Assembly: GCA_963822375.1 (NCBI GenBank)
Contig: CAWGHV010000032.1
Location: 12,442-76,441, forward strand
DNA length: 64,000 nucleotides
Reading direction: 5' to 3'
From: an uncultured beta proteobacterium
GTDB taxonomy: Bacteria; Pseudomonadota; Gammaproteobacteria; Burkholderiales; Rhodocyclaceae
This document shows positions 1-64,000 of this stretch, in pieces. The notes beneath the pieces are model-generated. The model made no database searches. It was not told the DNA's origin and was given only the letters and a program-made list of their open reading frames with translations. The first letter of the stretch is position 1. Each line of letters begins with the position of its first letter. A program made the position numbers and the translations under genes.

Positions 1-2460
<2,460 letters not shown>

Positions 2461-2505
2461 GGAGAGGTACGCGTGACGGCGGAAAACCGCCGATTATAGC
2501 CAACG

Positions 2506-3244
2506 CTACTCGGTACTCCCCGCCGGGCGGTCGGTGTTTTCCAAGAGCTCGGCCACTCTGGCCTGGATGGACTGGCCGAACTGGTCGCTCGCCTGCCGCG
2601 CGATGCGCTCTGCGGCGGCGTCCAGCTCTTTCGACAGGAGTTGCGGGAGGGCAACTTGGAACCAGCCTTCCAGGATGGCATGGACCTGGGGCGCGAGTGC
2701 GCTCAGCGTCTGGTGCAGGCGCAACGGCAGTGCCTCGGCGACGCCGGCGGCGACCTCGTTAGGCACCCGGGCGGCCAGCTCCTCGGCCAGGCGTTGCGGT
2801 AACAGCGCCGTGAAGCGTGCTTCGACTTCCTGAGGCAGTCGTGCGGCGATTTCTTGATCGAGACGCGCGGGCATGTCCTGTTCCACGCGTGCCGCGACGG
2901 CATCGGGGAGGCGGCGCGCGAGTTCTTCCTCGACCCGCACCGGTAATTCCCGGTCGCTTCGGGCGGACACCTCCTGCTCGAGCCGCGCAGAGAATTCCGC
3001 TTCGAGTCGCGTAGCGACATCCTGCTCGAGGCGCGCGGCGAATTCCGTCTCGAGTTGTGCCCGTATTTCGCGCTCGAGGGGTTCAAGCTCGGTGACGGAT
3101 GGCAGGCCTTGCACGCGCACCAGACCGAGGGCGGGCAGTTCGTCGGCGCCGACGACATCGGTCAGCAGCGGGATATCGTCGTCTTCGGGTATCGGCGCCG
3201 CCGCGGCGACGAACGAACGGTCGCGGCGCATGAAGGCATCCGCT

Positions 3245-3264
<20 letters not shown>
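2506..3264 (-). CDS. hypothetical Ala/Glu/Arg-rich protein with about 14 tandem octapeptide repeats
   Basis: 252-aa ORF between valS and holC. Its core reads EQDVATRL EAEFSARL EQEVSARS DRELPVRV EEELARRL PDAVAARV EQDMPARL DQEIAARL PQEVEARF and so on. I recognise no family. Confidence 0.6.
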
Positions 3265-5192
<1,928 letters not shown>

Positions 5193-5336
5193 GGCCTCTG
5201 CTCCTCTTTCCCCGCTCCTCGAAGCATCTGACCGGATCTCATCTCAAGCCCTCGAATCCTTGCGCGCGAGCGATGGCGGTGAATCGGTTTAGCGTACGAC
5301 GCACAGCGCGCGAGTGCTTGAAATGAGTTCCGCATT

Positions 5337-6473
5337 TTGAAACCCGGCGATTATCCCTATTCTGCGCGCGAAAAGTCAAAAGGCCGCGGTGGTACGGTCT
5401 TTCATCGTGCGGCACTGCGTGAGCTGGCCAATATCGCCGGCGGCGTGTTCGTCGCCCTATTCGCGATCCTGCTCACCACGCAATTGATCCGGCTACTGAA
5501 CCAGGCCGCCGGCGGCAAGCTGGCCTCCGAGGCGGTGGTGGCCCTTCTCGGGTTCGGCGCGCTCAACTACCTGCCTATCCTGCTCTCGCTCACGCTGTTC
5601 GTCTCCATCCTGCTCGCCTTGTCGCGCAGCTACCGCGACTCGGAAATGCTAGTGTGGTTTTCTTCTGGCCAATCGCTCACCGCCTGGATTCGACCGGTTT
5701 TGGTTTTCGCATCTCCGCTAGTCTTGGCGGTGGCCGCGCTCTCGCTCGTCTTGTCCCCATGGGCGGTGCGGCAGAGCGCGGAGTATCGGGAGCGGCTCAC
5801 TACTCGCGAAGACGTTTCGCAGGTCACTCCGGGCGCGTTTCGGGAATCCTCCGGTGCCGACCGCGTGTTCTTTGTCGAGTCGGTCTCGGGCGAGGAAGCC
5901 ATCGTCAGAAATATCTTCGTCAGCTCGATTCAGAACGGCAAGCTCGGCATCGTGGTGGCAAGCGAGGGTTATCAGGAGGTCCAGCCGGACGGCGGGAAGT
6001 TCTTGGTGCTGCTCAACGGCCGTCGCTACGAGGGCACTCCCGGCACGCCGGAATACCAGATGATGGAGTTCGAGCGCTATTCGGTACGCATCCAAAGCAA
6101 GGAAGCCGGGCGCGTCGAGGATTCGCCGAAAGCCATGAGCGTGGCCGAGCTCACACGCAACCCGACCAATCCAATGAAGGGCGAACTACTGTGGCGCGTC
6201 GGCATCCCGCTCGCCGCGCTCAACCTCGCTCTGCTTGCGATACCCTTGTCATTCGTGAATCCGCGCGCCGGCCGCGCGAACAACATGGTGATGGCGATTC
6301 TCGCGTACATGCTCTATAGCAACTTGATCAGCGTCTGCCAGGCCTGGGTCGTGCAGGGTAAGCTGAGCTTCGCGGTCGGGGTATGGGCGGTGCATCTGTT
6401 CATGTTCGTGCTGCTCATCGCGCTGTTCTTCCGCCGGATTTCGGTGCATTCCTGGTTGCGCCTGCGCCGATGA
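5337..6473 (+). CDS. lptF: LPS export ABC permease LptF (YjgP/YjgQ family)
   Basis: FHRAALRELANIAGGVFVALFAILLTTQLIRLLNQAAGG is a typical LptF N-terminus. The protein has multiple TM segments and an ATGA overlap with lptG, and it diverges from pepA. The exact start is uncertain (TTG 5337 taken from the ORF track). Confidence 0.85.
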   Translation: MKPGDYPYSAREKSKGRGGTVFHRAALRELANIAGGVFVALFAILLTTQLIRLLNQAAGGKLASEAVVALLGFGALNYLPILLSLTLFVSILLALSRSYRDSEMLVWFSSGQSLTAWIRPVLVFASPLVLAVAALSLVLSPWAVRQSAEYRERLTTREDVSQVTPGAFRESSGADRVFFVESVSGEEAIVRNIFVSSIQNGKLGIVVASEGYQEVQPDGGKFLVLLNGRRYEGTPGTPEYQMMEFERYSVRIQSKEAGRVEDSPKAMSVAELTRNPTNPMKGELLWRVGIPLAALNLALLAIPLSFVNPRAGRANNMVMAILAYMLYSNLISVCQAWVVQGKLSFAVGVWAVHLFMFVLLIALFFRRISVHSWLRLRR

Positions 6474-7543
6474 AGGTCTACGTCAGATACCTGGCCAAGG
6501 AGATTTACGCGGCAACCGGGTTGGTGCTGCTGGCCTTTCTCATGCTTTTCGCGTTCTTCGACTTGGTTGCCGAACTCGACGACCTGGGCCGCGGCGGCTA
6601 CCAACTCCACCACGCCGTGCTGTTCGTCCTCCTGACCATGCCGGGCCGGGTGTATGAGCTGGCGCCGATCGCCGTGCTCATCGGCAGCCTGTACGCCTTG
6701 ACGACGCTGGCGCGCCACTCCGAGATCACTGTGTTTCGCGCGTCGGGAATGTCCACGCTGGGGCTGCTCGGCGCACTCGCGCGCATCGGGATGCTTTTCG
6801 TCGCGGTGACGTTTCTGTTTGGCGAGTTCGCCGCGCCCTACTCGGAGCGTGCGGCACAGCAGTTGCGGTTACGGGCGACCAGCTCGGTCGTCGGGCAGGA
6901 GTTCCGCTCCGGCCTCTGGCTGAAGGACGAGAACACATTCGTCAATGTGCGCACGGTACTGCCGGACAGCAAATTGCGCGACGTGCGCATCTACGATTTC
7001 GACCGCGACATGGTGTTGCAGGGGATATCCGAGGCTGCGGAAGGGGAATTTGTGCCGCCCGGACGCTGGCGGCTGAAAGGCGTGACCCAGACACGGATCG
7101 AGGGCGACCGTGCGAGCGTGACGCAGCAACCCGAACTGCTGTGGCGCTCGGCGCTCAACCCGAACATTCTCAGCGTGCTGCTCGTGGTGCCGGAGCGGAT
7201 GTCGCTGCGCGACCTGTTTCTTTTCACGCGGCACTTGGCGGAGAACCAGCAGCGCACCGAACGCTACGAAATTGCCTTTTGGAAAAAGCTCATCTACCCC
7301 CTGGCGGTGCTGGTGATGATGGCGCTGGCGGTGCCGTTCGCGTTTCGCCTCGACCGCCTCGGCGGCATCAGCATCCGTATCTTTGCCGGCATCATGATCG
7401 GGATCTTCTTCCACATGCTCAACGGGCTGTTCTCCAGCCTCGGCGTCATCAACAACTGGCCGCCGGTGTTCAGCGCCATCACACCGAGCCTGCTGTTTCT
7501 GCTCGCCGCGGCAACGCTGTTGTGGCTGGAGGAAAAGCGCTAG
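6470..7543 (+). CDS. lptG: LPS export ABC permease LptG
   Basis: MKVYVRYLAKEIYAATGLVLLAFLMLFAFFDLV.. is a YjgP/YjgQ paralogue immediately after lptF. The ATG at 6470 overlaps the lptF stop. Confidence 0.88.
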   Translation: MKVYVRYLAKEIYAATGLVLLAFLMLFAFFDLVAELDDLGRGGYQLHHAVLFVLLTMPGRVYELAPIAVLIGSLYALTTLARHSEITVFRASGMSTLGLLGALARIGMLFVAVTFLFGEFAAPYSERAAQQLRLRATSSVVGQEFRSGLWLKDENTFVNVRTVLPDSKLRDVRIYDFDRDMVLQGISEAAEGEFVPPGRWRLKGVTQTRIEGDRASVTQQPELLWRSALNPNILSVLLVVPERMSLRDLFLFTRHLAENQQRTERYEIAFWKKLIYPLAVLVMMALAVPFAFRLDRLGGISIRIFAGIMIGIFFHMLNGLFSSLGVINNWPPVFSAITPSLLFLLAAATLLWLEEKR

Positions 7544-7580
7544 CCGGTCGAATCAGGCGCGTCGCATGATTGCGCCGAGC

Positions 7581-8060
7581 CTACTTGCCGGTATCGATTA
7601 GCCGCGTTCCGGCCAACCGGTCGTGCAGAAACTGGCGGTCGCGGTCGAGCAAGGCCCACATCATGCCGGCGCCGAAGAACCCGATCGACGGCCAGCATAG
7701 CAGGTACCGCAGCACGGCCCGCGGCCACGTAAGTAGCGTGCCGGATGTGGCATCGACGACCCGGATGCGCCAGGTGCGCATCGCCAGAGTCTGGCCGCCA
7801 TGACACCAGAACCAGGTGCAGTAGGCGCCGAGCACCGCGGCCAGGTGCAGCCACTCGAACCAGCCCGGCGCGGAAGCTTGCCAGATCACGCCGATGATCA
7901 TGTGCGGCACGATGAATGTGAGCGCAAGTACGCCGATGATCAGCAGGCATTCGTAGAGCATGCTTGCAACGCGGCGAAAGAATCCGGCGGCCGGCGCGCT
8001 GCGGCCATTCGAGCCGGTTGTCGCCGGGCTGGTGCCCTTCGGCGCGCCGCCTTCCCTCAA
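7581..8060 (-). CDS. RDD family membrane protein
   Basis: GFFRRVASMLYECLLIIGVL..GQTLAMRTWRIRVVD..LLDRDRQFLHDRLAGTRLID has the RDD-domain architecture. The TTG start overlaps the stop of the upstream DUF3106 gene (TTGA). Confidence 0.75.
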   Translation of the reverse strand: MREGGAPKGTSPATTGSNGRSAPAAGFFRRVASMLYECLLIIGVLALTFIVPHMIIGVIWQASAPGWFEWLHLAAVLGAYCTWFWCHGGQTLAMRTWRIRVVDATSGTLLTWPRAVLRYLLCWPSIGFFGAGMMWALLDRDRQFLHDRLAGTRLIDTGK

Positions 8061-8668
8061 TGTGCGGGCGTGTTGCTAGACGCTGGGAGCCCCGGCGTTG
8101 CCGGGGTGGGAGCAAGCGCCTCGGCGGCCGGTGGCGTGGGAGCCGCGGCGGGCGTAGGCTGGGCAGGGGCGGGGGCGGCAGCCGGCATTCTCGGCACGGG
8201 TATTTGTCTTGTCGCCGGCAGGCTCAACGGTGCGGGCGGTTTGGCACTGGGAATTCGTTCGGCGCGACGCGGCCGCGCGGCGTCGATGAGTCTCATGCGT
8301 TCTTCTTCAGGCAGCGTGGCGTATTCGAACCACTGCTGCTTGAGCGCCTCGCGCGCTTCTGGATGCAGGTTCTGCACGTTGCGGTAGCGCTCGCGCGCTT
8401 GGCGCCGCTGAGCCGGCGTTAGCCCGGTCCACTGCTTCATGCGCACGTGCAGCCGCTGCTGCTCTTCGGCGGACATGCGGGGGTAGCGCTCGGCGATGCC
8501 GAGCCATTTCCTGCGTCGGAAGTCCTCGAGCTTGTCCCACTCGTCCGCCAAAGGCGCCAGCGCCTCTCTGTCCTGCGCCGACAACGCCGCCCACTGGGGT
8601 GGGACGAGCTCCGGACTCGCGGCGAGCAATGGAGCGGAAAGCGCGAGCAGGGCGCTCGCGACTGCCAC
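8057..8668 (-). CDS. DUF3106-like secreted protein with repeated LTxxQ-like motifs
   Basis: A signal-like VAVASALLALSAPLLAA is followed by WAALSAQDREAL, MSAEEQQRL, LTPAQRRQARERY, LHPEAREALKQQW and LPEEERMRL. The start is uncertain (GTG 8668 chosen, with no ATG in frame nearby). Confidence 0.65.
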   Translation of the reverse strand: MAVASALLALSAPLLAASPELVPPQWAALSAQDREALAPLADEWDKLEDFRRRKWLGIAERYPRMSAEEQQRLHVRMKQWTGLTPAQRRQARERYRNVQNLHPEAREALKQQWFEYATLPEEERMRLIDAARPRRAERIPSAKPPAPLSLPATRQIPVPRMPAAAPAPAQPTPAAAPTPPAAEALAPTPATPGLPASSNTPAH

Positions 8669-8670
8669 GC

Positions 8671-8773
8671 GGCGCGCTACCCACCCAAAAAGCCTATCGC
8701 TCCTGCCACACCGCGTATCACGCGGCCGGAGAATCGGCGCGCTACCCCCCCCCAAAAAACCTATCGCTCCTGC
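8671..8773. repeat. two copies of a roughly 36-bp direct repeat flanking a small hairpin
   Basis: Copy 1 is ggcgcgctacccacccaaaaagcctatcgctcctgc (8671-8706). Copy 2 is ggcgcgctacccccccccaaaaaacctatcgctcctgc (8736-8773). Copy 2 carries a C9A6 run and includes the last codons and stop of the DUF3619 gene. The spacer contains ccgcgtatcacgcgg. Confidence 0.85.
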
Positions 8774-9138
8774 GAGGTACGCTCTAGCCATGCGTCGAAA
8801 CCCCGGTCGAGATAGGCGCTGATCGGCAGCTCGTCCGACAGCAACGCGGTATCGATCACCTCCATCTCGCCAGCGCGTTGGTGGTCGCTCCAGTAGTTCC
8901 AGCCGACGATGCCGAGGGCCAATGCAACCACTGCGACGGCACTGCGCATACGCGGCAGCCATAGCACATGCGAGAGGTGGCCGACTCCGACCAGGCTCAG
9001 ATTCGACGATATGGCGCCATGGCGCGCAAGGGCCTGCTCTCGCGCCGCATGCAGTCTGGCGGCGATGCTCGTATCGAGGTGATCGGTGCCATGATTCAGT
9101 CGATGCTTGATCTTGTGAGCGGCTTCTAGTTCGTTCAT
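8761..9138 (-). CDS. DUF3619-like single-pass membrane protein, putative anti-sigma partner
   Basis: MNELEAAHKIKHRLNHGTDHLDTSIAARLHAAREQAL.. is followed by one TM segment (RSAVAVVALALGIVGWNYW). The ATG at 9138 overlaps the sigma-factor stop (ATGA). Confidence 0.7.
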   Translation of the reverse strand: MNELEAAHKIKHRLNHGTDHLDTSIAARLHAAREQALARHGAISSNLSLVGVGHLSHVLWLPRMRSAVAVVALALGIVGWNYWSDHQRAGEMEVIDTALLSDELPISAYLDRGFDAWLERTSQER

Positions 9139-9785
9139 AGCTCGATGCCTTTGGACTTCAGGGCGGTAGCCAGCGTGCGTGTGGCGCGGGAACAGTGAGT
9201 CTTCACGCTGCCTTCGGAGCACCCCATTGCCGCCGCGGTTTCGGCAATGTCCATGTCTTCCCAGTAACGCATCAAGAAAGCCTCCCGTTGACGTGCCGGC
9301 AATTTGGAAATCTCCTTCTCGATGATGGAGAGGACCTGTGCCTGCTCGGCGCGAGCGTGCGGCGTCTCCGCTTGATTGGAGTTCGTCCCGGCGCCGAGAG
9401 TTTCCAGGGGGTCGGCGTCCTCGTCGTTCGGATTGCCGAAGGCAGACAGGAGCGTGGTCCATAGGTTGCGCACTCTCTGGCGGCGGAAGAAGTCGCGGAT
9501 GACGTTTTGGAGGATGCGCTGAAACAGCATCGGCAGCTCGGTCACCGGCTTGCCGCCATATTTTTCGACGAGTTTGAGCATGGCGTCCTGCACCGCATCA
9601 AGTGCGTGCTCCTCGTCTCGCAGCGCGAACAGCGCCTGCTTGTAGGCGCGCCGCTCGACGCTGGCGAGGAAATCCGAGAGTTGGTTGCGAGCGGCCAGCG
9701 GGGTTGCCCTTATGACCCGGTTATAATGTGCGCAGCGCGAGGGATTCCTAGCACATTCCGGCATGCCTTGACCAAAGTCGGGCAA
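9135..9785 (-). CDS. ECF-type RNA polymerase sigma-70 factor
   Basis: Region 2 reads FLASVERRAYKQALFALRDEEHALDAVQDAMLKLV..FQRILQNVIRDFFRR. Region 4 reads LPARQREAFLMRYWEDMDIAETAAAMGCSEGSVKTHCSRATRTLA. The start could instead be the internal Met at 9764. Confidence 0.88.
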   Translation of the reverse strand: MPDFGQGMPECARNPSRCAHYNRVIRATPLAARNQLSDFLASVERRAYKQALFALRDEEHALDAVQDAMLKLVEKYGGKPVTELPMLFQRILQNVIRDFFRRQRVRNLWTTLLSAFGNPNDEDADPLETLGAGTNSNQAETPHARAEQAQVLSIIEKEISKLPARQREAFLMRYWEDMDIAETAAAMGCSEGSVKTHCSRATRTLATALKSKGIEL

Positions 9786-9847
9786 GCCATTAACGTGACG
9801 AGCTTTCCTCGAGCTTTGTCCTTCTTTTACCTTACTCGGGTGCTGCG

Positions 9848-11557
9848 ATGGTCTTGACTGGGGCGGAAATTGTAATCAGGTGCTTGCAAGATGAAAAGGT
9901 CGAGTATGCCTTCGGGTATCCCGGCGGCGCCGTGCTTTTCATCTACGACGAACTGTGCAAGCAAGACAAGGTACGCCACGTCCTGGTCCGGCACGAACAG
10001 GGTGCGGTGCATGCGGCCGACGGCTACGCGCGCTCGACCGAGCGGGTCGGCGTGGCCCTGGTGACATCCGGTCCGGGTGTCACCAACGCCGTGACCGGTA
10101 TCGCTACCGCCTACATGGACTCGATTCCGATGGTGATTATTTCGGGCCAGGTTCCGACGCCGGCCATCGGTCAGGACGCCTTCCAGGAAGTGGACGCGGT
10201 CGGTATTACGCGTCCGTGCGTCAAGCACAATTATCTGGTGAAGGACGTCAAGGACATCGCGCCGACCATCAAGAAAGCGTTCTATCTCGCGAAGAGCGGA
10301 CGGCCCGGGCCGGTGCTGGTTGATATCCCGAAGGACGTCACCATCGCCAAGTGCGAGTACGACATGCCCAAGAGCGTCACGATGCGCTCGTACAACCCGG
10401 TACTCAAGGGACACCATGGGCAGATCAAGAAGGCGATGCAGTTGTTGCTCGAAGCCGAGCGGCCGATGGTCTACACCGGCGGCGGGGTGATCCTGTCCGA
10501 TGCCGCCGAGAAGCTCACGGCACTGGTGAAGCTGCTCGGCTTTCCGTGCACCAACACGCTGATGGGGCTCGGCGGCTATCCGGCAACCGACCCGCAATTC
10601 GTCGGCATGCTCGGCATGCACGGCACCTACGAGGCCAACATGGCCATGCAGTACTGCGACGTGCTGCTTGCGATCGGCGCGCGCTTCGACGATCGCGTCA
10701 TCGGCAGTCCTGCGCACTTCGCCCAGGAGGCGCGCAAGATCATCCATATCGACATCGATCCTTCCTCGATTTCGAAGCGCGTCAAGGTCGATGTTCCGAT
10801 CGTCGGCAACGTGCCAGACGTTCTCGATGAACTCACGAAGCAACTAGCAGCCGGCGGCGAGCGGCCCAAGCCGCAGGCGCTGAAGTCCTGGTGGGCGCAG
10901 ATCGACGAATGGCGCAAGCGCGATTGCCTACGCTTCGATCGATCGAGCGAGATCATCAAGCCGCAGTACGTGGTCGAGAAGCTGTACGAGGTCACCAAGG
11001 GCGACGCCTTCGTCACCTCGGACGTCGGCCAGCACCAGATGTGGGCGGCGCAGTTCTACAAGTTCGACAAGCCGCGGCGCTGGATCAATTCCGGCGGCTT
11101 GGGCACCATGGGCTTCGGCCTGCCCGCCGCGATGGGCGTGCAGCTCGCGCACCCCGGCTCGCCAGTCGCCTGCGTGACCGGCGAGGGCAGCATCCAGATG
11201 TGCATTCAGGAGCTATCGACCTGCAAGCAGTACCGCCTGCCGATCAAGATCGTGAACCTGAACAACCGCTACATGGGCATGGTGCGCCAGTGGCAGGAGT
11301 TCTTCCACGGCAACCGCTACGCCGAGTCTTACATGGATTCGCTGCCGGACTTCGCCAAGCTGGCGGAGGCATATGGCCATGTCGGGATCCGTGTCGACAA
11401 GCCCGGCGACGTCGAAGATGCGCTGCGCGAGGCGTTCAAGCTCAAAGATCAGCTTGTGTTCCTCGACTTCATGGTCGACCAGACGGAAAACGTCTATCCA
11501 ATGGTTCAAGGAGGCAAAGGTCTAACCGACATGATCCTGTCCTCCGAAGAGCTTTGA
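9848..11557 (+). CDS. ilvI: acetolactate synthase large subunit
   Basis: Intact 569-aa ORF with GAEIVIRCLQDEKVEYAFGYPGGAVL, TSGPGVTNAVTGIATAYMDSIPMVIISGQV and the ThDP motif GLGTMGFGLPAAMG. It is followed by ilvH and ilvC. Confidence 0.95.
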   Translation: MVLTGAEIVIRCLQDEKVEYAFGYPGGAVLFIYDELCKQDKVRHVLVRHEQGAVHAADGYARSTERVGVALVTSGPGVTNAVTGIATAYMDSIPMVIISGQVPTPAIGQDAFQEVDAVGITRPCVKHNYLVKDVKDIAPTIKKAFYLAKSGRPGPVLVDIPKDVTIAKCEYDMPKSVTMRSYNPVLKGHHGQIKKAMQLLLEAERPMVYTGGGVILSDAAEKLTALVKLLGFPCTNTLMGLGGYPATDPQFVGMLGMHGTYEANMAMQYCDVLLAIGARFDDRVIGSPAHFAQEARKIIHIDIDPSSISKRVKVDVPIVGNVPDVLDELTKQLAAGGERPKPQALKSWWAQIDEWRKRDCLRFDRSSEIIKPQYVVEKLYEVTKGDAFVTSDVGQHQMWAAQFYKFDKPRRWINSGGLGTMGFGLPAAMGVQLAHPGSPVACVTGEGSIQMCIQELSTCKQYRLPIKIVNLNNRYMGMVRQWQEFFHGNRYAESYMDSLPDFAKLAEAYGHVGIRVDKPGDVEDALREAFKLKDQLVFLDFMVDQTENVYPMVQGGKGLTDMILSSEEL

Positions 11558-11714
11558 TCGCTACCACGCAAGGAGCGGGGCGCGCCGGCACACCGGCCGG
11601 CGTGCCGCCGCTGTGCCATCGCACCCGATGCCAGCGCCCCAAGCACCGTCCCGCGGCAGCTTGTTGCCCCTTCCGCCGTGGCTCCCGCAACCTTCCACGA
11701 TTGCTCCGCCCACC

Positions 11715-12206
11715 ATGAGACATGTCATCTCTTTGCTGCTGGAGAACGAGGCAGGCGCGCTGTCGCGCGTCTCCGGCCTGTTTTCCGCCCGCGCCTACAA
11801 CATCGAATCGCTGACGGTGGCACCGACCGAGGATGCCTCGATGTCGCGCATGACCATCGTCACCAGCGGCTCGGATGAGGTGATCGAGCAGATCACCAAG
11901 CAACTGAACAAGCTGATCGAGGTGGTCAAGGTCGTGGACCTCTCGGAAGCCGCCCACCTCGAGCGCGAACTGATGTTGGTCAAGGTGCGCGCCACGGGCA
12001 AGGATCGCGAGGAACTGAAGCGCATGTCCGATATTTTTCGCGGCCGCATGATCGACGTCACCGAATCGACCTACGTCATCGAGATGACCGGCACGAGCAA
12101 CAAGCTCGACGCTTTTCTCGATGCGATCGAACGCGCGCTGATTCTCGAAACGGTGCGCACCGGCGTGTGCGGCATCGGCCGCGGCGACCGGGTACTTCGA
12201 ATATAA
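11715..12206 (+). CDS. ilvH: acetolactate synthase small (regulatory) subunit
   Basis: MRHVISLLLENEAGALSRVSGLFSARAYNIESLTVAPTED.. is an ACT-domain small subunit. The start was chosen at the internal Met of ORF 11613..12206. Confidence 0.93.
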   Translation: MRHVISLLLENEAGALSRVSGLFSARAYNIESLTVAPTEDASMSRMTIVTSGSDEVIEQITKQLNKLIEVVKVVDLSEAAHLERELMLVKVRATGKDREELKRMSDIFRGRMIDVTESTYVIEMTGTSNKLDAFLDAIERALILETVRTGVCGIGRGDRVLRI

Positions 12207-12226
12207 AAACAACATGGCTGGAGTAA

Positions 12227-13335
<1,109 letters not shown>

Positions 13336-13384
13336 GACATGATCGGCCGGCGTCCGCGTGTCAGCCGTCGGCACTCGTCTTCGC

Positions 13385-14032
13385 ATGAACTATCCGCACC
13401 CGATCATCGCCCGCGAAGGCTGGCTGTTCCTCGGTATCGCCCTTGGTCGCGAGCCTGCTGGTCGTGCGCTCGCGGCGGGCTGGATGGTGGAGCGTGCCGC
13501 TGTGGCTGCTCACGCTGTTCATCGCTGCAGTTTTTCCGCGATCCCGCCGCGCCGGTGCCAGGCGATCCCAACAGCGTCCTCGCCCCTGCGGACGGGCGCA
13601 TCGTCGCGGTGGAGAAGGCTGCGCGATCCGTATCTCGATCGCGAGACGATCAAGATCAGCGTGTTCATGAACGTGTTCAACGTCCACTCCAACCGCAGTC
13701 CGGTGGATGGTCAGGTCAGGCAGCAGTGGTACAACCGCGGCAAATTCGTCAATGCCGCGCTCGACAAGGCTTCGACGGAAAACGAGCGCAACGCGCTGTG
13801 GATTCAGACCGACGCGGGCCGCGACGTCACCTGCGTCCAGGTGGCCGGCCTGATCGCGCGCCGCATCCTGTGCTACGTCAAGGCCGGCGACCGGCTCGCG
13901 CGCGGGCAGCGCTACGGTTTCATCCGCTTCGGCTCGCGCGTCGACATCTATCTGCCGCCCGGCACGCTCGTGAAGGTGACGATCGGCGACAAGGTCTACG
14001 CTACGACCACGATCCTCGCCGAGTTCGCCTGA
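13385..14032 (+). pseudogene. psd: phosphatidylserine decarboxylase-related protein (short Asd/Psd type), about three frameshifts as assembled
   Basis: [20 protein letters not shown] is in one frame, [13 protein letters not shown] in another and [30 protein letters not shown] in a third. [33 protein letters not shown] then returns to the frame of ORF 13358..14032. Confidence 0.85.
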
Positions 14033-14049
14033 TTCGCGATGCGCTGCCC

Positions 14050-14814
14050 ATGACTCCGGAAATGCGACCGCGCAAGGCGCTGTTCAATCCCGAACTGCGC
14101 CGCCGCGGCATCTACATCCTGCCGAACCTGTTCACGACGGCGGCGCTGTTCGCCGGCTTCTATGCCATCGTCCAGGCCATGAACATGCGCTTCGAGTACT
14201 CGGCGGTGGCGATCTTCGTCGCCATGGTGCTCGATAGCCTCGACGGGCGCGTGGCGCGGCTGACCCGCACCCAGAGCGCCTTCGGCGCCGAGTACGATTC
14301 GCTTTCCGACATGGTGTCCTTCGGCGCCGCGCCCGCGTTGGTGATCTACGAGTGGGCGCTCAAGGGAATGGGCAAGTTGGGCTGGATCGCCGCCTTCGTC
14401 TACTGCGCCGGCGCGGCACTGCGGCTGGCGCGGTTCAATACGACGCTCGACGTCGTCGACAAGCGGTTTTTCCAAGGGCTGCCGAGCCCGGCCGCCGCGG
14501 CGCTGGTAGCGGGTCTGGTGTGGATCATGATCGACTTCAACTACAGCGGCGAGGAAGCGCGCTGGATCGCCTGTGCGGTCACCATCTTCGCCGGGGTCAC
14601 CATGGTCAGCAGCTTCAAGTATTACAGTTTCAAGGACATCAATTTGCGCAAGAGCGTACCGTTCATCGTCATGCTTGCGGTCGTCATGGGGTTCGTACTC
14701 GTGTCGATACACCCGCCGACCGTGCTGTTCGTGCTGTTTCTTTGCTATGGCCTGTCGGGCTATGTGATGTTCGGATGGAACTGGTTCAAGCGTCGGCGTT
14801 CGCAGCCGAACTGA
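14050..14814 (+). CDS. pssA: CDP-diacylglycerol--serine O-phosphatidyltransferase
   Basis: Carries the CDP-alcohol phosphatidyltransferase motif [28 protein letters not shown] and multiple TM segments, and is paired with psd. The longer ORF from 13339 is an out-of-frame overlap with psd. Confidence 0.9.
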
Positions 14815-14885
14815 GTCGGCCGCTCGAGCGAAAACGCAGCAACGTTGAAAGTCAGGGAGTTGCGGAACAGGCTTGAAGAGTGCCG

Positions 14886-14972
14886 TGGTGCCCAGAAGAG
14901 GACTCGAACCTCCACAGTGTTGCCACCGCTAGGACCTGAACCTAGTGCGTCTACCAATTCCGCCATCTGGGC
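14886..14972 (-). tRNA. tRNA-Leu (anticodon CAG), 87 nt with encoded CCA
   Basis: The reverse complement is GCCCAGATGGCGGAATTGGTAGACGCACTAGGTTCAGGTCCTAGCGGTGGCAACACTGTGGAGGTTCGAGTCCTCTTCTGGGCACCA. It has a 7-bp acceptor stem, anticodon stem CTAGG/CCTAG with loop TTCAGGT, a long variable arm and a GGTTCGAGTCC T-loop. Confidence 0.93.
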
Positions 14973-15005
14973 GCGAAGGGCCGAATTTTAGCGGAACCCC
15001 CGATC

Positions 15006-17249
15006 TTGTCAAACGAGAAAACTAAAGCATCCAAGGTGCGCCGCCGCGACCCGTACTTCGCCGCCGAGGCGGCGAAGTACGAGAAGCCGCTGCCCTCCCG
15101 TGACTACATTCTGCAATGCCTTGGCGAGCGCGGCGTGCCGATGACATTCGAGGAAGTCGCCAAGGGCCTCGAAGTTGCCGCCGATGAGTACGAGGCGTTC
15201 GGGCGGCGCCTTGCGGCGATGGAGCGCGACGGACAGCTCATGCAGAACCGTCGCGGCGCCTATCTCATACCGGACAAGGCCGACCTGATCGCGGGCCGGG
15301 TCGAGGGGCATGCGGACGGCTATGGTTTCCTCGTGCCCGATGCCGGGGGCGCCGACCTGTTTCTTGGCGCGAACGAGATGCAAAAGGCGCTGCATGGCGA
15401 CCGGGCATTGGTCCGCCTGGTCGGCGCGGACCGACGCGGGCGGCCCGAAGGCAAGATCGTCGAGGTGCTGGAGCGCGCCAACACGCGCCTGGTCGGGCGC
15501 GTATTCGATGAGCATGGCGTGCTCTTCGTCGTCGCCGAGAATCGCCGCATCAATCAGGACATCCTGGTTGCCCCGGGCGCGCGGCACAAGCCGAAGAGCG
15601 GACAGGTCGTGGTCGTCGAAATCATCGAGCAGCCGTCGAAGTACGCGCAGCCGATGGGCCGCGTGGTCGAAGTGCTCGGTAACTATGCCGACCCCGGGAT
15701 GGAGATCGAGATCGCGCTGCGCAAGCACGATCTGCCGTTCGAGTTCGACAAGGAAGCGGCCGCGCAGGCACGCAAGCTGCCAGCCGTTGTGCGCAAGATC
15801 GACATCAAGGGTCGCGAGGATCTGCGCGACCTGCCGCTGGTGACGATCGACGGCGAGACCGCCAAGGATTTCGACGACGCGGTGTTTTGCGAACGGCTGA
15901 GCGCGGCGGCTGGCAAGGATGTCGCCGGGGGCTTCCGGCTGGTCGTCGCGATCGCCGACGTCGGCCACTATGTGCCCGCCGCCAGCGCGCTCGATGCCGC
16001 CGCCTACGAGCGCGGCAACTCGGTGTACTTTCCGCGCCGGGTCATCCCGATGCTGCCGGAGAAACTCTCCAACGGACTGTGCTCACTCAATCCGCAGGTG
16101 GATCGGCTCGTCATGCTCTGCGATATGACGATTTCTTCCGGCGGGCAGATCAAGCGGTATCGCTTCGCCCAGGGTGTCATCCACTCGCATGCGCGGCTGA
16201 CCTACACCGAGGTCGCGGCGGCGCTCTATGAGGCGGAGTCGGAGGCCCGACAGAAGCTGGCGCCGTTGCTGCCACAACTTCAAGACCTCGACGCACTTTA
16301 CAGCGTACTCGCCAAGGCTCGGAAGAAGCGCGGCGCCATTGATTTCGAGACGGTCGAGACGCGCATGGAATTCGACTCGCATGGCAAGATCGAGCGCATC
16401 GTGCCCTATGAGCGCAATGACGCCCACCGCATCATCGAGGAGTGCATGCTGGCGGCGAACGTGTGCGCGTCGGATTTTCTCAAGCGCAACGAACAGCCCG
16501 CGCTGTATCGCATTCACGAGGGGCCGACGCCGCAAAAGCTCGCCAAGCTGCGCGAATTCCTCAAGGAGTTCAGCCTCGCTCTGAGCGGCGGCGAAGAACC
16601 TCATGCAGCCGACTATGCGAATCTGCTGGCGAAAATACAGGAACGCCCCGACAAGCAGCTATTGCAGACAGTGATGCTGCGCTCGCTGAAGCAGGCGATG
16701 TACAGCCCGGACAACGTCGGCCACTTCGGTCTTGCGTACGAGTCCTACACCCACTTCACCTCGCCGATCCGGCGCTACCCGGATCTGCTGATTCATCGGG
16801 CGATCAAGGAGGTTTTGAACGGCGCGCGCTACCGCGGCGGAGACTGGGCCGACATCGGCCTGCATTGCTCACAAACCGAGCGCCGCGCCGACGAAGCGAC
16901 CCGCGACGTCGAAGCCTGGTTGAAGTGCTACTACATGCGCGATCGCATCGGCGAAGAGTTTGCCGGCAGCGTTTCGGCGGTCGTGCCCTTCGGGATCTTC
17001 GTCGCGCTCGACGGCGTATTCGTCGAGGGACTGGTGCACATCTCGGACCTAGGCGCCGACTACTTTCACTACGAGGAGGCCAGACACCAACTCGTCGGCG
17101 AGCGTAGCGACCAGCGCTTCCGTCTAGGTGACCGGGTGCGGGTGGAGCTGGTGCGGGTGGATATGGATCAGAACAAGATCGACTTCCGCCTTGCCGGCGC
17201 CGCGAGCCTGGAGCGGCGCCGCGAGAAGTCCAGTAAGCCGCGGCGCTAG
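15006..17249 (+). CDS. rnr: ribonuclease R
   Basis: Intact 747-aa ORF. The RNB domain shows VTIDGETAKDFDDAV, NSVYFPRRVIPMLPEKLSNGLCSLNP and HFGLAYESYTHFTSPIRRYPDL. A C-terminal S1 domain and a basic tail follow. Confidence 0.95.
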   Translation: MSNEKTKASKVRRRDPYFAAEAAKYEKPLPSRDYILQCLGERGVPMTFEEVAKGLEVAADEYEAFGRRLAAMERDGQLMQNRRGAYLIPDKADLIAGRVEGHADGYGFLVPDAGGADLFLGANEMQKALHGDRALVRLVGADRRGRPEGKIVEVLERANTRLVGRVFDEHGVLFVVAENRRINQDILVAPGARHKPKSGQVVVVEIIEQPSKYAQPMGRVVEVLGNYADPGMEIEIALRKHDLPFEFDKEAAAQARKLPAVVRKIDIKGREDLRDLPLVTIDGETAKDFDDAVFCERLSAAAGKDVAGGFRLVVAIADVGHYVPAASALDAAAYERGNSVYFPRRVIPMLPEKLSNGLCSLNPQVDRLVMLCDMTISSGGQIKRYRFAQGVIHSHARLTYTEVAAALYEAESEARQKLAPLLPQLQDLDALYSVLAKARKKRGAIDFETVETRMEFDSHGKIERIVPYERNDAHRIIEECMLAANVCASDFLKRNEQPALYRIHEGPTPQKLAKLREFLKEFSLALSGGEEPHAADYANLLAKIQERPDKQLLQTVMLRSLKQAMYSPDNVGHFGLAYESYTHFTSPIRRYPDLLIHRAIKEVLNGARYRGGDWADIGLHCSQTERRADEATRDVEAWLKCYYMRDRIGEEFAGSVSAVVPFGIFVALDGVFVEGLVHISDLGADYFHYEEARHQLVGERSDQRFRLGDRVRVELVRVDMDQNKIDFRLAGAASLERRREKSSKPRR

Positions 17250-17284
17250 GGGCGCTGGCCGGCGGAAGCGAAAAACTGGCGGTG

Positions 17285-17464
17285 CTACCAGACCAGCCAG
17301 TCGTCGTCGATTGCGTCGAATGTGGACAGGTCGATTTCGCTCGAGAGGGCAGCCAACCGCTGAGCAAGCAGGCTCCGAGCGCTTAGGCCTTGCTCTGCCG
17401 GCTTCAAGTATCGAGCGGGACTGCACGCGTTGAGGGATTCGCAGGGGATGTCGTCCAGTCTCAT
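17285..17464 (-). CDS. hypothetical 59-aa acidic protein (below the ORF-track cutoff)
   Basis: Manual translation gives MRLDDIPCESLNACSPARYLKPAEQGLSARSLLAQRLAALSSEIDLSTFDAIDDDWLVW. GAGGA lies 7 nt upstream of the ATG, and third-position G+C is about three quarters by hand count. I recognise no family. Confidence 0.35.
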   Translation of the reverse strand: MRLDDIPCESLNACSPARYLKPAEQGLSARSLLAQRLAALSSEIDLSTFDAIDDDWLVW

Positions 17465-17713
17465 GTCTTGGTCCTCGTTGGTGTCGGTCTTGAGTGATGC
17501 TTGCTATCTGTCAGGCAGGAACGGCGCGGGCGGGCCGCGATTGAGGCGCTTGCCCGATCCGGGCCGTGATGAACTGCGCGGTTTCCAACCGCGGGGTGCG
17601 AAACGCGTCACACCATCGCCGGATCGCAAGATCGACGGCACGCCCTGGCGCGGATGCGGCGTCGCGCGCGCCCGCCGCATGCACGAGACCTGCGCCAAGG
17701 AGCGCTAGCCTCA

Positions 17714-18460
17714 ATGGCTGAGACACGCTTCATCTACGGTTTTCATTCAGTGGGCGCGAAACTGCGGCAGTCCGCCGATTCCGTAGGCGAGATCTTCGTC
17801 CTCGAGGCCCGTCAGGATGCTAGGGTGCGCGATCTGCTCAAGCTCGCGGACACGCTTGGTGTGCGCGTGCGCCCGGTGGCCGCCGCGCGGCTCGACGGTA
17901 TGGTGGGCCACGTCCGTCATCAGGGCGTGGTGGCGAGGGTCGAGGCGATCCTGCGTCAGCTCAAGCTGGAGGATGTACTCGATACGTTGGCGGAGCCGGC
18001 GCTGCTGCTGGTTCTGGACGGCGTGCAGGATCCGCACAACCTCGGCGCCTGTCTGCGCGTCGCCGATGCCGCTGGTGCGCACGCCGTGATCGCGCCCAAG
18101 GATCGGGCGGTTGGGCTGACCGCCACAGCGGTCAAGGTCGCCTGCGGCGCCGCCGAGTCCGTGCCCTACATCACCGTCACCAATCTGGCGCGGACCCTGC
18201 GCGAGTTGCAGGAGCACCGGATCTGGACCGTCGGCGCCGATGCAGAAGCCGCCAAGGATGTCTACGGCATCGACCAGAGCGGCGCCATCGCCTGGGTGGC
18301 GGGCGCCGAAGGCGCGGGGCTGCGCCGTCTGACACGCGAGACTTGCGACGAACTGGCGCACATCCCTATGTACGGCAGTGTCGAGAGCCTTAACGTCTCG
18401 GTGGCGAGTGGAATCTGCCTGTTCGAGGCGCGACGGCAGCGCGCTTGCGGAGCAAAATAG
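17714..18460 (+). CDS. rlmB: 23S rRNA (guanosine-2'-O)-methyltransferase RlmB (SpoU/TrmH family)
   Basis: MAETRFIYGFHSVGAKL.. is the N-terminal substrate-binding domain. The SpoU motifs LVLDGVQDPHNLGACLR, AWVAGAEGAGLR and IPMYGSVESLNVSVASGI are present. It follows rnr, as in many proteobacteria. Confidence 0.9.
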   Translation: MAETRFIYGFHSVGAKLRQSADSVGEIFVLEARQDARVRDLLKLADTLGVRVRPVAAARLDGMVGHVRHQGVVARVEAILRQLKLEDVLDTLAEPALLLVLDGVQDPHNLGACLRVADAAGAHAVIAPKDRAVGLTATAVKVACGAAESVPYITVTNLARTLRELQEHRIWTVGADAEAAKDVYGIDQSGAIAWVAGAEGAGLRRLTRETCDELAHIPMYGSVESLNVSVASGICLFEARRQRACGAK

Positions 18461-18501
18461 CGCTCGCAGCACCGTTAAACAAGCTCGGAGAGGTGGAACA
18501 A

Positions 18502-20187
18502 ATGTCGAACACGAACGCCTTCCTGCAAGCCCGTGATTTCCTCCAAGCGCACCGCACGGATTACGACAAGGCCTATCGCGAATTCAGTTGGCCGTCTTTG
18601 ACGCAGTTCAACTGGGCGCTCGACTATTTCGACCCGATGGCCAGCGGAAATTCGGCACCCGCGCTGTGGGTCGTGCACGAAGACGGCAGCGAGGAAAAGT
18701 TATCGTTCGAGCAGATGTCCGAGCGCTCGAGCCGCGTCGCCAATCATCTGCGCGGGCTTGGCGTGAAGCGCGGCGACCGCCTGCTGGTGATGCTCGGCAA
18801 CGAAGTGGCGCTATGGGACTTGATGCTGGCGGCAATCAAGCTCGGCGCGGTCATAAGCCCGGCGACGACGCTGCTCACCAGCGCCGACCTGCGCGATCGC
18901 CTTGATCGCGGCAACATCCGCCACGTCGTCGCCGGCGCGGCGAATGCCGACAAGTTCAATGCCCTGCCGGGAGACTACTCGCGCATCAGCGTGGGTGGCG
19001 CGGTACCTGGCTGGCATCGCTTCGAGGGTGCCTATAAGGTGTCCGCGCGCTTCGAACCGAACGGGCCGACCGCCGCGGACGATCCGCTCCTGCTGTATTT
19101 CACCTCGGGCACTACGTCGAAGCCGAAGCTGGTCCTGCATTCGCAGCAAAGCTACCCGATCGGCCATTTGTCGACGATGTACTGGATCGGGCTGCGCCAG
19201 GGCGACGTTCACTTCAACATCAGCTCGCCAGGCTGGGCCAAGCATGCCTGGAGTTGCTTCTTCGCTCCGTGGAACGCCGGCGCCACGGTGTTCATCTACA
19301 ACAGCGCGCGCTTCAACGCGCGCGCCGTGCTCGACGTGATCGTGCGCTGCGACGTGACGACCCTATGCGCGCCGCCTACGGTGTGGCGCATGCTGATCCA
19401 GGAAGACCTGGGCGCTTACAAGACCCGCCTGCGCGAACTCATCGGCGCCGGCGAGCCGCTCAATCCCGAAGTCATCGAGCGCGTGCGCGATGCCTGGAGC
19501 ATCACGATCCGCGACGGTTTCGGTCAGACAGAGACCACGGCGCAAGTCGGCAACTCGCCGGGGCAGGCACTGAAGCTCGGTTCGATGGGACGGCCGCTGC
19601 CCGGTTATCGCGTCGAGCTGCTCGACGTCGAGGGAAATGCGGCCAGTGAGGGCGAGATCTGCCTGGTGCTGGAGCCGCGGCCGCTCGGACTCATGATCGG
19701 TTATGCCGACGACGCCGACAAGAGCGCCGAGGCGATGCGGGGCGGCTACTACCACACCGGCGACGTCGCCGAACGCGATGCCGACGGGTACATCACCTAC
19801 GTCGGCCGTGCCGACGATGTGTTCAAGGCCTCCGACTACCGCATCAGCCCGTTCGAGCTGGAGAGCGTGCTGATCGAGCATCCGGCAGTCGCCGAGGCGG
19901 CGGTGGTGCCGAGCCCTGATCCGCTGCGCTTAGCGGTACCGAAAGCCTTCCTGGTTCTGGCGGCCGGCCACATGCCGAGCCGCGAGTTGGCGCGCGAGAT
20001 CTTCGCCTTCACGCGTGAGCGCCTGGCGCCGTTCAAGCGCATCCGCCGGCTTGAGTTCGCCGATCTGCCGAAGACGATTTCCGGCAAGATCCGGCGCGTC
20101 GAGTTGCGCAAAGGCGAACAGGGTAGACAGCCAGGCACCACGCGCGGCAGTCTTGAGTTTTTCGAGGAGGATTTCCCCGACCTGTAG
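18502..20187 (+). CDS. AMP-dependent acyl-CoA synthetase (medium-chain type)
   Basis: Carries the AMP-binding signature [14 protein letters not shown] plus [28 protein letters not shown] and [10 protein letters not shown]. The reading frame is intact. Confidence 0.88.
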
Positions 20188-20208
20188 GGGTGCCCCGCGC
20201 GGTGCGCT

Positions 20209-20237
20209 TTGGCACTCGAGCTCGAATCGGCTATACT
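20209..20237 (+). promoter_or_regulatory. sigma-70-type promoter of the rpsF operon
   Basis: TTGGCA (20209-20214), a 17-bp spacer, then TATACT (20232-20237), about 70 nt upstream of the rpsF ATG. Confidence 0.55.
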
Positions 20238-20308
20238 ACTCGGCTTTCCTTGCTCCACCGGTTTCGCATGCCGGGGGGCCTCAGCAGCGCCATCCACAAG
20301 GAGATCGC

Positions 20309-20755
20309 ATGCGACATTACGAAATCGTCTTTATCGTCCACCCGGACCAGAGCGAACAGGTTCCGGCGATGATCGAGCGCTACAAGACCCTGCTGGCCGC
20401 ACGCAACGGCAAGATTCACCGCCTCGAGGACTGGGGGCGCCGGCAACTCGCCTTTCCGATCCAGAAGATGCACAAGGCGCACTATGTGCTGATGAACATC
20501 GAGTGCGACAGCGAAACGCTGAGCGAGCTCGAGCATGCTTTCCGTTTCAATGACGCCGTGCTGCGCCACCTCACGGTGCAGATGAAGGACGCGGTGACCA
20601 CGCCGTCGCCGATGATGAAGGAAGAGAAAGCGAAATCACTGACCCCCGCGCCGGCCGCGCCGCCCGAGACCGCTGCTGCTGAAGCTCCGTCGGTGGGGAC
20701 GTCGCAGGCCGAGGCCAAACCCGAGGCCGATCCCGAGACACAGCCTGCCGCTTGA
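20309..20755 (+). CDS. rpsF: 30S ribosomal protein S6 with an acidic/Ala-Pro-rich C-terminal tail
   Basis: [65 protein letters not shown] lies 7 nt upstream of the ATG. Confidence 0.95.
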
Positions 20756-20758
20756 GCG

Positions 20759-21091
20759 GTGGGCCACCATGTGGAAAACGAAGTACGGCTCGGCGGCTCA
20801 TTGATCGAACGTTCGGTGCTGCGCTACACACCAGGCGGAACGCCCGCCGTGAGCTTCAGGTTGCGCCACGAATCGGAACAAATCGAAAGTGATCTGCCAA
20901 GGAAAGTGGAGTGCGAACTGCAGGCGGTGGCGTTGGGACGGCCTGGCCAGTTGATCGCTGCTGCCAATCTCGGTTGCGCAGTCAAGCTCACCGGGTTCCT
21001 CGCGGCAAAAGGCCAGCGAAGCAAGACGCCCGTGCTGCACGTGACAACGATCGAATTCTTGGAAGGAACGGAACATGGCATTCAGACCTAA
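20759..21091 (+). CDS. priB: primosomal replication protein N (PriB)
   Basis: An SSB-fold-like [38 protein letters not shown] lies between rpsF and rpsR. The start is either GTG 20759 or GTG 20771. Confidence 0.85.
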
Positions 21092-21353
21092 GCCCAAGCC
21101 CGGGCAGAAGCGCGACAAGGATCGCGGGCAGCGTGGCGGTTTCAAGCGCCGCAAGTACTGCCGCTTCACGGCGGAGAAGATCCTGTGGATCGACTACAAG
21201 GATGTCGATCTGCTGAAGGACTTCGTCACCGAGAACGGCAAGATCATGCCGGCGCGGATCACCGGTACCAAGACCGGCTATCAGCGCCAGCTGTCCACGG
21301 CGATCAAGCGCGCGCGCTACCTGGCGCTGATGCCGTATTCCGATCTGCACTGA
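21075..21353 (+). CDS. rpsR: 30S ribosomal protein S18
   Basis: [64 protein letters not shown]. Confidence 0.95.
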
Positions 21354-21362
21354 GGGAGCACG

Positions 21363-21821
21363 ATGCAAGTCATCCTGATGGAAAACGTACTCGACCTGGG
21401 CGAACTGGGCGAGGTGGTGCAGGTCAAGCCGGGTTATGCGCGCAACTTCCTCATTCCAAGAGGCAAAGCGAAGCGCGTGACCCCGGAGAATCTCGCGGTG
21501 TTCGAAGCACGGCGTCTCGAGTTGGAAAAGGTGCAGGCGGAGAAGCTTGCCGGCGCCCGGGAGCTCGCCGCAAAACTCGAAGGCGTGACGGTTCAAGTCA
21601 CGCGCAAGGCCGGTCTCGACGGGCGCCTGTTCGGCTCGGTGAGCAACTTCGACATCGCCGAGGCCTTGCTCGCGCAAGGCTTGGAGGTGGAGAAAAGCGC
21701 GATCCGGCTTCCCGAAGGGCCGCTAAAGGCGATCGGCGACTTCACTATCGAGATTGCGCTTCATGCTGATGTCGTAACGTCGATTACCGTCTCGGTGCTC
21801 GGCGAAAGTAGGCAGGGCTAG
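21363..21821 (+). CDS. rplI: 50S ribosomal protein L9
   Basis: MQVILMENVLDLGELGEVVQVKPGYARNFLIPRGKAKRVT... Confidence 0.95.
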   Translation: MQVILMENVLDLGELGEVVQVKPGYARNFLIPRGKAKRVTPENLAVFEARRLELEKVQAEKLAGARELAAKLEGVTVQVTRKAGLDGRLFGSVSNFDIAEALLAQGLEVEKSAIRLPEGPLKAIGDFTIEIALHADVVTSITVSVLGESRQG

Positions 21822-21845
21822 CATCGCGGCCCAAGCCGCGCAACA

Positions 21846-21877
21846 AAAGAGGCCGCAGCGCGGCCTCTTTCTTTATT
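21846..21877 (+). terminator. intrinsic terminator after rplI
   Basis: An 11-bp stem (AAAGAGGCCGC / GCGGCCTCTTT) with a 3-nt loop is followed by CTTTATT. Confidence 0.8.
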
Positions 21878-21915
21878 GGAGCGTATGCCGCGCGGGCGCA
21901 ATTGCTCGAACCGAA

Positions 21916-21948
21916 GATTTCCACTCGTTTTCCACAGCCTGTCCACAG
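21916..21948 (+). promoter_or_regulatory. three tandem 11-bp repeats containing DnaA-box-like TTTCCAC/TGTCCACA cores upstream of dnaB
   Basis: The repeats are GATTTCCACTC GTTTTCCACAG CCTGTCCACAG. The middle copy, TTTTCCACA, fits the relaxed DnaA box TTWTNCACA. They lie about 65 bp upstream of the dnaB ATG. Confidence 0.4.
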
Positions 21949-22013
21949 CTTGTTCTCTCTACAAGCGCCGAGTCCGCGTGTAGACTCCTCGCGAACTAGA
22001 GGAGACCAAAACG

Positions 22014-23419
22014 ATGGCTCAGCCACGCGCGTTCGCTTTTCCCACCACACTCGATCCACAAGTCGCCGCTCTCAAGCTCCCGCCGCACTCGATCGAGGCC
22101 GAGCAATCGCTGATCGGCGGTTTGCTGCTCGACAATTCGGCGTGGGATCGCATCGCCGATCTGGTGACCGAGAACGATTTCTATCGCGACGATCACCGCC
22201 GCATTTTCCGGCACGTCGAGCAAGCTGATCGAGCTGGCGAAGCCGGCGGATGTCGTCACGGTGTTCGAATCGATCGAGAAGAGCGACGAAGTGGAGCAGG
22301 CCGGCGGACTCGCCTACCTCGGCGAGATCGCCAACAACACGCCTTCGGCCGCCAACATCCGCCGCTATGCGGAGATCGTGCGCGAGCGAGCGGTCCTGCG
22401 AAAGCTCGTCAGCGCCGGGCGACCGAGATCGCGTCCACTGCGCTGAATCCGCTCGGCAAGGACGCCAAGACGCTGCTCGACGAGGCCGAGAGCAAGATCT
22501 TCGAGATCGCCGAGGCCGGCGCGCGCAGCACACCAGGGCTTCGTCGCCGATCCAGCCACTGCTCGGCGAAGTGGTCGACCGCATTCAAGAACTCTACGAC
22601 CGCGACAACCCGTCCGACATCACCGGTCGTGCCGACCGGGTTCCACCGATCTCGACGGCATGACCTCGGGCCTGCAGCCGGGCGACCTGATCATCGTCGC
22701 CGGCCGCCCGTCGATGGGCAAGACCGCGTTCGCGCTCAACATCGCCGAGCACGTGGCGGTGGACATGCGCCTACCGGTGGCGATCTTCAGCCTGGAGATG
22801 CCGGGCTCGCAACTGGCGATGCGCTTATTGGCTTCGCATGGCCGGCTCGACCAGCAGCGCATGCGCACCGGCCGCCTCAACGACGACGAATGGGAGCGCA
22901 TGACCGACGCGCTGGGCAAGCTGCACGAGGCGCCGATCCACATCGACGAGAGCGGCGGCATCAACGCCGTCGACCTGCGGGCGCGCGCGCGGCGGCTGCT
23001 ACCGCCAGTACGGCAAGCTCGGCCTGATCGTGGTCGACTATCTGCAGCTGATGTCGGCCACCACGCAGGGCGAGAACCGGGCCACGGAGATCTCCGAGAT
23101 CTCGCGCTCGATCAAGGCGCTGGCCAAGGAACTCAACGTGCCGATCGTGGCGCTGTCGCAGCTCAACCGCGAACTGGAGCAGCGCCCCAACAAACGCCCG
23201 GTGATGTCCGACCTGCGCGAATCCGGCGCCATCGAGCAGGATGCCGACCTGATCCTGTTCATCTACCGCGACGAGGTCTACAACCCCGACAGCGCGGACA
23301 AGGGCATCGCCGAGCTAATCATCGCCAAGCACCGCAACGGCCCGATCGGCATGGTGCCGCTGACCTTCCTGCGCGAGTACACGCGCTTCGAGAGCGCGGC
23401 ACGGTCGGGGTCGTATTGA
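22014..23419 (+). pseudogene. dnaB: replicative DNA helicase DnaB, at least six frameshifts between about 22200 and 23010 as assembled
   Basis: The protein is spread over ORFs 22014.., 22261.., 22250.., 22660.. and 23030... The pieces are PPHSIEAEQSLIGGLLLDN; VTVFESIEKSDEVEQAGGLAYLGEIANNTPSAANI; [14 protein letters not shown]; [22 protein letters not shown] (Walker A); and [44 protein letters not shown]. Confidence 0.93.
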
Positions 23420-23471
23420 GCCCGGCCATTCGAACGTCGGGCCGCTCCGACAAAATCACCCTCGAATTGTT

Positions 23472-23549
23472 GTAGGAGCGGCCTCCCGGCCGCGAACGCG
23501 GCTTTCGCGTTGACGCGGCGCCGATTCGCGGCGAGGACGCCGCTCCTAC
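23472..23549. repeat. REP-like palindromic intergenic element, copy 1
   Basis: GTAGGAGCGGCCTCCCGGCCGCGAA is separated by 27 bp from ATTCGCGGCGAGGACGCCGCTCCTAC, forming an imperfect inverted repeat. It lies between the convergent dnaB and murI genes, and a second copy sits at 60830-60909. Confidence 0.85.
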
Positions 23550-23565
23550 GAAACCGTCCCTGGCG

Positions 23566-24384
23566 CTATGTCAGTTTAGCGACATGCACGTTGGTCAGCG
23601 TGCGTCCGAGGAAGCGCTCGCCGATCGTTTGGAAGCGCAGCGGGATGTCGGTGACGAAAAACTCGTAGCGCGGCGCATCGCGCACCGGGCAGGCGAGGTC
23701 GCGCTCCGCCAACAGCGTCGCAGTGCGCTCGGCCATGCTCTCCGCCGAATCGACTAGGGCGACCGCCGCTCCGGCGACCTCGCGCAGTAGCGGCTTGAGC
23801 AGCGGGTAGTGGGTGCAGCCGAGGACCAGGGTATCAACATCCTGCGCGAGCACCGGCTTCAAATACTCCTGCGCGGTCAGCCGCGTGACCGGGTGGTCGA
23901 GCCAGCCTTCCTCGACCAGCGGCACGAACAGCGCACAGGCGTGCGAGAACAAGCGCACCTCCGGTTCGTACTCGTGGATGGCACGTGCATAGGCGTTGCT
24001 GTTGATCGTCGTCGGCGTGCCGATGATGCCGACGCGGCGGCTGCGCGTGGTGTGCGCCGCCGCCCAGGCGCCGGCGTCGATGACGTCGAGCGCGGGCACC
24101 GGAGACAGATCGCGCACCAGCGGCGCGGCGACCGCTGCCATCGTGTTGCACGCGACGATCAGCAGCTTGACCTGGCGCGCCAGTAGAAACTCTGCGATCT
24201 GCGTGGTGTAGTGCGCGATCGTCTCCACCGACTTGACGCCGTAGGGAACGCGCGCCGTGTCGCCGAAATAAACGATGCTCTCGAACGGCAGCCGCTCCAT
24301 CAGCGCGCGCACTACCGTGAGCCCGCCGACCCCCGAGTCGAAGACGCCGATCGCTGCGGTAGCCGTAAGGTCGGGCGAACTCAC
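23566..24384 (-). CDS. murI: glutamate racemase
   Basis: IGVFDSGVGGLTVVRAL, LLIVACNTMAAVA and LVLGCTHYPLL carry the two catalytic Cys motifs. The GTG start at 24384 overlaps the stop of the upstream PhoH-like gene (GTGA). Confidence 0.92.
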   Translation of the reverse strand: MSSPDLTATAAIGVFDSGVGGLTVVRALMERLPFESIVYFGDTARVPYGVKSVETIAHYTTQIAEFLLARQVKLLIVACNTMAAVAAPLVRDLSPVPALDVIDAGAWAAAHTTRSRRVGIIGTPTTINSNAYARAIHEYEPEVRLFSHACALFVPLVEEGWLDHPVTRLTAQEYLKPVLAQDVDTLVLGCTHYPLLKPLLREVAGAAVALVDSAESMAERTATLLAERDLACPVRDAPRYEFFVTDIPLRFQTIGERFLGRTLTNVHVAKLT

Positions 24385-25811
24385 AATACCTCGGCGGCGT
24401 GGTCGGCCAGCCGCGAGCGCTCGCCGCGCTGCAGGGTGACGTGGCCGCTGTGCGGCCAGCCCTTGAAGCGATCCACCACGTAGGTCAGGCCCGAGCTGCC
24501 TTCGGTCAGGTAGGGCGTGTCGATCTGCGCGATGTTGCCGAGGCAGACCACCTTGGTGCCGGGGCCGGCGCGGGTGATCAGCGTCTTCATCTGCTTCGGC
24601 GTGAGGTTCTGCGCCTCGTCGATGATCAGGAATTTGTTGATGAAGGTGCGCCCGCGCATGAAGTTGAGCGACTTGATCTTGATGCGCGAGCGGATCAGGT
24701 CGCGCGTCGCGGCGCGGCCCCAGTCGCCGCCGCCCGCGGCTGCGTCGTCGGTCTTGTTGAGCACGTCGAGGTTGTCCTCCAGCGCACCCATCCACGGCGT
24801 CATCTTTTCTTCCTCGGTGCCGGGCAGAAAGCCGATGTCCTCGCCCACCGGCACGGTGACGCGGGTCATGATGATTTCGCTGATAGAGCTTGGTTTCCAG
24901 CGTCTGCGTCAAGCCCGGCGGCGAGCGTGAGCAGGGTCTTGCCGGTGCCGGCCTGGCCGAGCAGGGTGACGAAATCGATCTCCGGATTCATCAGCAGATT
25001 GAGCGCGAAGTTCTGCTCGCGGTTGCGCGCGGTGATGCCCCAGACTGTTGTTCTTCTGGTGCGTGTAGTCCTTCGAGCGTTTCGAGCACCGCGCGTCTTG
25101 CCGTTCTTCTCCCGCACGACGGCGTGGAACGGCCGTTCGTGGCGTCTTCGGATCGAGGTAGACGAACTCGTTGACCAGCAGCTCCGGGCACAGCGGGCCC
25201 TTGACGCGGTAGAGGGTGCGGCTGTCCTGCTTCCAGGATTCCATGTCCTTGCCGTGCGTGTCCCAGAAATCCGGCCGGCAGCTCGCGCACGCCGGTGTAG
25301 AGCAGGTCGGTGTCCTCCAGCACCTTGTCGTTGAAGTAGTCCTCGGCGTCGAGGCCCAGCGCGCGCGCCTTGATGCGCATGTTGATGTCTTTGGACACCA
25401 GGATGACCTGGCGCTTCGGCTGCTCTGCCTGCAGGTACATCACCACGCCGATGATCTGGTTGTCGGCCTTCGCGGTGGGCAGCGCCGCGCGGCAGCTCGC
25501 CGTCGATCGCCTCGGTCTGCAGGAACAGCCGGCCCGTCGCCAGCTCGCGCTGACGGCCTCGGCGAGCGGAATGCCGTCGTCGATGCTTGTGCTCGTGCGC
25601 CGCTGACGATGTCGTCCAGCAAGCGGCTCGCCTGGCGCGCGTTGCGCGCGACTTCGGTCATGCCCTTCTTGTTGTTGTCCAGTTCCTCCAGCGTCATGAT
25701 CGGCACGAAGATGTCGTGTTCCTCGAAGCGGAACAGGCTGGTCGGATCGTGCATCAGCACGTTGGTGTCGAGGACGAACAGCTTGGTATGGGCGGCGCGC
25801 TTGGCTGACAT
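24381..25811 (-). pseudogene. PIN domain + PhoH-like ATPase (PhoH2/YlaK type), at least three frameshifts as assembled
   Basis: The PIN N-terminus is KLFVLDTNVLMHDPTSLFRFEEHDIFVPIMTLEELD (ORF 25440..25955). ILVSKDINMRIKARALGL is in ORF 24991... The Walker A motif LLGQAGTGKTLLTLAAGL is in ORF 24866... IIDEAQNLTPKQMKTLITRAG..VCLGNIAQID is in ORF 24381... Confidence 0.85.
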
Positions 25812-25878
25812 CGGGAGATCTAACGTTTGAGAATCACGGCCTACGCGGTCTATCGCGCAGGTCCCGCGGATCGATGGG

Positions 25879-26520
25879 TTAGCACGAATTCTCGGCCCTC
25901 TCGACCAGCGCGGCCATCTCCACGGATTCAGCACTTCCACTCGCGTGCAGGCCATGGATGACGCCGGTTCGATTCTTGAAATGTTGATTCTGGCTGACCT
26001 TCCACTTGCCGGATAGCCGAGTGATGACGATTTCCATACCGACGACCGCCCTCATGAGCTTTCCCGTAAAGTCTTGAGGTGCATCGGATATGTGCCACGG
26101 CTCGGAGAACGCGGCTTCGTGTTTGGTTACGAGTGTCTCAAGGTGGGCCCGTAGCCACGAAATGTCGTCGACTACGCGAAGTGTCCCGTAGGCATGGGCA
26201 ACCGCATAATTCCAGGTCGGGACGACCTTCCCTGTTTCAGCTTTCGTTGGATACCAAGACGGTGTGATGTAAGCGTTGGGGCCGTGGAATACTGCCAGGA
26301 CCTCAACGTCCTTGGCGAAATCCTTCCAGATTGGGTTTGTTCGGGCGACATGACCACGCAATGTGCCGAACGGAATGGGATCCCCTGAAAGATGCAAAGG
26401 AATGTGATCGGCGTTTAGTCCACCCGATGAAAGCGTAATGAGGGTTGATAGCGGTCGAGCACGAATAAGCTCGTGCAAGACTTCAACTTTCGGCTCATCG
26501 AAGTGTTTTGGAATGTACAT
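25879..26520 (-). CDS. FMN-binding negative transcriptional regulator (PaiB family)
   Basis: MYIPKHFDEPKVEVLHELIRARPLSTLITL..HIPLHL..LRGHVARTNPIW..AYITPSWYP..VPTWNY. The gene is visibly more A/T-rich than its neighbours. Confidence 0.8.
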   Translation of the reverse strand: MYIPKHFDEPKVEVLHELIRARPLSTLITLSSGGLNADHIPLHLSGDPIPFGTLRGHVARTNPIWKDFAKDVEVLAVFHGPNAYITPSWYPTKAETGKVVPTWNYAVAHAYGTLRVVDDISWLRAHLETLVTKHEAAFSEPWHISDAPQDFTGKLMRAVVGMEIVITRLSGKWKVSQNQHFKNRTGVIHGLHASGSAESVEMAALVERAENSC

Positions 26521-26558
26521 AAAATTAAGGCCAGAGGAACACGACGGCAGAAAGGGCG

Positions 26559-27014
26559 TCAAAGCCCTTGCACGAAGTCGAGCACGGCCTGGGCGTGGCC
26601 GGGAACTTTCACGCCGCGCCACTCGCTGCGAAGCACGCCGTCGGCGTCGATGACGAAGGTGCTGCGCTCGATTCCCCGCACTTGCTTGCCATACATGTTC
26701 TTCATCTTGATCACGCCGAACAGGCGGCACGCCGTCTCGTCTGTGTCGGCGAGCAGTTCGAAGGGCAGGCCGAGCTTGTCCTTGAAGCCCTCGTGCGATT
26801 TGAGCGAGTCGCGCGAGATGCCAAACACCGGGCAACCGAGCTTTTCGAATTCGCCGTGCAGGTCGCGGAACTGCATGCTCTCGGTGGTGCAGCCGGGCGT
26901 GTTGTCCTTGGGGTAGAAGTACAGCACGACAGGCATACCGCGGTGAGCCGCGAGCTGGAAAGCCACGCCGCCGGTTCCCGGCAGATTGAAGTCCTGGACT
27001 ACCTGATTGAGCAT
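26559..27014 (-). CDS. bcp: thioredoxin-dependent peroxiredoxin Bcp
   Basis: VVLYFYPKDNTPGCTTESMQFRD..FGISRDSLKSHEGFKDKLGLPFELLAD. Confidence 0.92.
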   Translation of the reverse strand: MLNQVVQDFNLPGTGGVAFQLAAHRGMPVVLYFYPKDNTPGCTTESMQFRDLHGEFEKLGCPVFGISRDSLKSHEGFKDKLGLPFELLADTDETACRLFGVIKMKNMYGKQVRGIERSTFVIDADGVLRSEWRGVKVPGHAQAVLDFVQGL

Positions 27015-27072
27015 CGACTACTCCCCACGTTCATTGAGTGGCCAGCATAGTTGAAGCAAGCATTGTTGTGTT

Positions 27073-28005
27073 CTACGCATCCTTGAGAAACTCCTCCCCT
27101 TGCAGCATCAAGGTGCCGCTGCGGCCCGCGACCTCGCCCCGAAGGATCTCATGCCGCGGCAGCACTTCGAGATCGAGCGCATCGTAGATCGCCCGCGTCG
27201 GCACTAGTTCGTAGCCCTGCACACGCCAGCCTTCGAGCAGCTTCTCGAATACCGATGCGAGCCGCATTCCCTCCAACTCGGCGTGCAGGGTGTAGACGTG
27301 GCCGGCGAAAGCCGGACTCCGCGGCGCCTGCGCGGTCAGGCCCAGCAGATGCTCGTGCACGTTGTCTTCCACGATTCCCGCCGTGCCGATCAGCTCGTCC
27401 AGCGTCGGCAGCGTGGTGGGGATTTGCGCACAGGCGATGATCTCCGCAAGCTGAGCCGGAATGTAGGGGTGGCTGCCGCGCGTGTCGGTGCAGTAGTCGA
27501 AGCCCAGGCGCTGCGTCAGGCGCATGGCCTCGGCGTTCATCTGCCAGCCGGCAGCGCCGTGCGTCTTCGGTGCGGTGCCGAATACGGTGTAGAAGCGCTC
27601 GCACGCGCGCTCCATCTGGTCGCGGGTCCAGCGGGCATCAGCGGTTTCGACGCCGTCCTGCCACTTCACATGGTCCCAGGTGTGGATGCCGACTTCGTGC
27701 CCGGCGTCGCAAACGGCGCGCATGATGCCCGCGCAGCGCCGTCCGATGTGCGGCCCCGGCAGCAGTGTGCCGTAGAGCAGTGTGCGGATGCCATAGTGCT
27801 CGACGACCGAGGTGCGGGAAACCTTCTTCATGAAGCCGGGACGCAGCGCGCGCTTGATGGCGCGGCCGGTGTGGTCGGGGCCGAGCGAGAACAGGAAAGT
27901 CGCCGACGCGCCGAATTCGCGCAGCAGCTCGACCAGCCGTGGCACGCCTTCGCGGGTGCCGCGGTAAGTGTCGACGTCGACCTTGAGCGCCAGCCGTTTG
28001 CGCAT
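27073..28005 (-). CDS. arnD: 4-deoxy-4-formamido-L-arabinose-phosphoundecaprenol deformylase (polysaccharide deacetylase family)
   Basis: LALKVDVDTYRGTREGVPRLVELL..ASATFLFSLGPDHTGRA..HEVGIHTWDHVKWQD. The frame is intact and this is the last gene of the arn cluster. Confidence 0.85.
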   Translation of the reverse strand: MRKRLALKVDVDTYRGTREGVPRLVELLREFGASATFLFSLGPDHTGRAIKRALRPGFMKKVSRTSVVEHYGIRTLLYGTLLPGPHIGRRCAGIMRAVCDAGHEVGIHTWDHVKWQDGVETADARWTRDQMERACERFYTVFGTAPKTHGAAGWQMNAEAMRLTQRLGFDYCTDTRGSHPYIPAQLAEIIACAQIPTTLPTLDELIGTAGIVEDNVHEHLLGLTAQAPRSPAFAGHVYTLHAELEGMRLASVFEKLLEGWRVQGYELVPTRAIYDALDLEVLPRHEILRGEVAGRSGTLMLQGEEFLKDA

Positions 28006-28521
28006 TTACTCGTCGGGCGAATTGCCCGCGGCCCAAACGGGCTGTTGCGCGAGCGCGTGCAGGTTGGCACCGGTGATGCGGGTAATGCGCCAATCCGGCA
28101 GTATCGTCGCGCCCAGGCTTTGGTAAAAACTGTGCGCAGGGGTATTCCAATCGAGCACCGCCCACTCGAAACGGCCGCAGCCGCGCGCTACCGCGATGCG
28201 CGCCAGCTCCACCAGCAGCGCCCGCCCGCAGCCCAGACGCCGGTAGGCCGGGCGGACGTAGATGTCTTCCAGGTACACGCCGGGCCTGCCGAGGAAGGTC
28301 GAGTAGTTGTGGAAGAACAAGGCGAACGCCGCGGGCGCGCCGTCGCGGCTCGCCAACAACGCCTCGACGCCGGAGCGCTCGCCGAACAGCGCCGCCCGCA
28401 GGCGATCTTCATCGCATTCGACCAAGTGGGCCAGCTTCTCGTACTCGGCCAGCTCCCTGACCAGGTCCAGCACATGGGGAACGTCTGCCGGTTGCGCCGG
28501 GCGGATCTCGAAGGCACTCAT
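28006..28521 (-). CDS. GNAT N-acetyltransferase, spermidine/spermine-acetyltransferase-like
   Basis: [86 protein letters not shown]. Its stop directly abuts the arnD start, and it begins 11 bp after the arnA stop. Confidence 0.8.
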
Positions 28522-28532
28522 CGCCTCACTGC

Positions 28533-30534
28533 TCACTCCACCAGCCGTCGCGCGTCGGCAACGTCGTTGCGGTACGCGTCGAAGATATGCCGCAGCGCGT
28601 CCGCCATGCCGACCGCCGGCTGCCAGCCCAGATCGCGGCAAGTGTTGTCGATCTTGGGCACGCGGTTCTGCACGTCCTGATAGCCGTTGCCGTAGTAGTC
28701 GGCGGAGGTGGTTTCGACGATCTTCACCTTGGCCGCGCTGTCGCGGTATTCGGAGTAGCCGTCGGCCAGCTCCAGCATCATGGTCGCCAGTTCGCGCACC
28801 GAGTAGTTGTTGCTCGGGTTGCCGATGTTGTAGATCTGTCCGCTCGGCGACGCCGTTCGTGTTGTCGATGATCTTCATCAGCGCGTCGATGCCGTCGTCG
28901 ATGTAGGTGAAGGCGCGCTTCTGCGCGCCGCCGTCGACCAGCTTGATCGGCTCGCCGCGCACGATGTGGCCGAGGAACTGGGTGATGACGCGCGAGCTGC
29001 CTTCCTTCGCCGTGTTGATCGAATCGAGCCCGGCGCCGATCCAGTTGAAGGGGCGGAACAGCGTGAAGTCCAGGCCCTCGCTGCATGCCGTAGGCCGAGA
29101 TCACGCGGTCCATCAGCTGCTTGGCGCAGGCGTAGATCCAGCGCGGCTTGTTGATCGGGCCGTAGACCAGTTCGGAGCTCTCGGGGTCGAACTCGGCGTC
29201 GCGGCACATGCCGTAGACCTCCGAGGTGGACGGGAAGACGATGCGTTTGCCGTAGTTCAACGCAGGCGCGCACGATCGGCAGGTTGGCTTCGAAGTCGAG
29301 CTCGAACACGCGCAGCGGCTCGCTGCACGTAGGTCGCCGGCGTGGCGATCGCCACCAGCGGCAGCACCGTGTCGCACTTCTTGACGTGGTACTCGATCCA
29401 CTCCTTGTTGATGGTGATGTCGCCCTCGAAGAAGTGGAAGCGCTTGTGCTCCAGCAGGTCGGCGAGCGGTCCGCCTGCATGTCCATGCCGTAGACCTCCC
29501 AGTCGGTGGTCGGCGATGATGCGCTTGGACAGGTGGTGGCCGATGAAGCCGTTGACGCCGAGGATGAGGATTTTCTTCATGGCGGGATACTCGATAGCGG
29601 TGGAGTGAGGGAGAGCGGCTCGCTTGCGAGCGCCAGTGGGGAGCCTGCCGAAGCCGTTGTCGTGGCCGTCCCACGCCGCTTCCAAGATGCGCAGCAGGCG
29701 CGCCGTCGCCGCATTGGGCGAGGACGTCGCCCTCGCGTACGAACAGGTGCGGACGGGCGTAACTTGCCGGCGCCGCGCCTGCCGGCAAGCTGCGCAGCAC
29801 GCGCAGCGCGGCCGCCCGGACAGATCGCAGAACGCGCCGGGATAGGGCGGGGCGACGCCGCGCACGAGGTCGTGGATCTGTTCGGCTGGGTCGTTCCAGT
29901 CGATGCGGCCGTCCTCCGGCTTGCGCGCCGCCGAAATAGCTGCCCTGCGCCAAGTCCTGTTCGGTGTGCGCCGCAGCGCCGGCGATCAGGCGCGGCAGCA
30001 CGTCGATCCAGAGCACAGCTCGGCCGCGACCGTGACCTTGCCGAAGACCTCGAACGCCGTGTCGTCGGGCAGGATGGGCACGCGCCTGCTGGGCGACGAT
30101 CGCGCCGGCGTCGGGCTTCTCCACCATGTGCGTGCAGGGTCGCGCCGGTCTCGCGCTCGCCCGTGATCACCGCCCAGTTGACCGGCACGCGGCCGCGGTA
30201 CTTTGGCAGCAGCGAGCCGTGCATGTTGTAGGCACCGCGGGCGGCGAGGCGCAGCAGCGCCGGCTCGAGCATGTGGCGGTAGTAGAACGAGAACAGGAAG
30301 TCGGGCCGGCAGGCGGCGACCCGCGCCGCCGTTTCCGCCGTATTCGGGTCCTCGGGCGTGATGCACCGGGATGTCGTGGTCCGCGGCGAACCGCGGCAAC
30401 GCTGTCGAACCAGATGTTCTCCGTGGGCTGTCGCGGTGGGTGACCACCAGCGGCACCTCGACGCCATGGGCGAGCAGCACCGACAGGCAGCGCACGCCGA
30501 CGTTGTGGTAGGCGAAGACGACGGCGCGCGTCAT
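28533..30534 (-). pseudogene. arnA: bifunctional UDP-glucuronate decarboxylase / UDP-Ara4N formyltransferase ArnA, about 15 frameshifts as assembled
   Basis: Formyltransferase pieces are MTRAVVFAYHNVGVRCLSVLLAHGVEV, FLFSFYYRHML and [33 protein letters not shown]. Decarboxylase pieces are [103 protein letters not shown] and the C-terminus ..[15 protein letters not shown]. They are scattered over all three frames. Confidence 0.88.
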
Positions 30535-31556
30535 GGCTGCCGCGGCGTGAAGCGCACCGCCTGCGTGTCGGGCGCACCGATGCGCTCTGACTCGTGCTCC
30601 AGCGCGGTCGCCTCGCGCCTTTCGAGCACTGCCTGTATCAGATAGCGCGGCCGCGGCCGCACCTGCTGCGTAAATGCGGCCGACGTACTCGCCCAAGCAG
30701 GCCGATGCCGAACAGCAGGATGCCGATGAGGAAGAAGGCGATGCCGAACAGCGTGAACAGGCCCTCCGCCTCCGGTCCGACGATCAAGCGGCGAATCGCG
30801 AGGTAGATGACGAACAGGGCGGAGAGCAGCGACAGCAGCATGCCGGACATCGAGACCATCTGCAGCGGCACCACCGAGAAGCCGGTCATCAGGTCGAAGT
30901 TGAGGCGGATCAGCTTGTAGAGCGAGTACTTGGAGTCGCCGGCGGCGCGCTCCTCGTGCGCGACCTCGATTTCGACCGGCTGCTGGGCGAAGGTGTAGGC
31001 CAGCGCCGGGATGAAGGTGTTGACTTCGCTGGCAGGCGTTGATGGCCTCGACGATGTCGCGGCTGTAGGCGCGCAGCATGCAGCCCTGGTCGGTCATGCG
31101 TGATGCGGGTGATGCGCTCGCGCAGCCGGTTCATCGCACGCGAGGCATAGCGGCGGAACGCCGATGTCCTGGCGCATGCGGCGAATCGTGCCGACGTAGT
31201 CGTGACCTTCGCGCATCTTGGCCAGCGAGCTTGCCGATTTCCTCCGGCGGGTTCTGCAGGTCGGCGTCGAGCGTGACGACAGCATCGCCGCGGCAGCGCT
31301 CGAAGCCGGCCATGATCGCCATGTGCTGACCGAAGTTGGCGTTGAACAGGACCACGCGGGTGACGTCGGGCCGCTGCTGCGAACTGCTCGCGCAGCATGG
31401 CGGCGGAGCGGTCGCGGCTGCCGTCGTTGACGAAGACGATTTCGTAGGCGACGCCCGAGCGCGTCGAGCGCCGGATAGAGGCGGGCGAACAGGGCGGCGC
31501 AGGCCTGCTTCTTCGTTGTAGACCGGGATGACGACCGAAAGCTCGGGCTGGCTCAT
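30531..31556 (-). pseudogene. arnC: undecaprenyl-phosphate 4-deoxy-4-formamido-L-arabinose transferase ArnC (GT2), about nine frameshifts as assembled
   Basis: The pieces are [97 protein letters not shown] and the TM region MTGFSVVPLQMVSMSGMLL..FFLIGILLFGIGLLG. They lie in alternating frames. The stop overlaps the arnA ATG (ATGA). Confidence 0.85.
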
Positions 31557-31563
31557 CGCGGGT

Positions 31564-32694
31564 TCAGCGTGGATGATCTCGGCGACCGCGCCGCACACGC
31601 GCTCGACGTCGCCATCGCCCATCGCCGGAAACAGCGGCAGCGTGACGATGGCGCGGCCGATGCGTTCGGCCTGCGGGAAGTCGCCCTCCTTGAAGCCGAG
31701 CCCGCGGTAGAGCGCTGAACAGATGCATCGCCGGGTAATGCACGCCGACGCCGATGCCGCGCTTCTGCATCGCGCGGATGAATTCGCCGCGGCTGATGCT
31801 CAGGCGCTCCAGCGGCAGCGTGATCTGGAACATGTGCCAGTTGCCGTTCTCGAAGTCCGCCGGCGGCAGTCCGCAGCCCAGGCGCGGCATCGAAGTGCGT
31901 CGAAGTAGTGCCGCGCGAGCCGGCGGCGGCACGCGTTGAATTCCTCCAGGCGCAGCGAGTTGGCCGAGGCCGATGCGCGCGGCGATGTCGGTCAGGTTGA
32001 ACTTTCCGCCGATCACCTCGACATCCATGCCGCCGTCGTTGTCGCGCACCACGCCCTTGCAGGCGCCAACGCTCGACATGCCTGCGCCTCGGCTTCGTCG
32101 TTCAGCACCAGGCAGCCGCCTTCGCCGGTGGTCATGTTCTTGTTGGGGTGGAAGCTGATCGAGACCAGATCGCCAAAGCTGCCGATGCGCCGGCCGCGCC
32201 AGCTCGACGCCCATGGCTTGCGCGGCGTCTTCGATCACGCGCAGGCCGTGGCGCTGCGGCGATCGCGTACAAGCGGTCGCGGTCCACCGGCAGTCCGGCG
32301 AGATCGACCGGCATGAGCGCGCGGGTGCGCGGCGTGATCGCGGCTTCGACAAGGTCGAGATCGATGTTGCGCGTGGCCGGTTCGACGTCGACGAACACCG
32401 GCCTGGCGCCGGCGCGCAGGATCACGTTGGCGGTCGCCACCCAGGACAAGGGCGTGGTGATGACTTCCGCCTCCGGCCCGATGCCCGCCAGCGCGAGCGC
32501 GATCTCCAGCGTCGCGGTACCCGAATTGACGACGCGCACCGGTCGGCCGCCAAAGTGTTCGACAAGGCCGCCTCGAACGCCTTGACTTGGGGGCCGCTGG
32601 TGATCCAGCCCGAGCGCAGCACTTCGGCGACGCCGGCGATGGTTTCCTCGTCGATCTGCGGCCGGGTGAACGGCAAAAAGGCCGTGGCGCTCAC
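31564..32694 (-). pseudogene. arnB: UDP-4-amino-4-deoxy-L-arabinose--oxoglutarate aminotransferase ArnB (DegT/DnrJ/EryC1 family), multiple frameshifts as assembled
   Basis: The pieces are FLPFTRPQIDEETIAGVAEVLRSGWITSGPQVKAFE, VNSGTATLEIALALAGIGPEAEVITTPLSWVATANVI, GLRVIEDAAQAMG, GKFNLTDIAARIGLGQL and GVHYPAMH. The C-terminal piece [20 protein letters not shown] is in a further frame. The GTG start overlaps the stop of the upstream flippase-like gene, and the 3' end is ambiguous (31553-31566). Confidence 0.85.
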
Positions 32695-33062
32695 GAGCGG
32701 GCGACGATGAACACGCCGAGCACGATGATGCCGATGCCGAGCAGCCGCAGCGGCGTCACGTTCTCGCCGAACAGGTACCAGGCCGCGAGGGCGTTGAGCA
32801 CGTAGCCGATCGACAGCATCGGATAGGCGATGCTCACCTCCACTCGAGACAGACCCATGATCCATACCACCAGACTGACGACATAGCAGACGAGGCCGCC
32901 GAGGATGTGCGGCTCCAGCGCGAGCTTGAGGCCCACCGGAACGATGTTGCCGGCATGGAACTCGAAGTGGCCGACGGCGTTGGTGCCGGCCTTGAGCAGC
33001 AGTTGGGCGGCGGCGTTGAGCAACACGCCGGTGAGAATGAGGCCGAAGCTGACCGTGGTCAT
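32691..33062 (-). CDS. small EamA/SMR-like 4-TM protein, ArnE/ArnF-type flippase subunit candidate (single copy)
   Basis: 123 aa: MTTVSFGLILTGVLLNAAAQLLLKAG..SIAYPMLSIGYVLNALAAWYLFGENVTPLRLLGIGIIVLGVFIV. It lies between arnT and arnB. Confidence 0.7.
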   Translation of the reverse strand: MTTVSFGLILTGVLLNAAAQLLLKAGTNAVGHFEFHAGNIVPVGLKLALEPHILGGLVCYVVSLVVWIMGLSRVEVSIAYPMLSIGYVLNALAAWYLFGENVTPLRLLGIGIIVLGVFIVARS

Positions 33063-33071
33063 GGTGGCCGC

Positions 33072-34775
33072 TCAGCGCCTGCTCACGACGAGGCGCCGCG
33101 TATCCTCGGCGACAATGTGCATCGGCAGGCCGCGCTCGCGCAGTTCCGCATGTTTCTCCGCTGTCATCACGGCGAAGGCGTCGTCGTGGCCGAGCCAGCG
33201 GCGCTCGAATTCCGCCTCGCTCGGAATCCCCTTGTCCGGCTCCTGCCGCAGCCCCAATTCCATTTCGTCGGTGTAGTTCACCAGTGTCACGGTGCGCCGC
33301 AGGTAGTAGGTCAGCGTCTGTTCGTACATGGCGACGCTGTAGAACGGCACGCCGGGCGACAACAATGGCCGAATCTGCTCGGCAAGATAGTAGGCCGAGT
33401 TCGATCTGGCAAGCTCGCCGTGACCCTGCAAGGCGGCGCTTTGCGCGGCGAAGCCGGCAACCGCGAGGCATAGCGCCGCCGCCTTGACGCGCGCCCTACG
33501 TGTCAGCGCCAACGCGCTCGCGGTGCCGAGCAGCCACATGCAGGCGGCGGCGATCGCCCAGTTCTCGAACGCGTTCATCATCGCAGAGGGCGTTTCGTGA
33601 TCGGCGCGATCGCTGATGCGAGGGGCGAGCGCCAGGGCACCGGCGGCCAGCAGCGTGACCAGCGCGAGGTGCAGCATCAGCGCCCGCGGCTGCAGCCGGG
33701 GAAGCATCGCGCCCACGAGCAAGGCGGAAGCGGGCAGCGCCGGCAAGATATACGAGGGAAGCTTGGAGCTCGAAGCGCTGAAGAAGACGAAGATGAAAAC
33801 GATCCAGACGACCAGAAACCGCTCGCTTTGAAACGCCGCGGCGCCGCACGTGCGCCAGCCGGCGACCAGGCTGTGCAGCGCGAGCAGCGTCCAGGGCAGC
33901 GCGCTGGCGATGAATACCGGCCCGAAATACCACCAAGGCTGATAGCGCCGGTGCACCGTGGTCAGGAAGCGTTCGAAATGTTCGTGCACGAAGAAGAAAT
34001 GCGCGAACTCCGGGTTGCGCCAGGACACGGCAATGAACCACGGTGCGCCGATCAGCAGGAACAGGCCGAGGCCGCGCAGCCACTCGAGCCGGCGCCAGGG
34101 GCCGATGTCGCGCGTCAATACCGAGTAGAGCACGAGCGAGCCGCCCGCGATCACCAGTGCCACCGGGCCCTTCGACAGCACCGCCAATGCCAGCGCGGCC
34201 CAGGTCACTAGCATCCAGCGCCGCGCCGCAGCGGCGTCGGTGCCGGGTCGGTTGGCCAACAGGAAGCCGGAAAGGGCCAGATGCATGAAGAACGTCAGCC
34301 CCATGTCGAGCGAGTTGAGATGGCCGAGGACGACGTAGCCGAAACTGCTGCCCAGCACCGCCGCGCCGAGCAAACCGGTGTCGGCGTCCCACAGCCGCCG
34401 GGCGACGAAGAACGCGAGCAGGATGCCGGCGAATCCGGTCAGCCCGGTCCACAGGCGCGCGCTCCATTCGTGCTCGCCGAAGGCCTTGAAGGCAGCGGCG
34501 CTCATCCAGTATTGCAGGGGCGGTTTGTAGAAGTATTTGAGGCCGTTCAGCCGCGGCGTGACCCAATCGCCGCTCGCGGCCATCTCGCGTGCGATTTCGG
34601 CGTAGCGCCCTTCGTCGGTCTTGATCAGCTTGCGCGATTCGAGCGTGCCGAACCAAGTCAGGCTGAAAGCGGTGATGAGTACCCACAATAGCCAACGCGG
34701 AACGAAGCGCACCGCGCTCGATGGCGCGTTTGCGTGGCCGGTGGCGGCCGCAAAGTCGTCGCCGGCGTCTCGCAC
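33072..34775 (-). CDS. arnT: undecaprenyl phosphate-alpha-4-amino-4-deoxy-L-arabinose arabinosyl transferase-like glycosyltransferase (ArnT/PMT superfamily)
   Basis: Intact 567-aa polytopic protein with TDEGRYAEIAREMAASGDWVTPRLNGLKYFYKPPLQYWMSAAAFKAFGEHEWSARLW. The GTG start overlaps the stop of the DUF498 gene. Confidence 0.82.
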   Translation of the reverse strand: MRDAGDDFAAATGHANAPSSAVRFVPRWLLWVLITAFSLTWFGTLESRKLIKTDEGRYAEIAREMAASGDWVTPRLNGLKYFYKPPLQYWMSAAAFKAFGEHEWSARLWTGLTGFAGILLAFFVARRLWDADTGLLGAAVLGSSFGYVVLGHLNSLDMGLTFFMHLALSGFLLANRPGTDAAAARRWMLVTWAALALAVLSKGPVALVIAGGSLVLYSVLTRDIGPWRRLEWLRGLGLFLLIGAPWFIAVSWRNPEFAHFFFVHEHFERFLTTVHRRYQPWWYFGPVFIASALPWTLLALHSLVAGWRTCGAAAFQSERFLVVWIVFIFVFFSASSSKLPSYILPALPASALLVGAMLPRLQPRALMLHLALVTLLAAGALALAPRISDRADHETPSAMMNAFENWAIAAACMWLLGTASALALTRRARVKAAALCLAVAGFAAQSAALQGHGELARSNSAYYLAEQIRPLLSPGVPFYSVAMYEQTLTYYLRRTVTLVNYTDEMELGLRQEPDKGIPSEAEFERRWLGHDDAFAVMTAEKHAELRERGLPMHIVAEDTRRLVVSRR

Positions 34776-35146
34776 TACGCGAAGAGCAGGGCAGCCGCGA
34801 CGCGGCGGCCCTCCGCCATCAGGATGTTGTAGGTGCGGCAGGCCGCTTGCAGATCCATTGGCTCGAAGCCGATGCGCGCTTCGATCAATGGGCGCACCAG
34901 CGCCGGCTGCGGAAAGTGCTGCCGCCGGCCGGTGCCGATCATGACCAATTCGGGGCCGAGGTCGCGCACCTGCTCGAAGTCCGCCGCGGTCAGCGCGCCG
35001 AAGCCAGCGGCGCCCCAGCCGGTGACGATCCGGTCAGGCAGTAGGATCAGGCCGCTTTCGTAGCGCACGTCGTTGACGACGATGAAGTCCTCGCCATAGG
35101 CGCTGATCGTGTTGTGACCGGTGCGGGCTTCGAGCTGAATTTTCAT
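34775..35146 (-). CDS. Mth938-like / DUF498 domain protein
   Basis: MKIQLEARTGHNTISAYGEDFIVVNDVRYESGLILLPDRIV..LVMIGTGRRQHFP..GFEPMDLQAACRTYNILMAEGRRVAAALL. It is the first gene of the arn transcription unit as read. Confidence 0.75.
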   Translation of the reverse strand: MKIQLEARTGHNTISAYGEDFIVVNDVRYESGLILLPDRIVTGWGAAGFGALTAADFEQVRDLGPELVMIGTGRRQHFPQPALVRPLIEARIGFEPMDLQAACRTYNILMAEGRRVAAALLFA

Positions 35147-35331
35147 GAGTTGTTGCGGTAGGCCACCGACGCGGACGGGCCGTGAGGAAACGACCCGGGA
35201 AGTCCGCAATGCAGGGGCTTTCCCACGTCGCTTTTTAGTAAGCCTAAGCTTCGGTTACATTATAACCTTTACGCATTGCCTCACCTGAAGTGCTGCACCG
35301 CGCGACGCTGCGACCGACACAAGGAAAACCG

Positions 35332-36600
35332 ATGGACAGACCCCTGCTGCGCAAAGAAGACCTCCACGACGGGCGGCCGATCCTCAAGTCGGCCAAGCTC
35401 GCCGACGTCTGCTACGACATCCGCGGCCCGGTGCTGGCGCGCGCCCGCCAGATGGAGGAGGAGGGCCACCGCATCATCAAGCTCAACATCGGCAATCCCG
35501 CGGCGTTCGGCTTCGAGGCGCCGGAGGAGATCCTGCAGGACGTGATCCACAACCTGCCCGCCGCCTCCGGCTACTGCGATTCCAAGGGCCTGTTCGCCGC
35601 GCGCAAGGCGGTCATGCACGTACACCCAGCAGAAGCGCGATCCGCGACGTCCAGATGGAGGACATCTACATCGGCAACGGTGTGTCCGAGCTGATCGTGA
35701 TGGCGATGCAGGCGCTGCTCAACAATGGCGACGAGGTGTTGATCCCGGCGCCTGACTACCCGCTGTGGACGGCGGCGGTGAGCCTTGCAGGCGGCGTGCC
35801 GCGCCACTATCGTCTGCGACGAGCAGGCCGGCTGGCTGCCCGACCTGGACGATATCCGCAGCAAGATCACTCCGCGCACGCGCGCCATCGTCATCATCAA
35901 CCCGAACAACCCGACCGGCGCGCTGTATCCGGTCGAGCTGCTGCAAGAAATCATCGCGATCGCGCGCCAGCACCAACTGATCGTCTGCGCCGACGAGATC
36001 TACGACAAGGTGCTCTATGACGGATGCACCACACCTCGATCGCCTCGCTCGCCGACGACGTGCTTCTTCATGACCTTCAACGGCTTGTCGAAGAACTATC
36101 GCGCCTGCGGCTATCGCGCCGGCTGGCTGGTCGTCTCAGGCGAGAAGCGCCATGCGCGCGACTACATCGAGGGCCTCGACATGCTCGCCTCGATGCGCTT
36201 GTGCGCCAACGTCCCGGCGCAGTACGGGATCCAGACCGCGCTCGGCGGCTACCAGAGCATCGACGACCTGGTCGGGCCGAGCGGGCGCCTGTGCCGCCAG
36301 CGCGACCTAGCGTACCGGCTGCTGGCCGATATTCCGGGCGTCACCTGCGTCAAGCCCAAGGCGGCGCTGTACCTGTTTCCGCGGCTGGACCCGAAGGTCT
36401 ATCCGATCATCGACGACCAGCAGTTCATCCTCAACCTGCTGCTCGAGGAGAAGGTGCTGCTGGTGCAGGGCACCGGTTTCAATTGGCCGAATCCCGATCA
36501 TTTCCGGGTCGTGTTTCTGCCCAATGCCGACGACCTGCAGGACGCCATCGGGCGCATCGCGCATTTCCTCGAACGCTATCGTAGTCGTCAGGGCAACTGA
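35332..36600 (+). pseudogene. alaA: alanine (glutamate-pyruvate) aminotransferase AlaA-type, at least two frameshifts as assembled
   Basis: KLADVCYDIRGPVLARARQMEEEGHRIIKLNIGNPAAFGFEAPEEILQDVIHNLPAASGYCDSKGLFAARKAVM is in ORF 35290... IYIGNGVSELIVMAMQALLNNGDEVLIPAPDYPLWTA is in ORF 35655... IINPNNPTGALY..FNGLSKNYRACGYRAGW is in ORF 35785... Confidence 0.85.
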
Positions 36601-37041
36601 TGCAGGTCATCGAGATCACCGACGCGTCGGGCGCGCTCGCCGAGCCGGCTTGGCTGAGCCGGGCCGAACTCGGTGCACCGGCAACTGCGCCCGCACCTTC
36701 CGCCGGACTATGCGGAAAAGATGGGGCGGGTGTTCGCCGGCGGTGCGCGCATGGCGTTGGCGGTCGATGGCGAGCGCGTGCTCGGCGTCGCCGTCTATCG
36801 CTGGCACGAGAACACCTTCGACGGGATCAAATGCTACATCGACGATCTGGTGACCGACGTCGTGCAGCGCTCGCGCGGCGTCGGCAGTGCGCTGCTCGCT
36901 CATGTCGAGCGCGCGGCGCGCGATGTTGGCAGTGATGTGCTGGTGCTCGATTCCGGCACCGAGCGGGCGCGTGCCCACAAATTCTACTTTCGCGAGGGAT
37001 TCGCAATCACCTCGTTCAACTTCCATAAGTCGTTCAAATGA
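36600..37041 (+). pseudogene. GNAT family N-acetyltransferase, one frameshift as assembled
   Basis: The N-terminus MQVIEITDASGALAEPAWLSRAE lies in ORF 36600... The rest lies in ORF 36673.. (LGVAVYRWHENTFDGIKCYIDDLVTDVVQRSRGVGSALLAHVERAARDVG..HKFYFREGF). The start overlaps the alaA stop and the stop overlaps the hom ATG. Confidence 0.75.
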
Positions 37042-38377
37042 AACCGATCAACGTGGCGCTGCTGGGCATCGGCACCGTCGGCGGCGGGACATTCTCCGTG
37101 CTGGCGCGCAACCAGGAAGAAATCACGCGGCGCGCCGGACGGCCGATCAGCATCACCGTCGTTGCCGACAAGGATTTGGCGCGCGCCGGCGAATTGACTG
37201 GGGGCGTGGTGCGCCTCACCGACGACGCCTTCGCCGTGGTCGCCGACCCCGATATCGACATCGTGGTCGAGCTGATCGGCGGTACCGGCGTCGCGAAGGA
37301 ACTGGTGCTCAAGGCCATCGACAACGGCAAGCACGTGGTCACCGCCAACAAGGCGTTGCTCGCGCATCCACGGCAACGAGATCTTCGCCGCCGCGCAGCG
37401 GCAAGGGCGTGATGGTGGCCTTCGAGGCCGCGGTGGCGGGCGGCATTCCGATCATCAAGGCGCTGCGCGAGGGCCTCACCGCCAATCGCATCGAGTGGAT
37501 CGCCGGCATCATCAACGGCACCACCAACTTCATCCTGTCCGAGATGCGCGACAAGGGCCAGTCCTTCGACGCCGTGCTGGCGGACGCGCAACGTCTCGGC
37601 TACGCCGAGGCCGATCCGACCTTCGACATCGAAGGCGTGGACGCCGCGCACAAGCTGACGATCATGTCGGCTATCGCCTTCGGCATTCCGATGCAGCTTC
37701 GACAAGTGCTACACGCGAGGGAATCTCCGGCTTGCAGCGCGATGGATATCAAGTACGCCGAGCAGCTCGGCTATCGCATCAAGCTGCTTGGCATCACCAA
37801 GCGCACGCCTGCAGGGATCGAGCTGCGCGTGCATCCGACGCTGATTCCGGCGCGGCGCCTGATCGCCAATGTCGAAGGCGCGATGAACGCGGTGCTGGTC
37901 AAGGGCGACGCGGTGGGCGCGACTCTGTACTACGGCAAGGGCGCCGGCGCGGAACCGACCGCCAGCGCGGTGATCGCCGACCTGGTCGATGTCACGCGCA
38001 TGCACACCGCCGATCCGGAGCACCGCGTTCCGCATCTCGCCTTTCAGCCGGACGCGGTGCATGACCTGCCGATCCTGCCGATGAGCGAGGTCGTGACCGC
38101 CTACTACCTGCGCCTGCGCGTGGAGGACAAGCCGGGCGTGCTGGCCGACATCACGCGCATCCTCGCCGACCGGGATATCTCGATCGACGCGATGATCCAG
38201 AAGGAGCCCGGCGAGGGCGAGCAGCAGGTCGACATCATCATGCTCACGCACTTGTGCCGCGAGAAGCAGGTCGATGCGGCGATCGCCAAGATCGAGGCGT
38301 TGGCGGTGGTGACGGGCAAGGTCACGCGAATCCGGCTCGAGGAACTCGGGTCGAGTTCGACATCGGACCATCGCGCC
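37038..38377 (+). pseudogene. hom: homoserine dehydrogenase, several single-base insertions as assembled and no stop codon before thrC
   Basis: MKPINVALLGIGTVGGGTFSVL..VVELIGGTGVAKELVLKAIDNGKHVVTANKALLA is in ORF 37038... VAFEAAVAGGIPIIKALREGL..GIINGTTNFILSEM..LGYAEADPTFDIEGVDAAHKL and the C-terminal ACT region lie in the frame of ORF 36887..39784. Confidence 0.9.
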
Positions 38378-39784
38378 ATGCGTTACATCAGCACCCGCGG
38401 CGGGATGCCGCCGAAGACCTTCTGCGAGATTCTGCTCGGCGGGCTCGCCGACGACGGCGGCCTGACCCTGCCCGAGACTTACCCGTTGGTGACGGGGGAC
38501 GATCTAGAGCGATGGCGCGCGCTGTCCTATCCTGATCTGGCTTACGAGATTCTCGCGTGCTTCGCCGACGATATTCCCGCGGCGGATCTCAAGCCGCTGA
38601 TCGACCGGACCTACACGCGCGCGGTCTTTCGCACCGAGGATATCGCGCCGCTGAAGACGCTGGAGCCGGGCCTGCATCTGCTCGGGCTTTCCAACGGCCC
38701 GACGCTCGCCTTCAAGGACATGGCGATGCAGTTGCTCGGCAACCTGTTCGAGTACGTGCTTGGGCGCCGCGGCGAGCAGCTCAACATTCTCGGCGCCACT
38801 TCCGGCGACACCGGCTCCTCGGCCGAGTACGCGATGCGCGGCAAGCGCGGCATCCGTGTCTTCATGCTCTCGCCACACGGCAAGATGAGCCGTTTTCAGA
38901 CGGCGCAGATGTACTCGCTGCAAGACCCGAATATATTCAACATCGCGATCCGCGGCGTGTTCGATGACTGCCAGGACATCGTCAAGGCGGTGAGCAACGA
39001 TCTGGCGTTCAAGGAGCGCTACCGGATCGGGACCGTGAACTCGATCAACTGGGCGCGAGTCGCCGCGCAGGTGGTGTACTACTTCAAGGGCTACCTCGCG
39101 GTGACGCGGGCCAACGACGAGCAGGTGTCGTTCGCGGTGCCGTCGGGCAATTTCGGCAACATCTGCGCCGGTCACATCGCGCGCATGATGGGGTTGCCGA
39201 TCCGCCGCCTGGTGCTGGCGACGAATGAGAACGACGTGCTCGACGAGTTTTTTCGCAGCGGACGCTATCGCCCGCGCACCACGGCGGAGACGCGCCAGAC
39301 TTCGAGTCCGTCGATGGATATCTCCAAGGCATCGAACTTCGAGCGCTTCGTCTTCGATCTGAGCGGCCGCGACGCAGCCAAGGTGCGTGCGCTGTGGCAG
39401 GAAGTCGATCGAGGTGTGGGATTCGATTTGAGCGCCACGCCGTTGTTCGAGCGGTTGCGGGATTTCGGTTTCGTTTCAGGCCGCAGTACGCATGCCGATC
39501 GCCTGGCGACGATCCAGCGGACCTACGAGCGATATGGGGTGATGCTCGATACGCACAGCGCCGACGGCGTCAAGGTCGGCGAGCAGTTCCGCGAGCCCGG
39601 TGTGCCGATGATTTGCCTGGAAACGGCGCTGCCAGCCAAGTTCGAGGACTCGATCATCGAGGCGCTGGGCCGCAAGCCGCCACGGCCCGAGGGTTACGCC
39701 GACATCGAGAGCCTGCCGCAGCGCTGCGAAGTCATGGACGCGGATGCCCGGGCGGTCAAGGACTTCATCGCCGGCCACGTGTAG
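38378..39784 (+). CDS. thrC: threonine synthase
   Basis: MRYISTRGGMPPKTFCEILLGGLADDGGLTLPE..GPTLAFKDMAMQLLG..SGDTGSSAEYA..VPSGNFGNICAGH. It is intact from the Met at 38378. Confidence 0.93.
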   Translation: MRYISTRGGMPPKTFCEILLGGLADDGGLTLPETYPLVTGDDLERWRALSYPDLAYEILACFADDIPAADLKPLIDRTYTRAVFRTEDIAPLKTLEPGLHLLGLSNGPTLAFKDMAMQLLGNLFEYVLGRRGEQLNILGATSGDTGSSAEYAMRGKRGIRVFMLSPHGKMSRFQTAQMYSLQDPNIFNIAIRGVFDDCQDIVKAVSNDLAFKERYRIGTVNSINWARVAAQVVYYFKGYLAVTRANDEQVSFAVPSGNFGNICAGHIARMMGLPIRRLVLATNENDVLDEFFRSGRYRPRTTAETRQTSSPSMDISKASNFERFVFDLSGRDAAKVRALWQEVDRGVGFDLSATPLFERLRDFGFVSGRSTHADRLATIQRTYERYGVMLDTHSADGVKVGEQFREPGVPMICLETALPAKFEDSIIEALGRKPPRPEGYADIESLPQRCEVMDADARAVKDFIAGHV

Positions 39785-39798
39785 CGGAGGCTAGCCGC

Positions 39799-40428
39799 AT
39801 GAGCTTCTCCGACGCGCAGCAGTTTTGGAATAAGCGCTTCGACCGGCCCGATTATCTGTTCGGCACCGCGCCCAACAAGTTTCTCGCCTCGCAGAAGCGC
39901 CTGCTGCGGCGTGGGCAGATCGCGCTGTCGATCGCCGACGGCGAGGGGCGCAATTCGGTCTGGCTGGCAGAGCAGGGGATCGACGTGGTGGCGGTCGAGT
40001 TGTCGAACATCGCGGTCGACAAGGCACGTCGCCTCGCGGCGCAGCGCGGGGTGGCGCCGCGCTTCGAGATCGCCAGCATCCTCGACTGGGAATGGGGCGA
40101 GGCCCGCTTCGACGTCATCGCAGCGATTTTCTTCCAGTTCGCCTCGCCCGCGCAGCGCAGCGTCATCTTTCGCCACATCGTCGCCGCGCTCAAGCTCGGC
40201 GGCCTGCTCATCCTGCAAGGCTATACGCCGCGGCAGGTGGACTACAAGACGGGCGGGCCGCCCAGTCGTGAGAACATGTACACCGAGACCCTGCTGCGCG
40301 AAGCCTTCGCGGAGCTGGACATCATGCACCTTCACGAGCACGACGACATCCTGGCTGAAGGCGCCGGGCACGACGGGCGTTCGGCGGTGATCGACATGGT
40401 CGCGATTCGACCCCAGATGCACGGATGA
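39799..40428 (+). CDS. class I SAM-dependent methyltransferase
   Basis: MSFSDAQQFWNKRFDRPDYLFGTAPNKFL..ALSIADGEGRNSVWLAEQGIDVVAVELS..GGLLILQGY. Confidence 0.75.
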   Translation: MSFSDAQQFWNKRFDRPDYLFGTAPNKFLASQKRLLRRGQIALSIADGEGRNSVWLAEQGIDVVAVELSNIAVDKARRLAAQRGVAPRFEIASILDWEWGEARFDVIAAIFFQFASPAQRSVIFRHIVAALKLGGLLILQGYTPRQVDYKTGGPPSRENMYTETLLREAFAELDIMHLHEHDDILAEGAGHDGRSAVIDMVAIRPQMHG

Positions 40429-40440
40429 CCGGGCGCGCCG

Positions 40441-40578
40441 CTATAGGTAAATGACCGCGGGAAACACCGTGACCGCGAGCACCAACACCAGCCACTCGAG
40501 ATTGTGGCGGGCAAGGAAGCCCGTGAAGTGCAGGATGAGTATGCTGATGGCGACGATGTAGTAAATGATGAACAACAT
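40441..40578 (-). CDS. hypothetical small membrane protein (45 aa)
   Basis: MLFIIYYIVAISILILHFTGFLARHNLEWLVLVLAVTVFPAVIYL has two hydrophobic segments. No family assignment was possible. Confidence 0.3.
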   Translation of the reverse strand: MLFIIYYIVAISILILHFTGFLARHNLEWLVLVLAVTVFPAVIYL

Positions 40579-40621
40579 CCCGAATGGTCTCCGGTTTTCT
40601 GTTATCGATCTGATCCGACCG

Positions 40622-41470
40622 CTAATCCTCGACGTGCCGCAACGACAGATCCACCGCCCGGACATCCTTGGTCAGCCCGCCGATGGAGATTCGATCGACG
40701 CCGGTCTCGGCGATGGCGCGCACGTGCTCCAGGCTGACGCCGCCCGAGGCCTCGATTTCCGCGCGGCCAGCGCTGATGGCCACCGCCTCGCGCATTTCCT
40801 CAAGCGTCATGTTGTCGAGCAGCACCATGGTGGCACCGGCCTGGAGAGCATCGTGCAATTGCTCCAGTGTTTCCACCTCGATCTGGATGAAGACATTGTC
40901 CGGCGCGATTCGCCGCGCCTCCTGCAGCGCCGGCGCCACCCCGCCCGCGGCATGGATGTGGTTCTCCTTGATCAGGATGCCGTCGTAGAGCCCGATGCGG
41001 TGGTTCGTACCGCCGCCGGCGCGTACGGCATATTTCTGGGCGAGACGCAGTCCCGGCAGCGTCTTGCGCGTATCGACGATCCGTGCGCGCGTGCCGACGA
41101 TCGCGTCAACGAACCGCCGTGTCGTGGTCGCGGTACCCGACAGCAGTTGTAGGAAATTCAGCGCTGGCCGCTCGGCGGTGAGCAGCGCCCGCGTGTCGGC
41201 ACGGATTTCGCACAGCGTTTCGTTGGACGCGATCAGCTCACCGTCGTGCGCCTGCCAATGAATAGCGGCGTTGGGATCGATGGTGCGAAAACAGCAATCG
41301 AACCACGACTGGCCGCAGAGGACGGCATCCTGGCGGGAAATGACGATACCCCGCGCGGCTCTCGCGGCGGGCGACAGCAGCGCAGTCAGATCCCCCGTGC
41401 CCACATCCTCGGCGAGGGCGGTGGCAACGTTGCGCTGGATCTCGATGAGCAGTCGGGCCGGGTAGTCCAT
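40622..41470 (-). CDS. nadC: nicotinate-nucleotide diphosphorylase (quinolinate phosphoribosyltransferase)
   Basis: ALAEDVGTGDLT..LTAERPALNFLQLLSGTAT..IVDTRKTLPGLRLAQKYAVRAGGGTNHRIGLYDGILIKENH..ASGGV..ISIGGLTKD. Confidence 0.93.
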   Translation of the reverse strand: MDYPARLLIEIQRNVATALAEDVGTGDLTALLSPAARAARGIVISRQDAVLCGQSWFDCCFRTIDPNAAIHWQAHDGELIASNETLCEIRADTRALLTAERPALNFLQLLSGTATTTRRFVDAIVGTRARIVDTRKTLPGLRLAQKYAVRAGGGTNHRIGLYDGILIKENHIHAAGGVAPALQEARRIAPDNVFIQIEVETLEQLHDALQAGATMVLLDNMTLEEMREAVAISAGRAEIEASGGVSLEHVRAIAETGVDRISIGGLTKDVRAVDLSLRHVED

Positions 41471-41693
41471 GCGGTATTCAGTCGAAAGTGGCGGCAGATT
41501 CTAGCATCCGTTGTCGAGCGCCACGACGGGTACCTGAATGCGCCGTGCCGCCCGGAGGCACTGCGGCCATATTCGACACGGCGACGGGATTCTGTAATGC
41601 TGACCGGATGTGCCTGCGCCTTTGCTACAATCGGCGTACTCGCGATTCGCGTCCCAGATTGTGTTCCAAATCTCGCCAAAAGAGGAAAAATCC

Positions 41694-42629
41694 ATGATCC
41701 TATTGAAGCCGCTCAAGGTTGCCGGCACCTTTGCCCTCGCCGCGATGGTCTCGGCGTGCAACGCCGACGATAGCAAGGGCAATACGTCGCAATTGGCGGC
41801 GAAAGTGAACAAGGGCGCGGTGAACGTGAGCCAAATCAGCGAGATTACTTCGCGCGTCGCCAACCTCACCCCGGAGCAAACCCAGCAGATGAACAAACAG
41901 GTTCTGGAGCGCCTGATCAATCAGGAGCTGCTGGTTCAGCAAGCGCTTGGCAAGAAACTGGATGCCGATCCAAAGGTGCTCAAGGCCGTGGAGTCGGCGC
42001 GGCGCGAAATCCTCGCCCGCGCATATGTCGATCAGGTGGCCGCTGCAGCGGTCAAACCCACGGCCGCGGAGATCAGCGAGTTCTTCGGCAAACACCCGGA
42101 GCTATTCGCCGAGCGGCGCATCTACCGCGTCAACGAGCTGCGGCTGCCCACCAATGCGCAAGTCGCGGCGGATCTGCGCGCCTACCTCAAGGAGCCGCGC
42201 ACCATGAATGATGTCGCCGCCCGGTTGCGCGAAAAGAACATCCGCTTCGGCGCGGGTTCCGACACGCGTGCGGCGGAGCAGGTGCCGCTGGGCCTGTTGC
42301 CGCAACTGCACAAGCTCAAAGACGGCGATATGACGGTCATGGAATCGCAGAATGCCGTCCTCGTGGTTCAGCTCGTCGCGTCGCAGACCCAGCCCATCGA
42401 CGAGAAGACGGCGATCCCGTTTATCGAACAGCACCTAACCAACCGCAAGCGTAGCGAACTCGCCGAGGCGGAGCTGAAGCGGCTGCGCGGGACGGCGAAG
42501 ATCGAATATCTCGGGGACTATGCCGGCGGCACGGGCGCGGCGGCCTCAGCCAACCCGGTAGAGGGCCAGCCTTTCGGTGCCACCGACCCGATTTCTCCCG
42601 CCACGCCGGCGATACCGCAGGCCAGATAG
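41694..42629 (+). CDS. EpsD-family (PEP-CTERM-system-associated) peptidyl-prolyl isomerase-like lipoprotein
   Basis: The lipobox is LAAMVSAC. SurA/PpiD-like chaperone segments follow (VLERLINQELLVQQAL, REILARAYVDQV, EISEFFGKHPELF). The family name is from memory of TIGR02925-like proteins. Confidence 0.6.
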   Translation: MILLKPLKVAGTFALAAMVSACNADDSKGNTSQLAAKVNKGAVNVSQISEITSRVANLTPEQTQQMNKQVLERLINQELLVQQALGKKLDADPKVLKAVESARREILARAYVDQVAAAAVKPTAAEISEFFGKHPELFAERRIYRVNELRLPTNAQVAADLRAYLKEPRTMNDVAARLREKNIRFGAGSDTRAAEQVPLGLLPQLHKLKDGDMTVMESQNAVLVVQLVASQTQPIDEKTAIPFIEQHLTNRKRSELAEAELKRLRGTAKIEYLGDYAGGTGAAASANPVEGQPFGATDPISPATPAIPQAR

Positions 42630-42676
42630 CGCGGCGGGGACCATTCGACTCTGCTTGGCGGGCCGCGAGCCAACCG

Positions 42677-44132
42677 ATGTCCATCCTGCAGCCGGTGATA
42701 CTCTCGGGCGGCTCGGGCACCCGGCTGTGGCCCTTGTCGCGCGAGCAATATCCGAAGCAGCTTCTCGCGCTAAGCGGCGCGGCGACGATGCTCCAAGCGA
42801 CCGTCCTGCGCCTGGATACGGGTCTGGCGGAAGCCGAATTGCCGGCAAATCCCGCCATCATCGTCTCCAACGAGGAATACCGCTTCATCGTCGCCGAGCA
42901 GATGCGCGAGATCGCCCGGCCGCCGCAACGCATCATTCTCGAACCCATGGGCCGCAACACGGCACCGGCGCTTACGCTCGCGGCCTTGGCAGCGAACGGG
43001 GCGCAGAGCGATCCGGTGCTCCTGGTGATGCCGGCCGACCATGTGATACGCGACGATTCGGCATTCCGCGCGGCAGTGCGACTGGGCAGCGATCTGGCGG
43101 CGCGGGGTTTGTTGGTCACCTTCGGCATTACGCCGACCGGGCCGGAGACCGGCTATGGCTATATTCGCTGCGGAGCCGCGTTGGAGGCTGCCGGCACAGC
43201 GCTCGCTCTCGAGGGCTTCGTCGAGAAGCCGGACCGGCAGACCGCGCAGCGCTATCTCGACGCCGGCCGATACCTTTGGAACAGCGGCATCTTCATGATG
43301 ACCGCATCGGTCTGGCTGGCCGAGATCGGGCGCTTCCGCGGCGATATCCTCGAAGCCTGCCGCGGCGCCCTGGCGGCGGCGCAGCCGGACCAGACTTTCC
43401 TGCACGTTCGACCGGGAAACGTTCGCGGCCTGCCCCGCCGACTCGATCGACTACGCCGTGATGGAACGCGTGGCGGAAACGGGCGCCGGGTCTCAAGCGG
43501 CGGTGATTCCGCTCACCGCCGGGTGGTCGGATGTCGGCGCCTGGGACGCGCTATGGGCGCTCGGAGTGAAGGACGAAGCCGGCAATGTCCGCCGCGGCGA
43601 CATTCTGATGCACGAATCCGAGGACACGCTCGCGATCTCGCAGAGCCGGCTCGTTGCTTGTGTCGGCCTCAAGGACGTGGTCGTGGTCGAAACGCCGGAT
43701 GCCGTTATGGTCGCGGCGAAGGATAGGACTCAGGATGTCAAGCATATCGTCAGCGAACTCAAAGAGGCCGGCCGCAGCGAGGTCGCCGCGCACCGCAAGA
43801 TCTATCGCCCCTGGGGCCACTACGACAGCATCGACAGCGGCGAGCGTTTTCAGGTCAAACGCATCGTCGTTCTTCCCGGGGCTTCGCTATCCCTGCAAAT
43901 GCACCACCACCGCGCGGAGCACTGGATCGTCGTCCGCGGAACCGCCCGCGTCACACGCGGCAGCGACGTTTACCTGGTAAGCGAGAACGAATCCACTTAC
44001 ATTCCGCTTGGAACCCAGCATCGCCTGGAGAACCCGGGCAAAGTGCCGCTGGAGATCATCGAAGTCCAGTCCGGGGCCTACCTGGGCGAAGACGACATCG
44101 TGCGCTACTCCGACACCTACGGCCGCGGTTGA
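42677..44132 (+). pseudogene. manC: mannose-1-phosphate guanylyltransferase / mannose-6-phosphate isomerase, one frameshift near 43405 as assembled
   Basis: MSILQPVILSGGSGTRLWPLSREQYPKQLL..LLVMPADHVI is in ORF 42677... DSIDYAVMERV..GWSDVGAWDALW..YRPWGHYDSI..VKRIVVLPGASLSLQMHHHRAEHWIVV..ENPGKVPLEIIEVQSG is in ORF 43458... Confidence 0.9.
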
Positions 44133-44208
44133 GGACGCTTGGCCAGAGGCCGAGCCGAGATTCCGGGGCCGGCAACGAAAGCAGGGCGGCGCCGGCTGGC
44201 GATGTGGT

Positions 44209-47200
44209 CTACGAGGTGCCCAAGGTGAAGTAGAAAGTGGCGCCGTAGCCCAGCGTGCTGTCCGCCCACACTTCGCCCCCGTGCAGATGCACCACCCGCC
44301 AGGCGATCGCCAGCCCGATCCCGTTGCCGGGAAACTCGGCCGGCGAATGCAGACGGTGAAACGGCAGGAACAGTTTGTCCTTGTAGGTCATGTCGAAGCC
44401 GACGCCGTTGTCGCGAACGAAGTATACGGTTTGGCCGTCGCGCGCCTTGGTGCCGAATTCGATCTTGGCGAGCGGCTTCGGCGCGGTGAACTTGACCGCG
44501 TTGCCTAGCAGGTTGTCGAGCACCACACGCAACAGGCGCGGGTCGCCCTGGGCCGAGATATCGTGGGCAACGGTGATTTCGAGCTTGCGCTCCGGATATG
44601 CGCTCGAGATCTGGTCGCACACCTCGCGCGCCATAGCGCTCAGGTTCAGCGGCTCGACGTGCAATTCCGATCGCGTCAGACGCGACAGCTGCAGCAGATC
44701 GTCGATCAGCCGCGCCATATTTGTGCTGGCGTTGATGATGCGGCTCAGGTAGTCCTTGCCGTTGTCATCAAGCAGGCGGTCGTAATCCTCGCTCAGGGCG
44801 TGGGCGAATCCCGCGATACCGCGCAGCGGCGCCTTGAGATCATGCGAAACCGAGTAGGCGAACGCCTCCAGCTCGCGGTTCGAGGCGCTCAGCTTGACGG
44901 TGCACTCATTCAGTCGGCGTTCGAGATCCTGGCCGAGCTGGCGCAACTGGTTCTCCAGAAGAACCCGGCTGGTGATCGTGGTGTGAGTGACGACAGCCCC
45001 GCCGGCAGGCCAGCCGAGGCTCGATGCGGTGAGCAGAAACCAGCATTCCTCATCCCGAACACGGCAAGGATATTTCATGGCGAAGGTCTCGCGCTTGCCC
45101 GCCAGCAGTTGGGTGATGCCCGCGCGCGCGCGCGCCGCTTCTGCCGCCGGCATGCCGACGACCGTCTCGCATGCGTCGAGATAGTTGGAACCGAGCCAGT
45201 AGTTCGCCTCGCGTGGGGCACCATTGTCTCGGGCAGCCTGGCGCCACGGCTCGTTGACCAGGAAAATCTTCCCGTTCCGGTCGAGCACGGCGATATTCGC
45301 GCGCACCGAATCGAGGATCGCGTGGCTCAGCTCTTCGCTCTCGCGCAGCATCTCTTGCGCCCTGACGCGGGCGGAGATCTCGGTTGCGATTGTGCACACC
45401 GCATCGATTTCGCCGTTTTCGTCGGCGAGCGGAAAGCGCACGGCGAGGAAATGGTGTTCACCGTCGTTAAGGATCACCGTATCCTGGGATTCGGTGGGAT
45501 CGGATGATCGCAGCGCGGCAAGGTCGCGCTCGCGAAACAGGTTGGCGATGGGTGGCGCCAGCACTTGCTGTTCGGATTTACCGGTCACCGCGTCGGGATC
45601 GATCCCGAACACCTCGCCGAAGGCGGTGTTGGCGAACTCGTAGTGCCCCTTCAGGTCTTTCACCGTCACCAGCGCCGCCCGGTTGTTCATCATCGCCAGC
45701 AGGCGCATGCGGCTGCGCCGCAGACTGCGCTGCGCCTCGACCAGCTGAGTGGTGTCCACCAGGCTCAATATCGCGCCCGAGGCGGCATGCGCCAACAACC
45801 GGCAGGGTGTGACGCGCAGGCTGTAGTGGCTGCCGCGATGCTCGATCTGCTCTTCCAGCGGATGGTTGATATCGAGCACGCGCGCGATCTTGCCGGGCAA
45901 TTCGGCGATGCCGTAAGGCACGAAGATCTCGCTCGTGACGGAGCCGACCGAACTCGCCGTGAGCTTGAATAGCTTGCCCGCCGGTTCGTTGTAGCGCGTG
46001 ATACGGTTGCGCTCGTCCACGACGATGAGCGGATAGGGCACGCTGTTTTGGATATTTTCCAGGTCGGTGTTGGTTTCGGTCAGTTCGTTGGCCTTGACCT
46101 GCAGCTCGTCGTTTACCGTGGTCAGCTCTTCATTGGTGGATTGCAGTTCTTCGTTCGAGGTTTCCAGCTCTTCGTTGGTCGATTGCAGTTCCTCGTTGGC
46201 TGCCTGCAGCTCCTCGTTGAGCGCCTGCATCTCCTCGTTCGAGGTTTCCAGCTCCTCGATCACGGTTTGCAGGTGCTCGCGCGTTGAACAGCAGTTCGTC
46301 CTGCAATTCCTTGATCGCCACGTTCGACATGTCCACCGTGGCGTCTGCACCCTCTGCGCGGGGCCCGACCGAGACGGTGGACACCGACTCGAAGCACACC
46401 AGGAAGCGATCGGCCCCGCTTTCGCCGACGATCGGGTGAACCGCCAAGCGAACCGCCTTGTCTTCGTTCTGGGTCTTGTGCTCGCGCGGGCGTCCGAACG
46501 CCGGCTGCTTTTTTTGACGTGCGTTGTGCAAGAGCGACTGAACTTCGACGCGCCAGCTCTTCTTCACAGTATCCAGCAGATTCAGGCTCGGCCTGCCGCT
46601 CGGAAACTCGAGGAACGAGGTCGTATCGCCATGAGTGTGGAGGATCTCGATGTCGGAATTGACCAGTACGCTCGCCGGGACGTACAGGCGCGCCGCCGAG
46701 TCGAGCAGGGTTTCCTGGGCCGAGCGAGTGCGTTCCGGATGGCGCGAATCGTTGGCGGCGAGTGGCAGCGTGTTGTTGGCGAACGCCGGGGGCTTGGACA
46801 GGGTGCCGTAGCGGCGGAAGACCTTGGCCGAGCGATTAACCAGCTCGAACTTGTCGGGGTGGCTGCTGATGCTTTCGGATTTGCCCAGGAATAGGTAGCC
46901 GCTCGGGCTCAGGGCGTAGTGAAAGATCGGCAGCACGCTGTTCTGCAGCGATGGCTGGAAATAAATCAGCACGTTGCGGCAGCTAATCAAATCCAGGCGC
47001 AGGAACGGCGGATCCTGAATCAAGTCCTGGCGCGCGAACACCATGCGTTCGCGCAGTCGCTTGGCGACTTCGTAGCCGTCGCCCACCGGGGTGAAGTAGC
47101 GCTGCACCAGCCGCGGCTCGACCTCGGCCAGAGCCGCCTGAGTGTAGATTCCACGGCGCGCGATCGCCATCGCGTCGGTGTCGATGTCGGTGGCGAAGAT

Positions 47201-48310
47201 CTGCAGGCGGATGGTGGCCAAGTCGTCCTTCAACGCCTCGGCGAACAGTATGGCGATAGAATAGGCTTCCTCGCCGGTGGCGCAGCCTGCCACCCAGACG
47301 CGGATTTCGTCCCCGGGGCGCTTCTTCTTGGCGATTTCGGCGATGATCTCCGACAAGACGAGGAAGGCCTCGGCGTCGCGGAAGAAGGCCGTGACCGAAA
47401 TGAGGATGTCCTTGCACAGCCGATCCATTTCCTCTGGGTCGTGCGTGAGGAACTTGAAATAGTCGTCGAGGGTATTGAGCCGGTTGGCTAGCATGCGCCG
47501 CTCGATGCGCCGCCACAGCGTGGTCTCCTTGTACCCGGTGAAGTCGACCTTGGTGCGCTGGCGCACCTTGAGCAGCAGCTTCTTCAGCGTTGCCGGCGCC
47601 TTGTCCTGATCGTCCAGTGTAGCGGTGACGCCGCGTGAGCGGACCAGCAAGGCGATTTCCTCGGCGATCTGCGCCGGCGTCAGCACCCAGTCCACGTTGC
47701 CGGTATCGATCGCCGCCTGCGGCATACCGTTGTACTTGGCCGAGCCGGGCTCTTGCGCCATGGTGAAGCCGCCCGCAGCCTTGATCGCGCGGATACCGGC
47801 GGCACCATCGGTGCCGGTGCCGGAAAGAATGACGCCGATGGCATCCTCGCCGATGCTCTCCGACAGCGAGCTGAAGAACATATTGACCGACGGCCGCGGC
47901 GACACGCCCGCCTTCGGTGTCGCCAAATGCAGGCGGCCGTCCTTCAGGATGACATTGGCGTTGGCCGGCGTGATGTAGACCGTGTTCGGTTCCGGCGGGG
48001 CGTCGTCGGCGACCTCGCGCACCGCCATGCTGGTCTCGCGCTCGATGAGCTGCACCAGCAGGCTGCGATGGGTCGGCGAAAGATGCTGCGCGATGACGAA
48101 AGGAACGCCGAGGTCGGCGGGGAGGTTGGACACGAGCTGGGTCAGCGCCTCCAACCCGCCCGCAGAAGATCCGATGCCGACGACGAAATTTCGCTCGGCC
48201 AGGCTGATGGAATCCCCGCGCTCGGGCGCCGCATCGGCAACCGACGCGGCCTTGGCGCGAGACGGCAATTTCCTTGCCTTTGCTGATCGACGCTTGGTTG
48301 GCTGATCCAT
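44209..48310 (-). pseudogene. CheB methylesterase - CheR methyltransferase - coiled coil - PAS x3 - HisKA/HATPase hybrid sensor (about 1360 aa), one frameshift near 46287 as assembled
   Basis: The CheB part shows VVGIGSSAGGLEAL and ILSGTGTDGAAGIRAIKAAGGFTMAQEP. The CheR part shows FFRDAEAF, IRVWVAGCATGEEAYSIAI and CRNVLIYF. The heptad stretch is [44 protein letters not shown]. The kinase part shows FAYSVSHDLKAPLR, DNLLGNAVKF, DNGVGF and GNGIGLAI. No adjacent response regulator was seen. Confidence 0.88.
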
Positions 48311-48586
48311 GTTTCCCTCTTACGCGAGTCCTGGGGTAGAGGAAACGGCCTGGGAGTTCAAACCTACAAGTATACATTGTGGCAGCCACCTGGCGGGAGG
48401 TACGTGCGGGCCTGCAGCAAGGCGCCAACGCGACTCGGGCAGGAGCGGATGACACACAGAAATCGGCGGCGCGGCTCGGCCCGCGATCCGGTCCGTGGAG
48501 AGCGAGGTAACGCTATGCGCGGACCCTGATGCCGGGCACGGCGGCGTGGGCTAAGATGTAGTGCGCAGCCGGCAGGAGGACCACGC

Positions 48587-49363
48587 ATGGGGATACGGCA
48601 GCTTCTCGAACTGGATGGGTGCGTCGCGATTGTCACCGGCGGATCGCGCGGGCTCGGCCTGCAGCTCGCCGAGGCGCTGGGCGAGATGGGGGCTCGGCTT
48701 GCGCTGGTGGCGCGCAAGGGCGCGGAGCTGGAGCAGGCGCGGGCGCATTTGGGCACGCTCGGCATCGCGGCGGAGACATTTCCCTGCGACTTGACGGCGC
48801 CGGCGCAAACTGCCGATCTGGTGGGCCGCGTGCTGCGGAGTTTCGAGCGCATCGACATCCTCGTGAACAACGCCGGCACGAGCTGGGGAGCAGCGGCGGA
48901 AAGCCATCCGCTCGACGCCTGGCAGCGTGTGATCGACACCAACCTAACCGCTGTGTTCGTCCTTACCCGGGAAGTGGCCGAGCGCAGCATGATTCCGCGT
49001 CACGATGGCCGCATCATCAATATCGCCTCGATCACCGGTCAGCGTGGGATGCCGGTGGAAGTTCTGCGATCCATCGCCTACAACACGAGCAAGGGCGGGA
49101 TCGTCAGTTTCACGCGCTCGTTGGCGACGGAATGGGGACAGTACGGCATTACGGTGAACTCGATCGCGCCGGGCTTCTTCAGCACCAAGATGAGCAAGGC
49201 GGTGATTCACCATGCCCGCGATACGATAGTCCGTGCCATACCGCTCGGTCGTCTGGGCGGGGAGGACGATCTCAAAGGTGTGGTGGTCTTGCTGGCCTCC
49301 GCGGCCGGCAAGTACATCAGCGGTCAGATCATTGGCGTGGATGGCGGCATGTCGGCGCTTTGA
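48587..49363 (+). CDS. SDR family oxidoreductase (gluconate 5-dehydrogenase/FabG-like)
   Basis: AIVTGGSRGLGLQLAEAL, ILVNNAG and YNTSKGGIVSFTRSLATEW (the YxxxK motif) are present. Confidence 0.85.
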   Translation: MGIRQLLELDGCVAIVTGGSRGLGLQLAEALGEMGARLALVARKGAELEQARAHLGTLGIAAETFPCDLTAPAQTADLVGRVLRSFERIDILVNNAGTSWGAAAESHPLDAWQRVIDTNLTAVFVLTREVAERSMIPRHDGRIINIASITGQRGMPVEVLRSIAYNTSKGGIVSFTRSLATEWGQYGITVNSIAPGFFSTKMSKAVIHHARDTIVRAIPLGRLGGEDDLKGVVVLLASAAGKYISGQIIGVDGGMSAL

Positions 49364-49430
49364 CCGTTGCGTCTGCGCCACGGCCGGGGCGACACGAGCG
49401 GATCCGCGGCTGAGTTCCCCACGCTATCGT

Positions 49431-50036
49431 TCAGCGAGCTTCCGCCGGTGCCGGCATAGGTATGAAGCCGCACAACGATTCCAACGCGCCACGCTCTATG
49501 CGGCCGATCGACACCTGGGTTCCGCACAAGGATAGAAACAGGCCACCTTCGGCCGGCGCTTCTGCGCTTCCGGCCAGCCGCTCTAGGGCGTCGTCTGCTG
49601 CGAGGCTACCGGTGGCGTTGGTCACTCGACGAAGCACCGCGGCGAGGTCGCGGTCCAGCACCACGCCGCAGCCGTGTTCGGAGCGCAGGATCAGGCAACC
49701 CTCGCTGTCTAGCCATGCTTCACGCAACAATGTGACGCGCGCCCCGGTGTGGGTTGCCAGTGCATCATGAGCGTCGCCGCACAGGCTATAGACGAACGGT
49801 GTCTTTTCCAGTTCGACATACACGCGCTGCGGGCCGTTTTGAAAGAACCATGCGCCGCGCTCGTCGACCGCGTAGTTGCGGTCGATGAACTCGACGAGGC
49901 CGCGGTGGGTGATGCGCTCGCACCGTGCGTTGCGGGCGCCGATATACCATTCGCCGCGTGCGGAAAGGTATAGCCACCCATAGCAGTCCGGGACATCGGG
50001 CCACTTGGCGAGCGCGCGCAGAACCTCGGCATCCAT
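49431..50036 (-). CDS. conserved hypothetical protein (possibly DUF1285-like)
   Basis: MDAEVLRALAKWPDVPDCYGWLYLSARGEWYIG..ERITHRGLVEFIDRNYAVDERGAWFFQNGPQRVYVELEKTPFV. The family guess is from memory only. Confidence 0.55.
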   Translation of the reverse strand: MDAEVLRALAKWPDVPDCYGWLYLSARGEWYIGARNARCERITHRGLVEFIDRNYAVDERGAWFFQNGPQRVYVELEKTPFVYSLCGDAHDALATHTGARVTLLREAWLDSEGCLILRSEHGCGVVLDRDLAAVLRRVTNATGSLAADDALERLAGSAEAPAEGGLFLSLCGTQVSIGRIERGALESLCGFIPMPAPAEAR

Positions 50037-50113
50037 GGCTGGTTCAGGCGCTCGCCGCGCGTTGCGGCGATCATTTAACATGCAGGCGCCAACACAGCAG
50101 GGAGGAAGCCACC

Positions 50114-50548
50114 ATGTATCGGCGAGTGCTCTTGGCATACGACGGCTCTGAAAGCGGGCGCGCGGGATTGCTCGAGTGCGCCGACATAAACCATCTGCTC
50201 AATGCGGAAATCCATCTGCTCGCTGTCGCGCCACTAATGGCGGGGCTCTATATTACCGAGGGTTTCGTTCCGGATACGCTGCAAGAGGAGGAAAATCGAC
50301 ACTACCGCGCCGTGCTCGACGAAGGACTTAGCCTCCTGGCGCAAAGAGGTATGCAGGCGGAAGGGCATCTTGTCACCGGGGAGCCAGTGGACGAAATCTG
50401 CCGCCTCGCGGCCGACCTCGGGTGCGACTTGATCGTGGTGGGCCATCATCGCCACCAGTCGCTGCTGTCGCGATGGTGGAAAGGTTCGATCGGCGCTTCG
50501 CTCATCCAAGAGGCGCCCTGCAGCGTGTTGATCGGTATCGCGCGTTAG
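50114..50548 (+). CDS. universal stress protein (UspA family)
   Basis: MYRRVLLAYDGSESGRAGL..PVDEICRLAADLGCDLIVVGHHRHQSLLSRWWKGSIGASLIQEAPCSVLI. Confidence 0.88.
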   Translation: MYRRVLLAYDGSESGRAGLLECADINHLLNAEIHLLAVAPLMAGLYITEGFVPDTLQEEENRHYRAVLDEGLSLLAQRGMQAEGHLVTGEPVDEICRLAADLGCDLIVVGHHRHQSLLSRWWKGSIGASLIQEAPCSVLIGIAR

Positions 50549-50996
50549 GCTTCCCGACGGATCTCTCGGCACAGCCAGAGTCGGCTTGCCCCGCCCCGGG
50601 CGTGCCGATTCTTGAGGCGACGAGACCGAGCCGGCATCAAATTTTCTTTTTCGTTAGAAAAATGTTTTTGTGCTGCATGGGGGTTTGCCGCTATGCAGCA
50701 TCTTGCTCTTGGGAGGATATGAATCTATTATCAAATTTAGGCCTTTAATGATCCGTAGCGTCGCTTTGTGGTGCGGGATTGACCTGGGTGCGTCTTTTGC
50801 GCTTTGAATCTTTGCAGCGCGAAGAGGTGTGCCAGCGAGCAGCATATCGGGGTGAACAACGGAGCATGGCCTGGCGGATTCTAGCGTCGCGACGAATAGA
50901 GGCTGTTTGTCAAAACCACTGCAATATCAGAATGTTGAACTGGTTTATTCGCGCGATGGTTGGCAACTGAACTTCAAGTTACGGAGAGAAAAGAAA

Positions 50997-52484
50997 ATGT
51001 ATGCGCTCTTAAATGATCTACCTGAGTTCGGAACAAATTGGGGTCGGTATGTCGTGGCAATGGCCCGGGCCACCAACCGAGAAGTAGGCGAGATGAGTGA
51101 AAACCTCCTCATAGCCTCACAGATCGCTCTCCAAGGCGCGAAGGAAAACCCGGCCAGTCTGGTGCAGATGTCTGAGATCCTTCAGCACAATATGTCGTTG
51201 ATGAATAAAGGCTTATCGGGTGCTCAGGCGAAGTTGACCGATTTCGGCTTTGATCAAGCGCAAGAGGGACTTAGGGCGCTGATTAATACCGTTTATGATG
51301 GGGAGGGCGAAAAGCTCTCAGGCTTCATGCGCCGCGAGGCGGAAGTCATGGAAGCAGTGGCAAACTTCAACGAACAGATCGAAAAGATCAAAGACGAGTT
51401 CGGATTCCACTTCAACACGCCGAACTACAAGCTGGTTCAAGAGACCGACTCGTTTTTGCTCTACCAGGTGCTGCCGCTCAAGAAAGGTGTCAAGGTGCGT
51501 GAGGATCTGAAGCCGATGATCCTGGTGCCGCCATACATGCTGGGCGTGCACATCCTTTCGTTCTTGCCCTACGACGACAAGAGCTACGCGCACTCCTATG
51601 CCAACGAGGGGATTCCCACCTACGTCCGCGTTGTCAAGAACATCTTCGATGAACCCAAGGTGCAGACGATGACACCGGAGGATGATTGCGATCAGACCTT
51701 CGAACTGTGCGCCAAGGTGAAGGCGCTGAATGGTGGCCAGAAAGTCACTCTAAATGGCACGTGTCAGGGCGGCTATATCTGCCTGATGAACATCTTGTCG
51801 GACAAACTGCGGGACGTCTGCGATGCCCTGATCACCAACGTGACGCCGGTCGACGGCACGTACAGCGATGCCATCAGCGGCATGCCGACAATGCATCACG
51901 ACTTCATCACGACCACGCTGCCCAGTGGCAACAAAGTCGCGAACGGTTACCTCCTAAGCCTCGGCATGCGCTTCGTAGCGATCGACCGTGAGACGCCGCT
52001 GGTCAAAGTGCTGGATCAGGCATCGCTGCATAGAGCAACGGATCTGAACCCGGGCAAGACACCGGCGGCGCTGTTCCGCTGGCTGACCAAGGAGCGGGTG
52101 CATCTGCCGCTGGCGATCGCCAATATGAGTTCGCACACGTTCCAGGAGCCCATTGCCGAAGACGGCACCTTGCCGGTACCCTTATACGGCAAGCCGCTCA
52201 ACATCAAGCACTTGATGGACTTGGGGATGCCGTGGTACCAGAACTACGCGATCAAGGACGATCTGGTAACCCCCGCGTGCGCGACAGCGGGGAACAAGCA
52301 TCTCGAGGGCTGGAATCAGCTCGAGTCGGTCGCGTTCTTCGGTGGCCACGTCGCGGTTCTCACCAGCCCCTATGCGAAGAAGGCGCCAGTTAACGGCGAA
52401 TTCACGGATGCCCTGGGCAACAAATCGCGTGGCCCAGTGAAGTTCCAGCTCGACATATCGGCCCCGAAACGCGCGAAAGCGTAA
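50997..52484 (+). CDS. divergent PhaC-type PHA synthase-like alpha/beta hydrolase with an N-terminal helical extension (495 aa)
   Basis: It is colinear with the class III PhaC in this window: KPMILVPPYMLGVHILSF vs TPLLIVPPLINGYEVADL. The lipase box is LNGTCQGGY (Cys codon 51762-51764) vs LLGICQGGT. The Asp region is AIKDDLVTP vs AEKDHIVPP, and the His region is FFGGHVAVL vs KTGHIGIY. GGAGAG lies 8 nt upstream of ATG 50997. The gene has its own terminator and is more A/T-rich than its surroundings. Confidence 0.7.
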   Translation: MYALLNDLPEFGTNWGRYVVAMARATNREVGEMSENLLIASQIALQGAKENPASLVQMSEILQHNMSLMNKGLSGAQAKLTDFGFDQAQEGLRALINTVYDGEGEKLSGFMRREAEVMEAVANFNEQIEKIKDEFGFHFNTPNYKLVQETDSFLLYQVLPLKKGVKVREDLKPMILVPPYMLGVHILSFLPYDDKSYAHSYANEGIPTYVRVVKNIFDEPKVQTMTPEDDCDQTFELCAKVKALNGGQKVTLNGTCQGGYICLMNILSDKLRDVCDALITNVTPVDGTYSDAISGMPTMHHDFITTTLPSGNKVANGYLLSLGMRFVAIDRETPLVKVLDQASLHRATDLNPGKTPAALFRWLTKERVHLPLAIANMSSHTFQEPIAEDGTLPVPLYGKPLNIKHLMDLGMPWYQNYAIKDDLVTPACATAGNKHLEGWNQLESVAFFGGHVAVLTSPYAKKAPVNGEFTDALGNKSRGPVKFQLDISAPKRAKA

Positions 52485-52502
52485 AGCAAAGCAACGTTGC
52501 GC

Positions 52503-52529
52503 AGGGCGCCCGCGAGGCGCCCTTTTTTT
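52503..52529 (+). terminator. intrinsic terminator after the PhaC-like gene
   Basis: The stem is AGGGCGCC / GGCGCCCT with a 5-nt loop, followed by a T7 run. Confidence 0.85.
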
Positions 52530-52796
52530 CGTGCCCGCTAATCCTCCCCAGTGCCGACGGGAACTCCCGCGACGCCGGCTGATAGGGGAGTGCTTTGTAG
52601 TCGCACGCGCACCGCCCCGGCGCGCCGTGCGCGGCGCCGCGCACAAATTCCGCCGACCCGCTGCTTCGATGCGCGCGGTGGTATAGAATGCGCACGAATT
52701 CACGCTTTGTCGAGCTGGAGCGCCCATCTGGAGCCACCTGAGGGTGGGCGGCGGCCGAGTATCAATAGCTTAGGCACGATTCATTCAGGAGGAAAA

Positions 52797-53564
52797 ATGC
52801 AAGTTAAGGACAGCGTATTCATCGTTACCGGCAGCGGTTCCGGTCTGGGAGCAGAGACGGCCCGCCGGCTGGTGGCAGCGGGCGGCAAAGTAATTATCGT
52901 CGATGTCGCGAAGGATGCCGGCGAGGCCACCGCGGCGGAACTGGGGCCCAACGCCAAGTTCGTCACCACCGACGTCACCGATGCGGCGAGCGGGAAAGCG
53001 GCGGTCGATGCGGCGGTCAGCACGTTCGGCGGGCTGCACGGGCTGGTCAACTGTGCCGGCGTCGCGCCGCCGAAGAAGGTCGTCGGCAGAGAAGGCGCGC
53101 ACGATCTCGAGACCTTCGTCCGCGTCGTCAATATCAATCTCAACGGCACGTTCAACATGATCCGCCTCGCCGCGGAAGTGATGAGCAAGAGCCAGCCGAA
53201 CGCCGAGGGCGAGCGCGGTGTCATCGTCAATACCGCTTCGGTAGCTGCGATCGACGGGCAGATCGGCCAAGCCGCCTATGCTTCGTCCAAGGCCGGGGTC
53301 ATTGGATTGACGTTACCTGTGGCACGCGAGTTGGCGGCCCATGGCATCCGCGTGGTTACCATCGCCCCCGGGATATTCGAAACGCCGATGCTGAAGGGCC
53401 TGCCGCCGGCGGCACAAGAAGCGCTGGGAAAGATGGTTCCGTTCCCCTCGCGCCTTGGGAGGCCGGCCGAATTTGCGGCTTTGGTGCAGCACATCGTCGA
53501 GAACGGCTATCTGAACGGCGAAGTCATCCGCCTGGATGGTGCGATCCGCATGGCGCCGAAGTGA
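52797..53564 (+). CDS. 3-hydroxyacyl-CoA dehydrogenase, SDR type II (HSD17B10-like, 3-hydroxy-2-methylbutyryl-CoA dehydrogenase family)
   Basis: [83 protein letters not shown] and the C-terminus [22 protein letters not shown] lies 5 nt upstream of the ATG. Confidence 0.8.
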
Positions 53565-53622
53565 GGCGACGCGGCGGCGGCATGCGATTTGTTCGAGTTC
53601 GAAGGGTTTATTCGAGGAGCTT

Positions 53623-54807
53623 ATGATGAGTGAAAATGTTGTCATAGTCGGCGCGAAGCGGACTCCGGTCGGAGCTTTCCAAGGTCAATTCTCCGCGGTC
53701 TCTGCGCCACAACTGGGCGCGACCGCGATCAAAGCGGCGGTCGAACAGGCCGGTGTCAAAGGCGAAGAAATCGACGAGGCGCTGATGGGTTGCTGCCTGA
53801 TGGCCGGCCTGCGCCAGGCGCCGGCGCGCCAGGCCGTGCTCGGGGCGGGCCTGCCGAAATCCGTCCCCTGCACGACCTTGACCAAGATGTGCAGCTCGGC
53901 GCAGAAAACCGTGATGATCGCCCACGACGAGATCTTGGCCGGCTCGGTCAATATCGCGGTCGCGGGTGGGATGGAATCGATGACCAATGCGCCGCACATC
54001 CTGACCAATGCGCGCAGCGGCTACCGCCTCGGCCACGGCCAGCTATACGACCACATGTTCTTCGATGGGTTGGAGGATGCCTATGAGCAGGGCAAACTCA
54101 TGGGCGCCTTCGCCGAGTTGTGTGTCGAGAAGTACGGCTTCACCCGCGAGGCGATGGATGCGTTCGCGATCGAATCGGTCAAGCGCGCACAGCGCTCGGT
54201 GACCGAGGGCGTCTTCGCCGCCGAACTTGCACCAGTCACCGTGAGCGGTAGAAAAGGCGATGAGGTGATTAGTCTGGACGAGACGCCGATGAAATGCGAT
54301 GTCTCCAAGATCGCCAAACTCAAGCCTGCCTTCAAGAAGGATGGCGCCGTGACGCCCGCCAACTCATCCTCCATCTCCGATGGCGCAGCAGCCTTCGTGC
54401 TGATGAGCGAATCGGAGGCCAAGCGCCGCGGCATCAAGCCGCTCGCGCGGATCCTTGGCCACAGCACGTACGCGCATGACCCCGCCTGGTTTACAACGGC
54501 GCCGGTAACTGCCTTTGGCAAACTATTGCAGAAGCTCGATTGGCGCGCGGGCGACGTGGACCTGTGGGAAATCAACGAGGCGTTCGCGGCAGTGACGATG
54601 GCTTCGATGCACGACCTCAAACTCACGCATGACCGGGTCAACGTCAATGGCGGCGCTTGCGCCTTGGGCCATCCGATAGGCGCCACCGGCTCGCGCATTC
54701 TGATTACGTTGCTCTACGCGCTCAAGGCACGCGGTCTCAAGCGCGGCATCGCGGGTTTGTGCGCGGGCGGCGGCGAGGCCACGGCGATCGCGTTGGAGGC
54801 CCTTTGA
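53623..54807 (+). CDS. acetyl-CoA C-acetyltransferase (thiolase II type)
   Basis: VVIVGAKRTPVGAFQG is followed by the active-site region TLTKMCSSAQKTV. NVNGGACALGHPIGATGSRIL and GLCAGGGEATAIALE are also present. Confidence 0.9.
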   Translation: MMSENVVIVGAKRTPVGAFQGQFSAVSAPQLGATAIKAAVEQAGVKGEEIDEALMGCCLMAGLRQAPARQAVLGAGLPKSVPCTTLTKMCSSAQKTVMIAHDEILAGSVNIAVAGGMESMTNAPHILTNARSGYRLGHGQLYDHMFFDGLEDAYEQGKLMGAFAELCVEKYGFTREAMDAFAIESVKRAQRSVTEGVFAAELAPVTVSGRKGDEVISLDETPMKCDVSKIAKLKPAFKKDGAVTPANSSSISDGAAAFVLMSESEAKRRGIKPLARILGHSTYAHDPAWFTTAPVTAFGKLLQKLDWRAGDVDLWEINEAFAAVTMASMHDLKLTHDRVNVNGGACALGHPIGATGSRILITLLYALKARGLKRGIAGLCAGGGEATAIALEAL

Positions 54808-54865
54808 TCCGACTGCGGAGGAATGACTCCGCCTCGCTCGCCGAGGCATCGAGGGAGCAGATGTA

Positions 54866-55306
54866 ATGCTGATCGACAAAAAGCATATCGGCGCGAAAGT
54901 GCCGACGCACGCGGTCACCCTGACCGCGTGGCAATTGAAGTGGTTCGCCAAGGCGACCGGGGAAACCAACCCGATTTACTTCGACGAGGCCGCGGCGAAG
55001 AAGGCCGGACTGCCGGGCGTGCTGGCACCGCCGACCTTCTTCTTCTGCGGCGACATGGACAAGGACCGGCCCTTCGACTATCTGGAGGAAATGGGCTGCG
55101 ACCTGGGCAAGATGCTCCATGCCGAGCAGCTATTCACTTACCACAAGCCGGCTTACTCGGGCGACACGCTCGAATTCGACGGCCAGATCACCGACATCTA
55201 CGACAAGAAGAACGGCGCCCTGCAATTCATCGTCAAGGATGTCAAGGTGCGCAGGGGCAACGACGTGTTGTGCGATCTGCGTACCGTGATCGTGATTCGG
55301 GAGTGA
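54866..55306 (+). CDS. MaoC-like hot-dog protein, non-catalytic (HadA-like) subunit of a split hydratase
   Basis: 146 aa. The motif position reads TGETNPIYFDEAAAKKAG, so the catalytic Asp and His of the hydratase-2 motif are replaced by Glu and Tyr. It lies 10 bp upstream of its partner. Confidence 0.7.
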   Translation: MLIDKKHIGAKVPTHAVTLTAWQLKWFAKATGETNPIYFDEAAAKKAGLPGVLAPPTFFFCGDMDKDRPFDYLEEMGCDLGKMLHAEQLFTYHKPAYSGDTLEFDGQITDIYDKKNGALQFIVKDVKVRRGNDVLCDLRTVIVIRE

Positions 55307-55316
55307 CGGAGGAACC

Positions 55317-55736
55317 ATGGCGAAACCGAGTTTTGAAGCATTGAAAGTGGGTGACGAAATTCCCGCCTTCACCAGCGATCCCGTTTCCCGTCTGACCCTC
55401 GCGCTTTATGCCACCGGCTCCGGCGACCATCATCCCCTGCATCTGGATCAGGACTATGTCCGCTCCAAGGGCATGAAGGACGTGTTTGCCCACGGCATGC
55501 TGGGGATGGCCTACCTGGGACGCCTGCTGACGCAATGGGTACCGCAGGAGTCGATCCGAAAATTCAGCGTGCGCTTCACAGCAATCACTTGGATCGGCGA
55601 GGCTTTGGTGTGCACCGGCAAGGTGGTGGAGAAGGTCGAGCAGGGAGGGGAAAGGTGCGTGCGCCTGGAACTGACCTGCGCCAGCGACAAGGGCGAGGTG
55701 AAGCACAAGGGCGAAGCGCTTGTCGCATTGTCGTAA
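55317..55736 (+). CDS. MaoC-like (R)-specific enoyl-CoA hydratase, catalytic (HadB-like) subunit
   Basis: 139 aa with the hydratase-2-type motif YATGSGDHHPLHLDQDYV, where Asp and His are retained. Confidence 0.75.
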   Translation: MAKPSFEALKVGDEIPAFTSDPVSRLTLALYATGSGDHHPLHLDQDYVRSKGMKDVFAHGMLGMAYLGRLLTQWVPQESIRKFSVRFTAITWIGEALVCTGKVVEKVEQGGERCVRLELTCASDKGEVKHKGEALVALS

Positions 55737-55873
55737 CGCGGCAAGCGTTGGAAGTCAAGTCGGTATTCGCGGGACAACCGATCATGCGTACTCGATCGAC
55801 ATAGGCGCGCCGCCGTGCGGCATCGCGGCTGATGAATTGCCGGCGGCGAACTCAAATCTTCGGGAGATAAGCA

Positions 55874-56965
55874 ATGAACAGTACTGAACAAGCAGGCGCG
55901 ACGATCGGTAACTGGGCCGACATGCAAAAGCGCATGTGGGACGAGTGGTACGGCATGTTCACCAGCGCCGGGATCGGGCGTGGCGCCGCAGGCGATGGCG
56001 GGCCGGCGGCGGCAATGAAACAGGGCGTGGATGCTCTCAACCAGGGTACCAACGAAGCCGCGCGCGCACTGATGGAGCGGATGCAGTCCAGCCAGGGCGC
56101 GATGAACCGGGTGATGGAGTTCTTCCTCAAATCGTGGAAAGTCGTCGCGCCGAACCTCGATGCCGGCAAGGACTGGCGCCCCGACCTGCAAAACTTCGCA
56201 ACCAACTGGGCGCAGGAAGCGACCGCGCTGCTCAATCGCAATCTGGGTATGGGCTCGAATTTCGGCGACATGACGCGCTCGATGGTTCAAGACTGGCCGG
56301 GAGCGTTGGGCCCCTGGATGGGCTTCCTGTCGCAGGCCAGTTCGATGGGGCACTTGGGCGAGGCAGCGCTGGGGGGGACCGCCGGGCTCACGCGTTTGTT
56401 GAACATGGGAACCGAAGTGCATCCGTTGCCCGGCTTGGGCGAACTGCCGCGCTTTGGGGTGAGCCGCGAAAAGAACGCCAAGATGATGCGGCTGTTCGAC
56501 GCCTCGGTAGATCTGCGCAAGAGCAGCTTGAAGTTCCATACGGCTTTCGCGCAGGCATTGGCCAAAGCGGTGGAGGCCACGGTCGATCAGTTGGGAGATC
56601 TCGCGCAGAAGGGCGAAAAGATAACCTCTGTCCGCGATCTGATGCGCCTGTGGTTCCGCACGGCGGACGGATCCTTGATGCACACCTTCAACTCGCCCGA
56701 GTTCATTGATATCCAAAACGACTTCACCAAGGCGGGCCTGACACTGAAGATCAAGCAGCGCGAGGTCGTGGAGGACATGCTGCGCGCGCTCGATATGCCG
56801 ACTCGAACGGAGCTGGACGATGCCTATAAGGTAATTCACGAGTTAAAGAAAGAGGTTCGCGCCATCAAGAAGGCACGAGGCGGCGCCGAGCGCGAAGCTG
56901 CGCCCAAGGCGCGTGCTTCGGGCTCCCGTGCCGGCGCGGCGAAAGGACAGTCAAAGGCGGGTTGA
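55874..56965 (+). CDS. phaE: class III PHA synthase subunit PhaE
   Basis: 363 aa. It sits immediately upstream of a class III phaC. The PhaE-like central segment is LPRFGVSREKNAKMMRLFDASVDLRKSSLKFHTAFAQAL. The C-terminal helix is LDMPTRTELDDAYKVIHELKKEVRAIKKA, followed by a basic tail. Confidence 0.78.
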   Translation: MNSTEQAGATIGNWADMQKRMWDEWYGMFTSAGIGRGAAGDGGPAAAMKQGVDALNQGTNEAARALMERMQSSQGAMNRVMEFFLKSWKVVAPNLDAGKDWRPDLQNFATNWAQEATALLNRNLGMGSNFGDMTRSMVQDWPGALGPWMGFLSQASSMGHLGEAALGGTAGLTRLLNMGTEVHPLPGLGELPRFGVSREKNAKMMRLFDASVDLRKSSLKFHTAFAQALAKAVEATVDQLGDLAQKGEKITSVRDLMRLWFRTADGSLMHTFNSPEFIDIQNDFTKAGLTLKIKQREVVEDMLRALDMPTRTELDDAYKVIHELKKEVRAIKKARGGAEREAAPKARASGSRAGAAKGQSKAG

Positions 56966-57030
56966 TGTACGCAATATGCGCAACGCGTTCAAGGTGTGAA
57001 TTCAACTAGACCTCTCGGAGGGCAGTAGCC

Positions 57031-58137
57031 ATGTTTTCGTTTCCTATTCAGATTCTCCCGAGCGATCTCGCCGCTGAGGCCGCGGACATCAACGCCAAGA
57101 TCAGCCGGGGGATGGAGAATCTCAATACCCTGAAGGACGAAGAGATCGACATCGGGAGTACCCCCAAAGACGTCATCTTCAGCCACGACACGGTGAACGT
57201 CTATCGCTATCACCCGACGGTCGAGCAAAGCAAGATCCTGAAGACGCCGCTGTTGATCGTACCGCCGCTGATCAACGGGTACGAGGTCGCGGACTTGCAG
57301 CCCGACCGCTCACTGGTGCGCAACCTGCTCGCCGAAGGGCTGGACGTGCATCTGCACGACTGGGGCTATCCACGCCCGGTCAACAAGTATTTGACTGTCA
57401 ACGACCACATCAACGGCTACTTGGACGACGCCGTCGATTTCATCCGCGATTACCACGGCGTAGACAAGATCGCGCTGCTCGGCATCTGCCAGGGCGGCAC
57501 CATGAGCACCGTCTATTCGACGCTGCACCCGGACAAGATCAGCCAGTTGATTCTCACGGTGTCGCCAATCGACTTCGCGGCCTACAAGGGGAAGTCGAAG
57601 CCTCACGAGGGCTTGATGTTCACGCTCGGCGCCGACGTCGATGTCAACAAGATGGTCGCGGCCTACGGCAATGTTCCGGCGGAGGTGCTCAACGTTTCCT
57701 TCCTGATGGCCTCGCCGTTCGTGCTGAACTTCGGCAAGTACGCCGACGTCGTCAACATCCTCGAAGACCGCAAGGGCTTGCTCAACTTCCTGCGCATGGA
57801 GAAGTGGCTGTTCGGCGGTCCCAACGCCGCGGGTGAGACCTACAAGGAATTCGTGCGCGAATTCCTACAGGGCAACAAACTCATCAAGGGCGAAATCGTG
57901 CTGGGCGGAAAGCGCGTTAACCTGAAAGACCTGAAGATACCGATACTGAGCATCTTTGCCGAGAAGGACCACATCGTCCCGCCGCCTTGTACCACCGCGC
58001 TCGGCAAATACGTCGGGACGAAGGACTACACGGAGATGATGATCAAGACCGGGCACATCGGCATCTATACCGGCGGGGCGTCGCAAAAGCTGTTGGCGCC
58101 GATGGTCGGCAAGTGGCTGCGCGAGCGCACCACCTGA
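57031..58137 (+). CDS. phaC: class III PHA synthase catalytic subunit PhaC
   Basis: 368 aa with lipase box LLGICQGG (Cys codon 57487-57489). Also present are TPLLIVPPLINGYEVADLQPDRSLVRNLLAEGLDV, FAEKDHIVPP and TGHIGIY. Size and motifs fit class III. Confidence 0.88.
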   Translation: MFSFPIQILPSDLAAEAADINAKISRGMENLNTLKDEEIDIGSTPKDVIFSHDTVNVYRYHPTVEQSKILKTPLLIVPPLINGYEVADLQPDRSLVRNLLAEGLDVHLHDWGYPRPVNKYLTVNDHINGYLDDAVDFIRDYHGVDKIALLGICQGGTMSTVYSTLHPDKISQLILTVSPIDFAAYKGKSKPHEGLMFTLGADVDVNKMVAAYGNVPAEVLNVSFLMASPFVLNFGKYADVVNILEDRKGLLNFLRMEKWLFGGPNAAGETYKEFVREFLQGNKLIKGEIVLGGKRVNLKDLKIPILSIFAEKDHIVPPPCTTALGKYVGTKDYTEMMIKTGHIGIYTGGASQKLLAPMVGKWLRERTT

Positions 58138-58191
58138 ACCGAAGGCAGCGTACAAACTTTCGCCGGTCGCGGTTTGCACCGGCCACAAACC

Positions 58192-58238
58192 CAAGGGCGG
58201 TGGGCCGCGATCCGGTCCGCCGCCCTTGCGTTTGTCTT
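58192..58238. terminator. GC-rich hairpin between the convergent phaC and bamD genes (candidate bidirectional terminator)
   Basis: CAAGGGCGGTGG, a 13-nt loop, then CCGCCGCCCTTG, followed by CGTTTGTCTT. Confidence 0.55.
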
Positions 58239-58299
58239 CCTAGTCGATCTTTCGGTGTCGAAAGTCTGCGTGGCGGACCCGCGCCGCCGCGCCGCTACG

Positions 58300-59088
58300 C
58301 TACCAGAGTTTCCACCAAGGGCTGCGCTCGAATCCCTGAGCGAGGTAGGTGCTGCCGGGAAAGTTCTTGCGCATTACGCGCTCGGCATCGTCGCGCAGAT
58401 CCTTCATCCCCAACCTCTCGTAGGCGCGCACCATGATATACAAGGCCTCTTCCAACGCCGGAGCCTCGGGGTAGGTGAGTAGCGCGTACTGTGCGCGATT
58501 CGCTGCCGCGACGTAAGCACCGCGCCGCAGGTAGTAGCGCGCCACGTGGACTTCATGAGAAGCCAGCGCGTTGAGCAGGTAGCGCATGCGCGCGGTGGCA
58601 TCGTCCGCGTACTTGCTCTGCGGAAACTTGGCAACGAGTTCCTTGAAGGCATCGAAGGACTCGCGCGCCGATTTGGGGTCGCGCTCGGTCGGATCCTGCA
58701 TCGACACGCTGCCGAACAAACCCATGTCCTCGTTGAAGGTGACCAGCCCCTTGAGGTAGTACGCGTAGTCCACGTTGGGATGGTTCGGATGCAGCTTGAT
58801 GAAGCGATCGCAGGCGGAGATCGCCGAGGCCAACTCCTGGCTCTTGAAGTAGGCGTAGGCCACCTCGAGCTGCGCCTGCTGGGCATAACGGCCATAGGGG
58901 TAGCGCGACTCCAGGTGCTCGAAATACTTGATGGCGCGCTCGTATGACCCGCTCGTCATCGCCTCGCGGGCCTCGGTGTACAGCCTTTGCGCCGACCAGC
59001 CGGCGGTTTCGTCCTTGATCTCGGTACCCGCGCAGGCGCTAAGAAGCGCCGCGAGCAGGAGGCCGAGGAGAGCGGCTACACTACGCAT
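58300..59088 (-). CDS. bamD: outer membrane protein assembly factor BamD
   Basis: The lipobox is LLSAC. TPR-like segments follow: SAQRLYTEAREAMTSGSYERAIKYFEHLESRYPYGRYAQQAQLEVAYAYFK. The Met at 59088 gives 262 aa. The longer ORF to 60114 is antisense to rluD. Confidence 0.92.
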   Translation of the reverse strand: MRSVAALLGLLLAALLSACAGTEIKDETAGWSAQRLYTEAREAMTSGSYERAIKYFEHLESRYPYGRYAQQAQLEVAYAYFKSQELASAISACDRFIKLHPNHPNVDYAYYLKGLVTFNEDMGLFGSVSMQDPTERDPKSARESFDAFKELVAKFPQSKYADDATARMRYLLNALASHEVHVARYYLRRGAYVAAANRAQYALLTYPEAPALEEALYIMVRAYERLGMKDLRDDAERVMRKNFPGSTYLAQGFERSPWWKLW

Positions 59089-59150
59089 CGATGATCGATG
59101 TTCAAACGCATTGCGCCGATTATAGCTCAGCCGCCACGGCCCCCCGTCCC

Positions 59151-60066
59151 TTGCAGGTAGTGGTCCCCGCGGAGCTTGCCGGGCTGCGCCTGGACCAGGC
59201 GCTGGCGCGTCTGCTGCCCGAACACTCGCGCAGCCGCTTGCAGGAATGGGTACGCGCCGGGCGCGTGCAGGTCGAGGGCGCCAGCGCCGCGGTGCGCAGC
59301 AAGGTTTGGGGCGGCGAGCGGCTCGTCGTCGTGCCCGAGATGGCGGAACAGGCTTGCGCTGATCGGCCGGAGCCGATCGCACTCGTACGCGTTCAACGAA
59401 GACGAGGCCGTGCTCGTGATCGACAAACCTGCCGGTTTGGTGGTCCACCCGGGCAGCGGCAACCGGGACGGCACGCTGCTCAATGCGCTGCTGCACCATG
59501 CACCTCAACTGGCTGCGCTGCCGCGTGCGGGAATCGTTCATCGTCTCGACAAGGACACCAGCGGCCTCATGGTCGTGGCCAAGACGGCGACGGCGCAGAC
59601 CGACTTGACCCGGCAAATCCAGGCGCGCGCTGTCAAGCGGCTCTATCTCGCTCTCGTGACCGGGGATGTGGTCCGCGGCGGCTGCGTCGATGCGCCGATC
59701 GGACGGCATCCGACCCAGCGCACCAAGATGGCGGTGGCGGCTCACGGGCGCAACGCGCGTACCCACTTTCGGGTACTCGAGCGTTTCGGGCGCGCCACGC
59801 TGGTCGAGTGCGCGCTGGAGACCGGGCGTACGCATCAGATTCGCGTGCACATGGCGCATCTCGGCTACGCGCTGATCGGCGACCCGGTGTATGGCGCGCG
59901 GCGGCGGGAGTACGATGAGACGGGCTTTCGCCGCCAGGCGCTGCACGCGTATCGCCTGACCTTGATCCATCCGGCGCACGGCGTGGAGCGAACCTGGGAG
60001 GCGCCGCTGCCGCGCGACTTCGCCGACTTGCTGGATCGCCAGCGCGGCGAGGCCTGCCTGCGATGA
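59151..60066 (+). pseudogene. rluD: 23S rRNA pseudouridine synthase RluD, one frameshift near 59385 as assembled
   Basis: The S4 domain reads [35 protein letters not shown] (ORF 59091..). The catalytic part reads [47 protein letters not shown] (ORF 59176..). The start is uncertain: TTG 59151 was chosen because ATG 59091 would abut the divergent bamD. Confidence 0.88.
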
Positions 60067-60791
60067 GCGCGTGGATCGAGCCGCAGTGGCCGGCGCCTGC
60101 CGTTGTTCGCTCACTCGTCACGACGCGCGCAGGCGGGGTCAGCGTCGGCGCCTACGCGAGCCTCAACCTCGCCATGCACGTGGGCGATGATCCGCAGTGC
60201 GTGGCCGAGAATCGCACGCGCTTGACCCAGGTGCTTCCGGCCGAGCCGGTATGGCTGAACCAGGTTCATGGCACCCATGTCGTCGCCGCCGATCGCATCG
60301 CTCCGGGCGCTACGGCCGATGCCGCGATTACCCGGGATCCCAGTGTCGTGTGCGCGGTGCTCACCGCCGATTGCCTGCCGGTTCTGTTGTGCGATGTGGC
60401 AGGCACGGTGGTCGGTATTGCTCACGCGGGTTGGCGCGGTCTGGCGGGTGGCGTGGTCGAACAGACGGTGCAGGCGATGCGGGTTCCGGGCGAACGCCTG
60501 CTCGCCTACCTCGGGCCGGCGATCGGTCCCGCGTCGTTCGAAGTCAGCGACGACGTGCGCCGTGCATTCACCGCGCGTGCAGCCGAGGCAGCGCGGGCAT
60601 TTCGCGCGGATGCGGCGGGTAAGTGGAAGTGCGATCTGTACGCTTTGGCGCGACAGCGCTTGTCGGCACTGGGCTGCACCGCCGTTTTCGGTGGCGGATT
60701 CGACACGGTGCGAGAACGCGAGCGCTTCTATTCGTATCGCCGCGATGGCTCGACCGGGCGCTGTGCGTCGCTGATCTGGCTGACGCACTGA
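60063..60791 (+). CDS. pgeF: peptidoglycan editing factor PgeF (YfiH/DUF152, laccase-domain protein)
   Basis: [62 protein letters not shown]. Its ATGA overlaps the rluD stop. Confidence 0.88.
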
Positions 60792-60829
60792 CGCAGACGG
60801 GCCTCGCCATTTCAGTGTCGGCTTGGAAT

Positions 60830-60909
60830 GTAAGAGGAGCGGCCTCCCGGCCGCGAAGACGCTCGTCGCCGAGTGCAGCGCCGATTCGCGGCGAGGACGC
60901 CTCTCCCAC
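60830..60909. repeat. REP-like palindromic intergenic element, copy 2
   Basis: GTAAGAGGAGCGGCCTCCCGGCCGCGAAG..ATTCGCGGCGAGGACGCCTCTCCCAC shares the GAGCGGCCTCCCGGCCGCGAA and CGCCGATTCGCGGCGAGGACGCC cores with 23472-23549. TATAAT follows at 60912-60917. Confidence 0.85.
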
Positions 60910-60943
60910 ACTATAATCCAACGCTTTTTTCCGGGCGAAGCGG

Positions 60944-61723
60944 ATGACGTTGTTGGGCTGGATCATTGCAATGAGTCTGGCCGGCGGGGCGCTCAGCGTC
61001 GCCGCCGCCGCGGCGTTCGCCTTGTCGGCGCTCAGCCGCTGGGTTTCGGTGCTGATCAGCTTCGCCATCGGTGCGCTGCTCGGCGCCTCCTTCCTGGAGG
61101 TGCTGCCCAACGCCATTGCCAGCAGCGGCGACCCGGCCGCGACGACGGCCACGGTGCTGGCGGGGATTTTGGGGTTTTTCGTCCTGGAAAAACTTGTGCT
61201 GTGGCGCCACTGCCACCAGGAAGACTGTGAGGGCCACGAGTCGCCGAAGCCGGCAACCGATCATGGGCGCAGCGGCCTGCTCATTCTGATCGGCGACACC
61301 TTTCATAACTTCGTCGATGGCGTGCTCATCGCAGCGGCGTTCATGCAGAGCGTCCCGTTGGGGATCGTCACCGCGGTGGCGATCATCGCCCACGAGATTC
61401 CACAGGAGGTCGGCGACTTCCTCATCTTGCTGCATTCGGGCTATACGAAAGCGCGCGCTTTCGCGTTCAATCTGTTTTCCAGCTTGGCTACAGTGGTAGG
61501 AGGGCTGCTCGGCTACTATGCGCTGTCGGGCGTGCAGCAGGCGATTCCAGTGCTTTTGGCGCTCGCGGCGGCCAGCATGATCTACGTCGCCGTCGCCGAC
61601 CTGATTCCCGGGCTGCACCGGCGTCCGGAACTCTCCGCCACCGTGCAGCAGGTCGTGCTCATAGGCTGCGGCATCGCCTCGATTGTCGCCGCCCACCACG
61701 TGGTCGAGCATTGGTTCGGTTGA
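60944..61723 (+). CDS. ZIP family metal (zinc/iron) transporter
   Basis: The protein is polytopic, with a His-rich loop (HCHQEDCEGHE). The ZIP signature region is GDTFHNFVDGVLIAAAF..AIIAHEIPQEVGDFLILL. Confidence 0.85.
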   Translation: MTLLGWIIAMSLAGGALSVAAAAAFALSALSRWVSVLISFAIGALLGASFLEVLPNAIASSGDPAATTATVLAGILGFFVLEKLVLWRHCHQEDCEGHESPKPATDHGRSGLLILIGDTFHNFVDGVLIAAAFMQSVPLGIVTAVAIIAHEIPQEVGDFLILLHSGYTKARAFAFNLFSSLATVVGGLLGYYALSGVQQAIPVLLALAAASMIYVAVADLIPGLHRRPELSATVQQVVLIGCGIASIVAAHHVVEHWFG

Positions 61724-61964
61724 TAAGCAGCTTGTGAGAAAATCTATCGCGCATGGCGACGATCATGAATCGGTTTTCTCGTTACGTTTGCGCGCCTTGT
61801 GGCGTACACTTGTACGGGTCGCTCGTGCTGCTACTGTGCCTCGACATGGGCGCTTTCGTGACCGGGGTGGCTTCTGAGGGGCCGGCGTCCGCGGGACCGA
61901 TACTCGGGCGTTGGAAATCGTAGGCATGTTTATCTGATTATCATTCGTCGCGGGGAGCTTAGAG

Positions 61965-62705
61965 ATGGCAAAAAGAATCGCATTGGTAACGGGCGCATTG
62001 GGCGGCATCGGCACGGCAATCTGTCAGGAACTTGGAAAGGCGGGACACACGGTAGTCGCTTGCGATTTACCCGGTTTACCGCACAAGGACGCGTGGTTGG
62101 CCGAGCAGAAGGCGGACGGCTTCGACTTCGTCATCGCGGAGGCCGATGTGTCCGACTACGACTCATGCAAGGCTATGGTGCAGAAGGTGGAAAAGGATGT
62201 CGGCCCCATCGACATCCTGGTGAACAACGCCGGTATCACCCGCGACAAGTTTTTCCCGAAGATGGAAAAGGCCATGTGGGATGCGGTCATCTCGACCAAC
62301 CTCGACAGCCTCTTCAACGTAACCCATAACATCTCGCCCAAGATGGCGGAGCGCGGCTGGGGGCGGGTCATCAATATCTCGTCGCTCAACGGCGTGCGCG
62401 GCCAGGCCGGCCAGATCAACTACTCCGCTGCCAAGGCCGGGTGTCTCGGCTTCACCAAGTCCCTGGCGCAGGAGCTGGTCGAGAAAGGCGTGACGGTCAA
62501 TGCAGTGGCGCCGGGCTACATCGGCACCAAGATGGTCTTGGCCATCCGTGACGATATCCGCGAGACCATCCGCAACGGCATTCCGATGAAGCGCTTTGGC
62601 ACGCCGGCGGAAATCGGCGGGCTGTGCGTCTATCTGGCCTCCGATATGGCGGGTTACATCACCGGCGCGACTATCAACATCAACGGTGGTCTTCACATGT
62701 GTTAA
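61965..62705 (+). CDS. phaB: acetoacetyl-CoA reductase
   Basis: RIALVTGALGGIGTAICQEL, ILVNNAGITRD, NISSLNGVRGQAGQINYSAAKAGCLGFTKSLAQE and the ending TININGGLHMC are typical of PhaB. It lies next to phaR. Confidence 0.88.
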   Translation: MAKRIALVTGALGGIGTAICQELGKAGHTVVACDLPGLPHKDAWLAEQKADGFDFVIAEADVSDYDSCKAMVQKVEKDVGPIDILVNNAGITRDKFFPKMEKAMWDAVISTNLDSLFNVTHNISPKMAERGWGRVINISSLNGVRGQAGQINYSAAKAGCLGFTKSLAQELVEKGVTVNAVAPGYIGTKMVLAIRDDIRETIRNGIPMKRFGTPAEIGGLCVYLASDMAGYITGATININGGLHMC

Positions 62706-62724
62706 CTCGCTGAGCAGGCTGGAG

Positions 62725-62760
62725 AATTGGCCCGGCTCTCAGCCGGGCCAATTTTTTCTT
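62725..62760 (+). terminator. intrinsic terminator after phaB
   Basis: A 13-bp stem (AATTGGCCCGGCT / AGCCGGGCCAATT) with a 3-nt loop is followed by a T-run. Confidence 0.85.
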
Positions 62761-62810
62761 GCGGTGTATAATTGAATAAGGGGTGGTTTCATGTAGGAGG
62801 GAGCAAGGAT

Positions 62811-63416
62811 ATGTCTGTCGCGAGTAAAGACAGTGCAGTTGAGCAGCCGAGACTGATCAAGAAGTATCCCAACCGGCGCTTGTACGATACGCGGACCAGC
62901 GCATACATCACGTTGGCGGACGTCAAGGAGTTGGTCCTGCGGAATGAAGAGTTCCATGTCGTCGATGCCAAGACGAACGATGATCTCACCCGCAGCATCC
63001 TGCTCCAGATCATCATCGATGAGGAAGCCGGCGGGGTGCCGATGTTCACCAGCGACCTTCTGTCGCAGATGATCCGCTTCTACGGCGATGCGATGCAGGG
63101 CATGATGGGCAAGTACCTGGAGAACAACATCCGGGCGTTCACCGACATGCAGGGGAAACTGCAGGAGCAGGCGCGCGCGATGTATGGCGAGAACAATCCT
63201 ATGAGCAAGGATCTATGGGCGCAATTCTTGAGCTTCCAGGGACCGGCCTTGCAGAGCATGATGGGTGCGTACGTCGAGCAAAGCCAGAAACTGTTTTCGC
63301 AGATGCAAGAGCAGATTCAGGCCCAGACGCGAACCTTGCTTGCTGGTTTCAAGATCCCGAATTTCAACGGTCCGGCGGGCGAAAACGAACAACAAGAAAG
63401 CGCCGAGAACAAGTAG
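62811..63416 (+). CDS. phaR: polyhydroxyalkanoate synthesis repressor PhaR
   Basis: RLIKKYPNRRLYDTRTSAYITLADVKELVLRNEEFHVVDAKTNDDLTRSILLQIIIDEE is the hallmark PhaR N-terminal domain. Confidence 0.92.
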   Translation: MSVASKDSAVEQPRLIKKYPNRRLYDTRTSAYITLADVKELVLRNEEFHVVDAKTNDDLTRSILLQIIIDEEAGGVPMFTSDLLSQMIRFYGDAMQGMMGKYLENNIRAFTDMQGKLQEQARAMYGENNPMSKDLWAQFLSFQGPALQSMMGAYVEQSQKLFSQMQEQIQAQTRTLLAGFKIPNFNGPAGENEQQESAENK

Positions 63417-63452
63417 CGCCTGCCGGCCGACGCCGGTACCGAAGCCTACCGG

Positions 63453-63623
63453 ATGGCGCGCGTGACCGCTGCACTAGCGCCGAAGGTGGGCTTCGTCTGT
63501 CCTGGATGCCCGAAGCCTCTGGTCGATTCCAAAACGCGTCTTACCGCGCCCGGCGACTTGGTTTGGGCATGCGTCACCGATTCCGATGCTCATGGTCCCT
63601 TCACCGAGTTTGTCGCGAAATAG
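63453..63623 (+). CDS. hypothetical 56-aa protein with a CPGC motif (below the ORF-track cutoff)
   Basis: Manual translation gives MARVTAALAPKVGFVCPGCPKPLVDSKTRLTAPGDLVWACVTDSDAHGPFTEFVAK. Third-position G+C is only moderate and there is no clear RBS. An antisense ORF (63474..63884) competes with it. Confidence 0.2.
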   Translation: MARVTAALAPKVGFVCPGCPKPLVDSKTRLTAPGDLVWACVTDSDAHGPFTEFVAK

Positions 63624-63704
63624 CGAAATGGGTTGCCTGCCTTGGCATCTATGCACGATACGCGCAGCCCGGCTTATGGCAACGCGCCCCACGTGAGGTC
63701 GCCG

Positions 63705-64000
63705 ATGTCTCTCACGGGACAGCTGCGCAGCATCGTTGGCCGCGCGGCCGTGCTCGATGCCGAGGCGGAGATGACCCCCCACCTCGAAGACTGGCGCGGC
63801 CGCTACCGCGGGCGGGCGCGTTGCATCGTCAAGCCCGGAAGCACCGAGGAAGTGGCGCGGGTGGTGCGGCTGCTGACGCAACATGGCATACCGATCGTTC
63901 CGCAGGGCGGGAACACCGGTCTTTGCGGCGCGGCCACGCCCGACGGCAGCGGGGACGCGGTGGTGATCGCCATGTCGCGGCTCGCTCGAGTGCGCGCCAT
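63705..64000 (+). CDS. FAD-linked oxidase (GlcD / D-2-hydroxyacid dehydrogenase family), N-terminal part running off the window
   Basis: Manual translation from ATG 63705 gives MSLTGQLRSIVGRAAVLDAEAEMTPHLEDWRGRYRGRARCIVKPGSTEEVARVVRLLTQHGIPIVPQGGNTGLCGAATP. This is the FAD_binding_4 N-terminal pattern, and GAGG lies 7 nt upstream. Confidence 0.8.
   Translation, partial: MSLTGQLRSIVGRAAVLDAEAEMTPHLEDWRGRYRGRARCIVKPGSTEEVARVVRLLTQHGIPIVPQGGNTGLCGAATPDGSGDAVVIAMSRLARVRA

What the first reader, a model, noticed from the sequence alone, without database searches (positions are those of the whole stretch)
50997..52484. Divergent second PhaC-type synthase with an N-terminal helical extension that fits no size class I know
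The 495-aa product is colinear with the canonical class III PhaC encoded 4.5 kb downstream. It keeps all three catalytic-triad contexts: Cys in GTCQGG, Asp in IKDDLV and His in GGHVAV. It also carries roughly 95 extra N-terminal residues that look all-helical and phasin-like (MYALLNDL..EQIEKIKDEFGF), plus internal insertions.

At 495 aa it sits between class III/IV PhaC (about 355 aa) and class I/II (about 560-600 aa). It has no PhaE or PhaR partner of its own. It has a private RBS and a strong terminator, so it is monocistronic. It is also clearly more A/T-rich than the flanking DNA, which suggests separate acquisition.

It could be a self-sufficient synthase in which the extension replaces PhaE. 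It could also have a different substrate range, or be a depolymerase-like derivative.
Basis: partly seen in the sequence, partly recalled or inferred. Interest (0 to 1): 0.78.

Follow-up and report, generated by a model that had tools for sequence, protein, structure and literature searches.

The report
Unnamed PhaC-like enzyme family in PHA clusters
This gene encodes a real but very divergent relative of the bioplastic (PHA) polymerase PhaC that no standard domain model recognises; the family recurs beside ordinary PHA-synthase genes in phosphate-removing wastewater bacteria and sulfate reducers, and has never been studied.

Summary
Window 50997-52484 (+) encodes a 495-aa protein with its own GGAG site and a strong terminator. 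It is colinear with the window's class III PhaC, with Cys256, Asp421 and His451 aligned to the catalytic triad.

It belongs to no described PhaC class. Pfam gives no hit, and the class III model scores 39.8 bits against a cut-off of 365. AlphaFold models are confident, and their 15 best PDB matches are all PhaC.

It is one member of an unnamed family:
- 547 loci in species-representative genomes.
- Every Accumulibacter locus among the 80 shown, plus Defluviicoccus, purple-sulfur and symbiont Gammaproteobacteria, and Desulfobacterota.
- The triad is invariant, and the N-terminal two-helix hairpin recurs in the models of two members sharing 37% identity.

The family sits beside, never instead of, phaE-phaC in every PHA-linked locus. 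In Defluviicoccus the order is MaoC-MaoC-X-phaE-phaC.

The extension shows no similarity to PhaE, to phasins or to the class I N-domain. The low G+C reflects amino-acid composition, not recent acquisition.

Most likely this is a second PHA-granule acyl-enzyme, probably a polymerase. A thiolytic depolymerase cannot be excluded. It is a new variant of a known kind.

The parts
50983..50986 (+). Shine-Dalgarno-like GGAG, 10 nt upstream of the ATG
   Evidence: Sequence read. The start is supported by homologue lengths of 488-495 aa at 99-100% coverage.
50997..52484 (+). CDS of the PhaC-like protein 'X' (495 aa, 54.7 kDa, pI 5.9; stop TAA at 52482-52484)
   Evidence: There are 792 homologues in the 5.8-billion-protein set. 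GC3 is 0.75.
51000..51293 (+). N-terminal two-helix hairpin (aa 2-50 and 55-99), family-specific and the least conserved part
   Evidence: AF2 model. The same hairpin appears in the model of a relative with 37% identity (H6-55 and H58-107, pLDDT 92.2). Identity to close-clade relatives is 46-53%, and 21% to the distant clade. No Pfam, PhaE or class I N-domain similarity was found.
51315..51416 (+). Third and fourth helices (aa 107-133) plus the conserved FGFHF motif (aa 135-139), leading into the catalytic domain
   Evidence: BLASTP aligns this stretch with the first ~40 residues of the window's class III PhaC.
51417..52388 (+). PhaC-type alpha/beta-hydrolase catalytic domain (aa 141-464), including a CAP/LID-like insert at about aa 286-410
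   Evidence: hhalign against class III PhaC gives probability 99.6% and E 2.8e-24. The Foldseek top 15 hits are all PhaC structures. The CAP/LID region is 79-90% identical across Beta-, Alpha- and Gammaproteobacteria.
51756..51773 (+). Lipase-box-like G-T-C-Q-G-G; the Cys256 codon is at 51762-51764 (predicted nucleophile)
   Evidence: Cys is invariant in 38 family members and aligned with C153 of the window PhaC.
52080..52082 (+). Trp362, aligned with the conserved Trp of PhaC (W259 in the window PhaC; W425 of C. necator by my own recollection)
   Evidence: It is conserved in at least 90% of family members.
52257..52259 (+). Asp421 (in KDDLV), aligned with the catalytic Asp. The following residue is Asp, not the His found in class I and III PhaC.
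52347..52349 (+). His451 (in GGHVAV), aligned with the catalytic His
52389..52481 (+). C-terminal tail (aa 465-495) with the family motif RGPVxFxLD, absent from class III PhaC
   Evidence: G479 and P480 are invariant or nearly invariant.
52503..52530 (+). Intrinsic terminator: 8-bp stem (7 G-C pairs), 5-nt loop, T-run
52797..58137 (+). Downstream PHA operon, as functional context: SDR 52797-53564, thiolase 53626-54807, HadA/HadB-like MaoC hydratases 54866-55306 and 55317-55736, phaE 55874-56965, class III phaC 57031-58137
   Evidence: The same block lies near X in Accumulibacter and partly in Defluviicoccus.
61965..63416 (+). phaB (61965-62705) and the regulator phaR (62811-63416), as further PHA context
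   Evidence: TIGR01829 at 370.8 bits and TIGR01848 at 164.4 bits.

Best explanation
X is a functional member of an unnamed, deep-branching sister family of the PHA synthases. Its catalytic domain has the PhaC alpha/beta-hydrolase fold with Cys256 as nucleophile, His451 as general base and Asp421 as the third triad residue. It should therefore form a covalent (R)-3-hydroxyacyl-thioester intermediate from 3-hydroxyacyl-CoA.

The most likely role is a second PHA polymerase acting on the same granules as the neighbouring class III PhaE-PhaC enzyme, not in place of it. The family-specific N-terminal two-helix hairpin probably serves as a built-in structural, oligomerisation or granule-contact module.

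Shown: homology, fold, invariant triad, family-wide architecture, and repeated genomic linkage to PHA genes across phyla.

Inferred: the substrate, the direction of the reaction (polymerisation rather than thiolysis) and the role of the hairpin. Whether it needs a partner protein is unresolved.
For: **Homology and fold**
- BLASTP E 2e-10 over 362 aa against the window PhaC.
- hhalign probability 99.6%, E 2.8e-24 to class III, and 93.8% to a class I-like PhaC.
- The only NCBIfam hit is class III PhaC. Among 38 relatives, 23 hit class III, 5 hit class I and none hit PhaZ.
- Two independent AF2 models (pLDDT 88.3 and 92.2) each have PhaC structures as their 15 best PDB matches. E-values are about 1e-9 to 1e-13, against 1e-7 or weaker for other hydrolases.

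**Active site**
- C256, D421 and H451 are invariant, and W362 is nearly so, across relatives at 20-75% identity.
- The nucleophile sits in the PhaC-type G-x-C-x-G-G box.

**Genomic context**
- Window: X, then SDR-thiolase-MaoC-MaoC-phaE-phaC.
- Accumulibacter: within 10 kb of the class III operon, a class I-like phaC, an acyl-CoA ligase, a crotonase and a PHB esterase.
- Defluviicoccus and other Rhodospirillales: MaoC-MaoC-X-phaE-phaC on one strand.
- Desulfosarcina: thiolase, small protein, X, SDR, phaE, phaC.
- All 6 distant loci examined carry phaR and/or phaE-phaC and phasin-like genes around X. X therefore sits inside biosynthetic operons.

**Selection.** X is 73-75% identical between Beta- and Alphaproteobacteria, while the adjacent PhaC is 58% and PhaE 40%.
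Against: - There is no experimental datum for any member, and no paper mentions the protein.
- A Cys-Asp-His triad is also used by the thiolytic depolymerase PhaZa1 (own knowledge), so the triad does not fix the direction of the reaction.
- Two second-shell residues conserved in class I and III PhaC are replaced family-wide. The His after the catalytic Asp becomes Asp, Gly, Ala, Thr or Arg. The Asn448 (C. necator)-equivalent becomes Pro.
- Every PHA-linked locus already has a canonical synthase, so a second polymerase is not obviously needed.
- About 30 of the 80 close-clade loci show no PHA gene within 8 kb.
Confidence: 0.5

Rival explanations
1. X is an intracellular PHA-mobilising enzyme. 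It would be a Cys-nucleophile depolymerase that cleaves granule polymer by thiolysis with CoA or by hydrolysis, or a transacylase that remodels chains. This is the PhaC chemistry run in reverse.
For: - The triad is compatible with this chemistry.
- PHA-linked loci already contain a complete PhaE-PhaC synthase, but within the stretches inspected often no recognisable depolymerase.
- In Accumulibacter, X is followed 236 bp downstream on the same strand by a crotonase-type enoyl-CoA hydratase and faces a PHB esterase. That fits a 3HB-CoA to crotonyl-CoA catabolic route.
- The second-shell His and Asn of synthases are lost.
Against: - None of 38 family members hits the PhaZ model TIGR01849, and the window protein has no Pfam hit at all, so none to PF06850. 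The window's canonical PhaC does hit both.
- The nucleophile box is the synthase-type G-x-C-x-G-G.
- X is embedded between thiolase and reductase or hydratase genes of biosynthetic operons.
- The best structural matches are synthases, although no PhaZa1-type structure may be available for comparison.
Confidence: 0.22
2. X is an alternative catalytic subunit that works only together with the cluster's PhaE. This would resemble Haloferax mediterranei, where PhaC1 and PhaC3 each form an active synthase with the single PhaE and give polymer of different composition.
For: - X lies immediately upstream of phaE in Defluviicoccus and other Rhodospirillales, and near phaE in the window, in Accumulibacter, in some Chromatiaceae and in Desulfobacterota.
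- There is a precedent for several PhaC paralogues sharing one PhaE (PMC2939530).
- X is closest to class III by profile comparison.
Against: - X is monocistronic with its own terminator here.
- About 30 close-clade loci have no phaE within 8 kb.
- In four of six distant loci, X is followed by its own ~127-164-aa coiled-coil gene even though phaE is also present.
- No interaction could be computed with the tools available.
Confidence: 0.15
3. One reading: X is a self-sufficient synthase in which the N-terminal helical extension has taken over the role of PhaE.
For: - The extension is a confidently modelled helical hairpin. It is seen in the models of two members sharing 37% identity, and a helical N-terminal stretch of 108-186 aa precedes the FGFHF motif in all 38 aligned members.
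- X is often encoded alone.
- Class I PhaC likewise carries a helical N-domain and needs no PhaE (own knowledge). Full-length A. caviae PhaC is the top structural hit.
Against: - There is no sequence or profile similarity to PhaE or to the class I N-domain.
- Adding the N-domain of A. caviae PhaC raises the TM-score by only about 0.01-0.02 over catalytic-domain-only hits, with rmsd 17-20 A.
- Distant relatives keep the helical N-terminal region and still have a dedicated small coiled-coil neighbour.
- The hairpin is the least conserved part of the protein.
Confidence: 0.15
4. X has left PHA metabolism. It would be a generic thioesterase or acyltransferase, or a decaying paralogue, and its position near pha genes would be historical.
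For: - About 30 of 80 close-clade loci lack PHA neighbours.
- It is annotated 'metal transporter' or 'hypothetical protein' in public records.
Against: - The triad is invariant and cross-class conservation is very high. That argues against decay.
- Linkage to pha genes recurs independently in Beta-, Alpha- and Gammaproteobacteria and in Desulfobacterota, with different gene orders.
- The 'metal transporter' name has no support from any model.
Confidence: 0.06

Closest known systems
Bacterial class III PHA synthase catalytic subunit PhaC (TIGR01836; for example the window's own PhaC at 57031-58137, or Allochromatium vinosum PhaC)
   Same: - The alpha/beta-hydrolase catalytic domain is colinear over about 320 residues.
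- It shares the G-x-C-x-G-G box, the Cys-Asp-His triad and the conserved Trp.
- It is the closest family by HMM and by profile comparison.
- It is encoded in the same clusters with phaE, thiolase, reductase and R-hydratase genes.
   Different: - Identity is 23%, and the class III model scores 39.8 bits against a cut-off of 365.3.
- X has about 98 extra N-terminal residues (a two-helix hairpin) and a roughly 30-aa C-terminal tail.
- The CAP/LID region is rearranged.
- The Asp-His dipeptide is Asp-Asp, and the Asn448-equivalent is Pro.
- By hhalign, X is about as far from class III (E 2.8e-24) as class III is from a class I-like PhaC (E 7.6e-21).
Class I PHA synthases with solved structures (Aeromonas caviae full-length 9KNJ/9KNK/9KNL; Chromobacterium USM2 5XAV/6K3C; Cupriavidus necator 5HZ2/5T6O)
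   Same: - They are the best structural matches. TM-score normalised to the target is 0.60-0.66 for the catalytic domains, with E-values of 1e-11 to 1e-13.
- They are single polypeptides with a helical N-terminal domain ahead of the catalytic domain.
   Different: - X has no TIGR01838, PhaC_N or PHBC_N match.
- The N-terminal regions are not alignable (hhalign probability 0.5%) and do not superpose (rmsd 17-20 A over the full length).
- X is about 100 residues shorter.
Haloarchaeal class III-type PhaC (Haloferax mediterranei PhaC, 54.8 kDa, with a ~20 kDa PhaE, and the paralogues PhaC1 and PhaC3) (PMC2939530)
   Same: - The subunit mass is similar, at about 55 kDa.
- One genome holds several PhaC-type paralogues around one PhaE.
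- There is a small ~20-kDa partner. Compare the ~127-164-aa gene after X in four of six distant loci examined.
   Different: - The haloarchaeal extension is C-terminal, and those enzymes keep the class III motifs.
- X's extension is mainly N-terminal, and X fails the class III model.
- No direct sequence comparison with the haloarchaeal proteins was run here.
PhaZa1-type intracellular PHB depolymerase of Cupriavidus necator (TIGR01849 / PF06850), which has a Cys-Asp-His triad and cleaves PHB thiolytically (own knowledge)
   Same: It is a PhaC-related alpha/beta-hydrolase with a Cys nucleophile that acts on granules. It is a plausible functional analogue if X works in the degradative direction.
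   Different: None of 38 family members hits TIGR01849, and the window protein has no Pfam hit. The window's canonical PhaC hits both models weakly. PhaZa1 has no N-terminal helical hairpin (own knowledge).

Membership tests
PHA synthase (PhaC) superfamily in the broad sense | PhaC-type alpha/beta-hydrolase fold with a CAP subdomain | tested here: met
   AF2 models have pLDDT 88.3 and 92.2. The 15 best PDB matches of each model are PhaC structures.
PHA synthase (PhaC) superfamily in the broad sense | Lipase-box-like G-x-C-x-G-G with Cys as nucleophile | tested here: met
   GTCQGG occupies aa 254-259. Cys is invariant in 38 relatives and aligned with C153 of the window PhaC.
PHA synthase (PhaC) superfamily in the broad sense | Catalytic Asp and His at the aligned positions, plus the conserved Trp | tested here: met
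   D421 and H451 are invariant and W362 is conserved in at least 90% of members. They align with D313, H342 and W259.
PHA synthase (PhaC) superfamily in the broad sense | Polymerisation of (R)-3-hydroxyacyl-CoA with release of CoA | not testable with these tools
   This needs an enzyme assay or heterologous expression.
Class III PhaC (TIGR01836) | Score above the curated model cut-off (365.3 bits) | tested here: not met
   X scores 39.8 bits, covering aa 115-293 only. The window's true PhaC scores 397.6 bits.
Class III PhaC (TIGR01836) | A subunit of about 355 aa without extra domains, and the Asp-His dipeptide at the catalytic Asp | tested here: not met
   X is 495 aa with an N-terminal hairpin and a C-terminal tail. 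It has D421-D422 instead of D-His, family-wide.
Class III PhaC (TIGR01836) | Obligate pairing with PhaE | tested here: inconclusive
   phaE lies 3.4 kb downstream here and immediately downstream in Defluviicoccus. A canonical phaC always accompanies that phaE, and about 30 loci have no phaE within 8 kb. Physical interaction was not testable.
Class I / II PhaC (TIGR01838 / TIGR01839; Pfam PhaC_N, PHBC_N) | Match to the class models and to the N-terminal domain models | tested here: not met
   There are no hits. N-terminal region against the class I-like N-terminal region gives hhalign probability 0.5%.
Class IV PhaC-PhaR (Bacillus type) | A PhaC of about 40 kDa with a Bacillus-type PhaR subunit gene adjacent | not tested
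   No class IV reference was compared. The only phaR in the window is the regulator type (TIGR01848).
PhaZa1-type intracellular PHB depolymerase (TIGR01849 / PF06850) | Match to the family models | tested here: not met
   The window protein has no hit, and none of 38 relatives hits TIGR01849.
Phasin (PF09361, PF05597), for the N-terminal extension | Match to a phasin model | tested here: not met
   The window protein has 0 hits, even at E up to 10. One of 28 relatives (P0209) reaches 23.6 bits, against a cut-off of 24.9. The helices are only moderately amphipathic, with mean hydrophobic moment 0.32-0.42.
PhaE (PF09712), for the N-terminal extension | Sequence or profile similarity to PhaE | tested here: not met
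   The best BLASTP segment is 25 aa at E 0.015. hhalign probability is 2.7%.
DUF3141 (PF11339), the name UniRef gives the Defluviicoccus orthologue | Match to the Pfam model | tested here: not met
   X has no Pfam hit at E up to 0.01. The canonical window PhaC does hit DUF3141 weakly.

The most novel reading that the evidence does not exclude
X and its relatives form a fifth, so far unrecognised class of PHA synthase. It would be a ~55-kDa enzyme with a built-in N-terminal helical hairpin and, in many Desulfobacterota, its own ~160-aa coiled-coil partner. It would be invisible to the Pfam and TIGRFAM-based surveys on which PHA-producer censuses rest.

In the model phosphate- and glycogen-accumulating organisms Accumulibacter and Defluviicoccus it is the most conserved PHA enzyme shared between them. 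It could be the polymerase adapted to rapid anaerobic storage, or to unusual monomers such as 3-hydroxyvalerate and 2-methyl-branched units.
Probability: 0.3. Interest if true: 0.8.

Novelty: new variant of a known kind. Interest (0 to 1): 0.62.

Why it matters
PHA synthases are sorted into four classes. Both genome censuses of PHA producers and enzyme engineering start from those classes. This family has the PhaC fold and triad yet escapes every curated model, so it is annotated 'hypothetical' or, wrongly, 'metal transporter'.

It is present in every Accumulibacter locus retrieved and in Defluviicoccus. These are the organisms whose cyclic PHA storage drives biological phosphorus removal. It also occurs in purple-sulfur bacteria, nematode symbionts and sulfate reducers.

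If it polymerises, it adds a new scaffold, with a different lid and N-domain, for bioplastic enzyme design, and it revises who counts as a PHA producer. If it depolymerises by thiolysis, it would be an energy-saving mobilisation enzyme relevant to PAO and GAO energetics. Either outcome is directly testable, because Defluviicoccus vanus Ben 114 is listed as a strain with a complete genome that carries the gene.

Tried and rejected
1. **PhaR operator upstream of X.** An imperfect palindrome, TGCTGCATGGGGG/CCGCTATGCAGCA, lies at 50671-50700. The CTGCA-N-TGCAG pattern is not enriched in the window: 3 matches against 1.3 expected, and 14 of 100 shuffles reach 3. It is absent upstream of X in most of 40 other loci checked. 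Dropped.
2. **Compositional evidence for recent acquisition.** Rejected, because GC3 is host-like.
3. **Extension equals PhaE, phasin or the class I N-domain.** No support.
4. **Conserved neighbour in the 32 loci where X lacks pha genes.** None was found. Only scattered FabI-like, SDR and cation-efflux genes appear.
5. **Literature.**
   - There are no hits for CAP2UW1_3193, the presumed locus tag inferred from gene order, or for ACV36463, WP_015767640, C7RVJ0 or WP_190260382.
   - Nothing turned up on a fifth PHA synthase class.
   - The Defluviicoccus comparative-genomics paper lists only phaC and phaE.
   - Supplements of the two Accumulibacter transcriptome and evolution papers are not held, so expression of X could not be read.
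6. **Source contig.** The look-up by exact protein failed, so the organism is inferred only as a betaproteobacterium branching just outside the Accumulibacter clade.
7. **Locus search.** The 38-sequence alignment was too diverse for the search. A 12-sequence alignment was used instead, and only the best 80 of 547 loci were returned.
8. **Rfam.** A scan of 50300-52900 found nothing.
Full report

Yes. The mechanical ORF runs 50907-52484 from a TTG. Homologues are 488-495 aa and cover 99-100% of the 495-aa version, so the ATG at 50997 is the start. GGAG lies 10 nt upstream of it.

Downstream there is an 8-bp, 7-G-C hairpin at 52503-52523 followed by a T-run. The next gene is 270 nt further on. 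The gene is therefore monocistronic here.

BLASTP against the window's own class III PhaC (57031-58137) gives 23% identity and E 2e-10, with X 108-469 aligned to PhaC 11-362. GTCQGG aligns with GICQGG, KDD with KDH and GGH with TGH.

The triad residues are C256, D421 and H451, against C153, D313 and H342 in the window PhaC. About 98 N-terminal residues have no counterpart in the class III enzyme.

**2. What the protein is**

Curated models barely see it.
- Pfam-A returns nothing.
- NCBIfam returns only class III PhaC at 39.8 bits, against a cut-off of 365.3. The neighbouring true PhaC scores 397.6 bits on that model and 125.8 bits on the class I model.
- PDB sequences give only a marginal hit to Chromobacterium PhaC (E 0.02).

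Homology is nevertheless secure.
- hhalign of a 38-member family alignment against class III PhaC gives probability 99.6% and E 2.8e-24 over X 141-463.
- Against a class I-like PhaC it gives 93.8% and E 1.7e-7.
- Class III against class I gives E 7.6e-21.
- In profile terms, X is about as far from class III as class III is from class I.

Structure prediction agrees.
- The AlphaFold2 model is confident, with pLDDT 88.3 and pTM 0.86.
- It shows helices at 2-50 and 55-99 forming a hairpin, helices at 107-133, and then an alpha/beta-hydrolase.
- Its 15 best PDB matches are all PhaC: A. caviae full-length, Chromobacterium USM2 and C. necator, at E 5e-13 to 2e-9. Other hydrolases start at about 1e-7.
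- A second model, of a relative with 37% identity (P0130), has pLDDT 92.2 and pTM 0.90. It shows the same architecture (H6-55, H58-107, H114-141) and the same ranking of PDB matches.

**3. The family**

A scan of 1.84 billion 50%-identity representatives finds only 179 hits at E up to 1e-3. One cluster holds the >70% clade. A few dozen full-length relatives lie at 25-41% identity and 450-666 aa.

C256, D421 and H451 are invariant in 38 members, and W362 is nearly invariant.

Two second-shell residues conserved in class I and III are replaced family-wide.
- The His after the catalytic Asp is replaced by Asp, Gly, Ala, Thr or Arg.
- The Asn aligned with C. necator N448 is replaced by Pro.

Among 185,579 species-representative genomes, 547 loci encode a relative. 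The best 80 are listed below.
- All the Accumulibacter species shown: 74-79% identity.
- Defluviicoccus and other Rhodospirillales: 58-74%.
- One alphaproteobacterial MAG: 79%.
- Thiohalocapsa: 72%.
- Chromatiaceae, Candidatus Thiosymbion and Thiotrichales: 64-71%.
- A Spirochaeta and a Myxococcales MAG: 57-61%.

A second, distant clade is 39-48% identical to the alignment's lead sequence P0130, which is itself 37% identical to the window protein. Its members are 500-650 aa and lie in Desulfosarcina, Desulfoferrobacter and other Desulfobacterota.

Public names are 'hypothetical protein', 'metal transporter', 'DUF3141 domain-containing' or, from JGI, 'poly(3-hydroxyalkanoate) synthetase'. No model supports the transporter or DUF3141 names. 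No paper mentions the Accumulibacter or Defluviicoccus proteins.

**4. Genomic context**

In the window, X is followed by:
- an SDR;
- a PhaA-type thiolase;
- a HadA/HadB-like pair of MaoC hydratases;
- phaE;
- class III phaC.

phaB and phaR lie 4-5 kb further on.

In Accumulibacter the same class III operon, a class I-like phaC, an acyl-CoA ligase, X, a crotonase and an 862-aa PHB esterase lie within about 15 kb. Published work identifies the flanking synthases as CAP2UW1_3185 (class III) and CAP2UW1_3191 (class I). It describes both as laterally acquired and highly expressed (PMC5148189), but it does not single out X.

In Defluviicoccus vanus and 9 other Rhodospirillales or alphaproteobacterial MAG loci the order is MaoC-MaoC-X-phaE-phaC on one strand. 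One further locus (L040) has X-phaE-phaC without the MaoC pair.

All six distant-clade loci examined are PHA clusters. Examples:
- Desulfosarcina: thiolase, 83-aa protein, X, SDR, phaE, phaC.
- Three metagenome or MAG contigs (L091-L093): phaR divergent, two small proteins, X, a ~160-aa protein, then phaE-phaC-MaoC adjacent in either orientation.

The small upstream proteins are homologous to each other at 44-49% identity. They are faintly phasin-like (PF05597, E 0.016).

The ~160-aa downstream proteins form their own family of 1,036 homologues. Among the 120 listed, the few with a taxon label are Desulfobacterales, Thermodesulfobacteriota or 'Proteobacteria', and none has a Pfam hit. One stretch of this family aligns weakly with the PTRxELD...LKKEV region at the PhaE C-terminus (hhalign E 0.009, probability 4.5%). 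It has no homologue in the window or in close-clade loci.

About 30 close-clade loci show X without any pha gene within 8 kb and without any conserved neighbour.

**5. The extension**

All 38 aligned members have a helical N-terminal stretch of 108-186 aa ahead of the FGFHF motif. The two-helix hairpin itself was seen in the two members modelled. It is the least conserved part of the protein: 46-53% identity within the close clade and 21% to the distant clade. The CAP/LID-like region 286-410 is 79-90% identical within the close clade.

The extension has no detectable similarity to any of the following.
- PhaE: BLASTP best segment 25 aa at E 0.015; hhalign probability 2.7%.
- The N-terminal region of class I-like PhaC: probability 0.5%.
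- Phasin models: 0 hits for the window protein. One of 28 relatives scores 23.6 bits, just under the Phasin_2 cut-off.

In the Foldseek alignments, including the N-domain of full-length A. caviae PhaC adds almost nothing to the TM-score and gives rmsd 17-20 A.

The idea that the extension replaces PhaE therefore has no positive support. It is further weakened because distant relatives keep the helical N-terminal region and still have a dedicated small coiled-coil neighbour.

**6. Composition and history**

The gene is 56.4% G+C against 63.9% for the window. GC3 is 0.75, falling to 0.58 in the first 100 codons and about 0.8 afterwards. Neighbouring genes range 0.70-0.86. The deficit lies in codon positions 1 and 2, exactly as in the window's phaC (58.8%), phaR (55.7%) and MaoC genes. 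Composition therefore does not indicate recent separate acquisition.

Phylogeny does suggest lateral spread. X is 73-75% identical between Accumulibacter and Defluviicoccus, while the adjacent PhaC is 58%, PhaE 40%, the MaoC pair 47-60% and the thiolase 61%.

In a rough neighbour-joining tree, the betaproteobacterial sequences nest among alpha- and gammaproteobacterial ones. That group comprises the window, one uncultured betaproteobacterium and Accumulibacter. Several MAGs carry two paralogues.

**7. Mechanism**

Shown:
- the PhaC fold;
- the synthase-type nucleophile box;
- the invariant triad;
- strong purifying selection;
- repeated embedding in PHA biosynthetic operons in four bacterial lineages.

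Inferred: Cys256, activated by His451, is acylated by (R)-3-hydroxyacyl-CoA. Asp421 then promotes attack by the 3-hydroxyl of the next unit. This would make X a second polymerase working on the same granules as PhaEC. I put this at about 0.5.

The same chemistry run backwards, as thiolytic or hydrolytic mobilisation, is the main rival at about 0.22.
- For it: the canonical synthase already present, the crotonase downstream in Accumulibacter, and the loss of two synthase second-shell residues.
- Against it: the absence of any PhaZ-model signal, and the position of X between thiolase and reductase genes.

Partner dependence cannot be decided computationally here. The candidates are PhaE or, in Desulfobacterota, the ~160-aa protein.

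**8. Comparison and novelty**

X works like a PhaC but fails the membership tests for classes I, II and III, for PhaZa1, for phasins, for PhaE and for DUF3141 (see the table). Its ~55-kDa size is not unique, because haloarchaeal class III-type PhaC are 53-55 kDa with a ~20-kDa PhaE (PMC2939530). Those enzymes are extended at the C-terminus.

I class X as a new variant of a known kind. It belongs to an unnamed, uncharacterised sister family of the PHA synthases with its own architecture.

Interest is moderate to high. The family is universal in the Accumulibacter loci retrieved, present in Defluviicoccus, invisible to standard models, and directly testable.

Noticed in passing
window 44209-48310 (- strand), junction near 46292-46311: A CheB-CheR-PAS-histidine-kinase fusion gene is split into two overlapping ORFs of 726 and 713 aa. 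The intact 1365-aa orthologue from a related contig (L089) aligns in frame -1 up to 46292 and in frame -2 from 46311. This is either a frameshift (pseudogene) or an assembly error.
   Followed up: partly
L086 9619-10002; L091 8610-9095; L092 7391-7882; L093 8655-9149: In the distant clade, X is followed by a ~127-164-aa coiled-coil protein, sometimes with overlapping ends. That protein family has 1,036 homologues. The few with a taxon label are Desulfobacterota or 'Proteobacteria', and none has a Pfam hit. One stretch aligns weakly with the PhaE C-terminal PTRxELD...LKKEV region (hhalign E 0.009). It may be a small partner subunit for X. It is absent from the window and from close-clade loci.
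   Followed up: partly
L085 7663-7929; L086 7064-7968 (three copies); L087 5311-5604 and 7579-7830; also L091, L092 and L093 upstream of X: One to three tandem genes for 83-97-aa helical proteins sit directly upstream of X in the distant clade. They are 44-49% identical to each other and only faintly phasin-like (PF05597, E 0.016). They are probably an unrecognised phasin family.
   Followed up: partly
window 50671-50700: An imperfect 13-nt inverted repeat, TGCTGCATGGGGG/CCGCTATGCAGCA, lies about 300 nt upstream of X in a 448-bp, 51% G+C intergenic region. It is not enriched in the window and not conserved upstream of X elsewhere.
   Followed up: yes
L001 14137-18025 (Defluviicoccus vanus CP053923): Two IS66-type insertion sequence copies lie directly after the MaoC-MaoC-X-phaE-phaC block. 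This fits mobility of the block.
   Followed up: no
P0126 and P0129 (X relatives); class III PhaC of L085 (11264-12454) and L087 (11606-12847): These proteins carry Lys/Ala/Pro-rich C-terminal tails. The tails recall the histone-like, nucleoid-binding tails of PhaF and PhaM (own knowledge).
   Followed up: no
Locus pairs L063/L064, L061/L071, L056/L072, L049/L066, L038/L081, L039/L074, L046/L069 and L047/L068: Eight MAGs of Rhodospirillales and Gammaproteobacteria (including Chromatiaceae) each carry two X paralogues. In most pairs one copy is about 64-74% and the other about 60-67% identical to the window protein. The pairs fall on separate branches of the tree.
   Followed up: partly
window 52797-55736: The class III phaE-phaC genes are preceded in one operon by an SDR, a thiolase and a HadA/HadB-like pair of MaoC hydratases. 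The arrangement is conserved in Accumulibacter and partly in Defluviicoccus. It is a dedicated monomer-supply module, separate from phaB at 61965-62705.
   Followed up: partly
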